Shown: positions 1 through 64,000, counted from the stretch's first letter. The stretch is 64,000 nucleotides of DNA from Gemmatimonadota bacterium (GCA_039588295.1 JBDHAB010000002.1:64001-128000), one strand, 5' to 3'. The notes: a model not told the origin generated them from the sequence alone. Numbers and translations: made by a program.

Positions 1-130
1 CGTCGGCTGGAAGCTCGATTCCCTGCTCCCGGGCGATGTCGAGCATGGTCTGCGGGCGCAGGCAGCCGTCCATGTGCACATGGAGCTCCGCCTTGGGAAG
101 ACGACGGATCAGGGCGCGCGTGAGCGTCAT
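1..130 (-). CDS. add: Adenosine deaminase, 5' part only (runs off the window start)
   Basis: Manual translation from ATG at 130: MTLTRALIRRLPKAELHVHMDGCLRPQTMLDIAREQGIELPAD. LPKAELHxHxDG is the adenosine/adenine deaminase N-terminal metal-binding signature. Confidence 0.85.
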   Translation of the reverse strand, partial: MTLTRALIRRLPKAELHVHMDGCLRPQTMLDIAREQGIELPAD

Positions 131-284
131 AGGAGCGCTGCGGAATCGGCGGTCGCCAGCGGCGACGCCAGCACGAGGCGGTCGGAAGCGGCGTACGGGC
201 GGTTCATGGAGTCCCGCAATCTGACGGGGTCTTCGGGGTTCCGCAATTGGCGAGGCCCGGTTCCGGCGTCCCACGCTCTCCCTG

Positions 285-437
285 CTAGGTCCAGCGTGGG
301 TCGGTTCGGGGTGACGACGATCGAGAGGGGCCACAAAGGAACATGAATCCTTTGATGCCCTCCTCATGCCATCGTCTGCGTCGTCGCTCAAGCGACGTGC
401 TTGCCGCCGCTACTGGCCAGCCAACTGATGCGTCCAT
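285..437 (-). pseudogene. Putative frameshifted, truncated 5' remnant of phosphate ABC permease PstC
   Basis: GGGAG precedes ATG at 437; reads MDASVGWPVAAASTSLERRRRRWHEEGIKGFMFLCG, then a one-base shift gives LSIVVT. This resembles PstC N-termini (basic stretch, W..E..I...FLC..SI..T). It lies directly downstream of a phosphate-porin-like gene. Confidence 0.45.
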
Positions 438-476
438 GCGCTCCCGGCGGAATCCGTCGTTGGGCGCTACCTGCTG

Positions 477-1556
477 CTAGAAGTGCAGATACGATTGCAC
501 TTTTAGTGAAATCTCCGTGTCGCCGGTCGCCGGTGTCCAAATGTCGACGTTGACCGCGAGCTTATTGCGACCTGTGAAATACACGACCACGCCGGGCGTG
601 AAGAGCCATCCGTCGTCATCACTCAGGTCGGTGTCGGGATCACCCCAGCTCACCCGGCCCACCGGCTCGACGTACGAGGCAAACGGATTCTCCGCGACGG
701 ACACCTTGTACGTGACGATCCCCTGCGCCGTGAAGAAGTTGCTGGGCCCACTCGCCAACAAGTTTTGCCAGTTGTCCCCCGCAACAACACCCGCCTTTGC
801 GTGCAGACCTTCGGAGTAGTTGCCGATCTCTACGTCGCCACCGAACGCGACGGCGTACTCGTCACCCTGCGCAGGATCGAAGTAGTCATGTACGCCCACG
901 TTCGCCGCGACCTTCACATCGCTCGCGGCCGTAACCTGCACTCGGCCCGTGTAGGACTTCGTGCCGTTCTCGTCGGCCGTGTTCGCGCCGGTTCCGTTGG
1001 TCGCTGAGGCAGCATACGAGAACCGCCCCGATGGGTCCCGGCCGTCGACCTTGATCCCGATGTCGCGGTCGGCGAACTGCAGCTTCTCGGTGAACCGGCT
1101 GAACGAGCACACGCCGCCGGGCCCTGCACATGCGCTCACACCGCGGACGCCCCCGGCACGCTCGATCACGAGGATCTGAGTCGAGCTCGTGAGCTCGAAG
1201 ACGTCGAACGGACGCTTGAACTGACCGATCGTGGCCCGAAAGGTCGGACTGAAGTTGAGCCGTACGTATGCATCCTTGAGCGAAATCTCTCCTTCGCCGA
1301 AGTCCGGCTGGATCTTGCCGCTCACGAAGTCGTTGACCTTGATCTCCGCCGTGAGACGGGCGCGGCGAACGAGGTATTCGGACGACGGTTCGCCGGCCAC
1401 CGACGTGCTGTTGAACTGTGCATGGAGGCGGCCGGTCAAGGTGATCTCCATCGCTTTCGAGTGGATCTCCACCTGACCCGTCGCCGGACGGGCACTTGCC
1501 ATTACCATCAACACGCTCCCCCCCACAAGGACAGAGCGGCACACCACGCTTCGCAT
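477..1556 (-). CDS. Outer-membrane porin, OprO/OprP (phosphate-selective porin) family
   Basis: Signal peptide (ATG-Q), VRRARL, QPDFG, LKDAY, GQFKRPF, ERA and RDIG motifs, amphipathic beta strands, C-terminal YLHF. Confidence 0.75.
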   Translation of the reverse strand: MRSVVCRSVLVGGSVLMVMASARPATGQVEIHSKAMEITLTGRLHAQFNSTSVAGEPSSEYLVRRARLTAEIKVNDFVSGKIQPDFGEGEISLKDAYVRLNFSPTFRATIGQFKRPFDVFELTSSTQILVIERAGGVRGVSACAGPGGVCSFSRFTEKLQFADRDIGIKVDGRDPSGRFSYAASATNGTGANTADENGTKSYTGRVQVTAASDVKVAANVGVHDYFDPAQGDEYAVAFGGDVEIGNYSEGLHAKAGVVAGDNWQNLLASGPSNFFTAQGIVTYKVSVAENPFASYVEPVGRVSWGDPDTDLSDDDGWLFTPGVVVYFTGRNKLAVNVDIWTPATGDTEISLKVQSYLHF

Positions 1557-1761
1557 TCGTCATCCCCCTAGGTGTTTTCGGTTGCCGTACGCCGTTGTCG
1601 CCTGAGCGAGGATCTTGGGACAGGTCATGACGGCTGAGTCGGCACCTTCGAGCTCGGCGGTGATCTGTAAACGTATCCGACGCTCGTGAAGCTACTAGGC
1701 CACGCGCTTCGGCTCGCTGGTCGAGACGGACGGACCGTTCGCGGTCGCGAGCACTACGCTG

Positions 1762-2547
1762 CTACTGCCAGCGATCGCCGCTGAAATCCCGGAATACGAC
1801 CCGTGGGCGGCGCAGGATTCGCCGGTGCGCCTCCACCAGCTCCTCCTGCGCAAACACCTTGATGAGCGCCGCGCCGGCGACAAACCCACCGAGATGGGCC
1901 ATGAACGCCACCCCGCCACCCGAGCCCCCACCGCCCACCATCGGCACACTCCCCAAGAGCTGCAGCAACCCCCAGTAGGCAAGCATGAAGTACGCGGGCA
2001 CCGCCACCGTCGTGACGAAGAAGCCCAAGAACACCAGGAGATGCACCCGGACCTTGGGATAGAGAATCAGATAGGCCCCCATGACGCCGCTGATGGCCCC
2101 GGACGCCCCGACCATGGGCACGGCGGAGCTGGGGCTCACCATCACCTGTGCCGCGGCTGCCAGGACGCCACAGACGACGTAGAAGAGGAGGAAGCGACCC
2201 CGTCCCATCGAGTCTTCCACGTTGTTTCCGAAGATCCACAGGAACCACATGTTGCCGATGAGATGGAGCCAGCCTCCGTGGAGAAACATCGAGCTCAGGA
2301 CCGTATGCCAGTTTCCCCCGGCGTCCAGCCGACAGCCCACCCCGGCACCGACAGGAATCGTCGTCCCCGAGGACACCCGACCCATGACCTCCCCGGGGAT
2401 GAGGCCCAGCTCGCACACCGACCGCGCCAACGATGCGGGCGCGCCGGCACCTTGCACGGCCACCCACACCAAACTCGTCACGACGATCAGCACGATCGTG
2501 ATGACCGGCGTGCGCAGGGTTGGATTGTCATCCTTATAGGGAAACAT
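1762..2547 (-). CDS. Rhomboid family intramembrane serine protease
   Basis: MFLHGGWLHLIGNMWFL, GASGAISG (catalytic Ser), AHLGGF (catalytic His); multiple TM helices. Confidence 0.93.
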   Translation of the reverse strand: MFPYKDDNPTLRTPVITIVLIVVTSLVWVAVQGAGAPASLARSVCELGLIPGEVMGRVSSGTTIPVGAGVGCRLDAGGNWHTVLSSMFLHGGWLHLIGNMWFLWIFGNNVEDSMGRGRFLLFYVVCGVLAAAAQVMVSPSSAVPMVGASGAISGVMGAYLILYPKVRVHLLVFLGFFVTTVAVPAYFMLAYWGLLQLLGSVPMVGGGGSGGGVAFMAHLGGFVAGAALIKVFAQEELVEAHRRILRRPRVVFRDFSGDRWQ

Positions 2548-2641
2548 CGCAATCCGTCACAGACTCTGTAACCTCAAACCCCACAACGACATACAAGATG
2601 ACACCGGCCGCCTATGCGTCTGCCGTTTTGGCGCATATCGC

Positions 2642-2656
2642 TGGTATGGGCCTTGC
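2642..2656 (+). promoter_or_regulatory. Candidate sigma54 (-24/-12) promoter for dnaK
   Basis: TGGTAT-GGGCC-TTGC matches TGGCAC-N5-TTGC spacing with invariant GG and GC; 57 nt upstream of the dnaK ATG. Confidence 0.6.
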
Positions 2657-2713
2657 GCAAGCGACCATCGGCACGGCGTACGTATCTAAACTCCTACGAC
2701 GAGGAAAGGTCCG

Positions 2714-4633
2714 ATGGCTGAAAAGGTAATCGGGATCGACTTGGGCACCACAAATTCGGTGGTCGCGGTCATGGAGGGTGGTGACCCGGTCGTGATCCCC
2801 AACTCAGAAGGCGGTCGCACGACCCCGTCCGTCGTGGCGTTCACGAAGGACGGTGAGCGCCTCGTCGGGCAGGTCGCAAAGCGACAGGCCATCACCAACC
2901 CGAAGAACACGGTCTTTTCGATCAAGCGGTTCATGGGCCGGCGGATCGGCGAAGTCTCCAGCGAGATGAGAGAGGTCCCGTACAAGGTCGTCGCGGCCCA
3001 GAACGATCTCGCCGCTGTGGAGGTCCAGGACAAGCGCTACACGCCGCCTGAGATCTCCGCGATGATCCTGCAGAAGATGCGCCAGACCGCGGAGGACTAC
3101 CTCGGGCATTCGGTCCAGAAGGCCGTCGTGACGGTCCCGGCGTACTTCAACGACTCTCAACGCCAGGCCACCAAGGACGCCGGTAAGATCGCGGGTCTCG
3201 ACGTCTTGCGGATCATCAACGAGCCGACCGCCGCCGCACTGGCGTACGGCCTGGACAAGAAGCAGGAAGAGAAGATCGCGGTCTTCGACCTCGGTGGTGG
3301 AACGTACGACATCTCCGTTCTCGAGCTGGCCGAAGGCGTCTTCGAGGTGAAGGCCACCAATGGTGACACGCACCTTGGCGGGGACGACTTCGATCAGCGG
3401 GTGATCGAGTGGCTGGTCGAAGAGTTCAAGAAGGACCAAGGCATCGATCTCTCCAAAGACGCCATGGCGTTGCAGCGGCTCAAGGAGGCCGCGGAGAAAG
3501 CCAAGATGGAGCTGTCCAGCCGGGCGCAGACCGACATCAACCTGCCGTTCATCACGGCGGACCAGTCCGGTCCGAAGCATTTCAACCTGACACTGACCCG
3601 GGCCAAGTTCGAGCAGTTGGTGGACGATCTCTTCCAGCGGACCATCGCACCGATGCAGAAGGCGCTGGCGGATGCCAATCTGAAGCCCGGTGACATCGAC
3701 GAGGTCATCCTGGTTGGTGGCTCGACCCGAATTCCCAAGGTGCAGGACATCGTCAAGGACTTCTTTGGCAAGGACCCGCACAAGGGTGTGAACCCCGACG
3801 AGGTTGTCGGTATCGGCGCGGCCATTCAGGGTGGTGTGTTGGCGGGGGAGGTGAAGGACGTCCTCCTGCTCGACGTCACCCCGTTGTCGTTGGGGATCGA
3901 GACGCTGGGCGGCGTCACGACCGTTCTCATTCAGCGGAACACGACGATCCCGACGAAGAAGTCCGAGATCTTCTCGACGGCCGAGGACAACCAGACCACG
4001 GTCGAGATCCACGTGCTCCAGGGCGAGCGGCAGATGGCGATCGACAACCGCACGATCGGCCGCTTCCAGTTGACGGGCATCCCACCCGCGCCGCGTGGCA
4101 TTCCGCAGGTCGAGGTCACGTTCGACATCGACGCGAACGGCATCCTTCACGTGTCGGCCAAGGACAAGGCCACCGGGAAGGAGCAGAAGATCCGCATCGA
4201 AGCCTCGAGCGGACTGTCCGACTCCGAGATCGATCGGATGGTCGGAGACGCGGAGCAACATGCGTCCGACGACAAGGCACGCCGCGAGGAGATCGACAAC
4301 CGCAACCGGCTCGACTCGATGGTCTACCAGATCGAGAAGGAGTCGAAGGACTGGGTCGATCGGCTCGATCAGTCCAACAAAGACCGGCTCGACAGCGCGA
4401 TTGAGAAGGCAAAGCAGGCGCTGCGCTCCGGTGCCGCGGACGACATCAAGACGGCTCTCGAGGAACTGAATCAGGCGTACTCGGCCGCCGGTGCCTCGTT
4501 GTACCAGGCCGCACAGGCCCAGGAGCAGTCGGAGCCCACGGCCGAGGCGGCGGAAGGCGAAGCGGCATCCGCCGAGGGTCAGGAAGAGGTCGTTGAGGCC
4601 GACTACGAGATCGTCGACGACTCGAAATCGTAG
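2714..4633 (+). CDS. dnaK: Chaperone DnaK (Hsp70)
   Basis: [34 protein letters not shown] and EADYEIVDD tail; GAGGAAAGG RBS. Confidence 0.99.
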
Positions 4634-4658
4634 CGGCGCGCATCAACGAGGCAGGCGA

Positions 4659-4687
4659 ACGGGGGGCGTGGAAACACGTGCCCCCGT
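4659..4687 (+). terminator. GC-rich hairpin after dnaK (no U-tract)
   Basis: ACGGGGGGCGTG-GAAA-CACGTGCCCCCGT inverted repeat with a GNRA loop. Confidence 0.5.
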
Positions 4688-4757
4688 CCGGGGTTACAGG
4701 TAAGGCAGCGGTTCAGTTCTCTGTGCAACAGATCGAAGACGAGGTAAAGAAAGCGAC

Positions 4758-6332
4758 ATGTCCCGTACCCGAGAGTGGGTCAAGTTCGGAACGCTGGTCG
4801 GCGTCACGCTCGCGCTCGCCGTCGCGTTCATTGTTGTCATCGATGTGCCCGAACGGTCGCTGGCCCAGCAGCCGGCGGCCCAGGTGTTGCGAACTCGGCC
4901 TGCACCCGTGCAGCCCGCACAGCCGGTCGTGGACCTGGGTGGCGCCTTTGTAGCGGTCGCCGAAGCCGTCAGGCCAGCGGTCGTGTACATCAGAGCCGAG
5001 CGTCGCGTCGAGGAACGTTCGTCGCGGCAGCGCCAGGAGGTGCCTTCGCCGTTCGACCGGTTCTTCGACTTTCCGAATCGCGAAGACATTCAGCCGCAAC
5101 CGCCGCGCGGGCAGGGCAGCGGTTTCATCATTTCGCCCGACGGCTACGTCATGACCAACAACCACGTCGTGGAGGGCTTCGACCGTTTGACGGTGCGGCT
5201 CTTCGATCGACGCGAGTTCACGGCCCGGGTGGTGGGCCGCGATCCGCTCACGGACATCGCCGTCATCAAGATCGACGCGGAAGATCTGCCTGCGATGGCG
5301 TTGGGTAACTCCGACGCGGTCCAGGTGGGTGAGTGGGTGCTCGCAATCGGCAGTCCGCTTGGCGAGGACTTCCCGTTCACCGTGACCGCCGGCATCGTGA
5401 GCGGGCGGGGTCGACGGCTGCAGCTCAACAGCTCCCCCTTGGCGATCTCGGACTTCATTCAGACCGACGCGGCCATCAACCCGGGCAACTCGGGCGGCCC
5501 GCTCGTCAACGCGAGCGGTCAGGTGATCGGCGTCAACTCGGCCATCGCGAGCCGCACCGGCGTGTACGCCGGATACAGCTTTGCGATTCCGATCAATCTC
5601 GCGCGGACCGTCGGTGAGCAGATCATCGAGGACGGGACGGTAACGCGTGCCGCGCTCGGTGTGGAGGTAAGAGACGCCGGGCCGGAGGACGCAGAGTACG
5701 TGGGACTGGATGAAGTGCGCGGCGTGGTGGTGAGCGGCATTCCAAACGACGACAGTCCGGCGAAGCGCGCCGGCATTGAGCCTGGTGACGTCATCATCGA
5801 AGTCGATGGAGAACGCGCGGACTACACCGCGCAATTACAGCAGATTGTGGGCTTCAAGCGGCCGGGCGATCAGGCCCGCGTCACGGTCATGCGGCGGGGT
5901 GCCGAGCGGCGCACGTTCACCGTGCGGCTCATGGCCGCCGGGAATGCCGAACAGCCACGTGTTGCACGAGCCGATCGCGACGACGCGCCCGAAGACGTCT
6001 CCTACGACGACAAACTCGGTCTCCGGCTGGAAGCGATGAGCGCACGTATGGTGCGTGACGCCCGCATCGATTCCGAGAGCCGCGGGCTCATCGTGACGGC
6101 CGTCGATCCGAACGGTCCGGCGCGGAACAGGATCTTCCCACCGGTCACCCAACGCGGCTGGCTCGATATCATCACGCATGTCAACGGGGAACGTGTGCAA
6201 ACGGAGGCCGAATTCGACGAGGCCGTGCGAACGGTGCAGCCGAATGAGGTCGTCTCCCTGCGGGTGTACTCCCTGCGCGGAGAGACCGGACAGTCGAGAA
6301 TCGTCCGACTCCGTGCAGGAGGCGAGCGCTAA
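4758..6332 (+). CDS. degP: DegP/HtrA (Do family) periplasmic serine protease with two PDZ domains
   Basis: GSGFII, TNNHVV (His), DIAVIK (Asp), TDAAINPGNSGG (Ser), N-terminal TM/signal, C-terminal PDZ-like segments. Confidence 0.93.
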   Translation: MSRTREWVKFGTLVGVTLALAVAFIVVIDVPERSLAQQPAAQVLRTRPAPVQPAQPVVDLGGAFVAVAEAVRPAVVYIRAERRVEERSSRQRQEVPSPFDRFFDFPNREDIQPQPPRGQGSGFIISPDGYVMTNNHVVEGFDRLTVRLFDRREFTARVVGRDPLTDIAVIKIDAEDLPAMALGNSDAVQVGEWVLAIGSPLGEDFPFTVTAGIVSGRGRRLQLNSSPLAISDFIQTDAAINPGNSGGPLVNASGQVIGVNSAIASRTGVYAGYSFAIPINLARTVGEQIIEDGTVTRAALGVEVRDAGPEDAEYVGLDEVRGVVVSGIPNDDSPAKRAGIEPGDVIIEVDGERADYTAQLQQIVGFKRPGDQARVTVMRRGAERRTFTVRLMAAGNAEQPRVARADRDDAPEDVSYDDKLGLRLEAMSARMVRDARIDSESRGLIVTAVDPNGPARNRIFPPVTQRGWLDIITHVNGERVQTEAEFDEAVRTVQPNEVVSLRVYSLRGETGQSRIVRLRAGGER

Positions 6333-6385
6333 GCGCGTCGCCTCACCATAGCGACCGGAGCGCGAGCTCCGGCGTGTACATAGAT

Positions 6386-6425
6386 GGAACGGGTGTGCTG
6401 GCCGACCGGCCGACGCACCCGTTCC
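6386..6425 (+). terminator. Long hairpin downstream of degP
   Basis: GGAACGGGTGTG...GGCC-GACC-GGCC...CGCACCCGTTCC inverted repeat followed by a pyrimidine-rich repeat; a second hairpin CCGGAGC-GCGA-GCTCCGG lies at 6355-6372. Confidence 0.55.
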
Positions 6426-6468
6426 CTTATCCCTTATCCCTTATCCCTTATCCCTTATCCCTTATCCC
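6424..6468. repeat. Perfect heptamer tandem repeat (CCCTTAT)x6 plus CCC
   Basis: Read directly from the sequence. Confidence 0.97.
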
Positions 6469-6529
6469 AGTCTATCGCACAACGAGGTCCCACGCGATCT
6501 TTGGGGCGGGTACAGACGACACAACTCCG

Positions 6530-7042
6530 ATGAGACAAGCCCGCAGCCTCCTGTATGTCCTCGTTGTGGTCACCTGGGTGCTCGCACCAACGAACGCGCA
6601 CGCACAGCAACCGCTGGTGAGCAGCACGCTGTCACGTGGTACCATCGTCAGAATCCACCTCAGAGACGGAGAACTGCACCGCGGCCGCCTCGTAGCACCG
6701 TTCGCGCCGGACTCCACAGCGCTCCGCTACTGCCCGTACCCTGCCGCACCATGCACGCTGGGCGACCCGCGACGCACGACCGTGCCGGCTTTCAACATCA
6801 TCGGTATCGATCGTCACGCGGGGAGTAATGGAAGCCGCGGAGCGCTGGTGGGGTTCCTCGCAGGATTGGGAACGAGCCTCGCCGTTCATCTGGCCGACGG
6901 AGAGCTTCCCAATTTCAGCGACCCGATAAGCACCGGACTCACGGTGTCGAGCTCAGGGATAGGAGCGCTGATCGGACTCATGATCGGAGGAGGTCAACAC
7001 CGCTGGGTACCGCTCACCCCGAGGGCACCGTCAGACCCGTGA
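6530..7042 (+). CDS. Hypothetical secreted/membrane protein with C-terminal glycine-zipper helices
   Basis: ATG 6530 gives a signal peptide (AHA-Q), an Sm-like VRIHLRDG..RGRL segment and GALVG/GALIG hydrophobic helices. Confidence 0.7.
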   Translation: MRQARSLLYVLVVVTWVLAPTNAHAQQPLVSSTLSRGTIVRIHLRDGELHRGRLVAPFAPDSTALRYCPYPAAPCTLGDPRRTTVPAFNIIGIDRHAGSNGSRGALVGFLAGLGTSLAVHLADGELPNFSDPISTGLTVSSSGIGALIGLMIGGGQHRWVPLTPRAPSDP

Positions 7043-7072
7043 ACTCGGTCGGCCACAGCGCGCTCGCCCCTC

Positions 7073-8779
7073 TCACTTCATCTCGTCCCTCATTGCCCTC
7101 CGTAGCAACGCGAGCGGGAGGCTTCCCTGCTCCAGCAGTGTCTCATGAAACCGTTTGTCGTCGAATCGCTCTCCGAGTTCGGCCTGCAGCTCCGCCTTGC
7201 GTCGTTCGATCTCGAGCCACCCGATGATGTAGCTGGGCGCCTGCGTCGGCCACGTGGTGTAACGGTTCACCTCTGCTTCCGCTGCCGACCGCGTGAGCCC
7301 CACTTCGTCGACAAAGAACCGCACCGCTTCCTCGTAGCTCATTCGACCGGTGTGCAGTGATGGATCGATGATCACCCGCGCGGTGCGCCAGAGCCGCATC
7401 TGCAGTTGCGCGAGCTTCTGGTCATCGGTCGTGAACAACCCGGCACGACGCATCCAGTGCTCGGCGTAGAGCGCCCACCCCTCTCCATAGTAGGTGCTCG
7501 AGAAACGGCGTCGCAGCAGGCGCGGATTGCGGCGTGCATACACGGTCTGCAAGTGGTGACCGGGATACCCCTCATGCAGCGCGATCACGCTGATCCACCC
7601 GTAGCTCTGAGCCCGCAGCTTGTCGTCCACCTCTTGCGGTGTCATTCCCGGTGTGACGTCGGTGGCGAAGAAGCGGCCGTACATCACGCTATCGCGCTCA
7701 CGGATCCCGCCGTAGCCACCCCACGCGTACGTCTCCCGCAGCGCCGGTGGGGTCGGCACGTACAGCAATTCCTGACACGGTGGGATGCGGATCAGGTCGT
7801 GCTGGATCAGGAACCCGAGCACATGCAATGAGGCTCGGCGGTAGGCCGCGATGATCTCTCCCGGCTCGGGGTGGCGGCCCTGCATCTCGTCCACCAATTG
7901 CCGCCAGCTCTTGGCGGAGTCGATCGTCGCTGCCAGTGAATCGAGTGCACGCTTGGTCTGCTCGTGGATTCGGTATCCCTCGGCGATCATCGTCTCCGCG
8001 GTGTACGGGAGAAAGTGCACCTCGCGAAGCAGCCAATCGTAGTAGCTCGCACCGACGGCCCAGGAGGTCTCGCCGCCCGACGACACGGTGTCACGCAGGA
8101 ATGCCGCATAGGCGGCGAGTGCCTCACGAGCAACAGCACCGGCCTCCAATAATCGCTCCCGCACTCCATCCGGCGCCCGTGCGGCGCGCTCGACGAATTC
8201 GCCGGCGAGGAACCCCACCGATCCATCGATGGTGGATTCGGCGAGCGCGATCCAGAGGGGGGGAGGATCCACCAGACGATCGCGTCCGAGCGCCAAAGCA
8301 CGTGGAGCACGCTCCAGTGTCTCCACCGCCCATTCCCAGTCCTCCTCGCTCGGCTCCTCGTCTCCACCCACCCGCCAGTAGAGATCGCCAAGGGTCACGT
8401 ACCGTCTCGGTACCCGCTCGGGGGTCCGTAAGACGCTGTCGGCCAACGTGCGCTTGGCACGTGACTCGACTAACAGCCAATCCACGCGCTGCGTATTCGT
8501 GAGCCCGACGGTGTCGATGAGCCGCAACTCGCGGAGCACATCGCGCGCCGCTTGCAACGCCCTCCGCTCGGCGTCGGGACGCAGCCGGGTGAGCGGGTCG
8601 TCTGATTCGTCGTCCGGGCGGAAATCTCCCTCCAGGTAACGCAACGTGAACCGTTCGAAACGGGCCGAATCGCCTGTCTCCGGCGCAAGAGCGGCCGGGC
8701 TTCCGGGTGCACATGCGGCAACCAGCAACACGACCGCGAGAGCTGGCGCCGTGGACCTCACGCGTGACCCAGCGTTCAT
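7073..8779 (-). CDS. DUF885 family lipoprotein (putative zinc metallopeptidase)
   Basis: Lipobox VAAC; HEGYPGHHLQ, EGWALYAE, LWRTARVIIDPSLH, EVNRY...PTQAPSY. Start overlaps the ctaB stop (ATGA). Confidence 0.9.
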   Translation of the reverse strand: MNAGSRVRSTAPALAVVLLVAACAPGSPAALAPETGDSARFERFTLRYLEGDFRPDDESDDPLTRLRPDAERRALQAARDVLRELRLIDTVGLTNTQRVDWLLVESRAKRTLADSVLRTPERVPRRYVTLGDLYWRVGGDEEPSEEDWEWAVETLERAPRALALGRDRLVDPPPLWIALAESTIDGSVGFLAGEFVERAARAPDGVRERLLEAGAVAREALAAYAAFLRDTVSSGGETSWAVGASYYDWLLREVHFLPYTAETMIAEGYRIHEQTKRALDSLAATIDSAKSWRQLVDEMQGRHPEPGEIIAAYRRASLHVLGFLIQHDLIRIPPCQELLYVPTPPALRETYAWGGYGGIRERDSVMYGRFFATDVTPGMTPQEVDDKLRAQSYGWISVIALHEGYPGHHLQTVYARRNPRLLRRRFSSTYYGEGWALYAEHWMRRAGLFTTDDQKLAQLQMRLWRTARVIIDPSLHTGRMSYEEAVRFFVDEVGLTRSAAEAEVNRYTTWPTQAPSYIIGWLEIERRKAELQAELGERFDDKRFHETLLEQGSLPLALLRRAMRDEMK

Positions 8780-9651
8780 CCGACCTTGTCCGCCATCATC
8801 AGTGCGAGTAACAAAGGGAGATACACCACGGTGACGAGAAACAACCGGCGCGCCTTCCGCGGCGAGTGGTCAAAGCTCACCGCCATGGTTGCCGCAATGA
8901 GCCAGAGGGACAAGCCGGCCGCACCCGCGAAGTAGACCACCCCGGTGGTGCCCAGCACCGTAGGTGCGAGACTCACGGGCAGGAGCGCCACCGCGTAGAG
9001 CAGCGCTTGCCGAAACGTCGCCTCGGCACCGGCGGTGACGCTGAGCATCCGCAGTCCGGCGCGGGCGTAGTCCTCGCGATAGAGCCACGCGAGGGCCAGG
9101 AAATGCGGCAGCTGCCACAGGAAGAGAATGAAGAAGAGCACCCAGGCCCGGAGGCTCACCGTACCTTGAGCTGCAGCCCATCCGCCCACGATCGGTAGCG
9201 CACCGGGAACGGCGCCCACCAGCGTGCACAGCGATGAACGGCGCTTGAGTGGCGTGTAGAGAAAGACGTACGAACCCAGGGTCGCCGCGGCGAGCACGGC
9301 AACGATGGGGTTGGTGAACACAGCGAGGTAGGCGACGCCGGCCAATCCCATGGTCCATGCGACGACCGTCGACTCGGCCGCACGGAGCCGTCCCGACGGC
9401 AACGGTCTGCTCCTCGTTCGCCGCATGCGCGCATCAATCTGCCGCTCGAGGATCTGGTTCAGCGCGTTGCTGCCACCGGCAACCAATGCCGAACCGAGGA
9501 GCGTGTGGAGGAGTCCGGGGAGGTCCACCATGCCCGGCGCCCCAAGGTAGAACCCGGCAGCAACCGTGAACAGGATGAGACCGACGATGTTGGGCTTCGT
9601 CAGCTCAAGATAGTCGGCAGCTCTGCCATGGCGAAGCACGCCGGTTGACAC
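8776..9651 (-). CDS. ctaB: Protoheme IX farnesyltransferase (heme O synthase)
   Basis: YLELTKP, ALNQILERQIDARMRRTRSRPLPSG, YTPLKR, WQLPHF. Start chosen at GTG 9651 (GAGGGG upstream); ATG 9678 is possible. Confidence 0.95.
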   Translation of the reverse strand: MSTGVLRHGRAADYLELTKPNIVGLILFTVAAGFYLGAPGMVDLPGLLHTLLGSALVAGGSNALNQILERQIDARMRRTRSRPLPSGRLRAAESTVVAWTMGLAGVAYLAVFTNPIVAVLAAATLGSYVFLYTPLKRRSSLCTLVGAVPGALPIVGGWAAAQGTVSLRAWVLFFILFLWQLPHFLALAWLYREDYARAGLRMLSVTAGAEATFRQALLYAVALLPVSLAPTVLGTTGVVYFAGAAGLSLWLIAATMAVSFDHSPRKARRLFLVTVVYLPLLLALMMADKVG

Positions 9652-9768
9652 GGTCCCCTCGGTTCTCGCGGCAGGCATAGGGCGACGAATGATGTCTCGG
9701 GCAACACGTCCGCCGCAACCACCATGGAAACCCACCTACCCCCTGCGAGGACAGGAACCGAGCCCGTG

Positions 9769-9808
9769 AAAACAGAAGACCCCGAGCGACTAGCCGTCGT
9801 CCGGGGCC
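9769..9808 (-). terminator. Rho-independent terminator after the oxidase subunit genes
   Basis: On the minus strand, a CCCCGGACGAC-GGCTA-GTCGCTCGGGG hairpin followed by TCTTCTGTTTT. Confidence 0.65.
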
Positions 9809-9832
9809 TCAACCACCGTCCATGGGGCGTCG

Positions 9833-10144
9833 CTAGGACCCTACTGCAAATACCCCGAAGAGAAACAGCAGTGCGACAGCTACCGCCATCGCGATCAGGA
9901 GCGGAACGGTGAAGATGGCAGTGAACAACCGGTGGTCCGTCTTGAGGTGCATGTAGAACATCACCACGAGCGCGAACTTCGTCCCCGAGAGGATCAGGAG
10001 AATCGGTGCGAGGAACGGCCGGAACGCCGGGACGTAGAAGACTCCGACCTCCACGAGCGTGATGACCGTCAGCACACCCGCCACGGTCAGATAGGTTCCG
10101 ACCCCGGGATGCGCGCGCTCCGAGTGCGCGGGCTGTTCACTCAT
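9833..10144 (-). CDS. ctaF: Cytochrome c oxidase subunit IV (caa3-type)
   Basis: From ATG 10144: HPGVGTYL..LTVITLVEV, KFALVVMFYMHLK; three TM helices; overlaps the subunit III stop. Confidence 0.88.
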   Translation of the reverse strand: MSEQPAHSERAHPGVGTYLTVAGVLTVITLVEVGVFYVPAFRPFLAPILLILSGTKFALVVMFYMHLKTDHRLFTAIFTVPLLIAMAVAVALLFLFGVFAVGS

Positions 10145-10743
10145 CAAGCCCCTCCATTGGTGCGCAGCAGATACACAACCGTGAAGATCACGATCCACAC
10201 CACGTCCACAAAGTGCCAGTAGAGTCCAGCCAGTTCCACGTTCAGCGCTTTGTCGGGCCCCAGCTTGCCCTGGAACGACCGAACCAGGAGCGTGAGCAAC
10301 CAGATCACGCCGACCGCGACGTGGCCTCCGTGGAATCCCGTCAACGTGAAGAACGTCGAGCCGAACAGATTGACTTGCAGTGTGAGTCCTTCGTGCACGA
10401 AGGACCAGAACTCGAACACCTGAAACCCGAGGAAGATCGCGCCGAGCAGCGCGGTGGTACCGAGCCATACTCGCGCCCACACCTTGTCGCCTCGCTGCAC
10501 CGCCGCCAGCGCCAGCACCATGGCCAGGCTGGACATGAGCAGGTCGAAGGTGCTGACGGACGTGAGCGGGATGTTGAGAATCTCGGCCGGTGTCGGACCC
10601 GACACGCTCTTTCCCTGATAGACCAAGTAGGTCGAGATCAACGACCCGAAGAGCAGGCACTCCGACCCGATGAAGGTCCAGAACGCGATCTTTCGGCTGT
10701 CGAGTCCGGTACTCGTGTGATGAGCTGTGGCAGCGTGCGTCAT
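10144..10743 (-). CDS. ctaE: Cytochrome c oxidase subunit III
   Basis: FIGSECLLF, LLMSS, TGFHGGHV, YWHFVDVVW; start at ATG 10743. Confidence 0.95.
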   Translation of the reverse strand: MTHAATAHHTSTGLDSRKIAFWTFIGSECLLFGSLISTYLVYQGKSVSGPTPAEILNIPLTSVSTFDLLMSSLAMVLALAAVQRGDKVWARVWLGTTALLGAIFLGFQVFEFWSFVHEGLTLQVNLFGSTFFTLTGFHGGHVAVGVIWLLTLLVRSFQGKLGPDKALNVELAGLYWHFVDVVWIVIFTVVYLLRTNGGA

Positions 10744-10744
10744 G

Positions 10745-12556
10745 CTACATCTCGAAGGGCTCGAACGCCCAGGCATAGATGCTGACAACGAGGACGGCCG
10801 CGCCTCCGAGCGCCACCCACAGGTTGCCGAGGACGGCGCCGGTGGCGATCACGACGATTCCGATCGCCGCAACCGCAGGCCAGAACGACCCACCGGGAAG
10901 ATGGATCGGTTCGAGTGGCGTCTTGGGAAGCGGGGTCATGCCGTCCGTGGACCACCGGGGGAGCCGGCTCCGTACCTCAGGAATCGCCGTGAAGTTGTAC
11001 GCCGGCGGCGGCGAGGGGATCGACCATTCCAGTGTGGCACCGCCCCAGGGATCATCACCCGCCGGTGCGCCCTTGCTGAGCGTCCACACCACGTTCACGA
11101 GGAACAGCAGAACACCCACCCCCATGACGAACGCACCAACGGTCGCTACCAGGTTCATCGAGTCGAGCCCCAGCGCCGCATCGTAGGTGTAGATCCGTCG
11201 AGGCATGCCCAGGAGTCCGATGAAGTGCATCGGGAAGAATGCGAGGTTCGCTCCAATCAACGTCAGCCAGAAGTTCAGCTTCCCGATCGTCTCGTTGAGG
11301 AGCTTGCCCGTCACCTTGGGCCACCAGTAGTAAATACCGGCGAAGATGCCCATCATCGCCCCACCGAACAGCACGTAGTGGAAATGGGCCACGACGAAGT
11401 ACGTATCGGTTTGCTGCAGATCGGCCGGTGGTGAGGAGTGCATGACGCCCGAGAGCCCACCGACGATAAACATCGCAATGAAGCCGACGGCGAACAGCAT
11501 GGACGTGGTGAACCGGATCTTCCCGCCCCACATCGTCGCGATCCAGTTGAAGATCTTCACCCCGGTCGGGATGGCGATCAGCATGGTGGTCGCCGAAAAC
11601 ACGGAGTCGGCCACCGGTCCCAGTCCGACCTGGAACATGTGGTGCGCCCACACACCCCACCCAAGGACGCCGATCAACAGCCCCGAGTACACCACGATGG
11701 CGTACCCGAACAGCGGCTTCCGCGAAAACGTCGGGATCACGTCCGAGACCATCCCCATGGCAGGCAGGATCAGGATGTAGACCTCGGGATGACCGAAGAG
11801 CCAGAAGAGGTGCTGCCAAAGGAGCACGTCGCCGCCGGCGGCCACCGAATAGAAATTGGTGCCGAACTTCCGGTCGAACATCAGGAACACGAGCGCGACC
11901 GTGATCACCGGGAATGCCGTCACGATGATGAACTGTGTGACCAGGCTCATCCACGTGAACACCGGCATGCGCATCAGGCGCATCCCCGGAGCACGCAGGT
12001 TCACGATGGTGACGATGAAATTGATCCCGGCCGCAATCGACGCGACCCCCAGCACCTGCAGCCCCAGAACCCAGAAATCAACGTGCAGTCCCGGAGAGTA
12101 CTGCGATGACGTGAGGTTCGCGTACCCGAACCAGCCTGCGTTCGGCGCGGAACCGACCAAGAAGCTCGCGTTGAGAAACAGTCCGCCGAGCAGGAACACC
12201 CAGTAACTGAACGCGTTCAGGCGGGGAAACGCGACATCCCGCGCGCCGATCTGCAGCGGAATCACGAAATTGAAGAACGCGGCCGACAGGGGCATGATGG
12301 CCAGAAAGACCATCGTGGTGCCGTGCATCGTGAACAGCTCGTTGTACGTCGCTGCGCTCACGAGGTCGTTCCCTGACGACGCCAGCTGCAGCCGGATGAT
12401 CAGCGCCTCGAGGCCGCCCAGGAGGAAGAAGGCGAACGCACTGACCCCATACAGGATTCCGATCCGTTTGTGATCGGTGGTGGTCACCCAGCTCCAGATG
12501 CGGGACCCCAACGACGCTGAGTCGGCCGGGACGTGTGGCGCAACCGAAGTAGCCAT
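10745..12556 (-). CDS. ctaD: Cytochrome c oxidase subunit I (A1-type)
   Basis: TTDHKRIG, MHGTTM, GHPEVYIL, WAHHM, AHFHY, GMPRR. Confidence 0.98.
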   Translation of the reverse strand: MATSVAPHVPADSASLGSRIWSWVTTTDHKRIGILYGVSAFAFFLLGGLEALIIRLQLASSGNDLVSAATYNELFTMHGTTMVFLAIMPLSAAFFNFVIPLQIGARDVAFPRLNAFSYWVFLLGGLFLNASFLVGSAPNAGWFGYANLTSSQYSPGLHVDFWVLGLQVLGVASIAAGINFIVTIVNLRAPGMRLMRMPVFTWMSLVTQFIIVTAFPVITVALVFLMFDRKFGTNFYSVAAGGDVLLWQHLFWLFGHPEVYILILPAMGMVSDVIPTFSRKPLFGYAIVVYSGLLIGVLGWGVWAHHMFQVGLGPVADSVFSATTMLIAIPTGVKIFNWIATMWGGKIRFTTSMLFAVGFIAMFIVGGLSGVMHSSPPADLQQTDTYFVVAHFHYVLFGGAMMGIFAGIYYWWPKVTGKLLNETIGKLNFWLTLIGANLAFFPMHFIGLLGMPRRIYTYDAALGLDSMNLVATVGAFVMGVGVLLFLVNVVWTLSKGAPAGDDPWGGATLEWSIPSPPPAYNFTAIPEVRSRLPRWSTDGMTPLPKTPLEPIHLPGGSFWPAVAAIGIVVIATGAVLGNLWVALGGAAVLVVSIYAWAFEPFEM

Positions 12557-12570
12557 AGGCGACGTCCCCC

Positions 12571-13647
12571 CTACCTCAGGCTCTGGAGATACGCGACCAG
12601 CGCCGCAACCTCATCTTCCGTCAAATCGACTTTCGGCATCAGACTACCGGGTTTCTCCGCCACCGGATCGCGCAACCACCGAGCCAAACCCTCGGGCGAG
12701 TTTGGCAAGATCCCCGAAGCGATCGTCGTCCGGCTGCCCACATGGGTGAGGTTGGGTCCCAAGACTCCTTGGGCCACGCCTTCCACCACGTGGCACCCGA
12801 TGCACAGCTTGACCGGTTGCCGAAATGTCTCCACCCCTCGACGCGCGAGCTCCGAGAGGGAATCGACCGGCGCGGGCGGGTTGGTCTGTTGCTCCACCCA
12901 GGCGTCGAAGCCATCCGGGGCATCCACCATGACACGGAACCGCATGTTCGCGTGGGAAGTGCCGCAAAACTCAGCACACTGACCAAAGACCTCACCCACC
13001 GAATCCGCCTGGAACGCGATTCGGGTAGTGCGACCCGGCATTACGTCCCGCTTGCCACCCAGTTTGGGAGCCCAGAAGCTGTGGATGACGTCAACCGAAG
13101 TCATCGACAGCGCAACTGGACGTCCCTGCGGAACGTGCATCTCGTTCGCCGTCGTGATGCCGTATTCGGGATACCGGAACTCCCACCACCATTGGTGGCC
13201 GATCACCTCGACCTGCAGCGCTCCCTCCGCGGGGCTGCCGTCGGTGCGGAAGATCGTCTGGATGGTGGGAACGGCGATGAAGATGAGCACCACGGCCGGT
13301 GCCAGGGTCCACGCGATCTCCAGCAGCGTGTTGCCATGGACATGCTTCGGGTCTGTCGAGGCCCTGCGCTCGCGGTATCGGAGGATAACGTAGAGCAGAG
13401 CGGTTTCCACCACCACAAACACCCCGAGCGCCCACCAGAAGATGGTCCGATAGAGGCTGTCGATATCCTCACCGAAATCCGCCGTAGGATGCAGCGTGGA
13501 CTGCGGATACTCACCGGAACAGGCCGAGATCAGTAGCGCGAGGGCGACCGCCGCAAGTGGCGCCACTGACCGCCCCTGGCCAGTCAAGTGCTTGATGGCT
13601 GGATCCTTTGCACAATGAGAATGTTGTGTGCCAATGCTACCTGCCAT
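12571..13647 (-). CDS. ctaC: Cytochrome c oxidase subunit II with fused C-terminal cytochrome c (caa3-type)
   Basis: Lipobox ISAC, LEIAWT, HQWWWEF, DVIHSFW, CuA motif CAEFCGTSHANM, heme c motif CIGCH, KPGSLMP. Exact start uncertain. Confidence 0.96.
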   Translation of the reverse strand: MAGSIGTQHSHCAKDPAIKHLTGQGRSVAPLAAVALALLISACSGEYPQSTLHPTADFGEDIDSLYRTIFWWALGVFVVVETALLYVILRYRERRASTDPKHVHGNTLLEIAWTLAPAVVLIFIAVPTIQTIFRTDGSPAEGALQVEVIGHQWWWEFRYPEYGITTANEMHVPQGRPVALSMTSVDVIHSFWAPKLGGKRDVMPGRTTRIAFQADSVGEVFGQCAEFCGTSHANMRFRVMVDAPDGFDAWVEQQTNPPAPVDSLSELARRGVETFRQPVKLCIGCHVVEGVAQGVLGPNLTHVGSRTTIASGILPNSPEGLARWLRDPVAEKPGSLMPKVDLTEDEVAALVAYLQSLR

Positions 13648-13832
13648 TGTCAATTGGCTCCGCCCGGCGGCGGAGCCGGCGAATTCTAGCGTTCTCCTCC
13701 CCTTTGGTCAACGTGCGGCGCGACCCCGTCCAACCGCAGCGACGGGTATCTTTCAGCATCGTGACGAACCCAGACCGAGTGGGCTTCCCGAGTGCCACGC
13801 TCGGACGAACAAGAAGAGGAGGAACAGAAGTC

Positions 13833-14243
13833 ATGGTGCAAGATTCGATCGGCTACGGACTGCACGTCGAGGTACCACTCGGATACGAAACCGCGGTCGA
13901 GCGTGCTCGTGAGGAGCTTGGCAAGGAGGGATTCGGGGTGCTGACCGAGATCGACGTCAAGGCAACGCTGAAGAACAAGCTCGATGTCGAATTTCGGCCG
14001 TACGTCATTCTCGGCGCCTGCAACCCTCCAATCGCCCATCAGGCCCTTTCGCGGGAACGGAACATCGGCATGCTCCTACCGTGCAACGTGATCGTGTACG
14101 CGTCGGACGACCCGGGCAAGAGCGTGGTCGCGGCACTCGACCCGGTGAAGCAGTTGGGAATTGCCGGACGTTCGGACATGGAACCGATGGCGCTCGAGGT
14201 GCGCGAGCGCATGAGGCGCGTGCTCGAACGGGTGGCGGGATAG
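13833..14243 (+). CDS. DUF302 domain protein
   Basis: GAGGAGG RBS; EGFGVLTEIDV, ILGACNP, GMLLPCNVIV. Confidence 0.9.
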   Translation: MVQDSIGYGLHVEVPLGYETAVERAREELGKEGFGVLTEIDVKATLKNKLDVEFRPYVILGACNPPIAHQALSRERNIGMLLPCNVIVYASDDPGKSVVAALDPVKQLGIAGRSDMEPMALEVRERMRRVLERVAG

Positions 14244-14388
14244 CCTAGAGCATCACACCGCTGCCGAGCGGTCGGTAGGCGGCGCGCCACCCTGGCCACC
14301 GCCGCCCACCGTCGTATGTTTCACTGTCCATTCGGACACGCTGCACGCGGCGCGTGCCTACCTCCTTCACCCCTTCCCGAACAACGTC

Positions 14389-16125
14389 ATGCGACAGACC
14401 AATCCGATCGGCAGCGGCGACCGACCCGAGCAAGACCTCGATCGCCGGCGCTTCATGGCCTACTTCGCAGCAGCGGGACTCGGGGGGACCGCCCTTCCGG
14501 CCGCGCTGTGGGGGCTGGCGCAGGAAGCCGGCACGATCACCAAGGAGATGCTCGCCGACGCGGAGGCGGTCGCCGGGCTCGAGTTCACCGACGGCGAGCG
14601 CGATCTGATGCTGGCGGGGCTGAACGAGAACCTCGAGGCGTACGAGGAAATGCGCGCGGTGTCGATCCCGAACGACGTGCACCCGGCGCTCCTCTTCGAC
14701 CCGGTGATACCATCGCACACGCCAGCCGTAGAGCGCCGCGCGCACCGCAGGACGCGACGGCCTTCAGTCACACGACCGGAGAATCTCGAGCGGGCTGCGT
14801 TCTGGTCGCTCACGGAATTGGGCGAGTTGCTCAGAAGCCGTCAGGTATCGTCCGTCGAGTTGACCACGATGTACCTGGAGCGCATGAAGCGCTATGCAGC
14901 GAAGCTGGAATGCGCCATTACGCTCACCGAAGATTTGGCGCTCCGGCAGGCACGACGGGCAGACGCCGAGATGGCTCGCGGCCGGTATCGGGGACCGCTC
15001 CACGGCGTACCGTGGGGTGCCAAGGACCTGTTGGCGGAGGAGGAGTACCGCACGACGTGGGGCGCCGCGCCGTTCGAGAATCAGGTGATTGCCTACGATG
15101 CCACGGTCGTTGATCGGCTGGAGGAAGCGGGAGCCGTGCTGATTGCCAAGCTCACGTTGGGCGCCCTGGCATGGGGCGACGTGTGGTACGGCGGCAAGAC
15201 GCGCAATCCGTGGAATCCCGAACAAGGTTCCTCCGGATCCTCGGCCGGGTCCGCGTCGGCGACGGTGGCGGGGCTGGTGGGATTCGGCATCGGCAGTGAG
15301 ACGCTCGGTTCCATCGTCTCGCCGTCGACTCGCTGCGGTGCCACGGGGCTCCGACCGACGTTCGGGCGAGTGAGTCGGTGGGGCGCCATGGCCCTTTCGT
15401 GGAGCATGGACAAGCTGGGTCCAATCTGCCGCAGCGCGGAGGACTGTGCGCTCGTGTTCGCCGCGATTCACGGCGCGGACGGCAAAGACCCGACGGCGCG
15501 GACTCTGCCGTTCGACTGGGACCCGCAAGTCCCTCTCGCATCTCTCCGGATCGGTTACTACCGCAGTGCCTTCGAACGGCCGCCGGAGGACTACCGGTTG
15601 CGGGACTACGACCGTGCGGCGTTGGGTGTCATTCGCTCGCTCGGAGTGGATCCGATTCCCGTCGAGCTGCCGGACCGGTTCCCGGTGGACGCGCTCAGGA
15701 TCATCCTCAACGCGGAGGCGGCGGCGGCCTTTGACGAGCTGACACGCAGCAACCGCGACGATGCACTGGTGCGGCAGGTTGCGCGCGCATGGCCGAATGT
15801 GTTCCGCCGGTCCCGGCTCATTCCGGCAGTCGAGTACATCCAGGCCAACCGGATTCGGACGATGCTCATGGGCGCGATGCAAGCGGTGATGGAAGGCGTC
15901 GACGTGTTCGTGACGCCGTCCTATGGTGGCAGCGTGCTGCTGACCACCAATCTCACCGGCCACCCGGCGGTCACCGTGCCGAGTGGATTCCGTGACGACG
16001 GCACACCAGTCAGCATCTCGTTTATCGGGAAACTCTACGGAGAGGCCGACCTGCTCGCCGTGGCCAGAGCGTACCAGCAGGCGACGGGCTTTCATCTCGA
16101 ACGACCGCCGGAGTTCGCCGCATGA
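14389..16125 (+). CDS. Amidase signature family protein, Tat-exported
   Basis: DRRRFM twin-arginine signal; GPLHGVPWGAKDL, GSSGSSAGS, GSETLGSIVSPS. Confidence 0.92.
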   Translation: MRQTNPIGSGDRPEQDLDRRRFMAYFAAAGLGGTALPAALWGLAQEAGTITKEMLADAEAVAGLEFTDGERDLMLAGLNENLEAYEEMRAVSIPNDVHPALLFDPVIPSHTPAVERRAHRRTRRPSVTRPENLERAAFWSLTELGELLRSRQVSSVELTTMYLERMKRYAAKLECAITLTEDLALRQARRADAEMARGRYRGPLHGVPWGAKDLLAEEEYRTTWGAAPFENQVIAYDATVVDRLEEAGAVLIAKLTLGALAWGDVWYGGKTRNPWNPEQGSSGSSAGSASATVAGLVGFGIGSETLGSIVSPSTRCGATGLRPTFGRVSRWGAMALSWSMDKLGPICRSAEDCALVFAAIHGADGKDPTARTLPFDWDPQVPLASLRIGYYRSAFERPPEDYRLRDYDRAALGVIRSLGVDPIPVELPDRFPVDALRIILNAEAAAAFDELTRSNRDDALVRQVARAWPNVFRRSRLIPAVEYIQANRIRTMLMGAMQAVMEGVDVFVTPSYGGSVLLTTNLTGHPAVTVPSGFRDDGTPVSISFIGKLYGEADLLAVARAYQQATGFHLERPPEFAA

Positions 16126-17243
16126 CCCTACGCCGATGTCTGGTAGGCATGGCGGTTGTAGTCGCATGCATCGTCCGCGCGACGCCGATCGCCGCGCAGG
16201 AGACACCCGCCGACACGGCCGATGTCCTGGTGGAACTCGCCAGAAGCTTGGAGACGGAGGGACGGACCGAGCTCGCCAGACAGTTGCTACGCCTCGTTCT
16301 CGACCGCTACCCAGACACGCCGGCTGCGCGAGAAGCCGCCCAGCAGCTAGGCCTGCTGCGCGACACGCGCGTCGCCGGGAGTGGGCGAGTGCAGTTCGTC
16401 GTTTGGAACACGCTCTTCGGAACCTGGCTCGGCCTTGCGATTCCCGCTGCGTTTGGGGCCGACAGCCCGGAACCCTTCGGGGCGGGCCTGCTCGTGGGTG
16501 GCCCGACGGGATATCTGGCCTCGCGCGCCTATGCGCGGAGCCGGTCGCTCACGGCGGGCCAAGCGGGTGCGTACACTCTAGCCACGGTTTGGGGAACATG
16601 GCAGGGACTTGGCTGGCAGCAGGCGCTGAACATCAGCGAACCGTCGGACGAGGGACCATGGGTCGCAATGGTCATCGGCGGGCTCACGGGAATCGGCACC
16701 GGACTCCTGCTCAGCCACCAGGACATCTCTCGCGGAGGCATCACACTCGCCGACCATGCAGCGCTTTGGGGAACGTGGTACGGGTTTGCGCTCGGCGTAA
16801 TGCTCGATCGGGAGGACGACGCCCTGTGGGCGTTCACCCTCGTCGGCGGAGACGTCGGGCTAGCGGCTGCCGTTCCGACCGCGAGCATCTGGAGGCCAAC
16901 CCCCGGTCAAGTGCGCCTCACGAGCCTCGCGGGGGTTGCGGGCGGGGTTGCTGGGTTGGGCCTCGATCTGTTGCTGAGCGTAGAAGATGACGCCACCGCA
17001 GTTGCCATTCCCACAATCGGCGCGACCATCGGGCTCGTCGCAGGCGCACTAGGGACAGCCGGCCGGAACGACAACCGCACCGACTTCGACGGGACGCTGG
17101 ACGGAGCGCTGCTCAACGTCCGCGATGGCCTGCGTCTCGGCTTTCCCAGCCTCCTACCCGACGCGCAGCCAAGCCTGACGCGGGACGGCCGTGTCACGAT
17201 GCGGCCGGCCGTGCACCTGCGACTAGTGGACGTGCGCTTCTAG
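16122..17243 (+). CDS. Hypothetical membrane protein with N-terminal TPR-like helix pair and four internal helical-hairpin repeats
   Basis: Signal peptide (IAA-Q), ARQLL..VLDRYPDT.AA, repeated GTWxG / xGG..G segments; ATGA overlap with the amidase. Confidence 0.75.
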   Translation: MTLRRCLVGMAVVVACIVRATPIAAQETPADTADVLVELARSLETEGRTELARQLLRLVLDRYPDTPAAREAAQQLGLLRDTRVAGSGRVQFVVWNTLFGTWLGLAIPAAFGADSPEPFGAGLLVGGPTGYLASRAYARSRSLTAGQAGAYTLATVWGTWQGLGWQQALNISEPSDEGPWVAMVIGGLTGIGTGLLLSHQDISRGGITLADHAALWGTWYGFALGVMLDREDDALWAFTLVGGDVGLAAAVPTASIWRPTPGQVRLTSLAGVAGGVAGLGLDLLLSVEDDATAVAIPTIGATIGLVAGALGTAGRNDNRTDFDGTLDGALLNVRDGLRLGFPSLLPDAQPSLTRDGRVTMRPAVHLRLVDVRF

Positions 17244-17253
17244 GAGACTTTCC

Positions 17254-18987
17254 ATGGCTGCCGGACGCGAGGGAGGCGATCACCTGGGGCACGACCAACG
17301 ACCCGTTGAGCGACGCCAGTTCATTCAGGCCGGCGTCGGCATAACAGCAGTGCTGGCCGGACTACCCGTTCCACCGTGGAGCCGCCGCCAAGGCGCCATC
17401 GACACCGTGTTCCGAGATGCGCTGGTCTTCGACGGGCTCGGCAACCCACCGGTGTCCGCCGACGTGGCCGTCTCCGGAGATCGAATCGCGGATGTGGGGG
17501 CACACTTGCTCACAGGTCGAGCGGAGACCATCGACCTCGATGGACTCGCGCTCGCGCCGGGGTTCATCGACATCCACTCACATACCGATCTCGATCTCTT
17601 CGTGAGCCCGCTGGCCGAAAGCAAGATCCGGCAGGGTGTGACCACGGAAGTCGCCGGCCAGGACGGGAGCTCCATTGGGCCGTGGAGCGCCGAACAGGCG
17701 GCACGCGTGCGCGAGCGACATCGCGAATCGTCAGGCGTCGAACTGGACTTCAGCGATCTCTCCGGATTCGTGCGCCAGCTCGAGATCCAGGGAACCGCGG
17801 TGAACCTCGCGAGCATGGTTGGCCACGGCACGGTCCGAGAGTTCGTGATCGGCACCGAGAATCGGCCGGCGTCACCGGAGGAAATCGATCGGATGCGGGT
17901 CCTGGTTGCCGAGGCGCTTCGCGCCGGGGCATGCGGCCTTTCCAGCGGACTCGAATACGTCCCCGGCGCCTTCGCGACGCTGGATGAACTGGTAGCCGTT
18001 GCGAGACCGCTCTCGGCGGCAGGCCTTCCGTATGCGACCCACATGCGAAACGAAGACGACCAACTGTTCGCCGCGATCGAAGAGGCCGTGAACGTCGGGC
18101 GTCTCGCGGGCGTGCCGGTACAGATCTCACATCTCAAGGCGCAAGGTCAGCGGAACTGGTGGAAGGCAGAACCGGTGCTGCAAATGCTCGAGCGCGCGCG
18201 TGACGATCGTGTGGACGTGATGTACGACCGCTATCCCTACGTTGCGTACAGCACCGGACTCACGTCGCTGTTTCCGGTGTGGGCCCGCGATGGAGGAACG
18301 GCTGGGTTGCTCGGACGGTTGGCACAACCTTCGGTGGCGGACCGGATCGAGCGGGACGTACGCGGGAAGATCACCAAGCTCGGGAATTGGGACGCCGTTC
18401 AGATCACCGCCACCTCCGAAGACTCACTGCGTTGGGCCGCCGGGCGGCGTTTGGGTACGCTGGCGGCGGAGCGCGAGGTGGAGCCCTATCGGCTGTTGCT
18501 CGAGCTCATCACTGGAGACCGAGGGCGGTCCGGGATGGTGGGCTTTGGCATGAGTGAGGAGAACACGACACGGTTCCTCACACACCCCCTGGGGATGATC
18601 TGTTCCGATGGCTCGGCACTCGCAACCCAGGGTCCGCTCGCACGAGGAACGCCTCACCCACGGAGCTTCGGTACCTTCCCGCGAGTGCTGGGCCACTACT
18701 GCCGAGACGAACGAGCCATGTCGCTCGAGCTGGCGGTCCGCAAGATGACCGCGCTCCCTGCTATGCGGCTCAAACTGAGTGGGCGCGGCGTGATCGCACC
18801 CGGAGCCTTCGCCGATCTCGTGGCATTCGACCCCGACCGTATTCGAGACCGCGCGACATTCGAGGACCCACATCAATACCCCACGGGGATCGTGCACGTG
18901 ATGGTGAACGGAGCATGGGTGCTGCGGGGGGGCGAGCGCACGCCCGCGCTCCCGGGGCGGCCGCTTCGGCCCAGCGCCGCTAGGTAA
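17254..18987 (+). CDS. N-acyl-D-amino-acid deacylase (D-aminoacylase family amidohydrolase), probably Tat-exported
   Basis: ERRQFI signal; APGFIDIHSHTD, GLSSGLEY, THMRNE, ISHLK, CSDG, HPRSFGTFPRVLG. Confidence 0.92.
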   Translation: MAAGREGGDHLGHDQRPVERRQFIQAGVGITAVLAGLPVPPWSRRQGAIDTVFRDALVFDGLGNPPVSADVAVSGDRIADVGAHLLTGRAETIDLDGLALAPGFIDIHSHTDLDLFVSPLAESKIRQGVTTEVAGQDGSSIGPWSAEQAARVRERHRESSGVELDFSDLSGFVRQLEIQGTAVNLASMVGHGTVREFVIGTENRPASPEEIDRMRVLVAEALRAGACGLSSGLEYVPGAFATLDELVAVARPLSAAGLPYATHMRNEDDQLFAAIEEAVNVGRLAGVPVQISHLKAQGQRNWWKAEPVLQMLERARDDRVDVMYDRYPYVAYSTGLTSLFPVWARDGGTAGLLGRLAQPSVADRIERDVRGKITKLGNWDAVQITATSEDSLRWAAGRRLGTLAAEREVEPYRLLLELITGDRGRSGMVGFGMSEENTTRFLTHPLGMICSDGSALATQGPLARGTPHPRSFGTFPRVLGHYCRDERAMSLELAVRKMTALPAMRLKLSGRGVIAPGAFADLVAFDPDRIRDRATFEDPHQYPTGIVHVMVNGAWVLRGGERTPALPGRPLRPSAAR

Positions 18988-19033
18988 TGAGACGAGCTGC
19001 AGGACACCCGCACACGTGCAACCAGTGAAGCCG

Positions 19034-19924
19034 ATGAGATCGGCCGCACGGTTCACCGCCACATGCCTGGCGCTGGGTATTGCCGCATGTGGGCCTGCGC
19101 GACCGGATCTCACGGTCATGAGCTTCAACATTCGCTACGGAACCGCGGCCGACGGTGACAATCGTTGGGAACGGCGCTCGCCCCTGGTGTTCGATGTGAT
19201 CCGGGAGCAGGCGCCCGACGTGCTGGGAGTTCAGGAAGCCCTTCGATTCCAGCTGAATGAGATCCGCGACGCGTTTCCCCAGTACACCGAGCTCGGCGTC
19301 GGACGCGACGACGGCGAGACGCTCGGAGAGTACGTGGCGATTCTCTACCGCACCGCTCGGTTTTCCGTGGCCGACCACGGTACGTTCTGGTTTTCGGAGA
19401 CCCCATCGATTCCCGGATCGACGAGCTGGGGCAATCGCATCACCCGCATCTGCACGTGGGCGCGGCTCGAGGATCGCGTCTCGGGGCTGACGATCTACGT
19501 CTACAACGTCCACCTGGACCACGAATCGCAGCCATCCCGCGAACGCAGCGTCGAGCTCCTGGCTCACGAGATCGCGGATCGCGAGCCGCGAGAGCCGGTC
19601 ATCGTGATGGGGGACTTCAATGCCGGAGAGGACAACTCGGTGCAACGGTACCTGACAGGTACCCTGCCGCGCGCAACCGCCGACTCGGGCACCTCAGCCC
19701 CCGCGCCAGCGTTCGTGGACACGTTTCGTGCCTCCCATCCCACCGCGACGCATGTGGGCACCTTCCATGCCTTTCGAGGCGATAGCTCCGGTGCCAAGAT
19801 CGACGCCATCTTCGTGTCACACGAGCTCACCGTGCTGGAAGGGGCGATTGTGCGAACGCAACGCGAGGGGCGTTACCCGTCCGACCATTTCCCCGTCACC
19901 GCGCGGCTGCGTGCCGAGCGCTAG
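19034..19924 (+). CDS. Endonuclease/exonuclease/phosphatase (EEP) family lipoprotein
   Basis: Lipobox IAAC; MSFNIRY, GVQEA, GVGRDDG, NVHLDH, MGDFNA, IDAIF, PSDHFPV. GTG 19016 is an alternative start. Confidence 0.92.
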   Translation: MRSAARFTATCLALGIAACGPARPDLTVMSFNIRYGTAADGDNRWERRSPLVFDVIREQAPDVLGVQEALRFQLNEIRDAFPQYTELGVGRDDGETLGEYVAILYRTARFSVADHGTFWFSETPSIPGSTSWGNRITRICTWARLEDRVSGLTIYVYNVHLDHESQPSRERSVELLAHEIADREPREPVIVMGDFNAGEDNSVQRYLTGTLPRATADSGTSAPAPAFVDTFRASHPTATHVGTFHAFRGDSSGAKIDAIFVSHELTVLEGAIVRTQREGRYPSDHFPVTARLRAER

Positions 19925-19976
19925 AAGCAGCGTCCCCACCCTCGCGCAGGAGCGGCGTGCGGGATAACTTCGCGCC

Positions 19977-20624
19977 ATGCACGAGCACCACTTCACGGTA
20001 CCGAGAACCACACGGTATTTCACGCTGGGACAGGCAGACCACCGGCTCAGTGAAGTGTGGTTCGTCTGTCACGGCTACGGTCAGCTCGCCAGTGATTTCC
20101 TCCAGCTGTTTGCGGCGCTCGACAATGGTACGCGGCTCATCGTCGCTCCCGAGGGGCTATCGCGCTACTACACGAATCACGCGCGCGGCGAGATCGGCGC
20201 GAGTTGGATGACCCGCGAGGAGCGGCTCGCGGAGGTCTCGGACTACGTACGCTACCTCGATCGGCTCTATGAACACGTGTTTCAAACGGTGCCGCGCTCG
20301 TCGGTCTCAGTTCGCGTCCTGGGGTTCTCGCAGGGCGGGGCGACCGCGGCACGCTGGGTCTCCCTCGGCAGGGCGATTGTCGATCGGCTCATCGTGTGGG
20401 GTGAGGGATTGCCGCCCGACCTGGATCTCGAGATGGCGTGGGGCAAGTTTGAGGACTCACGCCTGACGCTGGTGGTTGGCACTGACGATCCGTACATCGA
20501 CGAAACGCGTTTGGCCTCAGTCGAGGCCCGGCTCATGGAACACGAGATCCCGTACGAAACCGTGCGATATGATGGCGGCCATTACCTGGATGGCAACGTT
20601 TTGCGGTCGCTCGCGGCCACGTAG
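19977..20624 (+). CDS. Alpha/beta-hydrolase (phospholipase/carboxylesterase-like)
   Basis: CHGYGQ, APEGLSRYY, GFSQG nucleophile elbow, GTDD, GGH. Confidence 0.88.
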   Translation: MHEHHFTVPRTTRYFTLGQADHRLSEVWFVCHGYGQLASDFLQLFAALDNGTRLIVAPEGLSRYYTNHARGEIGASWMTREERLAEVSDYVRYLDRLYEHVFQTVPRSSVSVRVLGFSQGGATAARWVSLGRAIVDRLIVWGEGLPPDLDLEMAWGKFEDSRLTLVVGTDDPYIDETRLASVEARLMEHEIPYETVRYDGGHYLDGNVLRSLAAT

Positions 20625-20664
20625 CGGCCGCGCGGGCATCCGGCTCACGCCGAAACCCCCGCCG

Positions 20665-21378
20665 CTGATCGAGCTTACCCTCTTGGTCTGCGCGTGCTGG
20701 GCCACCACGCTCGCAGCTCAGGTCACGCGGCAGGAAGAGACACCAGGCCAGCGCCGAGCCCGCGAGTCGATGGTTGCGCTGATCGAGCGTTACGGGGTGC
20801 GCGACGCCGCGACCTTGCGGGCCATGCGATCGGCCCCGCGTCACGAATTCGTACCTGCCGACCAGCGAAACCGCGCGTACGGAGACCATCCGCTGCCCAT
20901 CGGTTACGGACAGACGATCTCACAACCGTACATCGTGGCCTACATGACTGAGATGCTACGCGTGGAACCGGGCGACACGGTGCTCGAGGTTGGTACGGGC
21001 TCGGGATACCAGGCCGCCGTGCTGGCGGAACTCGACGTGGAGGTCTACACCATCGAGATCTTCGCGGCGCTCGCCGCGAGCGCGCGGCGGCGCCTCGGGC
21101 GGCTCGGCTACGAGAACGTCACCGTACGGCACGGCGACGGGCACTTCGGCTGGGAAGAACACGCGCCGTTTGACGGTGTGATCGTGACGGCGGCCGCCGG
21201 GTACATTCCCCCCGCACTCACCGATCAGCTCAAAACCGGCGCGCGCATGCTGATACCCGTGGGGAGCGTCTATGGGGTGCAGAACCTCATTCTCGTTGAG
21301 AAGCGGGAAGACGGAGCCCTCACAACCCGCTCGCTCTTGCCGGTGCGTTTCGTTCCGATGCTCGAAGGCCTCCGCTGA
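20665..21378 (+). CDS. pcm: Protein-L-isoaspartate O-methyltransferase; start uncertain (CTG 20665, TTG 20683 or ATG 20770)
   Basis: PRHEFVP, AYGDHPLPIGYGQTISQPY, VLEVGTGSGYQAA, APFDGVIVTAAA, VRFVPM. Confidence 0.93.
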   Translation: MIELTLLVCACWATTLAAQVTRQEETPGQRRARESMVALIERYGVRDAATLRAMRSAPRHEFVPADQRNRAYGDHPLPIGYGQTISQPYIVAYMTEMLRVEPGDTVLEVGTGSGYQAAVLAELDVEVYTIEIFAALAASARRRLGRLGYENVTVRHGDGHFGWEEHAPFDGVIVTAAAGYIPPALTDQLKTGARMLIPVGSVYGVQNLILVEKREDGALTTRSLLPVRFVPMLEGLR

Positions 21379-23774
21379 AGCACGCGACGCTCTCTCGAGC
21401 CGCCGCGGTTACCCTCGTCTCCGCTGGCACGCTCACCTATGAACTCCTGCTCGTGCGCGTGTTCGCCATCGAGCAATTCCATCACTTCGCCTACATGGCA
21501 ATCGGCGTCGCCATGCTGGGATTCGGGACCACCGGCACCGTTCTGGCGCTCCGCGGGCAGATGGAGCGGTCTCGAGCGGAGCTATGGTTCTACCGTGCGA
21601 CGATGCTCACGGTCGTTGCCCTCCTGGCAGCACCCACCCTTATCCATCGAATACCGGTCGATGCCACCCAACTCCTCTGGGACCTCGGACAGTGGCCGCG
21701 CATGGCTCTCGTCTACGCCGTGCTGGCCCTACCGTTCGCGGCAGGTGCCCTCGCCATCCTCCTAGCGCTCCAACTCTCGGACAACCGACTCGGATTCATC
21801 TACGGTGCGAGCTTCTTCGGTTCCGGGATCGGCGCCACCCTCTCACTGGTCGTGCTCTCCGTCTGGAGTCCGGACAGGGCGTTGGCGGCGCCGGCGCTCA
21901 TTGCGGTGCTGGGAGTCTTGCCGGCGCGCGGAGATCCGCGCCGCGGCCGATCGATGGGCATCCTCCTACTGATCGCCACCGTGGCCATGGTCGCTCGACC
22001 CCTGTGGCAACTCGACCTCGCCTCCCACAAGGCGCTCACCCAAATCGCGGCATACCCCGGCGCAGAACGCATCGCCGAACGAACGAGCCCCCTCGGATGG
22101 ACCGTCGCAGTCGGCGCCCCCGCGTTCCGCCACGCACCCGGGTTGTCACTCGCATTTCGCGGGGAGTTCCCATCCCAGCTGGGGCTGTTCGTGGACGCAC
22201 AGCTGGTGGGCGCCGTACCCACCGATGCTCTCGATACCGCAGAGCTCGACCTGCTCGATTGGCTCCCGACCGCAGCCCCGTACGCCGTGCGAACACCGGG
22301 TCATGTACTCGTGCTCGCCGCCGGAGGAGGCACGGAAGTGCGAAACGCCAGGCGGCACGGGGCCCGGCGAGTGACGGCCGTCGAGCCCGTGGCCGATGTC
22401 GTACACCTGGCGGCGGAACGCGCCATCGCCAAGACGTTCACGGAGGGGACAGACTGGGTCTTCGCCGACGGGCGGTCGTTTGCATCCCGGACTCGCGAAG
22501 CCTACGACGTGATCACGATCGGCCCCGCTGGCGGCCTCGGTGCGGCAGCCGCCGGCGTGCATGCGTTGACCGAGGATTTCCTCCATACGGTCGAAGCGTA
22601 CACGCGATACCTGCAAATCCTATCGCCGGACGGAATACTCGCCGTGACACGCTGGAGTTCGACGCCCCCCCGGGAGAACGTCCGTGTCATCCTGACCGCC
22701 GCTGCCGCACTTCGGCGGGTGGCACCGACAACGGCCAGTCAGGCGATGATCGTGCTACGGAGCTGGGGCACCGCCACGACGTTGCTCAAGCCGTCGGGCT
22801 TCTCCGCCGCCGAGTTCGCCAGTCTCGAACGGTGGGCGACCGAACGGCAATTCGATATCGAGTGGGGGCCAGGAACCGACACACCAGGCACGCGGTTCCA
22901 TCAGACCGCGGAGCCGGTGCTGTTTCGCGCGGCGCGAGCCGCGGCACACGGCCCGTCCGCCGCGACGCGATTCGCATCGGAGTATCCGCTCGACGTGCGA
23001 CCGGCAACCGACGCCCGGCCGTTCCCCCACCATTTTCTCACGCTGTCGTCACTCGCGACCTTCCTGCGTACCGACCGTGGAAGCTGGCTGCCTTTCGCAG
23101 AGCTCGGCTTCGTCACGATCATCGCCACACTCCTCCAGAGCACCGCGCTCGCGATCGTCTGCCTGCTCATCCCAATCATGGCTCGCCCGACGATCGGGAT
23201 GAGCAGGCAGACGATGTCCGTCGTCGGCTATTTCGGTGCAATCGGCTTGGGCTATCTGGCAATGGAGATCGCGGCCATCCAGGTGATGATCCTGCTCTTG
23301 GGCCATCCGGTCTACGCCGTCGTTGCCGTCCTGTCGACGATCCTCATCTGCTCGGGGGCGGGGAGCGCGTGGTCCGATCGCCTGAGCACCACCTATGGCT
23401 GGGTGCCGGGATTGGTGCTCGCCGGGACGCTCGCATTGATGGGTGGAGCAGTGCTCATCGTGGTGCACGCGGCCCAGGGCTGGCCGCTGGCAGCTCGAGC
23501 CGTCGTCGCGCTTGCCGTCGTTGCACCGACCGCGCTCGTGATGGGAACGCCCTTCCCGCTGGGGCTGAGAACCATGGCGAGAGGTGATCACGCACGGACG
23601 GCGCTGGCGTGGGCCAGCAACGGCTTCGCGTCCGTGATCGCTGCGCCCCTGGCGGCGCTGATAGCCCTCCAATCCGGCTCGCGCCTCGTGCTATTCGTCG
23701 CCGCGATAGCCTACGGAACTGCCGCCATCATCTACAGAGCGGTCCGGCATCCATCGGAGCGTGCCGGCGTCTAG
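21375..23774 (+). CDS. Polytopic membrane protein with a central spermidine-synthase-like SAM-binding domain
   Basis: Multiple TMs at both ends; YELLLVRVF..FHHFAY..G.AMLGFG, VLVLAAGGGTE, ADGRSF, YDVI, GTPFP.GL, AWASNGFASV. An in-frame CTG at 21375 overlaps the pcm TGA. Confidence 0.85.
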   Translation: MKHATLSRAAAVTLVSAGTLTYELLLVRVFAIEQFHHFAYMAIGVAMLGFGTTGTVLALRGQMERSRAELWFYRATMLTVVALLAAPTLIHRIPVDATQLLWDLGQWPRMALVYAVLALPFAAGALAILLALQLSDNRLGFIYGASFFGSGIGATLSLVVLSVWSPDRALAAPALIAVLGVLPARGDPRRGRSMGILLLIATVAMVARPLWQLDLASHKALTQIAAYPGAERIAERTSPLGWTVAVGAPAFRHAPGLSLAFRGEFPSQLGLFVDAQLVGAVPTDALDTAELDLLDWLPTAAPYAVRTPGHVLVLAAGGGTEVRNARRHGARRVTAVEPVADVVHLAAERAIAKTFTEGTDWVFADGRSFASRTREAYDVITIGPAGGLGAAAAGVHALTEDFLHTVEAYTRYLQILSPDGILAVTRWSSTPPRENVRVILTAAAALRRVAPTTASQAMIVLRSWGTATTLLKPSGFSAAEFASLERWATERQFDIEWGPGTDTPGTRFHQTAEPVLFRAARAAAHGPSAATRFASEYPLDVRPATDARPFPHHFLTLSSLATFLRTDRGSWLPFAELGFVTIIATLLQSTALAIVCLLIPIMARPTIGMSRQTMSVVGYFGAIGLGYLAMEIAAIQVMILLLGHPVYAVVAVLSTILICSGAGSAWSDRLSTTYGWVPGLVLAGTLALMGGAVLIVVHAAQGWPLAARAVVALAVVAPTALVMGTPFPLGLRTMARGDHARTALAWASNGFASVIAAPLAALIALQSGSRLVLFVAAIAYGTAAIIYRAVRHPSERAGV

Positions 23775-23809
23775 AGCCGAACGGCGAGCCGCCGACCCGG
23801 TTTGCCTGG

Positions 23810-24505
23810 TTACCGGAACGCCACCGTTAGATCGTCGAAGAATGCGATCGCAGAGCTTCGGGTGTTGTCCGTGTCAACCATCAGCGCAGTACCGGTCACG
23901 GAGCCCGGTGCTTCGCCAAAGAAGGCACGGTAGTCTTCGAGAAAGTCCCGCTCTTCACGAATCCAGCTTCCCGCCCGACTGTTGCCGCTCTGGAGGACGA
24001 TCATTGCAACCCGGTCCGAATAGGCGTTGGGAAACGTACTGCCCACGGGTTCGGCCGCCGCCCACACATAACACACCGCACGTGTCCTGCGGCTCCCGAA
24101 TTCACCCTCGAAGATCACGAAGACCCGCGCAACAAAGTCATCACCGCCCTTGGTCCTCTCCGATCGGGCACCCGAAAGGGTGGCAGGCACCAGCCAGCGC
24201 CAGGAAATTCGTCCGACGTCGGGGGACGCAACGGAGAGACGCCGAACCATCGCCGATGCCGCCGATTGGCTTCTCGCGCTGAGGACGGCATTCCCCATGC
24301 TGTCGACGACGGCATACGTTCCCACGCGAGCCGCAAGGCGTCGTGTCGACCACCGGCCCTTCCAGTCGCCGTCGAACCCTTCGTTGAAGCCCAGCGAATC
24401 AGCGCTCTCCTGAGCCGCAGCGACACCGATCGACGCCGTCAGGGCCCAGGTGATCGCCGTGAGAGCCATGCCGCAGCGAATGCGGCGCGCGCGCCAACGC
24501 CTCAA
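23810..24505 (-). CDS. DUF3047 domain secreted protein
   Basis: DDFVARVFVIF, CYVWA, IVLQSG, EERDFLEDY, MVDTDNT; signal peptide (AAA-Q). TTG start at 24505 overlaps the fabH TGA. Confidence 0.85.
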   Translation of the reverse strand: MRRWRARRIRCGMALTAITWALTASIGVAAAQESADSLGFNEGFDGDWKGRWSTRRLAARVGTYAVVDSMGNAVLSARSQSAASAMVRRLSVASPDVGRISWRWLVPATLSGARSERTKGGDDFVARVFVIFEGEFGSRRTRAVCYVWAAAEPVGSTFPNAYSDRVAMIVLQSGNSRAGSWIREERDFLEDYRAFFGEAPGSVTGTALMVDTDNTRSSAIAFFDDLTVAFR

Positions 24506-25500
24506 TAGCGAAGCAGGTTGGCTCCCCAGGTGAACCCCGATCCGAACGCGGCGAGGCACACGAGGCTGCCGCGGGAGATGGTTCCGTCCGCCACGACTTC
24601 ACTCAATGCGATGGGAATGCTCGCGGCCGTGGTGTTCCCATACCTCGCGATGTTGCTGTACACCTTCTCACCCGGGAGTCCGAGGCGCTTGCGCACCGCC
24701 TGCGTGATGCGCTCGTTGGCCTGGTGGGGAATGACGAGATCCAACTGCTCCGCAGACAGTCCCTGCTCGTTGAGAGCGGCGTGAATCACTTCGGGGAATC
24801 GCGTGACGGCGTGCTTGAACACCTCGCGCCCATTCATGTACGGAAAGACCGAGCCCTCGTCGAGCATCTCCTTCGTCAACCACGGCCGACTCGCCGACCC
24901 CGGCCGCAGTATGCAGAGCTCTTCCGCGAACCGCCCATCCGCATGCAGATGGTGCCAGATGAGATGACTACCGTCTTTGCCATCGGTGACCTCGAGACAC
25001 ACCGCACCCGCACCGTCACCGAAGAGCACGGCCGTATCCCTACCCTCGGTGTCCATTCGCAGGCCGGCCGAATGCAGCTCGGCTCCTACGATGAGCACCC
25101 GGTCGAACATTCCCATTCGGATGTAGGCGTCGGCAGCGGAGAGGCCGTACACGAATCCCGTACACTGGTTGCGCACGTCCATCGCACCCACCTCTCGCAC
25201 GCCGAGGGCACGTTGCAGCAGCACGCCATTGCCGGGGAAGTACAAGTCGGGAGAGAGTGTGGCAAACACGATGAACTGGATGTCCTCAGGCTTCCAGCCG
25301 GCTTGGTCCATTGCCGCGCGCGCCGCAAGCACGCCAAGGTCGCTGGAGCCGACCCCGTCCTCGGCGAATCGCCGCTCGGCGATTCCCGTCCGCTCGCGAA
25401 TCCACTCGTCGGACGTGTCCATGCGCTGTTCCAGGTCCTGATTGGTGACGACCCGGTCCGGTACGTGATGACCCACACCCGCGATTCGAGAAAGCCGCAT
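24502..25500 (-). CDS. fabH: 3-oxoacyl-ACP synthase III
   Basis: DTSDEWIRERTGI, NQCTGFVYGL (Cys), FGDGAGA, PHQAN (His), YGNTTAAS (Asn), FGSGFTWG. Confidence 0.95.
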   Translation of the reverse strand: MRLSRIAGVGHHVPDRVVTNQDLEQRMDTSDEWIRERTGIAERRFAEDGVGSSDLGVLAARAAMDQAGWKPEDIQFIVFATLSPDLYFPGNGVLLQRALGVREVGAMDVRNQCTGFVYGLSAADAYIRMGMFDRVLIVGAELHSAGLRMDTEGRDTAVLFGDGAGAVCLEVTDGKDGSHLIWHHLHADGRFAEELCILRPGSASRPWLTKEMLDEGSVFPYMNGREVFKHAVTRFPEVIHAALNEQGLSAEQLDLVIPHQANERITQAVRKRLGLPGEKVYSNIARYGNTTAASIPIALSEVVADGTISRGSLVCLAAFGSGFTWGANLLRY

Positions 25501-25658
25501 CGCTCCCATCCTTGTCCCAAGTCCTTTGATTCCTATCCCTCGGATCCGTCGGGGGCAACGGTCGCCCCAGTGGCGCCGGCCCCTACTGGCTGGTCGCAGC
25601 GCCCCCTGCAATATTACCTACTGGGAGGCGTTCGTACCGACGCGTATGGGGGTTCGCC

Positions 25659-26495
25659 ATGCTGATGTCTGACGGTCTCGACGTCGACGTGTTCGGACTG
25701 ACCGACGTTGGGAGGGTCCGCCGCGAGAACCAGGATCAGTTCCTGATTGCGGCGCTCCACAAGGTCGTCGAGATCCACGGTACCAGCATCCCGGACACCT
25801 ATAGGCGACACTTCGACAGCGGAGCGCGGGCGCTCCTACTGCTCGTGGCGGACGGTGTCGGCGGCAGCCACGGCGGTGACGAAGCCAGCAGCGTCACCCT
25901 CGACGCCATCATGGACTACGTCACCAATTCAATGCGCTGCTTCTACAAGCTCGACGAACAAATCTCCCACGACCTGCTCCAGGAACTCGCGTCTTCGGTG
26001 GAGCGCAGTCATCGCGCGGTGCTCGCGAGGGCCGAGCAAGTACCGGAACGGTCGGGAATGGCGACCACCCTCACCATGGCACACGTGCTGTGGCCGCGGG
26101 CATATGTGGTCCAGATCGGCGACAGCAGATGTTACCGCGTGCGGGGCTCGGAGATTGAACAGGTCACCAAGGATCAGACGCTCGTGCAGAGCCTCGTCGA
26201 CGAGGGTGCGCTCAAGCCGGAGGATGCCTCAGCGTCTCCGTACTCGAGCGTGCTCACGCAGGCCATCGGTGGATCTCAGGGCGTCGAGCCAGCGATTTCA
26301 CGCGTCGACCTCGAACCCGGTGACACCCTGCTTCTCTGTACGGACGGGCTGACGAAACACATGTCCGATGAGGCGGTCGCGCGGCAGGTTACAGCCGCGG
26401 GCTCGGCGAAGCAGGCCTGCGAGCAGCTGGTCCATACCGCGCTCGAATCCGGAGGGAGCGACAACGTCACCGTGGTCGTGACGCGGTTCCAGTAG
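25659..26495 (+). CDS. PP2C-family (PPM) Ser/Thr protein phosphatase
   Basis: TDVGRVRRENQD, VADGVGG, IGDSRCY, LLCTDGL, GGSDNVT. Confidence 0.93.
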   Translation: MLMSDGLDVDVFGLTDVGRVRRENQDQFLIAALHKVVEIHGTSIPDTYRRHFDSGARALLLLVADGVGGSHGGDEASSVTLDAIMDYVTNSMRCFYKLDEQISHDLLQELASSVERSHRAVLARAEQVPERSGMATTLTMAHVLWPRAYVVQIGDSRCYRVRGSEIEQVTKDQTLVQSLVDEGALKPEDASASPYSSVLTQAIGGSQGVEPAISRVDLEPGDTLLLCTDGLTKHMSDEAVARQVTAAGSAKQACEQLVHTALESGGSDNVTVVVTRFQ

Positions 26496-26513
26496 GCATC
26501 CACCGACGCGAGG

Positions 26514-29243
26514 CTACGGCTCCCGAGCTCCCGTCAGCTCACGGAGCCGCTCCAGGAGCTCCCCAACCTGCTGCATCTCTTCACCATAGCGTGCCCAATC
26601 GCCGGTGCGCTGTGCTGCCATCGCACGGTCGTAATGCTCCGCCGCCTCACGCACCAGATCGGCGGCGGTGACCGCAGCCGACTCCGCGAGCGGCGCGGCG
26701 GCGGCAGCCACTTGGAGCGGCTCCGGGGCCTCAGACTGGACCACGCCGCCGAACAGGCGCGACACGCCCTCCGCCAGCGTTTCCTCCATCACCACCTGGT
26801 TCTCGTAGGCCACGATCACGCGCTTGAGCTCCGGGATGCGCCCACCTTGGGCACGAAGGTAGAGCGCCTGCACAAAGATCAGCGACTCTCCGATAGGAAT
26901 CACTAAGAGGTTGCCCCGAATCACTTCGGAGCCGCGCTGATCCCAGAGAGAAACCTGCCTCGAGATCTCGGTGTTCTGGTTGATGCGATTGACCACTTGT
27001 GTTGGCCCGAACACCAAGCGCTGACGGGGAAACCGGTACACCACGAGCTCGCCATAGCGATCGCCGTCGTTTCGCGCCACCATCCACGCCGAGAGGTTGT
27101 CCTTGCCCCGGGGCGTGAACGGTGTCATCAGAATGAACTCCTCCTGCTCTTCGCCGGGGAGTCGCATGACGATATGCCGCAGGAAGGGGTCCCGGCTCGC
27201 ATCGGCACGGTTCGTCGAGGGGATCTGCCACTCGTCCTCACGGTGGTAGAAGACGTCCGGCTCGTCCATGTGATACGTGGCATGGAGAATCGTCTGCGCG
27301 CGGAACAGGTCCTCGGGGTACCGTATGTGGGCGCGCAAGTCACTTGGCATCGAGTCGAGCGGGAGGAATATCCCGGGGAAGATCCGGTCATACGTTTGAA
27401 TGATCGGATCTTCGGCATCGGCGATATACGCGGTGACGCTGCCGTCGTAGGCATCGATCACCACCTTCACACTGTTCCGCAGGTAGTTTGCTCCGTTTCG
27501 GAGCGGCAGCGAGTAGGGATATCGATCGGTCGCCGTGTAGGCGTCCAATATCCACTTCAGGTGCCCGGCATCGGTGATGGTGATATACGGGTCGCGGTCC
27601 CACAGCAGGAACGGCAGGGCTTTTGCGGCGCGCTCACTGATACGACGATGAAACTGCACCCGGCTATCGTTCGTGATGTCCTGCGACATGAGAATCTTGA
27701 GTGCCCGGAAGTGCATGCTGAAGACCGCGCGGCGGAGGAGCGAAGAGGCCGCCACTCCTCCCGTGCCTTCATACGTCGTGAATACGTCCCCCTCACCCGC
27801 GGGATAGTCGAACTCCCGCTGTCCGGTGTTGACGAACACCCAGTCGTTCGAGAGCTCACCGTAGTAGATGCCCGGACGCGTGACCTGGAGCGACACATCG
27901 GACGCCGGCGGCAGATCCTTGATGAACAGCACCGGCAACCCTTCCTGCGTCACCTCGGTCACCGGACCGAGCGTGAGCCCCATACCGTGTGTGAACGTGA
28001 GTCGCTCGTTGATGAACCCCCCCCTCGGAAGCGACAGCGAATTCAACTCGCGAGGCGACAGAAGCACCTGCCGGTACTTGCCGTCCACCCAGTAGCGATC
28101 GTCGTCCACCGACACGAAGTCGTAGTACGTCCTGATCTCCTGAAGCTGCCCGAACGTCTGGAGCAAGGGATCGCGATCCCACAACCGAACGTTCTCGATG
28201 GTCGCCGCGTTCGCCTGGACATCCGCCAACGTGAGTCGTGACTGTCCGCTCAGCTCACGCGTCACGACCCCATCCAGCCCCCAGGCGCGCCGGGTGGCGG
28301 CAATATGGCGCTCGAGCTGGGGAGTCTCCTTCACGAGCTCGTTGGGAATGACCACGAGTCGTTGGACCGCGCTGGTGGTGAGAGCGGCGAGCACGCCAAC
28401 CGCTACGTACGCCACCCCTGCGATGAGCGTGTTTCGCACGAGCCGGCGGGTCAATCCACCCCAGATGACCAGTCCGGCTCCGACGAAGGCCACGACACCC
28501 AAAATGCGGAGCGCGGGTACCCGCACGCTCAGGTCCGTGAAGCTTGCGCCGGCAAATGGACCGGTCGTCGCATAGAGCAGCGACGGGAGACTAACGAAGA
28601 ACGCACGCGCTGCGAGCGCCAAGAGGAGCACCGCAATGAGCACCGCGAGGTGCAACTGCGCCGAGGGTTCGACGGTCACTTTGCGACGCACCAGGATTAG
28701 ATCCCGACGGATCAGATAGAGCGGCGCGGCACTCAACAGTCCGAGGACGCATAGGCTCACGACGAAGCCGAGCACCAACGACAGCACCGGCAGGGTGAAC
28801 ACGTAATAGGCGATGTCTCTCCCGAACACCGGATCGGTCGTGCCAAACGGCGTTTGTTCGATGAACCGGAGGATCGGCAGCCAAGCCTGTGACGCCATTG
28901 CGCCGTACAGCAACGCGAGCAACAGCGCGACCGGCCAGACGAGCGGCCGCAACGCTCGCGCGACGTCGACACTCTGACCGCGATTCTTCAACGACAGCAC
29001 TACCGAGCTCGGCACGACGCCACGCAGTGCAATCCGGAGGTTGACGAAGAAGAAGCCGAACACGATGAGGCCCACGCTCACGCCGAGCACGACCTTCGCG
29101 AAGAGCTGGGTCAGGAACACCTTTCGCAAATCGAGGGCGTCAAACCAGTACCAGTCGGCCGCCAGGCCCGCCAGCGCCGGCGCGCCGGCGAGCGCTACGA
29201 CGAACACCGCAGCCACTCCACCCAGTATCAAGATCCTGCGCAT
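26514..29243 (-). CDS. UPF0182 family membrane protein
   Basis: DWYWF, TDPVFGRDIAYYVF.LP, NVRLWD, QEIRTYYDF..DDDRY, THGMG, NYLRNSVK, GNLLVIP, PELKRVI. Confidence 0.93.
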   Translation of the reverse strand: MRRILILGGVAAVFVVALAGAPALAGLAADWYWFDALDLRKVFLTQLFAKVVLGVSVGLIVFGFFFVNLRIALRGVVPSSVVLSLKNRGQSVDVARALRPLVWPVALLLALLYGAMASQAWLPILRFIEQTPFGTTDPVFGRDIAYYVFTLPVLSLVLGFVVSLCVLGLLSAAPLYLIRRDLILVRRKVTVEPSAQLHLAVLIAVLLLALAARAFFVSLPSLLYATTGPFAGASFTDLSVRVPALRILGVVAFVGAGLVIWGGLTRRLVRNTLIAGVAYVAVGVLAALTTSAVQRLVVIPNELVKETPQLERHIAATRRAWGLDGVVTRELSGQSRLTLADVQANAATIENVRLWDRDPLLQTFGQLQEIRTYYDFVSVDDDRYWVDGKYRQVLLSPRELNSLSLPRGGFINERLTFTHGMGLTLGPVTEVTQEGLPVLFIKDLPPASDVSLQVTRPGIYYGELSNDWVFVNTGQREFDYPAGEGDVFTTYEGTGGVAASSLLRRAVFSMHFRALKILMSQDITNDSRVQFHRRISERAAKALPFLLWDRDPYITITDAGHLKWILDAYTATDRYPYSLPLRNGANYLRNSVKVVIDAYDGSVTAYIADAEDPIIQTYDRIFPGIFLPLDSMPSDLRAHIRYPEDLFRAQTILHATYHMDEPDVFYHREDEWQIPSTNRADASRDPFLRHIVMRLPGEEQEEFILMTPFTPRGKDNLSAWMVARNDGDRYGELVVYRFPRQRLVFGPTQVVNRINQNTEISRQVSLWDQRGSEVIRGNLLVIPIGESLIFVQALYLRAQGGRIPELKRVIVAYENQVVMEETLAEGVSRLFGGVVQSEAPEPLQVAAAAAPLAESAAVTAADLVREAAEHYDRAMAAQRTGDWARYGEEMQQVGELLERLRELTGAREP

Positions 29244-29299
29244 TATCTCACCCCCAAACGACCAATCGTCGTTGCAGCACCATCCTCAACAAGCAAACC

Positions 29300-31873
29300 T
29301 TAGAAAGCAAACCCTGCCGTCGCGTAGACACCAACGCGTTCCTCGCTCTGCGCAATGGCGAGACTGATGGTGTTGGCCGGCCCGAGGAACGCCAGCCACA
29401 CGCCGCCGCCAGCCGCCCAGTGCCACGTATCGGATGTCTCGCCCTCGAGGAACACACGACCCAGGTCACCGAGTCCAAAGAAACCCATCTCCCCCGGCAG
29501 TACCAGGAAGATCCGACTCAACCGGAAACGTAACTCCGCGTTCCCGAACACCGCCCCGTCACCGCCGAACCGGTTCTGGCGACCGAGGCGGACCGAACTG
29601 GCATCCCCGATATACGCCGCCTCTTGAAACGGAAAGCGGCCCCACACCTTCTTGCCGCCCACACGCAAGGCGAGCGTCGGCCGCAGGGGCGCCGCGGCGG
29701 CCGTGAGATAGGTGGAGAGTTCGGCATGGGCCTCACCAAACGTGTCCTCGACATCCCAGATGGAAGGATACACGCTCCCGAGCAGCTGAACATGCACACC
29801 ACGGGTCGCCGCGGCGCGAGTGTCGCGCGTGTCGAACTCGATCCCCCCGCGCCACCCAATCTGCCCGAACCCGCCCTCACCATACACCGTCAAATCCGCG
29901 AGAATCCGGCCATCCTGTTCCTTGGTGCTCGCGAACTTCAAGGATGGACCAAGCGTGAGTTCCCCGTGGGCGCCGAGCGGCAACACCACCGCGGGCTCGA
30001 ACCCGAACTGAGCCTGATTGACCCGGTAGTAGTCATCCTCCAGCGTGAGCTGCGTCTCGTTTCCGAGGCCGTGATATCGGAGAATATCGATCCCCGAAAC
30101 CCACAGGTCGAACACCCCACGAACCCGCGAATTCCGCCGGTACACCTCTGCGGACAGCTGCGCGCGGCCCGTGGTCGGCCCAGTGGCGAATCCTCCCCGG
30201 AATAAGATCCGCGAGGCGTACGGCAGCTTCCGAAACCCGTAATGCGTCACATACGCACCGGCGCCGAGAAAGACGCCAACGTCCGGCCCGCCACCCACCC
30301 ACATGAGCGACCACCACCGGTGGCCCCAGTCCCGCGGCGGGAGCTCGCTCGGGAACCGCTTCGGTGGAAGCACGAAGGGACGTCGATCGATGCCCACACG
30401 ACCGCTGGCGCGATCATTGCCGACCGTGTAGAGCGTCACTCCACCGGTTAGCGCCGAGTCCAGCACTTCGGCGCTCCCACCACCCACGATCCGCAGCGGA
30501 ATCCCTCCATGGCGGCCACGGACGACAAAGCGGTCATCTCCGCCATAGAGGAAGAACCGCAGCTCTTCCGTCTCAGTCCTGAGGAAACGGCGCCGCCAAT
30601 ATGGTCTCTCCGCAACGGAGGATCCCGTTCCCAGATAGATCCCGACCTCGGAACTACCATCCTCATGGCGTTCCACCACGACCGTCTCCGTCCGATCTGT
30701 CGCGTGCACATCTACTTCGCCGGCGAGCAGCCGGTAGTACCGCTGTGCTCCCTCGGAGAGGCGGTCACGCCGAAGCTTGAGCGTTCGCGCCATCCGCTCG
30801 CCGTCCACGGCAAAGTACGGGGCCGGCAGCGCGCGGGCGGCGGCGTCAATCACGGAGTCGGTCACTCGAGCCACGAACTCGGTTATGACCGAATCCCAGG
30901 TGGGCCACTCGAGCTCAACGAGGAGCTGGCGATCGACATCTCGACCATTCCATCCAAAACCCGTGATGTCGGGGAGCTTTTCACCGAAGTTGATGATCTG
31001 TGGAGCGTACTGCCGAGTGAGCGAGAGCAGCACACCGTCGTAGCGGCAGAACGCCTGGTCCCGATCCTCCGGGATCGGCACCCAATAAGTCACCGAATCC
31101 GACCCGAAGCGCGCCCAGGTCCATTGCCCCCGGTGCCGGTCCCAGTCACCCACGAGCAAGTCGAACAGCCGTGCACGGAGAAACGTGGTGAGGTTCACCC
31201 GGTCCTCGGGGCCTCGCCGCATGCGCTCGAACAGCTCAGAAGTCTCGATGATCTCGTCGGCGCCCGCAAACGGGTCGACGCCCCGCTCGATCGTCGCCCG
31301 CCGCTCGAAGAACCCGAGTATCCCGGCGAACTCCTCACGGAACTCGCCAAGAGCGGGGTCGTCGGGGAGCACCACCAGGCGTGGGTTCGTGTGGGGGATG
31401 CCCGCCGCATCCAGCAACCGGGCGATGACCGCTGGTGCGGCCGGATGCTGGGAGCTGGTCTGATCCTCAACGATGTCCTCGACGATCGTCTCCCTGAGCT
31501 CGTCCGGCAGGACGGCCGGCTTCTTGTCCACCGAGCGGAACCCGTACTCATACCCGTCCGCGCCACGGAACCGCAGCGACTTGGTCTGGAACCCGCCGCC
31601 TTTTGTCGTGGGCGTGAGACCGCCAGCTTCCGTCGCGAGATCCAGCACCGCCACCCGAAGCGGCAACGTCCACAGCTCGCGATAGTCACCGCCAAAGAAG
31701 AACCGGTGGAACCCACCCGCGCCATATTGTCGTCCCGCGACCACCTCGACGGAGTCTCCACCTACGAGCCGGCCGCTCACCTCCTGGGCGGGTACACGCG
31801 CTGCCAGGCCGAGGCCTACCGACGCAACGAACAGCAGCACGCAGCACACTCGGCGGATCACTAGGGCTTTCAT
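29300..31873 (-). CDS. Omp85/BamA-TamA-type outer-membrane protein with a large N-terminal putative atypical-kinase-fold domain
   Basis: Signal peptide (VPA-Q). The C-terminal beta-barrel has DTRD, P..E..YIG...VR...NRF.GD, NAELR, D.GRVF and terminal GFAF. The N-terminal part has GGGFQT, FRSVDK, FDLLVGDWDRH and IPEDRDQAF. ATGA overlap with the upstream gene. Confidence 0.85.
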   Translation of the reverse strand: MKALVIRRVCCVLLFVASVGLGLAARVPAQEVSGRLVGGDSVEVVAGRQYGAGGFHRFFFGGDYRELWTLPLRVAVLDLATEAGGLTPTTKGGGFQTKSLRFRGADGYEYGFRSVDKKPAVLPDELRETIVEDIVEDQTSSQHPAAPAVIARLLDAAGIPHTNPRLVVLPDDPALGEFREEFAGILGFFERRATIERGVDPFAGADEIIETSELFERMRRGPEDRVNLTTFLRARLFDLLVGDWDRHRGQWTWARFGSDSVTYWVPIPEDRDQAFCRYDGVLLSLTRQYAPQIINFGEKLPDITGFGWNGRDVDRQLLVELEWPTWDSVITEFVARVTDSVIDAAARALPAPYFAVDGERMARTLKLRRDRLSEGAQRYYRLLAGEVDVHATDRTETVVVERHEDGSSEVGIYLGTGSSVAERPYWRRRFLRTETEELRFFLYGGDDRFVVRGRHGGIPLRIVGGGSAEVLDSALTGGVTLYTVGNDRASGRVGIDRRPFVLPPKRFPSELPPRDWGHRWWSLMWVGGGPDVGVFLGAGAYVTHYGFRKLPYASRILFRGGFATGPTTGRAQLSAEVYRRNSRVRGVFDLWVSGIDILRYHGLGNETQLTLEDDYYRVNQAQFGFEPAVVLPLGAHGELTLGPSLKFASTKEQDGRILADLTVYGEGGFGQIGWRGGIEFDTRDTRAAATRGVHVQLLGSVYPSIWDVEDTFGEAHAELSTYLTAAAAPLRPTLALRVGGKKVWGRFPFQEAAYIGDASSVRLGRQNRFGGDGAVFGNAELRFRLSRIFLVLPGEMGFFGLGDLGRVFLEGETSDTWHWAAGGGVWLAFLGPANTISLAIAQSEERVGVYATAGFAF

Positions 31874-33099
31874 GGACGATTCTCCTCTTGGCCGTGCTCC
31901 GTCACAAGCCACATCGAGAAGTCCTCACGCACATCACCCTCCGGCCCCACCGCCATCACGCCGAGTCGCACCCGTCCGTCAGTCAGAACATCGACGCGCA
32001 TGAACCCGCTCTCCGCTTCCGCATATCGAGACTGTCGCAGGTAGACGACTCGCGTCGTATGTCCGTAGTACCCTCCCCCACTCACCAGAATGTGCCTCAC
32101 CCGACTGTCGTCGATCACCTGCAGGTTGTGCTCGTGGCCCGACGCGTAGAACAGCGGGACTCGCTCGGCAAACGCCGCGCTCAGGGAATCGAGCATCGCA
32201 ATGTACGCGTCGCCGGAGAGATCCTGTGCCGAAATACCGGAGGCGCGGGCCAATGGATACAGAGAACCCACGATCGGTAGCGGGACCCACAGCCATGACT
32301 TGAGAGCCCGCAGCGGAAACAGGTGGTCCAGGATGCCGAAATGCCCACCGTGGATTCCCCCGGAGGCCATGGGGTGGTGGGCGAGAATCCCGACGACCCT
32401 GTCTCCCGCTCGCCGGAGCAGCGTGCGCACCGAGTCTGTGACCTCACCCGGTGCGTCGGCCCGACAGTCCGACGTTGGGTCCGTGGGTTTCTCACCGGGG
32501 TGAAGCCACCACTGTGTGTCCAGCGCGATCAGCCGCAGCCATTCACCGACGTCGACCGCGACCGGCCCCGGACAGCCTCCGCTCGGCTGGAGGCTGATTC
32601 GTGCATTCCCCTGGGCGGCGAGGAACTCCTGCTGACGCCGGATGGTGTTCCACCCGTCGTCTCCTGATTCCGCCCAATCATGGTTGCCGGGAACGAAAAT
32701 GCCACGCGCTCCGTCCACGACCACGTCGACCTGCGCGGCAAGCCGTCGCTCTGCCAGCTTCCGGTTGGGAGAACCGGTCGGAGGAAGCCCCGCTGGATAC
32801 ACATTGTCGCCCAAGAACACGACGACGCTCCGGTCTGGCTGCTCACCGACGGCCGCCGCCGCCGCCAGCAGCACCAGATCGCCGCTCAAGTTCGGCTTCC
32901 CGGCGTCGCCCACCAGAAACACCGTCACGTCAATCGAGTCGGAAGCCGGTGCCGGCGCAGGCGGCGTGACAAGCCTGGGTTGCGACTGGCACGACGCAAC
33001 AACGAGAACACCGGTAGCGAGCGCTGCGATGCGTGCGATTGTCGCATGCGGCGCGTACCGGGTCACCGCAGATCCTCGTCGCAATCTCGTGTCAGTCAT
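31870..33099 (-). CDS. Calcineurin-like/purple-acid-phosphatase-like metallophosphoesterase, lipoprotein
   Basis: Lipobox VASC; GDAG, LGDNVY, PGNHDW, AHHP, SGHEH motifs; ATGA overlap with the mscS-like gene. Confidence 0.92.
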   Translation of the reverse strand: MTDTRLRRGSAVTRYAPHATIARIAALATGVLVVASCQSQPRLVTPPAPAPASDSIDVTVFLVGDAGKPNLSGDLVLLAAAAAVGEQPDRSVVVFLGDNVYPAGLPPTGSPNRKLAERRLAAQVDVVVDGARGIFVPGNHDWAESGDDGWNTIRRQQEFLAAQGNARISLQPSGGCPGPVAVDVGEWLRLIALDTQWWLHPGEKPTDPTSDCRADAPGEVTDSVRTLLRRAGDRVVGILAHHPMASGGIHGGHFGILDHLFPLRALKSWLWVPLPIVGSLYPLARASGISAQDLSGDAYIAMLDSLSAAFAERVPLFYASGHEHNLQVIDDSRVRHILVSGGGYYGHTTRVVYLRQSRYAEAESGFMRVDVLTDGRVRLGVMAVGPEGDVREDFSMWLVTEHGQEENRP

Positions 33100-34379
33100 G
33101 CGGTGGTTCCCGCCTCGTGCGCAGCCCGACCCCGGAACCCGGCCTCGAAGTCTCGGCCCGCGGGATGCTGGAATACGCGGAGACCGAATTCCGGGGCAAT
33201 GGCGAGAATGTGATCGAACACGTCTGACTGGATGCCCTCGTAATCCACCCACCCGATCACGTTGGAGAACGCGTAGACCTCGAGCGGCAGGCCGTCGGGT
33301 GTTGGATCGCGTTGACGTACCATGAGCGTCATGCCTTTGTGCGTCTCGGAACGTTGCCGCAGATAGTTCACGACATACGCCCGAAACGTCCCGATGTTCG
33401 TGAGACGGCGTGCATTGACGACCAACTCGGGTTCGGTCGGCTGCGGAGCCGCAGCCAACTCGGCTCTCTTGCCTCGGATGTACTCCCGAAGCAGTGCGAA
33501 GTTCTCGAACCGGTCGAGGTCGTCCGCACTCAGGAACCTGATGGTGTTCATGTCGATATGAATCGAGCGCTTGATCCTCCTCCCACCGGATTCCGACATG
33601 CCGCGCCAGTTCTTGAACGAACCTTCAATCAGCTTGTGCGTGGGAATCGTCGTGATCGTCTTGTCCCAGTTCTGCACCTTGATGGTGTGCAGAGCGATGT
33701 CGATCACATCGCCGTCGGCGCCGAACTCCGGAACCTCGATCCAATCGCCAACCCGCACCATGTTGTAGCTCGCCAACTGGAGACTGGCAACGAACGACAG
33801 GATCGTATCCCGGAAGATCAACAGAATCACGGCGGTCATCGCACCGACGCCACTCAGGAACAGCAGCGGTGACCGGTCGATGAGCGTCGAGATGATCACG
33901 ATCGCGCCGATGATATACATCACCAGCTTCGCGATCTGGACGTATCCCTTGATGGGGCGGTTTTCGAATCGGGGTGTTGCGGCGTAGAGCGCGTTGACGG
34001 CGGAGAGGAACGCTCCGACACTGCTCAGCAGCACGAGGACGATCGTGGCCGCCGCCACCCGTGTAATCACACTGCTCACCGAAGTCGGCAGGTTCGGAAG
34101 CAGTAGCACGCCGTAGTACACCGTGAGCGCCGGCGCCAGGTGGGCGAGGCGCGTGAACACACGGTGCTCGAGCAGCACGTCGTCCCAGCGGAACGCCGTA
34201 CCACGCACGAGGCGACTGATCACCGCGAGCAGCAGCTGCCTGGCGATCTTGTCAGCCAGATAAGCGGCGAGAGCGAGCAGGAGCAGACCCGCCACCTGCG
34301 CCGCCACCGTCGGCTCCCCGAGCCAGTCCAGCACTGAGGATCCCAAGGTTGTTTCGCTCTCCTGCAGAGCCGAGATCAT
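33096..34379 (-). CDS. Small-conductance mechanosensitive channel, YbdG/MscM-like
   Basis: PIKGYVQ, GAMTAV.LLIFRDTILS.VAS, GDWIEVP..GADGDV, VQNWDKTITTIPT, GGRRIKRS, TNIGTFRAY. Confidence 0.93.
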   Translation of the reverse strand: MISALQESETTLGSSVLDWLGEPTVAAQVAGLLLLALAAYLADKIARQLLLAVISRLVRGTAFRWDDVLLEHRVFTRLAHLAPALTVYYGVLLLPNLPTSVSSVITRVAAATIVLVLLSSVGAFLSAVNALYAATPRFENRPIKGYVQIAKLVMYIIGAIVIISTLIDRSPLLFLSGVGAMTAVILLIFRDTILSFVASLQLASYNMVRVGDWIEVPEFGADGDVIDIALHTIKVQNWDKTITTIPTHKLIEGSFKNWRGMSESGGRRIKRSIHIDMNTIRFLSADDLDRFENFALLREYIRGKRAELAAAPQPTEPELVVNARRLTNIGTFRAYVVNYLRQRSETHKGMTLMVRQRDPTPDGLPLEVYAFSNVIGWVDYEGIQSDVFDHILAIAPEFGLRVFQHPAGRDFEAGFRGRAAHEAGTTA

Positions 34380-35719
34380 CGTTTCCCTCCGTCACCGATG
34401 ACAGCCACCACGCGACGAGATCCCGCCAACCTCGGGTGGGAACCGCCCGCAAGCGCTACGCCGAAATGGACTCGGAAGAACACATCCAGCGCTGCGGCCA
34501 ACGCGTCTCCAAAGGCCTCATGACTACTCGCACTGTCGCGCACACCGTCGAAATTAGCCTCCAATTGCAGCGCGCTGACCGTTCCATCATCGCGAGAGCC
34601 GTGTCGTTTGGTGCTGTATCCCCCACTGTAGTATGGTGCTCCTCCCGGATGCCGGAACCGAGCACTCGGCACAGCCGGAAACCCACGGTCGGCCAAGAGG
34701 CTGCCGAGACTCGACGGCCCGCGAACGATCGCAGCCAGCCCGGAGTCGGAGTGCGCAACGAGCTCCCGCAGACTGCTCTTCTCCGCGAACGCCGAGAGAC
34801 TCAATTCCGAATCCGGAAGCTCGAGGTCCGTCGAACTCAGAAGATACCCCAGCTCGAGACGCTGCAACGCATGGCCGTGACCGTGCACGTCGATGTACAG
34901 GCCGCGTCCGTACTGCTCCGCAACCGAGGCCGTTGCCTTATCGACAAACCCATGGTACTCACTCCAGGCCCACTCGGCGAACGGATGTCCCTGCGCAGCC
35001 TCAACGACCTCTCGGTTGGGATCCAGCTTGCGACGATGCAGATGAGAGATGATCAGGTGGATTTGCCGTCCCGTACGTAGGCGCACTGCCTTCGCCACGG
35101 CACGAGCGAGTTCACGCGTATTGCGATCCCGCCCCGTCGTACCGTACGAACGGTCGGGCAGTTCCAGAGGTTCCAGCCCTCCTCCGTGCGGCGCCGAGAC
35201 CACGATGGGAACGTCACCCACAATGTACTCGATGTATCCGTGGCGACCGAGATAGCGCTCGCCAACCTCGAACTGATACCCGGGCGGGAGGTACACCTCG
35301 AGGCGTGCGGTATCCGACACGGGTCCGGCGCTGGCAATGATGTCGGTGACCCCCTGAGCCCGGGCAGTGGCGAGCCCGTGCGGATCGACGGAAGCGACCG
35401 TCGGGTCTCCGCTTTGCCAGCTGACGAATGCGCCGGGCAGCACGGCACCTGCGGCATCTTCGACTCGCGTTCGGAACCGTACCAGGGCACCGGCCTCAGT
35501 CGCGAGCACCAAGCCCGGTGTGATGACGACACGGGCGGGAACGGGCGGGGCCAACTCGCCACATGCGAGCAGGCCACCCTCGCCCAAGAGCACGGCGGCG
35601 ACACCCAGCCACCGTCGAAGAAGCGCGCCGCCAGAGTGATCAGGTCGGCGTGGATTCGAGCTGCCGAACCTGCCGCAGCGCACCGACGAACTGCTCCGTC
35701 GCCTTCTCGAGATATTCAT
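34376..35719 (-). CDS. Lipoprotein with Ig-like (Big_2-like) domain and N-formylglutamate amidohydrolase-like domain; start uncertain
   Basis: LLAC lipobox; VSWQSGDPTVASVDPHGLATA Ig-like motif; SAPHGG, RRKLDPNR, IDVHGHGH, LQLE. Confidence 0.75.
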   Translation of the reverse strand: MNISRRRRSSSSVRCGRFGSSNPRRPDHSGGALLRRWLGVAAVLLGEGGLLACGELAPPVPARVVITPGLVLATEAGALVRFRTRVEDAAGAVLPGAFVSWQSGDPTVASVDPHGLATARAQGVTDIIASAGPVSDTARLEVYLPPGYQFEVGERYLGRHGYIEYIVGDVPIVVSAPHGGGLEPLELPDRSYGTTGRDRNTRELARAVAKAVRLRTGRQIHLIISHLHRRKLDPNREVVEAAQGHPFAEWAWSEYHGFVDKATASVAEQYGRGLYIDVHGHGHALQRLELGYLLSSTDLELPDSELSLSAFAEKSSLRELVAHSDSGLAAIVRGPSSLGSLLADRGFPAVPSARFRHPGGAPYYSGGYSTKRHGSRDDGTVSALQLEANFDGVRDSASSHEAFGDALAAALDVFFRVHFGVALAGGSHPRLAGSRRVVAVIGDGGKR

Positions 35720-36179
35720 TGACCTCGTCGATGTAACCATCCGCCGAGGCGGACCACACGCGATTGAGATACCGCTCGCCCGTCGCGAAATAGTTCATCA
35801 CATCGGCATAGGCCTGCAGCCCATGCACGTGCGCGATACTCTCTCTCGCCTCGACGAACGTGTTGAGGTCGTCCGGGAACAACGCATCAATCCGCAGCCG
35901 CGCTTCGTACGGATCGAGCGAGTCCTTGGTCCTGTTCATGCGCTCGAGGTTTCCCACCACCCGCTCGAGGCTGTCTCCGATGGCCTGCATGTTGGAAGTG
36001 AGCTTCCCTTCCGCTCTCGCCTCGCGCCGCATGCTGATGCGAACAACGGCGATGCCAAGCACCCCGACCACGAGCGCGGCAGCGAAACTCCCCCAGCGCA
36101 CCAGCTCCTCATCCAACACGGTGGTCAGGGCACCTGCGAGGAATGCAAGCGAGATCAGCACATATCCGAGTCGTTTCAT
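35640..36179 (-). CDS. Hypothetical membrane protein (2 TM plus helical domain) downstream of the OPT transporter
   Basis: ATG 36179 with GGGGGA RBS; two hydrophobic helices; FATGERYLNRVWSASADGY. Confidence 0.8.
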   Translation of the reverse strand: MKRLGYVLISLAFLAGALTTVLDEELVRWGSFAAALVVGVLGIAVVRISMRREARAEGKLTSNMQAIGDSLERVVGNLERMNRTKDSLDPYEARLRIDALFPDDLNTFVEARESIAHVHGLQAYADVMNYFATGERYLNRVWSASADGYIDEVNEYLEKATEQFVGALRQVRQLESTPT

Positions 36180-36189
36180 CTCGTCCCCC

Positions 36190-37938
<1,749 letters not shown>

Positions 37939-38016
37939 GTCCCATCCTTTCGTCAGAGAAGCCTGGCATTGCGACGACGACGCGAGGGGCCCCGCGGTCC
38001 CTCGCCACCGCTGCTG

Positions 38017-38232
38017 CTATGACCCACCCGAGCCGTCCCGCGCGCCCATCTCGTCCACCAACCACCTTGCGCGCTCGGCATCGGCGTCGTGCACAACACA
38101 TACGGTGGGGTACGGTCGCGTCGTGACAGGCATGGGATCGGCCCGCACGACGGCGTCGATCCCCTCCTGCGCGAGCATCTCACATACAAACTGCGCGTCG
38201 ACGGGATCCTTTGCGACGTAGACTTCCTTCAC
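38017..38232 (-). CDS. DUF2007-like small putative signal-transducing protein
   Basis: VY.A.DPVDAQFV..ML..EGIDAVV...V.V...DAERAR; GGAGG RBS before GTG 38232. Confidence 0.75.
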   Translation of the reverse strand: MKEVYVAKDPVDAQFVCEMLAQEGIDAVVRADPMPVTTRPYPTVCVVHDADAERARWLVDEMGARDGSGGS

Positions 38233-38246
38233 ACCGCCTCCGATCG

Positions 38247-39119
38247 TCAAATTGGCCGGCTCGCACCGCTCGAAGCATAACCACCCGCACCCCGCTCCAA
38301 TCGCTCGCCGCAGAACTTACAGTGCACCGCATCCGGGTCGTGACCGACCTCGCCGCAATCCGGACAACGGCGGGGCGGCGGGCGGCGTTCCCGGGCGCGG
38401 GACAATTCGATCGTCACGATGCCGGTGGGCACAGCGATAATCGAGTAACCCAACATCATGATCACGGCAGCGACGGTCTGGCCAAGGTTCGTTTGGGGCG
38501 AGATATCGCCGTATCCTACGGTCGTGAGCGTCACGATGGTCCAGTAGACGCTGCGCGGGATGCTGGTGAACCCGGATTGCTCCCCTTCGATGATGTACAT
38601 CACGGACCCGAGGATCACGGCCAGCACCAACACCGCCAGGAGAAACACGGTGATCTTGCGTCGGCTCTCACGCATCGCCGTCATCAGTGTGTCGGCTTCA
38701 CCCACGTACTTGACCAGTTTGAGCACCCGGTAGACCCGTAGCACACGGAGTATCCGGATGACCAGCAGATACTGGCTGCCTGGTATGAGGACGCTGACAT
38801 AGGTCGGGAGAATCGCGAGCAGGTCCACGATCCCGAAGAAGCTCCGCGCGTATCGTCCGGCATTCCGAGCGCAGAGGAGCCGCAGAACATACTCCGCGGT
38901 GAACAGGACCGTGAAGCCCCACTCGGCGGCATAGAGCAGATCACCGGAGGTCGCATGGATGGACTCGACCGTATCGAGCATGACCGCAATGACGCTGGCA
39001 ACGATGCTGACAATCAAGGCAACGTCGAACAGCTTCCCGCCACGGGTGTCGTGCTGGAAGATGATCCGATAGAGCTCGCGTCTCCACGCTGCCCGGTCAC
39101 TCATGGCATCGGCTTGCAT
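38247..39119 (-). CDS. Voltage-gated-type potassium channel (ion transporter) with C-terminal Zn-ribbon
   Basis: S4-like IRILRVLRVYRVLK, selectivity filter TTVGYGD, CPDC...CKFCG. Confidence 0.93.
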   Translation of the reverse strand: MQADAMSDRAAWRRELYRIIFQHDTRGGKLFDVALIVSIVASVIAVMLDTVESIHATSGDLLYAAEWGFTVLFTAEYVLRLLCARNAGRYARSFFGIVDLLAILPTYVSVLIPGSQYLLVIRILRVLRVYRVLKLVKYVGEADTLMTAMRESRRKITVFLLAVLVLAVILGSVMYIIEGEQSGFTSIPRSVYWTIVTLTTVGYGDISPQTNLGQTVAAVIMMLGYSIIAVPTGIVTIELSRARERRPPPRRCPDCGEVGHDPDAVHCKFCGERLERGAGGYASSGASRPI

Positions 39120-39120
39120 C

Positions 39121-39273
39121 TCACGACTCCGGTTGCCCACGTTGGCCCGACGCCAGCCCACTCGGGCCGGGCGGGGAACGTGACGAATCCTCGGTGTTCA
39201 GCGCGTTCCGATCTCCCGGCTGGCATCCCGCCAGGGCGAGGAGACCGAGACCAACGGCAGGAGTGCCTTTCAT
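39121..39273 (-). CDS. Candidate small lipoprotein (50 aa)
   Basis: MKGTPAVGLGLLALAGC signal with LAGC lipobox; its stop lies 1 nt before the channel ATG. No clear RBS. Confidence 0.35.
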   Translation of the reverse strand: MKGTPAVGLGLLALAGCQPGDRNALNTEDSSRSPPGPSGLASGQRGQPES

Positions 39274-39555
39274 CCGAGCACCGGTGGGTCCACGGTCAGC
39301 GGGTAAGCTGTGGTCGGGTTGCGTGTGCTGCAAGATGAGGACGGCTCACACCGGCAGCCAGGTCTCGAGGTGCGGAACGGTCAGGTGCCGGGATGAGCAC
39401 CTAGGCTGACGACAGGTTCAACAGTACTTTGGTACTTTCTGGGTACCCCGCGGCCGCAGCGGATCGGGGCTGGCCTGCTCTGGGACTATCGGCGAGCTCG
39501 CCACGAGCAGCGGTATCCGGAAGCGTACAGCGACCTTGAGTCAGGAGGTGAACCG

Positions 39556-40266
39556 ATGCGGCCATTCTCCTTGGGCGTCACGACGCTCGTGCAAGGCGTC
39601 TACGCCCTGTTGTGGGTAGTCGTGCTCCTCGATGTCGCGTCGCCGACGTTCGACCTTCGTGGCTTCCCTGACTGGACGGGGGTACAGGCCGGGGTTGCAG
39701 CGGTCGTGCTGTTCACCGCCTCGGTGGCGCTCGGCGTCGTCATGCACACTGTCTCGAGGCGCCTCTTCCATCACCTCAAGGAGTCGTGGGCGCTCACGGT
39801 CCTGTCGAGTGCGGCGGTTCGGCGCCGGTTCGCCTCGTTGGAATCGGTCGAGACGGTCCCTGGAGGACTGAAGTACAAAGATATCCTCAACGACGAGACC
39901 GCAGATCGCGTACGTCAAGCCGGCGAATTTCTGCACGCGCTCGAGTACCAGCTCATGACACGAGCGCTTGACGTCTACCAAACGATACAGGTCTACCGCG
40001 ATCAGTACCGGCTGGCGCGCGGCTTCATTCTACCGTCGGCCGCGTTCGCCATCGTGCTTCCTCTGTGGGATCCGGTGCGGGCGTTAGACGGCGCGGGGTT
40101 CATCGGACCATTCCCGATCATCCGAACGCAGCTGTTCCTGCTGAGCGTCCTTGCCGCCGCCGTCAGCTATGTGGCGTTCCGTGAGCGGTCGTACCGCTAC
40201 GCCGCCGCCAAGGCGCTCGCGTTCGCGACGCTCGAGGGGCTGCGGGCTAAGAACAGGAAGCCGTAG
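39556..40266 (+). CDS. Hypothetical membrane protein (about 4 TM)
   Basis: Strong AGGAGGTG RBS, GC3-biased codons, hydrophobic helices; no family recognised. Confidence 0.8.
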   Translation: MRPFSLGVTTLVQGVYALLWVVVLLDVASPTFDLRGFPDWTGVQAGVAAVVLFTASVALGVVMHTVSRRLFHHLKESWALTVLSSAAVRRRFASLESVETVPGGLKYKDILNDETADRVRQAGEFLHALEYQLMTRALDVYQTIQVYRDQYRLARGFILPSAAFAIVLPLWDPVRALDGAGFIGPFPIIRTQLFLLSVLAAAVSYVAFRERSYRYAAAKALAFATLEGLRAKNRKP

Positions 40267-40377
40267 CTACGGCCTTGGTGCCGGAGGCATCCCGCCGGGT
40301 CCTCTTCCGCGCTTGCGGGTTGGCGTGTTACGTTGTCCGCCCCGTTCTTCGGTGCGGTTCTCTCGGTGCATTGAACG

Positions 40378-40761
40378 ATGCTGGCGCACAAGCACGACGG
40401 CTTTACGCTGATCGAGGTCCTGATCGTGATGGTGATCATCGGCCTCTTGGCGACGATCGTGATTCCCCGGTTCGGGGCGTCTAAGGAGAAGGCCCTCCTC
40501 ACGTCGATGAAGGCCGATCTGCGCAACCTCGCGATGCAGCAAGAGAGCTACGTGATCGAGAATCACGCCTACACCACGAGTTTTCCCGCGACCCTGTTTC
40601 GCCTGACCGCCAGTGTGACCGGACCAACGATCGCACTCACGGGCAACGGCTGGACGGCATACGTCGGGCATACCGGAACCACCAAGACTTGCGCCATCTT
40701 CATGGGATCGACGCCCCTTGCGCCCGCCACCAAGGAGGGCGTCCCGGACTGCACTCCGTAA
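40378..40761 (+). CDS. Type IV pilin-like protein (prepilin N-methylation motif)
   Basis: G|FTLIEVLIVMVIIGLLATIVIP class III signal; C-terminal Cys pair. Confidence 0.9.
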   Translation: MLAHKHDGFTLIEVLIVMVIIGLLATIVIPRFGASKEKALLTSMKADLRNLAMQQESYVIENHAYTTSFPATLFRLTASVTGPTIALTGNGWTAYVGHTGTTKTCAIFMGSTPLAPATKEGVPDCTP

Positions 40762-40790
40762 CACCGCCGACGCACACGTAGCCTCACACA

Positions 40791-40821
40791 AGGGGCCCGA
40801 TGTAAGACGCATCGGGCCCCT
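40791..40821. terminator. Bidirectional hairpin between the convergent pilin and M1 peptidase genes
   Basis: Perfect 12-bp stem AGGGGCCCGATG-TAAGACG-CATCGGGCCCCT. Confidence 0.7.
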
Positions 40822-40873
40822 GTGGTTGTACGAAACTCGGTACTGACGCGCAGTACCGGCCCGCCCTATCACA

Positions 40874-42958
40874 TCACTGTTCGTCGCTCCCGTAACAGGG
40901 TAACCCGCCGCGGCGCATCATTACCCCGCCACCCGCAGCCTGTGCGGCCGCGAATGCCGTATCCCGCGGCCACATGTTGTCGGTCACATCCCCGTCGGGG
41001 AACCGACAGCGCGGATCGAGGATGATCTTCTCGATCGGACGCGAACCGAAATCGAGCACAGCCTCGAACGTACGGCTGCCCGAAAACCACACACCCACCG
41101 GGTAGGTCACGATCGCAGTGACGTCATCGATCATCGTGCTGTTCGCCATCGGCGTGATGGCCGGGCCCCGCGGGGCAAACCGGACCTTCAACACGACAGG
41201 CGACGGCATCTGCCCGTCCTGGCGGACGGTCACCTTCGTGTGGGAGCCCGCAGTGGCAACCTGCTGAATCGATCCGTCCACCGATTCCGTCGTGAAGAGC
41301 CAGTAGTACCAGAACCACCCAAGATCCTGGCCGAGGGCGTTGGTCATGAAGAACGCATAGTCCCACGGGGACGGGTGCTTGAACTGCCATGCTTTCGCGT
41401 ACTCGCTCATCGCGTTCCACACGACGGTATCACCGACGATCCCGCCCAACATCGAGAGCATGAGCGACGCCTTCTGGTAGGCCTGGAACCCATACATCGG
41501 CCCGCCGTAGTTGGCGTTCCACATCAGCGGTCCTTCGGTCTCCTCGCCGCTGATCCGGCCGTACATCTGCCCCCACCCGTCGAGGTTCGGTACTTCACCC
41601 TCCCGGTGCGCGCGGGAGAGGAGGTTCATGTAACTGTCGAACCCTTCGTCCATGAACCCGTACCACGTTTCGTTCACGCCGACCATCATCGGCCACCACT
41701 CGTGGCCGACCTCGTGGTCCGCGGCCCCTGTGGCTGACATGAGGAACATCGGGTATTCCATTCCGCGCTCAGGGCCGTCGGCGAGGGTGAGCTGTGGGAA
41801 TGCGTACGGCATCCAGAGGGCCGAGTAGAACTCGAGGGCGTGCCGCGAGCGCGATCCGGCTTCGGCGTAGCTCTCAACACTGCCCGGCAGGTAGAGGATG
41901 TGTACCGGTACCGCTCCAACCTCCGGGATCGTGGCACGGGTCGCATCCCAGACATACTGGTCCGACGCTGCCCAGGCGAAGTCGTTCACATTCTCGGCCA
42001 CGAAGCGCCACTGGAGCCGGTCACCCGCCGCTGTGGCCTTCCCCGGTCCACGTTCATCCGCACCAACGATCACGCGAACCGAGTCCGAGTCGAGCACGTG
42101 GGCCAACCGCTCGCGCGCGGTCGCCGTCAGAACCTGTTCAGGATTCTGCAGCACCCCCGTAGCGCCAACGAGCCATCCGGCCGGGACGTCGATCGTGACA
42201 TCGAACCGCCCGAAGTTGTTGTAGAACTCCGAAGGGCCGAGGTACGGTTCCGTGTCCCAACCGCGAAGATCGTCGTACACGGCGACGCGGGGGTACCACT
42301 GCGCAACCTGGAACAGTGAGTCGCCCCAGCTGCCCATCCGGATGCCCCGCCCACTCGGAACGTGCGGGACCTTGAAGCTCCACTCCACCTCGAGGGTGGC
42401 GCTGCCCTGTGCGGCAATCGGCTCGGGCAGCGTGATGCTGGCCGTCGTCCCGTCGAGACCGTACGCGGCCAGCGTGGCCTCCGGTGGCTGTCCACCCCGG
42501 AACCGCCGCGGGGGCGGATTCAGATCGACGGTCTCGCCGTCGAGCGTCAGTTTCGCAATCGGCATGCCGTCGGTGATCTCGGGCGCAGGCCTGAGCCTTG
42601 GCACGTTGGCCGCAAAGATGTTCTGGTCGAGGCGCAGGCGCAGCGCCGTGAGCGGGTTATCGCTGGTGTTGTGGATCATCACGGTCTCGCGGCCGGTGAC
42701 CCGCGACGTTGCGGGGTCCAGGTGCGCGTGGATCGTATAATCCACCTTCAGCTGCCAATAGCTCGGACCGGGGCGCCCGGTCGAGTCCCGGGTTCCCGCG
42801 GCGAACGCCTGGCGGATGCTGTTGGTGAGCGGAATGTCACGTCGGATGGCGCGCTCCGGCGGCGCAGCCGGTTTCCCGGTGGTTTGTGCCGCCGCAGGCG
42901 GGGGAACGATGGTCACGCCAGCGACGAGCGACAACGCAACGAAGAATCGGATGATCAT
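40874..42958 (-). CDS. Secreted M1 family metallopeptidase
   Basis: Signal peptide (AAA-Q); PGPSYWQ, AQWYPR..VYDD, GMEYP, HEVGHEW, WYGFMDEG, AYQK. Confidence 0.92.
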   Translation of the reverse strand: MIIRFFVALSLVAGVTIVPPPAAAQTTGKPAAPPERAIRRDIPLTNSIRQAFAAGTRDSTGRPGPSYWQLKVDYTIHAHLDPATSRVTGRETVMIHNTSDNPLTALRLRLDQNIFAANVPRLRPAPEITDGMPIAKLTLDGETVDLNPPPRRFRGGQPPEATLAAYGLDGTTASITLPEPIAAQGSATLEVEWSFKVPHVPSGRGIRMGSWGDSLFQVAQWYPRVAVYDDLRGWDTEPYLGPSEFYNNFGRFDVTIDVPAGWLVGATGVLQNPEQVLTATARERLAHVLDSDSVRVIVGADERGPGKATAAGDRLQWRFVAENVNDFAWAASDQYVWDATRATIPEVGAVPVHILYLPGSVESYAEAGSRSRHALEFYSALWMPYAFPQLTLADGPERGMEYPMFLMSATGAADHEVGHEWWPMMVGVNETWYGFMDEGFDSYMNLLSRAHREGEVPNLDGWGQMYGRISGEETEGPLMWNANYGGPMYGFQAYQKASLMLSMLGGIVGDTVVWNAMSEYAKAWQFKHPSPWDYAFFMTNALGQDLGWFWYYWLFTTESVDGSIQQVATAGSHTKVTVRQDGQMPSPVVLKVRFAPRGPAITPMANSTMIDDVTAIVTYPVGVWFSGSRTFEAVLDFGSRPIEKIILDPRCRFPDGDVTDNMWPRDTAFAAAQAAGGGVMMRRGGLPCYGSDEQ

Positions 42959-43197
42959 GTGAGCTCCGAATTGGATATGGAGTGCCGTGCCGGCTTTGAG
43001 CCGCACCTAGAAATAACACCGTCGGTATGACTGAGGGAGTGCAAGCAGCCTGCGCATACGCGGAGACGAGGCGCAGCCCGGATGCACGTCCCCGAAGCAG
43101 CCCATGAAATGAACCTACGCTCGCACCCCACTGAGCCCCGTCCCCCGGGGGAAAGCCTATGGCGGCAACGGGTTGGACTGTACTTTACCCACAGACC

Positions 43198-43279
43198 GCG
43201 GCCGTGGCGGAATGGCAGACGCGCCAGCCTTAGGAGCTGGTGGGGTTTCCCCGTGTGGGTTCGAGTCCCTCCGGCCGCA
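43198..43279 (+). tRNA. tRNA-Leu (anticodon TAG), CCA not encoded
   Basis: Acceptor stem GCGGCCG/CGGCCGC with discriminator A; anticodon stem CCAGC/GCTGG with loop CTTAGGA; long variable arm GGGG-TTT-CCCC; T-loop TTCGAGT. Confidence 0.95.
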
Positions 43280-43316
43280 CTACCCCTCTGACTCGCGAAC
43301 CTACTACGACCTGACG

Positions 43317-44783
43317 ATGACCAGACGCCACCAGCTCGTCGGGGCGCTGCCCCTGTCGATCACGCTCACAATCGGTGGCTGCACCGCGGATCGCCCCAAC
43401 TTCTTGTTCGTCATCATCGATGATCTCGGATGGAAGGACACCGGGGTGTACGGCAGTTGGTTCTATGAGACGCCGAACATCGACCGGCTGGCGGCGGAGG
43501 GCGTTCGGTTCAGCCAGTTCTATACGGCGAGCCCGGTCTGCTCGCCGACACGCGCGAGCATCATGACGGGGAAGTACCCGGCCCGGGTCAAGATCACGAA
43601 CTGGATCGGTGGGGAGCAGGACGGCAGACTCCGCCAAGCCGAATACCGCCGGGCACTCCCCCTCGAAGAGACGACGATCGGAGACGTCTTCAAGGAAGCG
43701 GGTTATACGACGGGGTACATTGGCAAGTGGCACCTCGGCGGCGTCGCCCATCTTCCGCAGTCACAGGGATTTGACTACAACGTGGCCGTGAATCACGCCG
43801 GTCAGCCGGGCTCGTACTTCTATCCGTACCGCAGCGAGCGCATGCCCACGACGAACGTCCCCGACCTGGCGGATGGCACGGTCGGTGAATACCTCACCGA
43901 CCGCCTGACCGACGAAGCACTGCGATTCGTCGAGACGCACCGCCGCGGTCCGTTCTTGCTCGTCCTGTCGCATTACGCCGTGCATACGCCGCTCCAATCC
44001 AAGGAGGACCTGCGAGACAAATACCGTGGGAAAGCAGAGCGGCTACCCCCGGCGTCCGGTCCCCCGTTTCAGCCGGAAGGCGATCGGGCACACACCAAAC
44101 AGCACCAAGATCACGCCGTGTATGCCGGCATGGTGGAGAGCACCGACCAGAGCGTGGGGCGCCTGCTCGACAAGCTGGATGAGCTGGGGCTCGCCGAGCG
44201 AACCGTGATCGTGTTCGTCTCGGACAACGGCGGACTCAGCACGCTGATCAACCGAAACACGGGGATGCCGACCGCAAACGTGCCACTCCGAGCGGGCAAA
44301 GGGTGGCTCTACGAGGGCGGCATCCGGGCGCCGATGATCATCAAGTGGCCGGAGGTCACTCTCGGCAGTCGGCTGATCGATGAGCCGACCATCAGCAACG
44401 ACATTCTCCCGACGCTGCTGGAGATCGCCGGCATCGACGACACGCTGGCCCCGCTGGACGGCACGAGTCTGGTTCCACTGCTGCGGGGGAGCGGCGCGAT
44501 ACCGCCACGGAGTCTCTTCTGGCACTTTCCGCATTACCACGGGTCGGGCAACACCCCGACCGCTGCCATTCGCGACGGTGACTACAAGCTCATTGAATGG
44601 CTCGAGGATGGTCGGGTGGAGCTCTACGACCTCGTCGGAGATCTCAGCGAAACCCGGGACCTCGCCGCCGAGCTCCCGGACCTGACGGCAACGTTGCGGT
44701 CCAAGCTGCGCGCCTGGCGGGACAGCCTGGACGCGGAGATGCCGACGCCGAACCCCAACTGGCCCGGGTCTGGAGGCAACTAG
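43317..44783 (+). CDS. Formylglycine-dependent sulfatase, probable lipoprotein
   Basis: PNFLFVIIDDLG, CSPTR motif, GKWHLG, HYAVHTP, SDNGG, KGWLYEGGIR, ELYDL. Confidence 0.95.
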   Translation: MTRRHQLVGALPLSITLTIGGCTADRPNFLFVIIDDLGWKDTGVYGSWFYETPNIDRLAAEGVRFSQFYTASPVCSPTRASIMTGKYPARVKITNWIGGEQDGRLRQAEYRRALPLEETTIGDVFKEAGYTTGYIGKWHLGGVAHLPQSQGFDYNVAVNHAGQPGSYFYPYRSERMPTTNVPDLADGTVGEYLTDRLTDEALRFVETHRRGPFLLVLSHYAVHTPLQSKEDLRDKYRGKAERLPPASGPPFQPEGDRAHTKQHQDHAVYAGMVESTDQSVGRLLDKLDELGLAERTVIVFVSDNGGLSTLINRNTGMPTANVPLRAGKGWLYEGGIRAPMIIKWPEVTLGSRLIDEPTISNDILPTLLEIAGIDDTLAPLDGTSLVPLLRGSGAIPPRSLFWHFPHYHGSGNTPTAAIRDGDYKLIEWLEDGRVELYDLVGDLSETRDLAAELPDLTATLRSKLRAWRDSLDAEMPTPNPNWPGSGGN

Positions 44784-44856
44784 GCCGGCATCCACGCGAA
44801 CCGGGTCGGCCCCTCACGGGACCGACCCGGCCGCTTGCGCTCGTTCGCGTGCCGGC
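44784..44856. terminator. Extended hairpin filling the convergent intergenic gap
   Basis: Nested inverted repeats CCGGGTCGG/CCGACCCGG, CACGCGAAC/GTTCGCGTG and GCCGGC/GCCGGC. Confidence 0.6.
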
Positions 44857-45552
44857 TCAGGCCGTCACCATCTTGCGACGACGCAGCCTTTTCTGCGGCT
44901 CGAGACGCGCGAGTCGATGCAAGTTCTTCCCGAAGCGCACCACGAGCACGACGAACATGCCGAGCGCCGACAGCCCGACAACGACGTTGGCGGCGAAACT
45001 GACCCATCTCTCCAGCCAGCCAAAGGTCGTGGCGCCAAAGAACAGGAGCGTATTGGCGAGGATGAGGATGATCCGCGCTTCGGTCGTTCCGATCCGGGCG
45101 TACGCGATCTTGAAGACGCCGAACACGGACGACTCGAGATAGACATTGATCGAGAGCGTCAGGAAGACCACGATGAGAATGAGGGCCAGGTCGAGCCGCA
45201 CAAAGGGCGACAAGCCGATGCCGATACCGATCACGGCGGCGTTGAAGGCATCGACCACGTGGTCGATGTAATACCCATACTTGGGGCGTTCCGCCTTGCG
45301 CACTCGGGCGACCGTTCCGTCCATACTGTCGCCAAACCAGTTCACCACCAGCATGGCACTGGCGAGCCAGAGCCATGCAGCGTTGAACCCTGAGAGCGCG
45401 TAGCCGACGCCAGTGCCCAGCGCCGCTGCGACACCGAGCGCAGTCAGATGATTGGAGCGAATCGAGAGCGGCAGTCGCGCGGCCATGGCGCGAAGCACCC
45501 GCCGCTCCGGCTCAGCCAGCAAGAAGGTCATCTCGCGTTTCGCCGTTTCCAT
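44857..45552 (-). CDS. CDP-alcohol phosphatidyltransferase family protein
   Basis: SNHLT, WFGDSMDGTVAR..K..R...GYYIDHVVD (DxxDGxxAR...GxxxDxxxD signature). Confidence 0.93.
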   Translation of the reverse strand: METAKREMTFLLAEPERRVLRAMAARLPLSIRSNHLTALGVAAALGTGVGYALSGFNAAWLWLASAMLVVNWFGDSMDGTVARVRKAERPKYGYYIDHVVDAFNAAVIGIGIGLSPFVRLDLALILIVVFLTLSINVYLESSVFGVFKIAYARIGTTEARIILILANTLLFFGATTFGWLERWVSFAANVVVGLSALGMFVVLVVRFGKNLHRLARLEPQKRLRRRKMVTA

Positions 45553-45676
45553 GTCACTGCCTCCGCTGAGGGAGAGAGTTCAGTACGGTCACGCAGCCAG
45601 GCTCACCCCGCTCGGTTCGCGCGGAGGAATACCGAACGCTCGTATTCCCATCACTTCGTGCTGAGGGTGGGAGAAA

Positions 45677-45850
45677 CCGCTGCCGCGAGCGGGCACGGTA
45701 CGACGAGAGCCGTAGCTGCATGCCGTACTAGTGATACGCCGAGCCGGATCCCACGTTCCCCGGGGAACTGACCGAGAGGTCAGTCCGGGATTTGGGAAGG
45801 CGTGGTCCAGCGCGTCGTGCGGGGCCCGCAAGTGAAAGCAGGACGGTGGG
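45677..45850. other. Candidate long structured RNA element in the divergent intergenic region before tig
   Basis: Nested helices ending in ACTGACC-GAGA-GGTCAGT; no known family recognised. Confidence 0.3.
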
Positions 45851-45979
45851 ATAGTGGGTCCAGCTCCGCGGCTGCCGACGAGCCGCGGACCGCAAAGAAA
45901 CCTCTAGGGACCGCGCCCAGACCAGGTTACATTTCGAGCCCAACGAGCGGATCTCACGCGTGGGCCGGGGCGCCATTCT

Positions 45980-47239
45980 ATGACTGTGGAAACATCCGAT
46001 ATCCAGATCACCACGCTCGGCGAGGAACCGGGGGCCAAGAGCCTCAAGGTCGAGATCGCCGCCGAGCGGGTGAAGGCTCTGGAGCAGAGCGCCACGTCCT
46101 ACTACGCCAAGCGGGCCAGGCTCCCGGGGTTCCGGAAAGGCAAGGCGCCGCTCTCCGTGGTGCGCAAGCAATACCGTGACGCCATTCGAGAACGGGTGAT
46201 TCGTGACTTGATCGGCGACGGCTGGAAAGTGGCCGTGGAGCGGGAAAGCCTCAAGCCGATTGCCGACCCCCGCGTTCGATCACTCTCCTACGAGGACGGC
46301 GAGCCCGTAACGTTCGAGGTCTCAGTCGAGGTCAAGCCCGAACTCGATCTCGCCCGATTGGGGAACTTCCGGGTCACTCGCAACGTGGCGCCGGTCACGG
46401 ACGAGGCCGTGACAGCCCAGCTCGACGAGCTGAGACAGCAGAAGGCCACGTGGGTCCCAATCGAAGGGGAGCGCCCCGCTGCTACGCAGATGGCATCGGT
46501 GAGCATCGCCACCATCGAGGATGACACGCCGAGCGAGTCCCGCCAGTATCAGGTCGTGTTGGGGGCCGGCCAGGCGATTCCCGACCTGGAGGAGGCGATC
46601 ATGACGCTCCTTCCCGGGGACACAACGGACGCGACGGTGCGCTATCCGGACGACTTCCCGGACGAGTCGAAACGCGGGCAGTCGCGCCACGTGCGCATCA
46701 CCTTGCACGATGTGAAGCGACAGGAACTCCCCGAGCTCGACGACGCGCTGGCGCATGAGCTCGGAGATTTCGATTCCGTCGCAGATCTCCGGAAGGCCGT
46801 CCGTGATGATCTCGAGAACCACGCAACCCGGGAGGCGGACGCCGAGGTGCGGCAACGGCTCGTCGACGAGATCGTGACGGCCAACGGTGTCGAGGCACCG
46901 CGGCCGCTGGTCCAGCGCGTGCTGAGCGCGTACGCGGAGACCTACGGCGTACCCGACGATCAGCTCGAGCGCTTCACCTCTGAGTTTCGTCCCATTGCCG
47001 AACGCCAGGTGCTGCGCGATCTCATCATCGACCATGTGGCGGAACGCGGGCAGCTCGCAGCCACTGAGGATGACGTGGACCAGCGGGTGCAAGAGTTGGC
47101 GGTTCACCGGAAGATGGAGCCCGGGAAACTCTACGCGTCCCTCCAGAAAGCCAATCAACTTCGCGAGATCGAGCGGGGTATCACGGAAGAGAAGGTCTTC
47201 CAGTCTCTGCTCGAGCAATCCGACATCGTGAACGAGTAA
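45980..47239 (+). CDS. tig: Trigger factor
   Basis: LPGFRKGKAP ribosome-binding signature, EVKPE, FKBP-like domain; precedes clpP-clpX. Confidence 0.95.
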   Translation: MTVETSDIQITTLGEEPGAKSLKVEIAAERVKALEQSATSYYAKRARLPGFRKGKAPLSVVRKQYRDAIRERVIRDLIGDGWKVAVERESLKPIADPRVRSLSYEDGEPVTFEVSVEVKPELDLARLGNFRVTRNVAPVTDEAVTAQLDELRQQKATWVPIEGERPAATQMASVSIATIEDDTPSESRQYQVVLGAGQAIPDLEEAIMTLLPGDTTDATVRYPDDFPDESKRGQSRHVRITLHDVKRQELPELDDALAHELGDFDSVADLRKAVRDDLENHATREADAEVRQRLVDEIVTANGVEAPRPLVQRVLSAYAETYGVPDDQLERFTSEFRPIAERQVLRDLIIDHVAERGQLAATEDDVDQRVQELAVHRKMEPGKLYASLQKANQLREIERGITEEKVFQSLLEQSDIVNE

Positions 47240-47260
47240 CCGAGAAACTGGAAACCAACG

Positions 47261-47875
47261 ATGGCTACGATCTACCCGCCCTATGTAATCGAGCGCTCCA
47301 GCCGAGGGGAGCGCACCTACGACATCTTCTCACGTCTGTTGATGGACCGGATCGTGTTCCTCGGCACGGCGATCAACGATGATGTGGCAAACGTGGTGAT
47401 CGCCCAGCTGCTGTTCCTCGACGCCGACAATCCGGACCGGGATATCTACGTGTACATCAACTCACCCGGTGGGATCATCTCGAGTGCGTTCGCCATCTAC
47501 GACACGATGCAGCACATTCAGGCGCCGGTGAACACCATCTGCATGGGGATGGCGGCGTCCGCCGGGTCATTCCTTCTCGCCGCGGGACACGCGGGGAAGC
47601 GGTCGGCCCTGCCGCACGCGCGCATCATGATGCATCAGCCGTCCGGAGGCTATCAGGGCACGGCAGCGGACATCGAGATTCAGGCGAAGGAGATCTTGTA
47701 CCTGCGCGACAAGCTGAACGAGCTGTACGCGAAACACACGGGGAAGCCGAAGTCCGAGGTCGAGTTGGACATTGACCGGGACCGGTTCATGTCGGCCGAG
47801 GAGGCGCTGGAGTATGGCATCGTGGACAAGGTGATCCAGCGGACCACGGAATTGGACGGCCGCACCTCGGCTTGA
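47261..47875 (+). CDS. clpP: ATP-dependent Clp protease proteolytic subunit
   Basis: [28 protein letters not shown] (Ser), MHQP (His), DRDRFM. Confidence 0.98.
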
Positions 47876-47909
47876 CGGCCGCCCCGACCGAACCCATACT
47901 AGCTGTAAG

Positions 47910-49160
47910 ATGGCTCAAGACAAGCACCTGCGTTGTTCGTTCTGCGGCAAGTCCAAGGACGCGGTTCGGAAGTTCATCTCCGGACCGTCGGTCTACATCT
48001 GCAACGAATGCATCGCGCTCTGCAACGAGATCCTCGCGGAGGACGAAGAGCGCGAAGTCGCTGAGGCCATCACCCAAGTCCCGACACCGGTCGAGATCAA
48101 GGAGGTGTTGGACGAGTACGTGATCGGCCAGGAGCGCGCGAAGCGGGTGTTGGCCGTCGCGGTCTACAGCCACTACAAGCGGATCAACTCGCAGGCGCTG
48201 CGCAACAACGACGTCGAACTGGAGAAATCCAACATTCTCCTGCTGGGGCCAACCGGCGTCGGGAAGACACTTCTGGCACAGACGCTGGCGCGCATCCTCG
48301 ACGTGCCCTTCACCATCGCGGATGCCACGACGCTCACGGAGGCGGGCTACGTCGGCGAGGACGTGGAGAACATCCTGGTGCGGTTGCTGCAGGCGGGAGA
48401 CTTCAACGTCACCGAGTGCGAGCACGGCATCGTCTACATCGACGAGCTCGACAAGGTCGCGCGGAAGAGCGAGAACCCGAGTATCACGCGTGACGTCTCG
48501 GGTGAGGGCGTGCAACAAGCGCTGCTGAAGATCCTGGAAGGCACGGTGGCATCCGTCCCGCCCCAAGGCGGACGGAAGCACCCGCAGCAGGAGTACATCC
48601 AGATCGACACGAAGAACGTCCTGTTCATTTGCGGCGGGGCGTTCGACGGGCTCGACAAGATCATCGAGGCCCGAACCGGCCGGCGGCAAATCGGGTTCAG
48701 CAAAGAGGAGGTCGAGGCCGGCAAAGCCGAGCAGCTGGAACGAAATCCGTTCTGCGAAGTCGAGCCCGACGACCTGCTGCGTTACGGGCTGATTCCGGAA
48801 CTCGTCGGACGGCTTCCCGTGACCGTCGCGCTCGACGCGCTCGACGAGGATGCCCTGGTCCAGATCCTGCTCGAGCCGAAGAACGCGCTGTCAAAACAGT
48901 ACAAGAAGCTCTTCGAGCTGGAGAACGTGGGCCTCACGTTCGAGCCTGACGCGCTTCGCGCCGTTTCGCAGCTCGCGTGTACCCGAGGGGCCGGGGCCCG
49001 CGGCCTGCGCGCGATCCTCGAGGATGTGATGACCGACATCATGTTTGAGCTCCCAGGCCGACATGACGTCCGCGAGGTCGTCATCACCAAGGAATGCATC
49101 ACCGAAGGACGTCAGCCGCTGATCGTCACCGAGCGGGCCCGCGTCAAGAAAGAGGCCTGA
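47910..49160 (+). CDS. clpX: Clp protease ATP-binding subunit ClpX
   Basis: CSFCGK..ICNEC zinc finger, [31 protein letters not shown] loop. Confidence 0.99.
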
Positions 49161-49741
49161 CCTACGCCAGCTTCGTCGGCAGCTTCCCGGCTGCCGACTT
49201 CCGTCTCGACCCGGCGCTCCCAGAGATCGCGTTTCTCGGTCGATCCAACGTCGGCAAGTCGGCGCTGATTAACGCCTTCACCGGTCGCCGGGCGCTCGCT
49301 CGCACGAGTCGCACGCCGGGGAAGACACGCACCTGCAACGTCTTCGCGATCGGCGATCGGTTCTACCTGGTGGATCTGCCCGGCTACGGGTACGCTCGGG
49401 CGGCCAAGACGGCACGGCGCGGTTTCCAGCAACTCCTGCGGGACTATCTTTCGGGACGCGAGGAACTGGCAGGTGTGGTATGGCTGCTCGATGTTCGCCG
49501 CGAGCCCACAGCGGACGATCGAGCGATGGCTCAGCTGCTGGCCGCACGGGACACCCCGATGCTCGTGGCCATCACCAAGGCTGACAAGCTCGCCAGGGCG
49601 CGCCGGACGGAACGAGCCCGTACCATTCTGCAGACCATCGGCATTCCGGGCGACCAAGTCGTGGTCACGAGCGCGCGGACCCGCGACGGCATCGGCGAGC
49701 TCCGAGATGCCGTCGAACGACTTGTCGACCGACTCCGCTAG
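49157..49741 (+). CDS. engB: Ribosome biogenesis GTPase YihA/YsxC (EngB)
   Basis: [33 protein letters not shown]. Proposed CTG start overlaps the clpX TGA. Confidence 0.95.
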
Positions 49742-49774
49742 CGTTTGGCAAGCGGCCGCAACGGGAGGAGGCTC

Positions 49775-50437
49775 ATGAACGCCACCATTCACATGCCCTG
49801 CCCCTTCGCCGGCCTTACACGACGGGCAACAGTCGTGGCACTGCTCACGCTCACGGCCACCGCCTGCGCCCGAGCGCAGGAGGTTTCCGTGGACCCTGCC
49901 GCGCTCGAGGGTCTCCCTCCAGCGGGGTTCGGAACGCTCAAGCAGGAGGGGGTTTCCCTGCGTCTGCGCACGCCGACCCTCCAGATCCAGCTGGTGCCGC
50001 TCGACGAACGGGTCATCCGCCTGTTGGCCACCGACACGTACAACTCCATGCATGGTTTGGCCTCCTCCAAGAGCGAGGACATCGAGGAGGCCGCGCGACG
50101 GTACGGGATTCGCCAGCCGACCCTGTTCTTCGTCACGTTTTTTGGGCTCGAGCGCCAAGCGCGCTTCGACCCGCAGGTCCTCACCATCACGAGTCAGAAC
50201 CGCTTGTTCCGTCCCGTTGGGATTCTGCCCCTGTCCCCACTGTGGAGCCGCCAGCAACTGAACCAGCGGGAGACCGCGACCGCCATATACTTGTACGAGG
50301 ACGGCATCAGGGTCCTCGATCCCTTCACGCTGGAGTACGAAGGGGTCATAAACGCGGCGTGGGAGCAGATCCTGCGAACGTTGGAGGCCGAGCGCGCCTC
50401 CGTGCTCGCGCGGGCGGCCGCGGAACGTAAACCCTAA
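49775..50437 (+). CDS. Hypothetical secreted protein
   Basis: GGAGGAGG RBS, signal peptide (ARA-Q), GC3-biased codons; no family recognised. Confidence 0.8.
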   Translation: MNATIHMPCPFAGLTRRATVVALLTLTATACARAQEVSVDPAALEGLPPAGFGTLKQEGVSLRLRTPTLQIQLVPLDERVIRLLATDTYNSMHGLASSKSEDIEEAARRYGIRQPTLFFVTFFGLERQARFDPQVLTITSQNRLFRPVGILPLSPLWSRQQLNQRETATAIYLYEDGIRVLDPFTLEYEGVINAAWEQILRTLEAERASVLARAAAERKP

Positions 50438-50524
50438 ACAGCCGCGCCAGCCGTACCGAGGAACTTCCTCGACCTACGGGCACGTTTTCTACGAGTCGAT
50501 TTGTTCGTGTCAGGGGGTCAACGG

Positions 50525-51343
50525 ATGGCACTTCGTCCGCTGCACCAATTGGGTCTACCTGTGGTCTCGGAGCGGTTGTATACCCAATGGCTCGGCGGGC
50601 TCGACGAGTGCCTCGCAGATCCCGGATGTGACCGAAACCGGCTCTGCCGTGATATCCTCTTCGAGATCTACTACCCGGGTCTGGGTCACTACGATGATCT
50701 CGTCGCGGATCCCGACGTACCGGTCACCACGCGCGCGGCACTGCTGGCGCTCGACCCCCGCCACATCACTCTCGAACCCGAGTACTACCATGAGGTGGAC
50801 GCGGAGGCGTACGCTCGGGTCAAACCCCTGCTCTGGCTGTGGCAGAGCTTCGATCGCTCACCGTTGGGCGGGGGGAACGTGGATCTTGGCGTGCGGTTCC
50901 GACGCACGCTCGCCAAGTACGCGTTCCGGCGTTGCGGGCTGAACTTCAAGTGCTTCCAGTTTGTGGAGTTCTCGTTTGGCTACAACATGGAGGTGGGCGA
51001 CGACGTCGTGGTCCACCGCCACGTGCTCCTCGACGACCGCGGCGGTATCGTGCTGGGCAATCGGGTGTCGGTCGCGGATTACGCGAACATCTATTCCCAC
51101 ACCCACAGCATCACAGATCAGCTGGACGTCACCAACGCGACCACCGTGCTTGGAGATGACGTTCGCATCACCTACCACGCCACCGTGCTCGCGGGCGTCC
51201 ATGTCGGAGAGCAGGCGATGGTTGGGGCTGGCGCGGTGCTGACCCGCGATGCCAAGCCCTGGCACCTCTACCTGGGCGTTCCCGCCAAGCCGCTCCGGGT
51301 CAAGCCCAATGCGCCACCGGGTGTGGGGGATCGAACGGGATGA
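50525..51343 (+). CDS. Hexapeptide-repeat (left-handed beta-helix) acyltransferase with N-terminal helical extension
   Basis: VGDDVVVH, LGNRVSV, YSHTH, LGDDVRI, VGEQAMVGAGAVLTRD, GVPAKP. Confidence 0.9.
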   Translation: MALRPLHQLGLPVVSERLYTQWLGGLDECLADPGCDRNRLCRDILFEIYYPGLGHYDDLVADPDVPVTTRAALLALDPRHITLEPEYYHEVDAEAYARVKPLLWLWQSFDRSPLGGGNVDLGVRFRRTLAKYAFRRCGLNFKCFQFVEFSFGYNMEVGDDVVVHRHVLLDDRGGIVLGNRVSVADYANIYSHTHSITDQLDVTNATTVLGDDVRITYHATVLAGVHVGEQAMVGAGAVLTRDAKPWHLYLGVPAKPLRVKPNAPPGVGDRTG

Positions 51344-51364
51344 GACTCTGCGCCCAGCGGACTC

Positions 51365-53683
51365 CTAGTGCGGCCGACGCGTCGCGCCACCCTTCACGCG
51401 CCCTAACACGGCGCTGAGCCGAGCCGACAACGCGCGGGCCCGGAACGGCTTCGAGAGAAAATCGTCCGCTCCCATCTCGAACACCCGTACCTCACTGTCC
51501 TCGTCACCATGCGCGGTCAACACGACGACCGGGATCTCCGCCGTCGCCGGCCGCGATCGCAGATGGGTGAGCACACCGTAGCCGTCGAGACCCGGCAGGT
51601 TGAGATCGAGCACAACGATATCGGGCGCATGCCGATCCACCTGGTCGAGCGCTTCCACCCCATCCGCCGCCTCGGTCACCACGTACCCGTCCCGCTCGAG
51701 GAGATCTCGCATGACGCGACGGAGTTGATCCTCGTCGTCGACCAGGAGCACTTTCGCTCCCGGGACGCGCCGCGCAGGCTCTTCCGGTTCGAGCGCCTCG
51801 AGCAATTCGAACTCAGCAACGATGGGTGCATCCGGGGGCCGCTCCGATGGCGCCTTGGGGGCGGGGGCTGGTGCATCGACCACCAAGGCCTTCTGCTCAC
51901 CCGAAGACCCACGGCGCCGGCCCGCTGAAGTGCGCTTCCGAGTCTCCGGCTCGCCGTCACCGAGCTCGTCCTCCTGAGGCACATCGACGACCCGAAGCAG
52001 CTCGTCGATCGTCGACTCACCCCGCACCACATGGTAGAGCCCACTCTCCCACAACGTCCGCATTCCACCACGCCGCGCTGCGTCGGCAATCCGGTCGGCG
52101 GTCTGGTTTGCGCCGATCATGCGCTCCACCTCGGGCGTCACCCGCAGGATCTCCACAATCGAGAACCGGCCCCGATAGCCGGTCATCGCACACTCGGGGC
52201 AGCCCACGGCTCGATACAGTGGCGTATCGGGCGGGATCCACTCGTGGAGCTTCTTCGGAATCGCCTCGACCCACACCTCCTTACAGGTCGGACACAGACG
52301 ACGCATGAGCCGCTGCGCCACGACGCCGCGCACCGCCGTCGCGATCTTGTACGATTCCATGCCGATGTCCACGAGACGCGTGACCGCGTTCGGGGCATCG
52401 TTGGTGTGCAGGGTCGAGAGCACCAAGTGGCCGGTGAGTGAGGCCTGTACCGCAATCTGGGCGGTTTCCTTGTCGCGAATCTCTCCGACGAGCACCACAT
52501 CGGGGTCTTGTCGCAAGATGGACCGCAGGGCGGACGCGAAGGTCAACCCGGCCTTCTCATGGACCTGGACCTGTACGATACCCTGAAGCCGATATTCAAC
52601 CGGATCTTCCACGGTGACGATGTTGACGCCTTCACTCTGCACGTGCCGAATCGCGGAATAGAGCGTCGTCGTCTTTCCGGAACCCGTCGGCCCAGTCACC
52701 AAGATGATGCCATCGCGATTCTCCAGCAGCTCCCGGATCTGGCCGGCCTCGCCCGCGTTGAGGCCCAGCGCCTCTAGCGCGAGAACGGTGGCGGACGTGT
52801 CGAGCACCCGGATCACGACCTTCTCGCCGAGTGACGCGGGCAACGTGGACACGCGGAGGTCGACTGGCACGCCGTTCACGGCGACTCGGGATCGACCATC
52901 CTGCGGTCGGAGGCGGTCCGCGATGTCCATTCCGGAGATGATCTTGATGCGGGAAATCAGAGGGAGCCCCGCGGCCCGGGGAATCTTCATGACCTGCCGC
53001 AGCACCCCGTCGATACGGTACCGGACCGCTACACCGCCCTCCTCCGGCTCGATGTGAATGTCGCTCGAGCGGGCCGTGATGCCTTCGGAGAGAATCAAGT
53101 CGACAAGCCGCACAACCGGGCGCTGCGATGCCTCTTCAGCGGAGATCGTGAGATCTTCCGCTTCCTTCTCCTCCTCGAGCTGCTGGATATCGGCAGCCGA
53201 CTCCATGCCCTCCAGCAGCTGGTTGAGCACGTTGTCCGGCTTGTAGAGTTGATCGATCTTGTCTCGAATGGACCGTGGGCTGGCGAGCTGAATGCGGACC
53301 TCCCGACCGGTCGCGAACGAGAGTGTCTTCTCGCAATCGAGGTCGAACGGATTTGCGGTCGCGATCTCGAGCGTCGAGTCGGTCACGCCGATTGGCAGAA
53401 TCTCGTATCGCCGCGCCACCTGCTCCGGCACCACCTCGCGCGCCGGCTGGGTGCTTTGCGACAAGTCGGCCAGCTTCAGCCGGAATCTCGTGGTCAGGCT
53501 GCTGAGGAGCGCTTCGTCAGACGCCAACTCTTGGTCGACCACAGCGTCCCAGAGCGAGTCGTGTTCGGTGTCGCTCTCCCGAAGCGCCTCGACCCTGTCG
53601 GGGCCAAGGAGCTCTTCGATCGTCGGCTTCAGCCACTCGTCCTTGAACAGCTTAACGGCGCCACCTCCGCCCGGCTCGGGCAT
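51365..53683 (-). CDS. GspE/PilB family secretion/pilus ATPase fused to a C-terminal response-regulator receiver domain
   Basis: SDIHIEP, RYRIDG, PQDGR, GPTGSGKTTTLY, TVEDPVE, LRQDPDVVLVGEIRD, TGHLVLSTLH, CPTC/CPEC; REC domain VDDE...VLD.NLP..DG...LTA...KPF. Confidence 0.95.
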   Translation of the reverse strand: MPEPGGGGAVKLFKDEWLKPTIEELLGPDRVEALRESDTEHDSLWDAVVDQELASDEALLSSLTTRFRLKLADLSQSTQPAREVVPEQVARRYEILPIGVTDSTLEIATANPFDLDCEKTLSFATGREVRIQLASPRSIRDKIDQLYKPDNVLNQLLEGMESAADIQQLEEEKEAEDLTISAEEASQRPVVRLVDLILSEGITARSSDIHIEPEEGGVAVRYRIDGVLRQVMKIPRAAGLPLISRIKIISGMDIADRLRPQDGRSRVAVNGVPVDLRVSTLPASLGEKVVIRVLDTSATVLALEALGLNAGEAGQIRELLENRDGIILVTGPTGSGKTTTLYSAIRHVQSEGVNIVTVEDPVEYRLQGIVQVQVHEKAGLTFASALRSILRQDPDVVLVGEIRDKETAQIAVQASLTGHLVLSTLHTNDAPNAVTRLVDIGMESYKIATAVRGVVAQRLMRRLCPTCKEVWVEAIPKKLHEWIPPDTPLYRAVGCPECAMTGYRGRFSIVEILRVTPEVERMIGANQTADRIADAARRGGMRTLWESGLYHVVRGESTIDELLRVVDVPQEDELGDGEPETRKRTSAGRRRGSSGEQKALVVDAPAPAPKAPSERPPDAPIVAEFELLEALEPEEPARRVPGAKVLLVDDEDQLRRVMRDLLERDGYVVTEAADGVEALDQVDRHAPDIVVLDLNLPGLDGYGVLTHLRSRPATAEIPVVVLTAHGDEDSEVRVFEMGADDFLSKPFRARALSARLSAVLGRVKGGATRRPH

Positions 53684-53834
53684 CGTGCGTTGCTGGCCAG
53701 ACTTTCAAGATAATCCCCCATGGACTCCACGCCACATCCGTGGCCTGCTGGCAGCTCCACCAACCGTGGGGCGCGCTAGTGCCCGGCCCAACCCGTTGCA
53801 GGAGCAAACGTTAGCGGTTGGAGTGCCCGGGACG

Positions 53835-55880
53835 CTACAAAATGTCCCAAAGATCCTGCGTGACGTCGATGACGATGGTCACATCACCGGTACGGAGACC
53901 CACACCCAACTCGGTGCGGAAGAACCGATGAAACCACTCGAGCCCGAGGCCGGCCACGGGACGGATCCCGTCACTTGGCACCCAGGGAACGCCATCGATT
54001 TGCCCACCACTCCAACCCACGCCGACGAATGGCGCAACGACAATGCGCCGCCCTGTCGACACAAACGGCCCGAGCGACACCTCGGGGAATGGCACCGGCA
54101 CTTGCCACTCGAGGAAACCCAATGCGGCGTAGCGTCCACCCCAGGCCCGGAACGGTTCTCCAACCAGCGTCCCCCGCCCACCCATCACGAACGAACGGTG
54201 GGGCGGGAGCTCCGGTGATCCCCATCCCGCCCAGCCGCGAGCCACGAGCGCCGTCTGGCCCAATGCCAGGTGGGCCCGCCCGATCCCACGCAGTCGCATG
54301 TAGCGGAGGTCGTCTCCGACTCCTCCCTCAATGGTCAACGAGCCGCTGAAGCCGCCTCGGAGCGCAAGCTCCGCACTCCGGCGTTCGAGGGTGAGGCGCG
54401 CGATTCCGACCGTCCCGACCCCCATAGCCGGATTGAGTCGGAACGTGTCGCTCGCGGGCGACGCCCGCACCGCCATGCTCTCGGTGTGCTCGATTCCGAT
54501 CTGGAGCCCGATCCCACCGCGAACACCAAAGTCCCGCTGCACCCCGAGCTGGAGCGAGTTCGAGAGCACGTAGTCCCCATAATCGTCGCCGAGCTCTTGG
54601 GCCAAGAGACTATTGAGCAGCGGTGAGATTGGAGGCTCATCGCTCACATCCACGGCATGCCGCTCGCCGGCCGCCTCGAGCGTCACGTTCCCGATCCGAT
54701 GTGCGACGTTGAGTCGACCCTTGAGGCGCTGATCGCTCACGCCGTACGAAATCCACGCTTTGATCTCGGTCGCGCCGCCACCCGGCCGGAACACCGATCC
54801 AATGCCCGCAGCCAGACCCTCAACCCGGTTGAAATGCAGCAGGTCGGATAGCGCGCCGACTCCGAGCCGCGCGCTCGCGAGTCCGGACAGCGCCGCGGAC
54901 CCCGCGGTCTCCGTGATACGACCCCGGACGTCCTCGAGGTCGAACGTCATCGCGGGACCTGCGACCTCCTCGATCGCGGCGTGCAGCGGGATGTCCCACG
55001 AGAACGTGTCCCGGACCGCTTGTGGCGTCGCCACGATCTCCGGCCCCCGGAACAGTCCGTCACCGAGCCCGACGTTGAACTGGTAGTCGTCGATCTCCCA
55101 GCGACCACGAATGATGCCGCGGGCGGGGAGGTCGAGCCATTTGGTGCGGCGGCGGATTTCCACCTCCTGCCTGCGTGGCAACCAATAGCGCTCGTTCCAC
55201 AGCCCGTTCTCGAGCACGATCGTGATGTCTTCGAGCGTGTCGTCGAGGTAGGCGCTGCGAGTGAAGCTGAACCGGAAGATCACGACCTCCGCGGTCTCGA
55301 CATCGAAGAACAGACTGCCGATCACACGCGGTACCGTGAAGTCCTTGGGTCGCACCAGCACTTCGTAGACCCGCACGGCGCGTTGTGGGAGCAGAATGGA
55401 GAGCGAATCGACGAGCGCGTAGTCGTACAGCTCCGGTCCCTCGGGTGCGAGAGGATGGAGGACATCCCGCACCTCGTCTCCCTCACCAAGCCGGATGCGG
55501 TCGCTGAAGTTGTTCTGGACGATCCCGAGGTGGTCGCGATGGTACTGAATATCGGTCGGCAGGTCGGCACGATCCCGCCAGCCGACGATCCGCTGCTTGC
55601 TCAGATTCGGAGCCTTCCAGTAGACTTCCAACACGAGCTCATCCGACTTGATGAGCCGCGGCGGCTCCCGGAGCCCCTCGGCAAGCTGCCCCAGAAAGAA
55701 GACGAACCCATGTGCCCGTACCCGAAAATCCTCGAGCGTGCTGTCCGCCTGCCGGACCGACCGACGCGCAATGCCCCGCGCGACGAGCGCCTCAGCGACT
55801 TCGTCGTTCCACGATTGGGCCACCGCGCCGACGGGACGCAGCGCAACCACCACGGCGATCAGGACGGATGCACGCAGCAT
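53835..55880 (-). CDS. Hypothetical outer-membrane protein with C-terminal Omp85-like beta-barrel
   Basis: Signal peptide (AVA-Q), HFNRVEG, amphipathic beta strands, loop motif FVMGGRGTL.G. Confidence 0.75.
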   Translation of the reverse strand: MLRASVLIAVVVALRPVGAVAQSWNDEVAEALVARGIARRSVRQADSTLEDFRVRAHGFVFFLGQLAEGLREPPRLIKSDELVLEVYWKAPNLSKQRIVGWRDRADLPTDIQYHRDHLGIVQNNFSDRIRLGEGDEVRDVLHPLAPEGPELYDYALVDSLSILLPQRAVRVYEVLVRPKDFTVPRVIGSLFFDVETAEVVIFRFSFTRSAYLDDTLEDITIVLENGLWNERYWLPRRQEVEIRRRTKWLDLPARGIIRGRWEIDDYQFNVGLGDGLFRGPEIVATPQAVRDTFSWDIPLHAAIEEVAGPAMTFDLEDVRGRITETAGSAALSGLASARLGVGALSDLLHFNRVEGLAAGIGSVFRPGGGATEIKAWISYGVSDQRLKGRLNVAHRIGNVTLEAAGERHAVDVSDEPPISPLLNSLLAQELGDDYGDYVLSNSLQLGVQRDFGVRGGIGLQIGIEHTESMAVRASPASDTFRLNPAMGVGTVGIARLTLERRSAELALRGGFSGSLTIEGGVGDDLRYMRLRGIGRAHLALGQTALVARGWAGWGSPELPPHRSFVMGGRGTLVGEPFRAWGGRYAALGFLEWQVPVPFPEVSLGPFVSTGRRIVVAPFVGVGWSGGQIDGVPWVPSDGIRPVAGLGLEWFHRFFRTELGVGLRTGDVTIVIDVTQDLWDIL

Positions 55881-55904
55881 GGATCCGGAATATCACGGAG
55901 GCTG

Positions 55905-56486
55905 GTGTGGGCGGCAACGGGCCTGGCGATCGCGAGCGTCATTGCGTGCGGTGACCTGGACCTGAACGGCGACGTTACGCTCAGCACGGACCAGCTACTC
56001 GTGCTCCCCTCCCAAGCCGGAGCCCCGGCAGTACCCTTAGCCAGCTTTAGCGTCCCGAACCCCGATATCGTCGTGCGTCGACTCGAGCACCTCGATCCGT
56101 TCAACACCCTCTACATGGAGATCCGCTTCCCGGAAGGCTCGCTCGCCAGCCTGAACGGCCAACCCCTCACAGCGACGGATACCGTCACGATCACGATCGA
56201 GCCACGCGCTGGAGGATACGGTATGACCGTCTCGCCCCGAGGCGTCGCGTTCGCATCCGGTGCCACACCCAGCGTTACCTTCGCCTTTGCTCGGTACGGC
56301 GATCTGAGCGTCGCCAACGGCTCGCAGTACGCCACCCCAGTGGCGTATGCCGCCGCGTTGGCACTCTGGTTCGAGGTCACGCCGGGGCGGTGGCGGCGAG
56401 TGAGCGGTTCGGGCCCCGTCCCCACGGACGCCGTGGCGAGCCCGCTGCCGGAACCGGGAACCTACGTCATTGCCGCACCGCGCTAG
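55905..56486 (+). CDS. Hypothetical lipoprotein (beta-rich); start uncertain
   Basis: GGAGG then GTG 55905; VIAC lipobox; FPEGSL, PRG..F, PG.YVIA beta-sandwich-like pattern. Confidence 0.65.
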   Translation: MWAATGLAIASVIACGDLDLNGDVTLSTDQLLVLPSQAGAPAVPLASFSVPNPDIVVRRLEHLDPFNTLYMEIRFPEGSLASLNGQPLTATDTVTITIEPRAGGYGMTVSPRGVAFASGATPSVTFAFARYGDLSVANGSQYATPVAYAAALALWFEVTPGRWRRVSGSGPVPTDAVASPLPEPGTYVIAAPR

Positions 56487-56559
56487 CCGTGACGCACTCC
56501 GCTTCATTCGCCAGGACCTCCGGCCGCCGATATATTCACGCTGTCGGGACTAGGACACC

Positions 56560-58176
56560 GTGAACGCGTTCAAGCTGCTGAGCACCGTCGGCGAACAGAC
56601 GATCGACCTCGCTGGATCCCGCACTCTCGTCGTGGGCCGTGCTGTCACCAGCGATGTTCCCATTTACGACCCCACCGTCTCCCGGCGCCACGCCGAGCTG
56701 TCTGTCACGCCGTCCGGTGTGAACGTACAGGATCTCGGCTCCAGCAACGGGACATTCGTCAACGGCACGCGCACGAGCGGCAGCGTTGTCACGGACGGAG
56801 ACGTCGTCACATTCGGCAAGGTGGCGTTTCGCGTGGTCTCGGTGACGCCTCCGCGGCCGCAGGAGGTGGTCTCGGAATCGGGTGGGTTCCCGGGGCCGCC
56901 ACCTCCGGAAGCGACCATCGTCCGGCAGGTGTCGGTCGAGGAGCCCGGCGTGTTGGACGAAAAAGTTGCCGCCCGCCCGAGCGGCGCATCCCAATTGAAG
57001 GTCGAGGGCGAGTCCGTCGATGAGCGCCAGGCACAGAAGCTGTCGCTCCTGCTGGACATCTCCAAAGAACTCTCCAAACAGCAGGACGTAGACAAGCTCC
57101 TCGAGAAGGTCGTAGACATCACGTTCAAGGTCATGGCCGTGGACCGTGTTTCCATCCTCATGCTCGAGGGCGGCTCCGGCGAGCTCGTGCCGCGTCTCTC
57201 CAAGAACCGCCTGGGCGACGGCGGCGGCGCCCGTGTTCCACGATCAATCGCGCGGCGGGCCGTCGACGAGCGTCTCGCCATCCTGACGGACAACGCGGCA
57301 GCCGACGCTCGGTTCAAGGGCAAGTCGATCGTCATGCAAAGCGTGCGGAGCGCCATGTGCACGCCGCTCATGGGCAGCGACGGGAAGGTGCTCGGCATTC
57401 TCTACGTCGACAATCTCACGGCGACGAACTCGTTCAACGACGAGGATCTCGAATTCCTCATCGCATTCTCGGGCATTGCCGCCGTGGCCATTGAAAACAG
57501 CCAACTCACCGACCGGATCCGGCGTGAGGCGGTGGTGCTATCCAACTTCCAGCGCTACTTCGCTCCCGACCTGGCCGAAGAGATCGCGAAACAGGTTGAA
57601 GAGGTCCAGCTCGGGGGGACAAAGCGACCGGTGGTCGTGTTCTTCAGCGACATCCGGGGATTCACGCCGATGTCGGAGAAGATGAGCCCGGACGAGATCG
57701 CCTCGTTGCTCACCGAGTACTTCACCGAGATGGTGGAAATCGTCTTCGAGAACGGTGGAACGCTCGACAAGTTCATGGGTGATGCGATCATGGCGCTCTG
57801 GGGCGCACCGATCACGTACGAGGATGACGCCGACCGCGCGATGCGGGCTGCGATCGAGCAGCAGCGCACCGTCGCCGCGCTCAATGAGAAATGGGCGACG
57901 GAGGGACGGCAGCATCAGGTGCAGATCGGGATTGGCATCAACTTCGGGGAGGTGTTCGCGGGCAACATCGGCAGCGATCGCCGGCTCGAATACACGGTGA
58001 TCGGTGACGCCGTCAACACTGCCGCCCGTCTCTGCTCGAAGGCTGGCGGAGGGGAGATCCTGGTCTCCGAACCGTTCTATCGGGAGCTCAAGAGCCCGCC
58101 GGAGGTCGAAGCGCTCGAGCCGCTGGACCTCAGGGGGAAGACTCAGGCCGTACCGGTGTACCGGTTGAAGCGATAG
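56560..58176 (+). CDS. FHA-GAF-class III adenylate cyclase
   Basis: FHA (GR...VSRRHA...DLGSSNGT); GAF (SVRSAMCTPL...LGILYVDN); cyclase (FSDIRGFT, DKFMGDA, GNIGS..RLEYTVIGDAVNTAARL). Confidence 0.93.
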   Translation: MNAFKLLSTVGEQTIDLAGSRTLVVGRAVTSDVPIYDPTVSRRHAELSVTPSGVNVQDLGSSNGTFVNGTRTSGSVVTDGDVVTFGKVAFRVVSVTPPRPQEVVSESGGFPGPPPPEATIVRQVSVEEPGVLDEKVAARPSGASQLKVEGESVDERQAQKLSLLLDISKELSKQQDVDKLLEKVVDITFKVMAVDRVSILMLEGGSGELVPRLSKNRLGDGGGARVPRSIARRAVDERLAILTDNAAADARFKGKSIVMQSVRSAMCTPLMGSDGKVLGILYVDNLTATNSFNDEDLEFLIAFSGIAAVAIENSQLTDRIRREAVVLSNFQRYFAPDLAEEIAKQVEEVQLGGTKRPVVVFFSDIRGFTPMSEKMSPDEIASLLTEYFTEMVEIVFENGGTLDKFMGDAIMALWGAPITYEDDADRAMRAAIEQQRTVAALNEKWATEGRQHQVQIGIGINFGEVFAGNIGSDRRLEYTVIGDAVNTAARLCSKAGGGEILVSEPFYRELKSPPEVEALEPLDLRGKTQAVPVYRLKR

Positions 58177-58733
58177 GGCATCCCGACGCGGTCCAACAGC
58201 TCGATTACCAGCCGCAACGGCAGCCCCATCACTCCGAAGAAATCCCCGTCCACCCGCTCGACCAGCACGGCCCCGTATCCCTGCACGCCGTAGCTCCCGG
58301 CCTTGTCCAGCGGCTCCTTCGTGTCGACGTATGCCTCGATCACATCGGGCGTGAGCGGGCGGAACCAGACCCGCGTCACGTCACAGCGGGTGTCCAATTC
58401 TCCGTCCGGCCGCGCCAGCGCCACTGCGGTAATGACCCGGTGTTCGCGCCCCGACAGCCGCGCCAGCATCAGCGCGGCCTCCCGCGCATCCACCGGCTTC
58501 CCGAGCACGTCACCATCGAGCGTGACCACAGTATCCGCCGCCAGCACGGGAACACCCGGCCGTTGTTGCGCCACCGCGCGCGCTTTCTCCTGGGCCAGCC
58601 TCACGGCCATCGCCTCCGGCACCTCCCCGGGCAACGGCCGTTCCACCAGATCGGAGGGAAGCACCTCGTGCGGAATACCCAGCATCTCCAGCAAGTGCCG
58701 CCGCCTGGGCGAGCTCGAGGCGAGAACAATCAC
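58143..58733 (-). CDS. maf: Maf family nucleoside triphosphate pyrophosphatase
   Basis: [44 protein letters not shown]. Confidence 0.95.
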
Positions 58734-59167
58734 CGTTCGAGCACGAGCGTTACCGGTCCATCGTTGACGAGTGCGACATCCATCATCGCTCCGAACGTTC
58801 CCGTCGCCACCGGGATGCCCCGATTGCGGAACGCCGCGGCAAACGCGTCGTAAAGCGGCTCCGCAATTTCGGGGGCCGCCGCGTGCACGAAAGAGGGCCG
58901 GCGTCCCTTCCGCGCGTCACCGTAGAGGGTGAACTGGGAGACCACGAGGACCGCACCCCCTACGTCACGCAGGTCCAGATTCATCTTCCCAGCATCGTCG
59001 GCAAACAGCCGCAGTCCCGCGATCTTCTCCGCCATCCACTCCAGCTGCAGTTCGCCGTCGCCGGGTGTGAACCCTACGAGCAGCACGTATCCATGCTCCA
59101 CCGCACCAACACGGCGACCGCCGACGGACACGGATGCGCTCGAAACGCGCTGGACGACGACGCGCAC
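58730..59167 (-). CDS. dtd: D-aminoacyl-tRNA deacylase
   Basis: VVQRV, LRLF, GKMN, SQFTL, KGRRPSF, NDGPVT. Confidence 0.97.
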
Positions 59168-59236
59168 AGATCTCAGCTCCAGCGAGGGCGACCGGCGGGT
59201 GAGATCATGGTCTCGCGCCGCGTGGCTGAGGGCCTG

Positions 59237-61063
59237 TCACTCGACGGTCACGGACTTCGCCAAATTCCGTGGTCGGTCGACGTCACAGCCACGCCGCACC
59301 GCCGCGTAATAGGCAAAGAGCTGTAGCGGCAGGACGCTCAACACCGGCGTAAGCGGAGCCATGGTCTCGGGGATGGGAATGTGATAGTCCGACAGCTCGG
59401 TGATGCGCTCGTCACCCTCGGTCACCACTGCAAGCACGTGACCACGACGTGCTTTTACCTCTTCCACATTGGAGAGGATCTTCTGATACACATTGCCCCG
59501 AGGCGCGATGCAGATCACGGGCATCATGTCGTCGATCAGGGCAATCGGACCGTGCTTCATCTCGGCCGCCGGATATCCCTCCGCATGGATGTATGAGATC
59601 TCCTTGAGCTTGAGCGCCCCTTCGAGCGCTACGGGGAAGTTGTACCCTCGTCCCAGATAGAGCGCGTTCTGCGCACGCATGAACGCCGCCGCAATCTGTT
59701 CGATCTCCGACGAGCGCGCCAAGACGTCGCTCACCTGGTCGGGCAACTGCTCCAGCGCTCGAATGAACGCCTGCCCCTGACGTTGGCTCAGCTCGCGCAG
59801 CCGGCCGAGCCGAAGGGTCAGCAAGGCAAGCGCCACGACTTGGCACGTAAACGCTTTGGTGCTCGCCACGCCGATCTCCGGACCCGCGTGAAGATAGATA
59901 CCGCCGTCGACTTCCCGTGCGATCGTGCTGCCGACGGCATTCACGATACCCAACGTTCGCGCGCCGCGTGCCTTCGCCTCCCGAAGCGCGGCGAGCGTGT
60001 CAGCGGTCTCGCCGCTTTGCGAGATACCGATCACGAGCGTCCGTTCGGTGAGCACGGGGTCGCGGTAGCGGAACTCCGAGGCGTACTCGACCTCGACCGG
60101 GAGACGGACCAACTCCTCCAGCATATACTCGCCAATGAGCGCCGCATGCCACGAGGTGCCACATCCGGTGAGCACGATCCGGTCGACGTGCCGAAGCTGG
60201 CGGTCGGGAATGTTGAGGCCGTCGAGCTTCGCCGTTCCTTCGCGCTCGATCAATCGCCCGCGCAGCGCGTTCCGGATGCTCTCGGGCTGCTCCATGATCT
60301 CCTTGAGCATGAAGTGGGCATACCCGCCGCGCTCGATCGTCTCGAGATCCCAGTCGATCGTGCTCACCAGCTTCTCAATCTGCGAATTGTCACGGTCCAG
60401 GATCTCGTAGCTGTCGGCCCGGACCACCGCGATCTCGTCGTCGTCGAGGTAGACGACATCACGGGTGTGCTCCAAAACGGCCGCCACGTCCGACGCAATG
60501 AGGTGCTCGTCCGTTCCCAGACCCAGGACCAGCGGCGAGCCGCGACGGGCCGCAACGAGCATCTCCGGTTCCGAGACCGAGAGCACGGCAATGCCGTACG
60601 CGCCATCGATCTGTTGGACCGCGGCACCCACCGCGTCCGACAATGAGCCATCCAACACTTCCTCGATGAGGTGCGCCAGGATCTCGGTGTCGGTGTCCGA
60701 CCGAAACGTGTGCCCCTGCTGTTCCAGCAATCCCCGGAGCACGCTGGCATTCTCGATCACCCCGTTGTGGACCACGGCGAGGGAGCCGGTGCAGTCGGTG
60801 TGGGGATGGGCATTGCGGTCATTCGGCGCACCGTGCGTGGCCCATCGGGTGTGCGCCAGCCCGATGGCACCGGGTGGGACGGTGTCGCCAAGTCGGTCCT
60901 GAAGATCGGCAATGCGTCCCGCAGCCTTCTGAACCAGGAGCTGCCCGTCGTGCACCGTGGCCAGCCCCGCCGAGTCATAGCCGCGGTATTCCAATCGCAG
61001 CAACCCGTCGAGCAGCAACGGCGCGGCGTCGCGGTGGCCAACGTAGCCTACGATACCACACAC
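59237..61063 (-). CDS. glmS: Glutamine--fructose-6-phosphate transaminase (isomerizing)
   Basis: CGIVGY, LEYRGYDSAG, HTRWATHG, SQSGETADT, EGALKLKE, PRNLAKSVTVE. Confidence 0.99.
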   Translation of the reverse strand: MCGIVGYVGHRDAAPLLLDGLLRLEYRGYDSAGLATVHDGQLLVQKAAGRIADLQDRLGDTVPPGAIGLAHTRWATHGAPNDRNAHPHTDCTGSLAVVHNGVIENASVLRGLLEQQGHTFRSDTDTEILAHLIEEVLDGSLSDAVGAAVQQIDGAYGIAVLSVSEPEMLVAARRGSPLVLGLGTDEHLIASDVAAVLEHTRDVVYLDDDEIAVVRADSYEILDRDNSQIEKLVSTIDWDLETIERGGYAHFMLKEIMEQPESIRNALRGRLIEREGTAKLDGLNIPDRQLRHVDRIVLTGCGTSWHAALIGEYMLEELVRLPVEVEYASEFRYRDPVLTERTLVIGISQSGETADTLAALREAKARGARTLGIVNAVGSTIAREVDGGIYLHAGPEIGVASTKAFTCQVVALALLTLRLGRLRELSQRQGQAFIRALEQLPDQVSDVLARSSEIEQIAAAFMRAQNALYLGRGYNFPVALEGALKLKEISYIHAEGYPAAEMKHGPIALIDDMMPVICIAPRGNVYQKILSNVEEVKARRGHVLAVVTEGDERITELSDYHIPIPETMAPLTPVLSVLPLQLFAYYAAVRRGCDVDRPRNLAKSVTVE

Positions 61064-61070
61064 GGGATCA

Positions 61071-62432
61071 TCACCTGGATTCGAAGTGCGTTCTGCTGGC
61101 TGCGATCAAGCCGTTCGCGGCATCCGCCGTCGGAGCTTCAGCGATCAGCCGCACCACCGGCTCGGTGCCCGAGGGCCGCACGTGAAGCCACCGGTCCTCC
61201 CACGCCAAGCGCAGCCCATCCTGGTTGTCGGTACGTGCCTCGGCGAATTCCCGCTCGAGCGCCGAGTAGATCGTGGCCATATCGTGACCGCGTGGCACCT
61301 TGGCCTTGACGATCGTGTAGCGTGGCGACGCGTCCACCAGTTCGCGCACCGTCGTCGACGCCGTCGCCAGCAGGTCGAGTGTCAAGGCCGCCGCAAGCGG
61401 CGCGTCACGACCGAGATGGAGCTCTGGCAGCATCACGCCGCCGTTGCCTTCCCCCCCGACCACCGCGTCCGCACGTTGCATCGCCCTCGCGACATTCGCC
61501 TCGCCGACCGGCGCCCGCGTGACGGTAATGCCGAACGGCCGGGCCGCGTCGTCAACCACGAGGGACGTGGACTGGTTCACCACCACCGGCCCCGCGCGTC
61601 GCTCCAGCACGGTCCGCACGGCAAAGGCGAGCGTGTAATCCTCGCCGATCGGCTGGCCTGTCTCATCGACGATCGCCAGGCGATCGCCGTCCGGGTCCAC
61701 TGCCATGCCCAGGTCCGCGCCTGCATCGCGGACCGATGCTCCCAACGCCGCCAGGTGGGCCGGCACAGGCTCGGGCGCACGTGGGAAGTGTCCGTCGGGC
61801 TCGAGGTCAATCCCGACCACGCGACATCCGAATCGCTCCCCGAGGAGCTGGGACATGATTGGACCACCCGCCCCTCGAACACAATCCAGCACGACCGTGT
61901 ATCTGCACGCTTGAATCCGCTCGATATCCACATACGGGAGCGCCAGCACGGCGTCGAGATGGCGCTCTACCGCCGCGGCGTCCCGTTGTACGGTACCGAT
62001 CGTATCCCACCCGGCTCGACGGGATTCCCCTGAATCGGCCAGCGCATAGAGCTGCGACGCCGAGGCGGAATCCAGAAACAGGCCGTCGGCGCCCACGAAC
62101 TTGAGCGCATTCCACTCGACCGGATTGTGGCTGGCGGTGACAATGATGCCACCGCCCGCCCGGTGGTACTCGACCGCCAGTTGCGCCGTCGGCGTCGGGA
62201 TCAGATCGCAGTCGATCACGTTTGTCCCGGCGGAGAGGAGACCCGCCCGGGCGGCATCCGCGAACAGCGGTCCCGACGTTCGCGAGTCCCGCGCCAAGAC
62301 CACGGCGTGGTGGCCGGCCTCACACACCAACTGTCCGAACGCCGCCGCGTATCGCGCGACGACCTCAGGCGTGAGATCGGTCCCAACCAGGCCGCGCACA
62401 CCGGAAACGCTCCGCATCAGGGTGTCGGTCAT
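61071..62432 (-). CDS. glmM: Phosphoglucosamine mutase / phosphomannomutase family
   Basis: SVSGVRG, TASHNP, DPDGDR, GGEGNGG, RPSGTEP; immediately upstream of glmS. Confidence 0.88.
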   Translation of the reverse strand: MTDTLMRSVSGVRGLVGTDLTPEVVARYAAAFGQLVCEAGHHAVVLARDSRTSGPLFADAARAGLLSAGTNVIDCDLIPTPTAQLAVEYHRAGGGIIVTASHNPVEWNALKFVGADGLFLDSASASQLYALADSGESRRAGWDTIGTVQRDAAAVERHLDAVLALPYVDIERIQACRYTVVLDCVRGAGGPIMSQLLGERFGCRVVGIDLEPDGHFPRAPEPVPAHLAALGASVRDAGADLGMAVDPDGDRLAIVDETGQPIGEDYTLAFAVRTVLERRAGPVVVNQSTSLVVDDAARPFGITVTRAPVGEANVARAMQRADAVVGGEGNGGVMLPELHLGRDAPLAAALTLDLLATASTTVRELVDASPRYTIVKAKVPRGHDMATIYSALEREFAEARTDNQDGLRLAWEDRWLHVRPSGTEPVVRLIAEAPTADAANGLIAASRTHFESR

Positions 62433-62532
62433 CGGGGGAAAGCTAACCTCCGGTGTGTAGTCCGGGGATCTCGGTTGCCGAGCGCCCTTCAATCGGTATA
62501 GGTTCCGACTCCGTCATCACAGTCGACGTTCC

Positions 62533-63711
62533 ATGACTCGCGTTTTCGAAGACGATCTCACCTCACACCTCGCCACGCGCGCCGTGCATGCGGGCCAGCG
62601 CCCCGACGAAGTCACCGGCGCGATCATGAGCCCGATCTACCAAACCTCAACGTACGTCCAGCCCGGATTGGGACGCCACAAGGGGTTCGAGTACGCGCGC
62701 ACACGGAATCCGACGCGTGACGCACTCGAGCGGAACGTTGCCGCTCTCGAGGGCGCACCCCACGGATTTGCGTTTGCCTCTGGCATGGCCGCCATCGACG
62801 CGGTGCTGAAGCTGATGTCGACAGGTGACCATATCATCTGCGGTGCGAACGTCTACGGCGGGACGCATCGCATTATGACGCAGGTGTTCGCCCGACTCGG
62901 GCTCGAATTCACCTTCGTGGACAGCCGCGATCTGGACAGCGTGGCTGGGGCCGTGCGACCCGCCACCCGTATGATCTTCGTGGAAACGCCCACGAATCCG
63001 ATGATGCACCTGACCGACCTGGCGGCCACAGCGGATCTGGCGCGTGCGCACGGTGCGATGTTGGTCGTGGACAACACGTTCGCGACCCCGTGCCTGCAGA
63101 AGCCGATCGAGCTGGGTGCCGAGGTTGTGATTCACTCGACGACGAAATACCTGAACGGTCACAGTGACATGGTCGGTGGTCTCGTTCTGACCACCCGAGA
63201 CGACGTCGCCGAGCAGATCGGCTTCCTGCAGAACGCCGTCGGGGCGGTTCCGGGCCCGCTCGACTGCTGGCTTGCCCTGCGTGGCACCAAGACCCTGCAC
63301 CTGCGCATGGAGCGGCACGATCACAACGGTCGTCGTATCGCCCAGTGGCTCTCCCAGCATCCGGACGTGCGCCGGGTGTACTATCCGGGCTTGCCGAGCC
63401 ACGAGCAACACGATCTGGCCTGCCGGCAGATGCGTGGGTTCGGCGGGATGATTTCGCTGGAGTTGGGTTCGCTCGAGACGGCACGGAGCGTCGTCGAGCA
63501 CACGCAGATATTCGCCCTCGCGGAGTCGCTCGGCGGGGTGGAGAGCCTGATCGGCCACCCGGCGATGATGACGCACGCCAGCGTTCCCAAGGCCATGCGG
63601 GAGGCGATGGGGCTCACGGATGGACTGATCCGTCTCTCGGTAGGGATCGAAGACGCAGACGATCTCCTCGAGGACCTGGACCGGGCATTGACGCACGCCC
63701 GCAAGGCATGA
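62533..63711 (+). CDS. Cystathionine gamma-lyase/gamma-synthase (Cys/Met metabolism PLP enzyme)
   Basis: YARTRNPT, SGMAA, ETPTNP, VDNTF, HSTTKYLNGHSD (PLP Lys), AESLGGVESL, RLSVGIE. Confidence 0.95.
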   Translation: MTRVFEDDLTSHLATRAVHAGQRPDEVTGAIMSPIYQTSTYVQPGLGRHKGFEYARTRNPTRDALERNVAALEGAPHGFAFASGMAAIDAVLKLMSTGDHIICGANVYGGTHRIMTQVFARLGLEFTFVDSRDLDSVAGAVRPATRMIFVETPTNPMMHLTDLAATADLARAHGAMLVVDNTFATPCLQKPIELGAEVVIHSTTKYLNGHSDMVGGLVLTTRDDVAEQIGFLQNAVGAVPGPLDCWLALRGTKTLHLRMERHDHNGRRIAQWLSQHPDVRRVYYPGLPSHEQHDLACRQMRGFGGMISLELGSLETARSVVEHTQIFALAESLGGVESLIGHPAMMTHASVPKAMREAMGLTDGLIRLSVGIEDADDLLEDLDRALTHARKA

Positions 63712-63718
63712 CGCACGG

Positions 63719-63744
63719 TGAAACTGCGCCGGGTAGACTGCGTA
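63719..63744 (+). promoter_or_regulatory. Candidate ECF sigma promoter (SigW/SigM-type consensus)
   Basis: TGAAAC-N16-CGTA exact match, 55 nt upstream of the M48 peptidase ATG. Confidence 0.6.
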
Positions 63745-63799
63745 CGGTCAAACAACAGGCAATCGACGCCGGAGTTCACCGGCATTCTTGGAGGAAATC

Positions 63800-64000
63800 A
63801 TGACTGACACCACTGGCGGCGTGCCGTCCTCACGGCCGCGGAAGATCCTCACTGACATCGCGGCGGTGAGCTGGGAGCATCCGGCGGATCGTGCTGCGCT
63901 CCAGGCGGTGCGGGCCGTTCCCGGCTTCAACGAGGCCGTGAAGAAGATCGTGGGCTTTTTCGGGGAACGCGGCATCCGGCTGATCTTTCAGGCCAATGCC
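63800..64000 (+). CDS. M48 family Zn-dependent protease, 5' part only (runs off the window end)
   Basis: GGAGG RBS; MTDTTGGVPSSRPRKILTDIAAVSWEHPADRAALQAVRAVPGF.... The WEHPADR.AL..L..PG N-terminus is typical of this M48 subfamily; the catalytic HExxH is outside the window. Confidence 0.7.
   Translation, partial: MTDTTGGVPSSRPRKILTDIAAVSWEHPADRAALQAVRAVPGFNEAVKKIVGFFGERGIRLIFQANA

What the first reader, a model, noticed from the sequence alone, without database searches (positions are those of the whole stretch)
29300..33099. Candidate envelope kinase/phosphatase system: kinase-fold passenger on its own Omp85 barrel, coupled to a lipoprotein phosphatase
Seen: two genes joined by an ATGA overlap. 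The first is a lipobox-bearing metallophosphoesterase with all five metal motifs. The second is a Sec-exported protein whose C-terminal half is an Omp85-type barrel ending in F. Its N-terminal ~350 aa carry, in kinase order, a Gly-rich loop (KGGGFQT, ~31583-31603), a basic beta-3 segment (FRSVDK), A..LL...G.P.T.P.L, a hinge-like GFFERR, a catalytic-like loop FDLLVGDWDRHxxQ (GDWDRH at 31133-31150), a metal-binding-like IPEDRDQAF and a terminal L..RR..L helix. Established: FD.L..N.DRH..N followed by an ID.G-type motif is the pattern of HipA-like, CotH, Fam20 and PI3/PI4-kinase-type atypical kinases. Omp85 proteins fused to a metallophosphoesterase are described in Bacteroidetes, and patatin-Omp85 (PlpD, type Vd) shows such barrels can carry enzyme passengers. 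Inference: this is a split version of that architecture in which the middle domain is a kinase. That would give a writer/eraser pair acting in the periplasm or at the cell surface on proteins, lipids or glycans. I am not aware of such a system having been characterised.
Basis: partly seen in the sequence, partly recalled or inferred. Interest (0 to 1): 0.8.

Follow-up and report, generated by a model that had tools for sequence, protein, structure and literature searches.

The report
Outer-membrane barrel carrying a hidden kinase
This bacterium encodes an outer-membrane barrel protein whose front half is predicted to fold as an atypical kinase, directly behind a phosphatase lipoprotein gene, and because relatives sit beside ATP-transporter or polyphosphate genes these bacteria likely add and remove phosphate in the cell envelope, a compartment usually thought to lack ATP.

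Summary
Confirmed. 31870-33099(-) encodes a lipoprotein metallophosphoesterase closest to purple acid phosphatases. 29300-31873(-) encodes a signal peptide, a kinase-fold domain, an all-beta linker (no POTRA) and a 16-strand Omp85 barrel. The domain model (pLDDT 96) matches CotH (Z 14.8), PI4KII-alpha (14.3), CtkA and HipA; catalytic D245 and metal-binding D270 are kept in 98-99% of 307 homologues. The phosphatase family occurs in 44 of 70 kinase-positive versus 1 of 131 kinase-negative genomes of the phylum, and is fused to the kinase-barrel in many Bacteroidota: this is the published Omp85 'Metallo' architecture with an unrecognised kinase inside. Within 10 kb of the gene lies an NTT ATP/ADP translocase (16 of 70 genomes) or DUF4956 (33), never both; these are two subfamilies, one split, not repeated co-evolution. 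This copy is NTT-type; its genome holds the NTT pair elsewhere. Best reading: a likely periplasm-facing kinase/phosphatase pair fed by exported ATP; activity, side, donor and substrate are untested, and 33 of 70 genomes show no NTT. Not found in 10 paper searches; the scan found this family before on other genomes.

The parts
31870..33099 (-). Lipoprotein metallophosphoesterase gene (409 aa), purple-acid-phosphatase-like
   Evidence: PF00149 E 1.8e-5; metal ligands incl. Tyr invariant in 33 of 33; profile hits purple acid phosphatase/TRAP E 3e-11
32989..33000 (-). Lipobox VAS-C (Cys37)
   Evidence: strict lipobox pattern in 26 of 35 homologues, a Cys after a hydrophobic stretch in 34 of 35 by eye
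31870..31873 (-). ATGA stop/start overlap between phosphatase and kinase-barrel genes
   Evidence: spanned without difference by a contig of run X2
29300..31873 (-). Kinase-Omp85 gene (857 aa)
31787..31873 (-). Predicted Sec signal peptide (about residues 1-29; cleavage site inferred)
   Evidence: hydrophobic stretch in the first 50 aa of 182 of 205 full-length homologues, against 0 of 221 for residues 60-110
30719..31762 (-). Atypical kinase-fold domain (residues 38-385), CotH/PI4KII/CtkA/HipA clan
31583..31603 (-). Gly-rich loop KGGGFQT
   Evidence: between strands 1 and 2; G93 96.7%, Q96 95.4% of 307
31523..31540 (-). Beta-3 segment FRSVDK; R113 and K117 near-invariant (Arg where kin have Lys, inferred from the motif)
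   Evidence: 99.3% each
31133..31150 (-). Catalytic loop GDWDRH (D245 aligns with the DRH of CtkA)
31049..31075 (-). Metal-binding segment IPEDRDQAF (D270, D272); E269 marks the NTT-linked subfamily
30323..30718 (-). All-beta linker of short strands (residues 386-517), no helices, so not POTRA; fold not identified
   Evidence: DSSP; barely tested
29303..30322 (-). 16-strand Omp85 barrel ending in Phe
   Evidence: BamA E 1e-11; Sam50, TamA, BamA Z 24-25
33096..34379 (-). Upstream mscS-type gene, coupled by a second ATGA overlap; probably local synteny, not part of the module
   Evidence: near the kinase gene in 13 of 80 loci, all Gemmatimonadota close to this one

Best explanation
The 857-aa protein has an Omp85 outer-membrane barrel and a front domain predicted to fold as a CotH/PI4KII-clan kinase that likely stays in the periplasm and likely transfers phosphate from ATP, probably exported by an NTT-type ATP/ADP exchanger encoded elsewhere in this genome, to an unidentified envelope acceptor, while the co-encoded purple-acid-phosphatase-like lipoprotein would remove it. 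Shown by calls: gene anatomy, predicted folds, conservation, co-occurrence, fusion and neighbourhoods. Inferred, with my odds: catalytically active phosphotransferase 0.85; periplasm-facing 0.7; ATP supplied by the NTT pair in this lineage 0.5; kinase and phosphatase acting on the same phosphate 0.5. The barrel most likely serves as the anchor that holds the enzyme against the inner face of the outer membrane, so the acceptor is probably membrane-bound (protein, lipid or glycan). A sister subfamily (Arg at position 269) sits beside DUF4956, PPK1 and PycTM genes and may be fed from polyphosphate instead.
For: Fold: model pLDDT 95.8, pTM 0.94; VIA-align CotH 5jda Z 14.8 (rmsd 4.1, 254 aligned), PI4KII-alpha Z 14.3, CtkA 13.4, HipA 11.9, Fam20 10.9, and the 50 rows listed are kinase-fold proteins or complexes that contain them; Foldseek CtkA E 1.9e-5, CotH 9e-5; sequence profile alone reaches CtkA at E 0.0054 and aligns DWDRH and the following Asp. 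Selection on the active site: R113, K117, D137, D270, D272 in 99.3%, D243, D245 98.4%, R246 99.0%, H247 95.1% of 307 domains; the ten-residue set is intact in 112 of 121 genomic copies. Coupling to the phosphatase: 44 of 70 kinase-positive against 1 of 131 kinase-negative genomes, within 4 kb in 31; fused in Bacteroidota (30 of 66 matches lie in open frames of 1200-1400 codons; Metallophos plus Omp85 confirmed for L110 and P0183); two unrelated phosphoesterase types fill the slot. Donor supply: NTT/TLC genes in 18 of 80 loci from several phyla, within 10 kb in 16 of 70 genomes (15 by the strict orthologue cut-off), with translocase, phosphatase and kinase together in 7; the only PDB sequence matches of that transporter are NTT1 ADP/ATP carriers (E 3e-12). 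This protein falls in a starred 29-row clade with 9 NTT-linked and no polyphosphate-linked rows and has the NTT-type E269 (17 of 18). Its genome and 5 of 5 close relatives hold both NTT genes, in this genome and 4 of those 5 beside a second exported kinase-like family; 18 of 19 genomes with that second family hold an NTT hit against 95 of 201 overall, and all 26 genomes with the NTT orthologue hold one of the two kinase families. Side: no POTRA; PlpD's enzyme domain is periplasmic (PMC11116518 abstract).
Against: No biochemical data. 33 of 70 kinase-positive genomes, several nearly closed, show no NTT by two searches, and NTT hits of any kind are not enriched (35 of 70 against 60 of 131). The orthologue enrichment (23 of 70 against 3 of 131) is partly circular because the profile was built from kinase neighbours. 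In this genome the NTT pair is on another contig, and in G073, G012, G133, G047 and G023 no exported kinase gene was seen beside it (first 90 residues of each ORF read by eye). Characterised NTTs take ATP up (PMC5381601 section 4); export is my inference. 26 of 70 genomes lack this phosphatase family. The NTT/polyphosphate exclusion needs only 2 changes on the tree and gives 1 to 2 independent pairs. The active site is non-canonical (Arg at the beta-3 position, Gln for the catalytic-loop Asn, no Glu at the HipA alpha-C position; equivalences inferred from motifs). Most neighbours (phosphatases, phytase-like propeller, PPK1, nucleotide transporter) fit phosphate scavenging equally well.
Confidence: 0.45

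Rival explanations
1. The module is a phosphate- and nucleotide-scavenging unit: the barrel admits or tethers outside nucleotides or phosphate esters, the kinase fold traps or shuffles their phosphate, the phosphatase frees inorganic phosphate, the NTT imports nucleotide and PPK1 stores the gain.
For: Recurrent neighbours are phosphatases, SdiA-regulated/phytase-like propellers (11 of 20 and 13 of 20 loci), PPK1, HD-PycTM and NTT; characterised NTTs take ATP up; the phosphatase is purple-acid-phosphatase-like.
Against: No phosphate-uptake transporter was among the neighbour clusters that I annotated; NTT loci carry a membrane Ser/Thr kinase and further exported kinase-like genes, which looks regulatory or modifying; 18 of 19 genomes with the second exported kinase family hold an NTT.
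Confidence: 0.22
2. The donor is polyphosphate made by PPK1 and passed across the inner membrane by DUF4956, also for this copy.
For: DUF4956 within 10 kb in 33 of 70 genomes and present in 50 of 70 against 37 of 131; this genome has a DUF4956::PPK1 fusion; secreted CotH, polyphosphate polymerase and DUF4956 travel together in Gram-positive pel loci (10.1101/768473 and PMC12345266, passages); many invariant Arg residues.
Against: This copy has E269 and lies in the clade without polyphosphate-linked rows; DUF4956 has no shown transport role; its DUF4956 gene is on another contig.
Confidence: 0.13
3. The domain is a surface-displayed passenger (type Vd-like) that uses extracellular ATP on outside targets.
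For: Omp85 barrels of the TpsB type translocate proteins (recalled); the linker has Gly-Gly-x-Gly-x-Asp repeats in 90 of 221 homologues, reminiscent of calcium-binding beta-rolls of secreted enzymes (resemblance recalled).
Against: No POTRA; the one tested enzyme-Omp85 keeps its enzyme in the periplasm; inner-membrane transporter genes are the main neighbours.
Confidence: 0.1
4. The domain is a pseudokinase or uses the kinase fold for other chemistry (nucleotide sensing, ATP hydrolysis, nucleotidyl transfer).
For: Non-canonical residues at the beta-3, alpha-C and catalytic-loop Asn positions; two degenerate copies exist (L103, L104).
Against: Both the catalytic and the metal-binding Asp are kept in over 98% of 307 domains, in kinase order; a phosphatase is tightly coupled.
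Confidence: 0.1

Closest known systems
Omp85 'Metallo' subfamily (Heinz and Lithgow 2014, PMC4104836)
   Same: PF00149 domain plus Omp85 barrel without POTRA; fused homologues carry this same middle domain.
   Different: Here split into a lipoprotein and a barrel gene. The paper calls PF00149 a metalloprotease and its main text holds neither 'kinase' nor 'phosph'; its supplements were not read.
CotH kinases (PF08757; B. cereus 5jda)
   Same: Best structural match, Z 14.8 over 254 residues; exported atypical kinase; CotH genes also travel with DUF4956 and a polyphosphate polymerase.
   Different: 13% identity, no PF08757 hit; fused to an outer-membrane barrel; different motif wording (DWDRH..Q, D.D).
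PI4KII-alpha, CtkA, HipA/HipT, Fam20
   Same: Same kinase clan (Z 10-14.3), DRH catalytic loop aligned with CtkA.
   Different: Those act in the cytoplasm, in host cells or in the Golgi lumen; no Pfam hit; no antitoxin neighbour and no PADLOC hit.
PlpD (patatin-Omp85)
   Same: Enzyme domain on its own Omp85 barrel; periplasmic in PlpD (PMC11116518 abstract).
   Different: PlpD has a POTRA and a lipase; here a kinase fold, an all-beta linker and a partner phosphatase.
Secretory-pathway kinases fed by a lumenal ATP/ADP exchanger (Fam20C; analogy taken from scan note e1-2417549, details recalled)
   Same: Kinase outside the cytosol plus a nucleotide exchanger as the likely ATP source.
   Different: Bacterial envelope; NTT-family transporter; direction of transport untested.
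NTT and NTT-HEAT proteins of free-living bacteria (Major et al. 2017, PMC5381601)
   Same: The neighbours are a single-domain NTT and an NTT-HEAT.
   Different: The paper gives their function as unknown and its main text holds no 'kinase', 'export' or 'periplasm'.

Membership tests
Omp85 superfamily | C-terminal 16-stranded beta-barrel homologous to BamA/TamA/Sam50 | tested here: met
   16 strands in the model; Z 24-25 to Sam50, TamA, BamA; profile E 6e-10 to a BamA
Omp85 superfamily (BamA/TamA/PlpD types) | At least one POTRA domain | tested here: not met
   No helix between kinase domain and barrel; no POTRA Pfam hit
Omp85 'Metallo' subfamily | PF00149 domain N-terminal to the barrel in one chain | tested here: not met
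   Split into two ORFs; met by homologues L110 and P0183
Omp85 'Metallo' subfamily | Homology of the non-phosphatase part to the fused proteins | tested here: met
   Kinase profile hits fused ORFs at E 1e-83 to 1e-129; P0183 47% identical
Atypical protein-kinase-like clan (CotH, PI3/4K, HipA, Fam20) | Two-lobed kinase fold | tested here: met
Atypical protein-kinase-like clan | Catalytic-loop Asp and downstream metal-binding Asp | tested here: met
   D245 and D270 aligned to CtkA, 98.4% and 99.3% of 307
Atypical protein-kinase-like clan | Beta-3 Lys paired with an alpha-C Glu | tested here: inconclusive
   R113 at the motif position, K117 four residues on, D137 invariant, no conserved Glu at the HipA position; no residue-level structural alignment was available
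Atypical protein-kinase-like clan | ATP-dependent phosphotransfer | not testable with these tools
   needs an assay
CotH family (PF08757) | Pfam CotH match | tested here: not met
   no hit at E<=1; Atlas nearest named cluster CotH 30% at 0.78 is a lead only
HipA toxin-antitoxin kinases | HipA Pfam match, cytoplasmic, antitoxin neighbour | tested here: not met
   no hit; signal peptide and barrel present
Purple acid phosphatase-like metallophosphoesterases (partner gene) | Five motifs DxG, GDxxY, GNH(D/E), xxH, GHxH (pattern recalled) | tested here: met
Type Vd autotransporter | Passenger translocated to the surface; one POTRA | tested here: inconclusive
   POTRA absent; topology not testable here

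The most novel reading that the evidence does not exclude
Many free-living Gram-negative bacteria deliberately export a high-energy phosphate donor into the periplasm, ATP through NTT/NTT-HEAT exchangers in one branch and polyphosphate through DUF4956-linked PPK1 in the other, to drive an outer-membrane-anchored kinase and its eraser phosphatase: a general envelope phosphorylation system that also explains the orphan NTTs and the Omp85 'Metallo' subfamily.
Probability: 0.3. Interest if true: 0.92.

Novelty: new variant of a known kind. Interest (0 to 1): 0.76.

Why it matters
The periplasm is taught as an ATP-free compartment (recalled textbook view), yet this widespread family (70 of 201 sampled Gemmatimonadota-level genomes, 53 of 121 sampled Bacteroidota-level genomes) keeps an intact atypical-kinase active site on an outer-membrane barrel. 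It reinterprets a published but uncharacterised Omp85 subfamily, offers a testable job for NTT transporters of free-living bacteria whose function is stated to be unknown, and makes the open question of where exported CotH-clan kinases get their phosphate directly testable with one soluble domain, two donors and two point mutants.

Tried and rejected
Single-sequence PDB search of the domain found nothing; Pfam, NCBIfam and PADLOC name nothing in residues 38-390. Longer fused forms over 1500 aa: none among 7998 candidates, weak evidence; shorter forms were not searched. Genome-level enrichment of any NTT: not seen (35 of 70 against 60 of 131). Co-evolution of residue 269 with donor-gene type: perfect match in 38 rows but only 1 to 2 independent pairs, so rejected as proof; the Fisher p-values ignore kinship and are not used. 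Sequence homology between this kinase and the two other exported kinase-like proteins of the genome: none. mscS, UPF0182, OPT and fabH as parts of the module: rejected, only in close relatives. Anti-phage reading (PycTM neighbours in 17 of 20 Bacteroidota loci): no PADLOC hit for the kinase, the phosphatase or a fused protein; not pursued. Complex prediction of kinase with phosphatase was not available, so binding is untested. No RNA holder listed. A 74-genome sample from the phylum of G201 gave 13 hits but its identity is unclear. Riemerella papers (PMC13595192, PMC10281475; passages) are unrelated. The word search of earlier findings gave nothing; two notes on this genome were unrelated.
Full report
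OBSERVATION. The two ORFs and all quoted motifs are present at the stated places. Gene 1 (31870-33099, minus, 409 aa) has a lipobox and the five metal motifs. Gene 2 (29300-31873, minus, 857 aa) has a signal-like N-terminus and ends in GFAF. Pfam and NCBIfam recognise only the phosphoesterase and the barrel. The named homologues closest in sequence are Gemmatimonadota. A contig from another run of one study spans the stop/start junction unchanged.

FOLD. Residues 38-392, folded with 146 sequences, gave pLDDT 95.8 and pTM 0.94. Foldseek's best hits are CtkA (E 1.9e-5), CotH (9e-5), PI4KII-alpha, HipA/HipT and Fam20. VIA-align against 48,161 chains ranks CotH Z 14.8 (rmsd 4.1, 254 aligned), PI4KII-alpha 14.3, CtkA 13.4, HipA 11.9; the first rows are tied, so no single family is 'the' relative. 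A 57-row profile reaches CtkA by sequence alone (E 0.0054) and aligns DWDRH with its DRH loop and D270 with the next Asp. The full-length model (pLDDT 95.5) shows the kinase domain, an all-beta linker without helices, and 16 barrel strands matching Sam50, TamA and BamA at Z 24-25. So: kinase fold, no POTRA, true Omp85 barrel.

CONSERVATION. In 307 domains (264 top-scoring database hits, so biased to close relatives, plus 22 Bacteroidota-level and 21 Gemmatimonadota loci; 2 of 310 hits dropped as short, the query set aside) 33 of 355 columns are at least 95% identical, among them R113, K117, D137, D243, D245, R246, H247, D270, R271, D272. The ten-residue set is whole in 112 of 121 genomic copies. 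Against HipA/CtkA motifs (recalled) the site is odd: Arg at the beta-3 position, Gln for Asn, no conserved Glu at the usual helix position.

PARTNER PHOSPHATASE. Its profile's best PDB matches are purple acid phosphatases (E 3e-11). It lies beside the kinase gene in 35 of 80 loci, upstream or downstream, never fused in that set. In 201 genomes sampled from the phylum, 70 hold the kinase and 45 the phosphatase, 44 of them among the 70; 31 within 4 kb. 26 of 70 lack it, though a second phosphoesterase type sits there in 5 of 20 loci examined. In 121 genomes from the phylum of G202 (record title 'Bacteroidota bacterium'), 53 have the kinase and 30 of 66 matches lie in frames of 1200-1400 codons; I fetched 20 loci from these 53 genomes, favouring long frames, and 16 hold the long form, with Metallophos plus Omp85 confirmed for L110. 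This is the Omp85 'Metallo' subfamily of PMC4104836 (passages and section 10 read; supplements not read), where PF00149 is called a metalloprotease and no kinase is mentioned.

WHERE WOULD THE PHOSPHATE COME FROM? Clustering the neighbours of 80 loci showed a single-domain NTT/TLC translocase and an NTT-HEAT protein (18 of 80 loci, Gemmatimonadota, Latescibacterota, Krumholzibacteriota), usually with a membrane Ser/Thr kinase. The single-domain NTT matches only NTT1 ADP/ATP carriers in the PDB. In the 70 genomes it lies within 10 kb in 16 (15 strict), DUF4956 in 33, both in none, neither in 21, this genome among them. In 20 loci picked from NTT-less genomes the neighbours were DUF4956 (14), SdiA-regulated propeller (11) and PPK1 (4); in the 20 Bacteroidota-level loci PycTM (17), SdiA-regulated (13), adenylate-cyclase-like (9), PPK1 (2). 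A tree of 121 domains (quick IQ-TREE, all rows kept; 5 more loci had no full domain) puts this protein in a starred clade of 29 rows with 9 NTT-linked and no polyphosphate-linked rows. Residue 269, just before the metal-binding Asp, is Glu in 17 of 18 NTT-linked rows and here, Arg in 21 of 26 polyphosphate-linked and Arg/Lys in 16 of 16 PycTM-linked rows; but two changes explain the labels and only 1 to 2 independent pairs exist, so this is two subfamilies, not shown co-evolution. This genome keeps its NTT pair on contig C10, beside a bare Omp85 barrel, a second exported kinase-like protein (no Pfam hit; Atlas leads Fam20C, HipA_2, CotH at 0.81-0.84, under the reliable range), a Ser/Thr kinase and a further secreted protein that looks CotH-like by motif only; 5 of 5 close relatives keep both NTT genes and both kinase families. 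The second family occurs in 19 of 201 genomes, 18 of which have an NTT hit (background 95 of 201), and all 26 genomes with the NTT orthologue have one of the two families (background 79 of 201). Against: 33 of 70 genomes show no NTT, NTTs in general are not enriched (35 of 70 against 60 of 131), the orthologue profile was built from kinase neighbours, and five fetched NTT loci showed no exported kinase beside the transporter. The genome also has a DUF4956::PPK1 fusion. Secreted CotH, polyphosphate polymerase and DUF4956 are reported together in Gram-positive pel loci, where deleting the CotH or DUF4956 gene lowers aggregation (10.1101/768473 and PMC12345266, passages only; preprint supplements are closed).

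MECHANISM. Shown: anatomy, predicted folds, conservation, co-occurrence, neighbourhoods. Inferred: Sec export and barrel insertion; the kinase staying periplasmic (no POTRA; PlpD's enzyme domain is periplasmic, PMC11116518 abstract); phosphotransfer at D245/D270; ATP delivered by the NTT pair working outward in exchange for ADP (known NTTs take ATP up and the role of these forms is given as unknown, PMC5381601 passages and section 4); removal by the lipoprotein phosphatase. The acceptor is unknown. I put this chain at 0.45; rivals are phosphate scavenging (0.22), polyphosphate as donor for this copy too (0.13), surface display (0.10) and pseudokinase or other chemistry (0.10).

NOVELTY. Ten searches of the held library (listings and abstract starts seen) returned no paper describing a kinase domain in an Omp85 protein or an NTT feeding an exported kinase; most subscription journals are not covered. 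The parts are known kinds; the combination, the kinase family and the donor link are not described in what I could search, hence 'new variant of a known kind'. The scan noted this family earlier on other genomes (e1-5218537, e1-2417549, e1-4784707). I had the fold and the NTT link before that look-up; the notes pushed me to test the polyphosphate link and supplied the Fam20C analogy. They are not counted as support. New here: the one-way dependence of the phosphatase on the kinase (44 of 45), the two subfamilies with exclusive neighbourhoods and residue 269, and the negative controls on the NTT claim.

VERDICT. Real, widespread, strongly conserved, uncharacterised; fold secure, chemistry and direction untested. 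Interest 0.76.

Noticed in passing
L082:2465-18392 (G000:C10): Second cluster in the same genome: DegP, bare Omp85 barrel, an exported 602-aa kinase-like protein of another family, membrane Ser/Thr kinase, NhaA-like gene, NTT, NTT-HEAT and a secreted CotH-like protein.
   Followed up: partly
L083:6846-13852 (G000:C25): DUF4956::PPK1 fusion (933 aa) facing a CHAD protein with a CYTH-like tail and a second ppk1: a membrane-linked polyphosphate kinase.
   Followed up: partly
L084:5402-6562, L085:5241-6323: Two more paralogues of the secreted CotH-like protein (no Pfam hit for the C10 copy); a fourth partial hit on C138.
   Followed up: no
L106-L125: Bacteroidota fused genes sit beside HD-PycTM or lone PycTM genes (17 of 20) and adenylate-cyclase-like genes (9 of 20), hinting at a cyclic-nucleotide link outside any Pycsar operon.
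   Followed up: partly
L053:5860-10155: The kinase-barrel frame runs on into a Hanks-type kinase (1431 aa); topologically unlikely, probably an assembly frameshift.
   Followed up: no
L103 and L104 (G136, G148): Long-branch copies that have lost the whole catalytic set: true pseudokinase versions, useful as natural controls.
   Followed up: no
window 33096-37938 (-): Run of OPT transporter, small membrane protein, Ig-like/FGase-like protein and mscS, the last two and the phosphatase chained by ATGA overlaps; UPF0182 follows the barrel gene after 56 bases.
   Followed up: partly
window 30323-30718 (-): Linker of short beta strands with Gly-Gly-x-Gly-x-Asp in 90 of 221 homologues, like a calcium-binding beta-roll (resemblance recalled).
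   Followed up: partly
L086, L089, L102: PPK1 fused behind a CYTH-like domain (about 1100 aa) next to the kinase-barrel gene.
   Followed up: no
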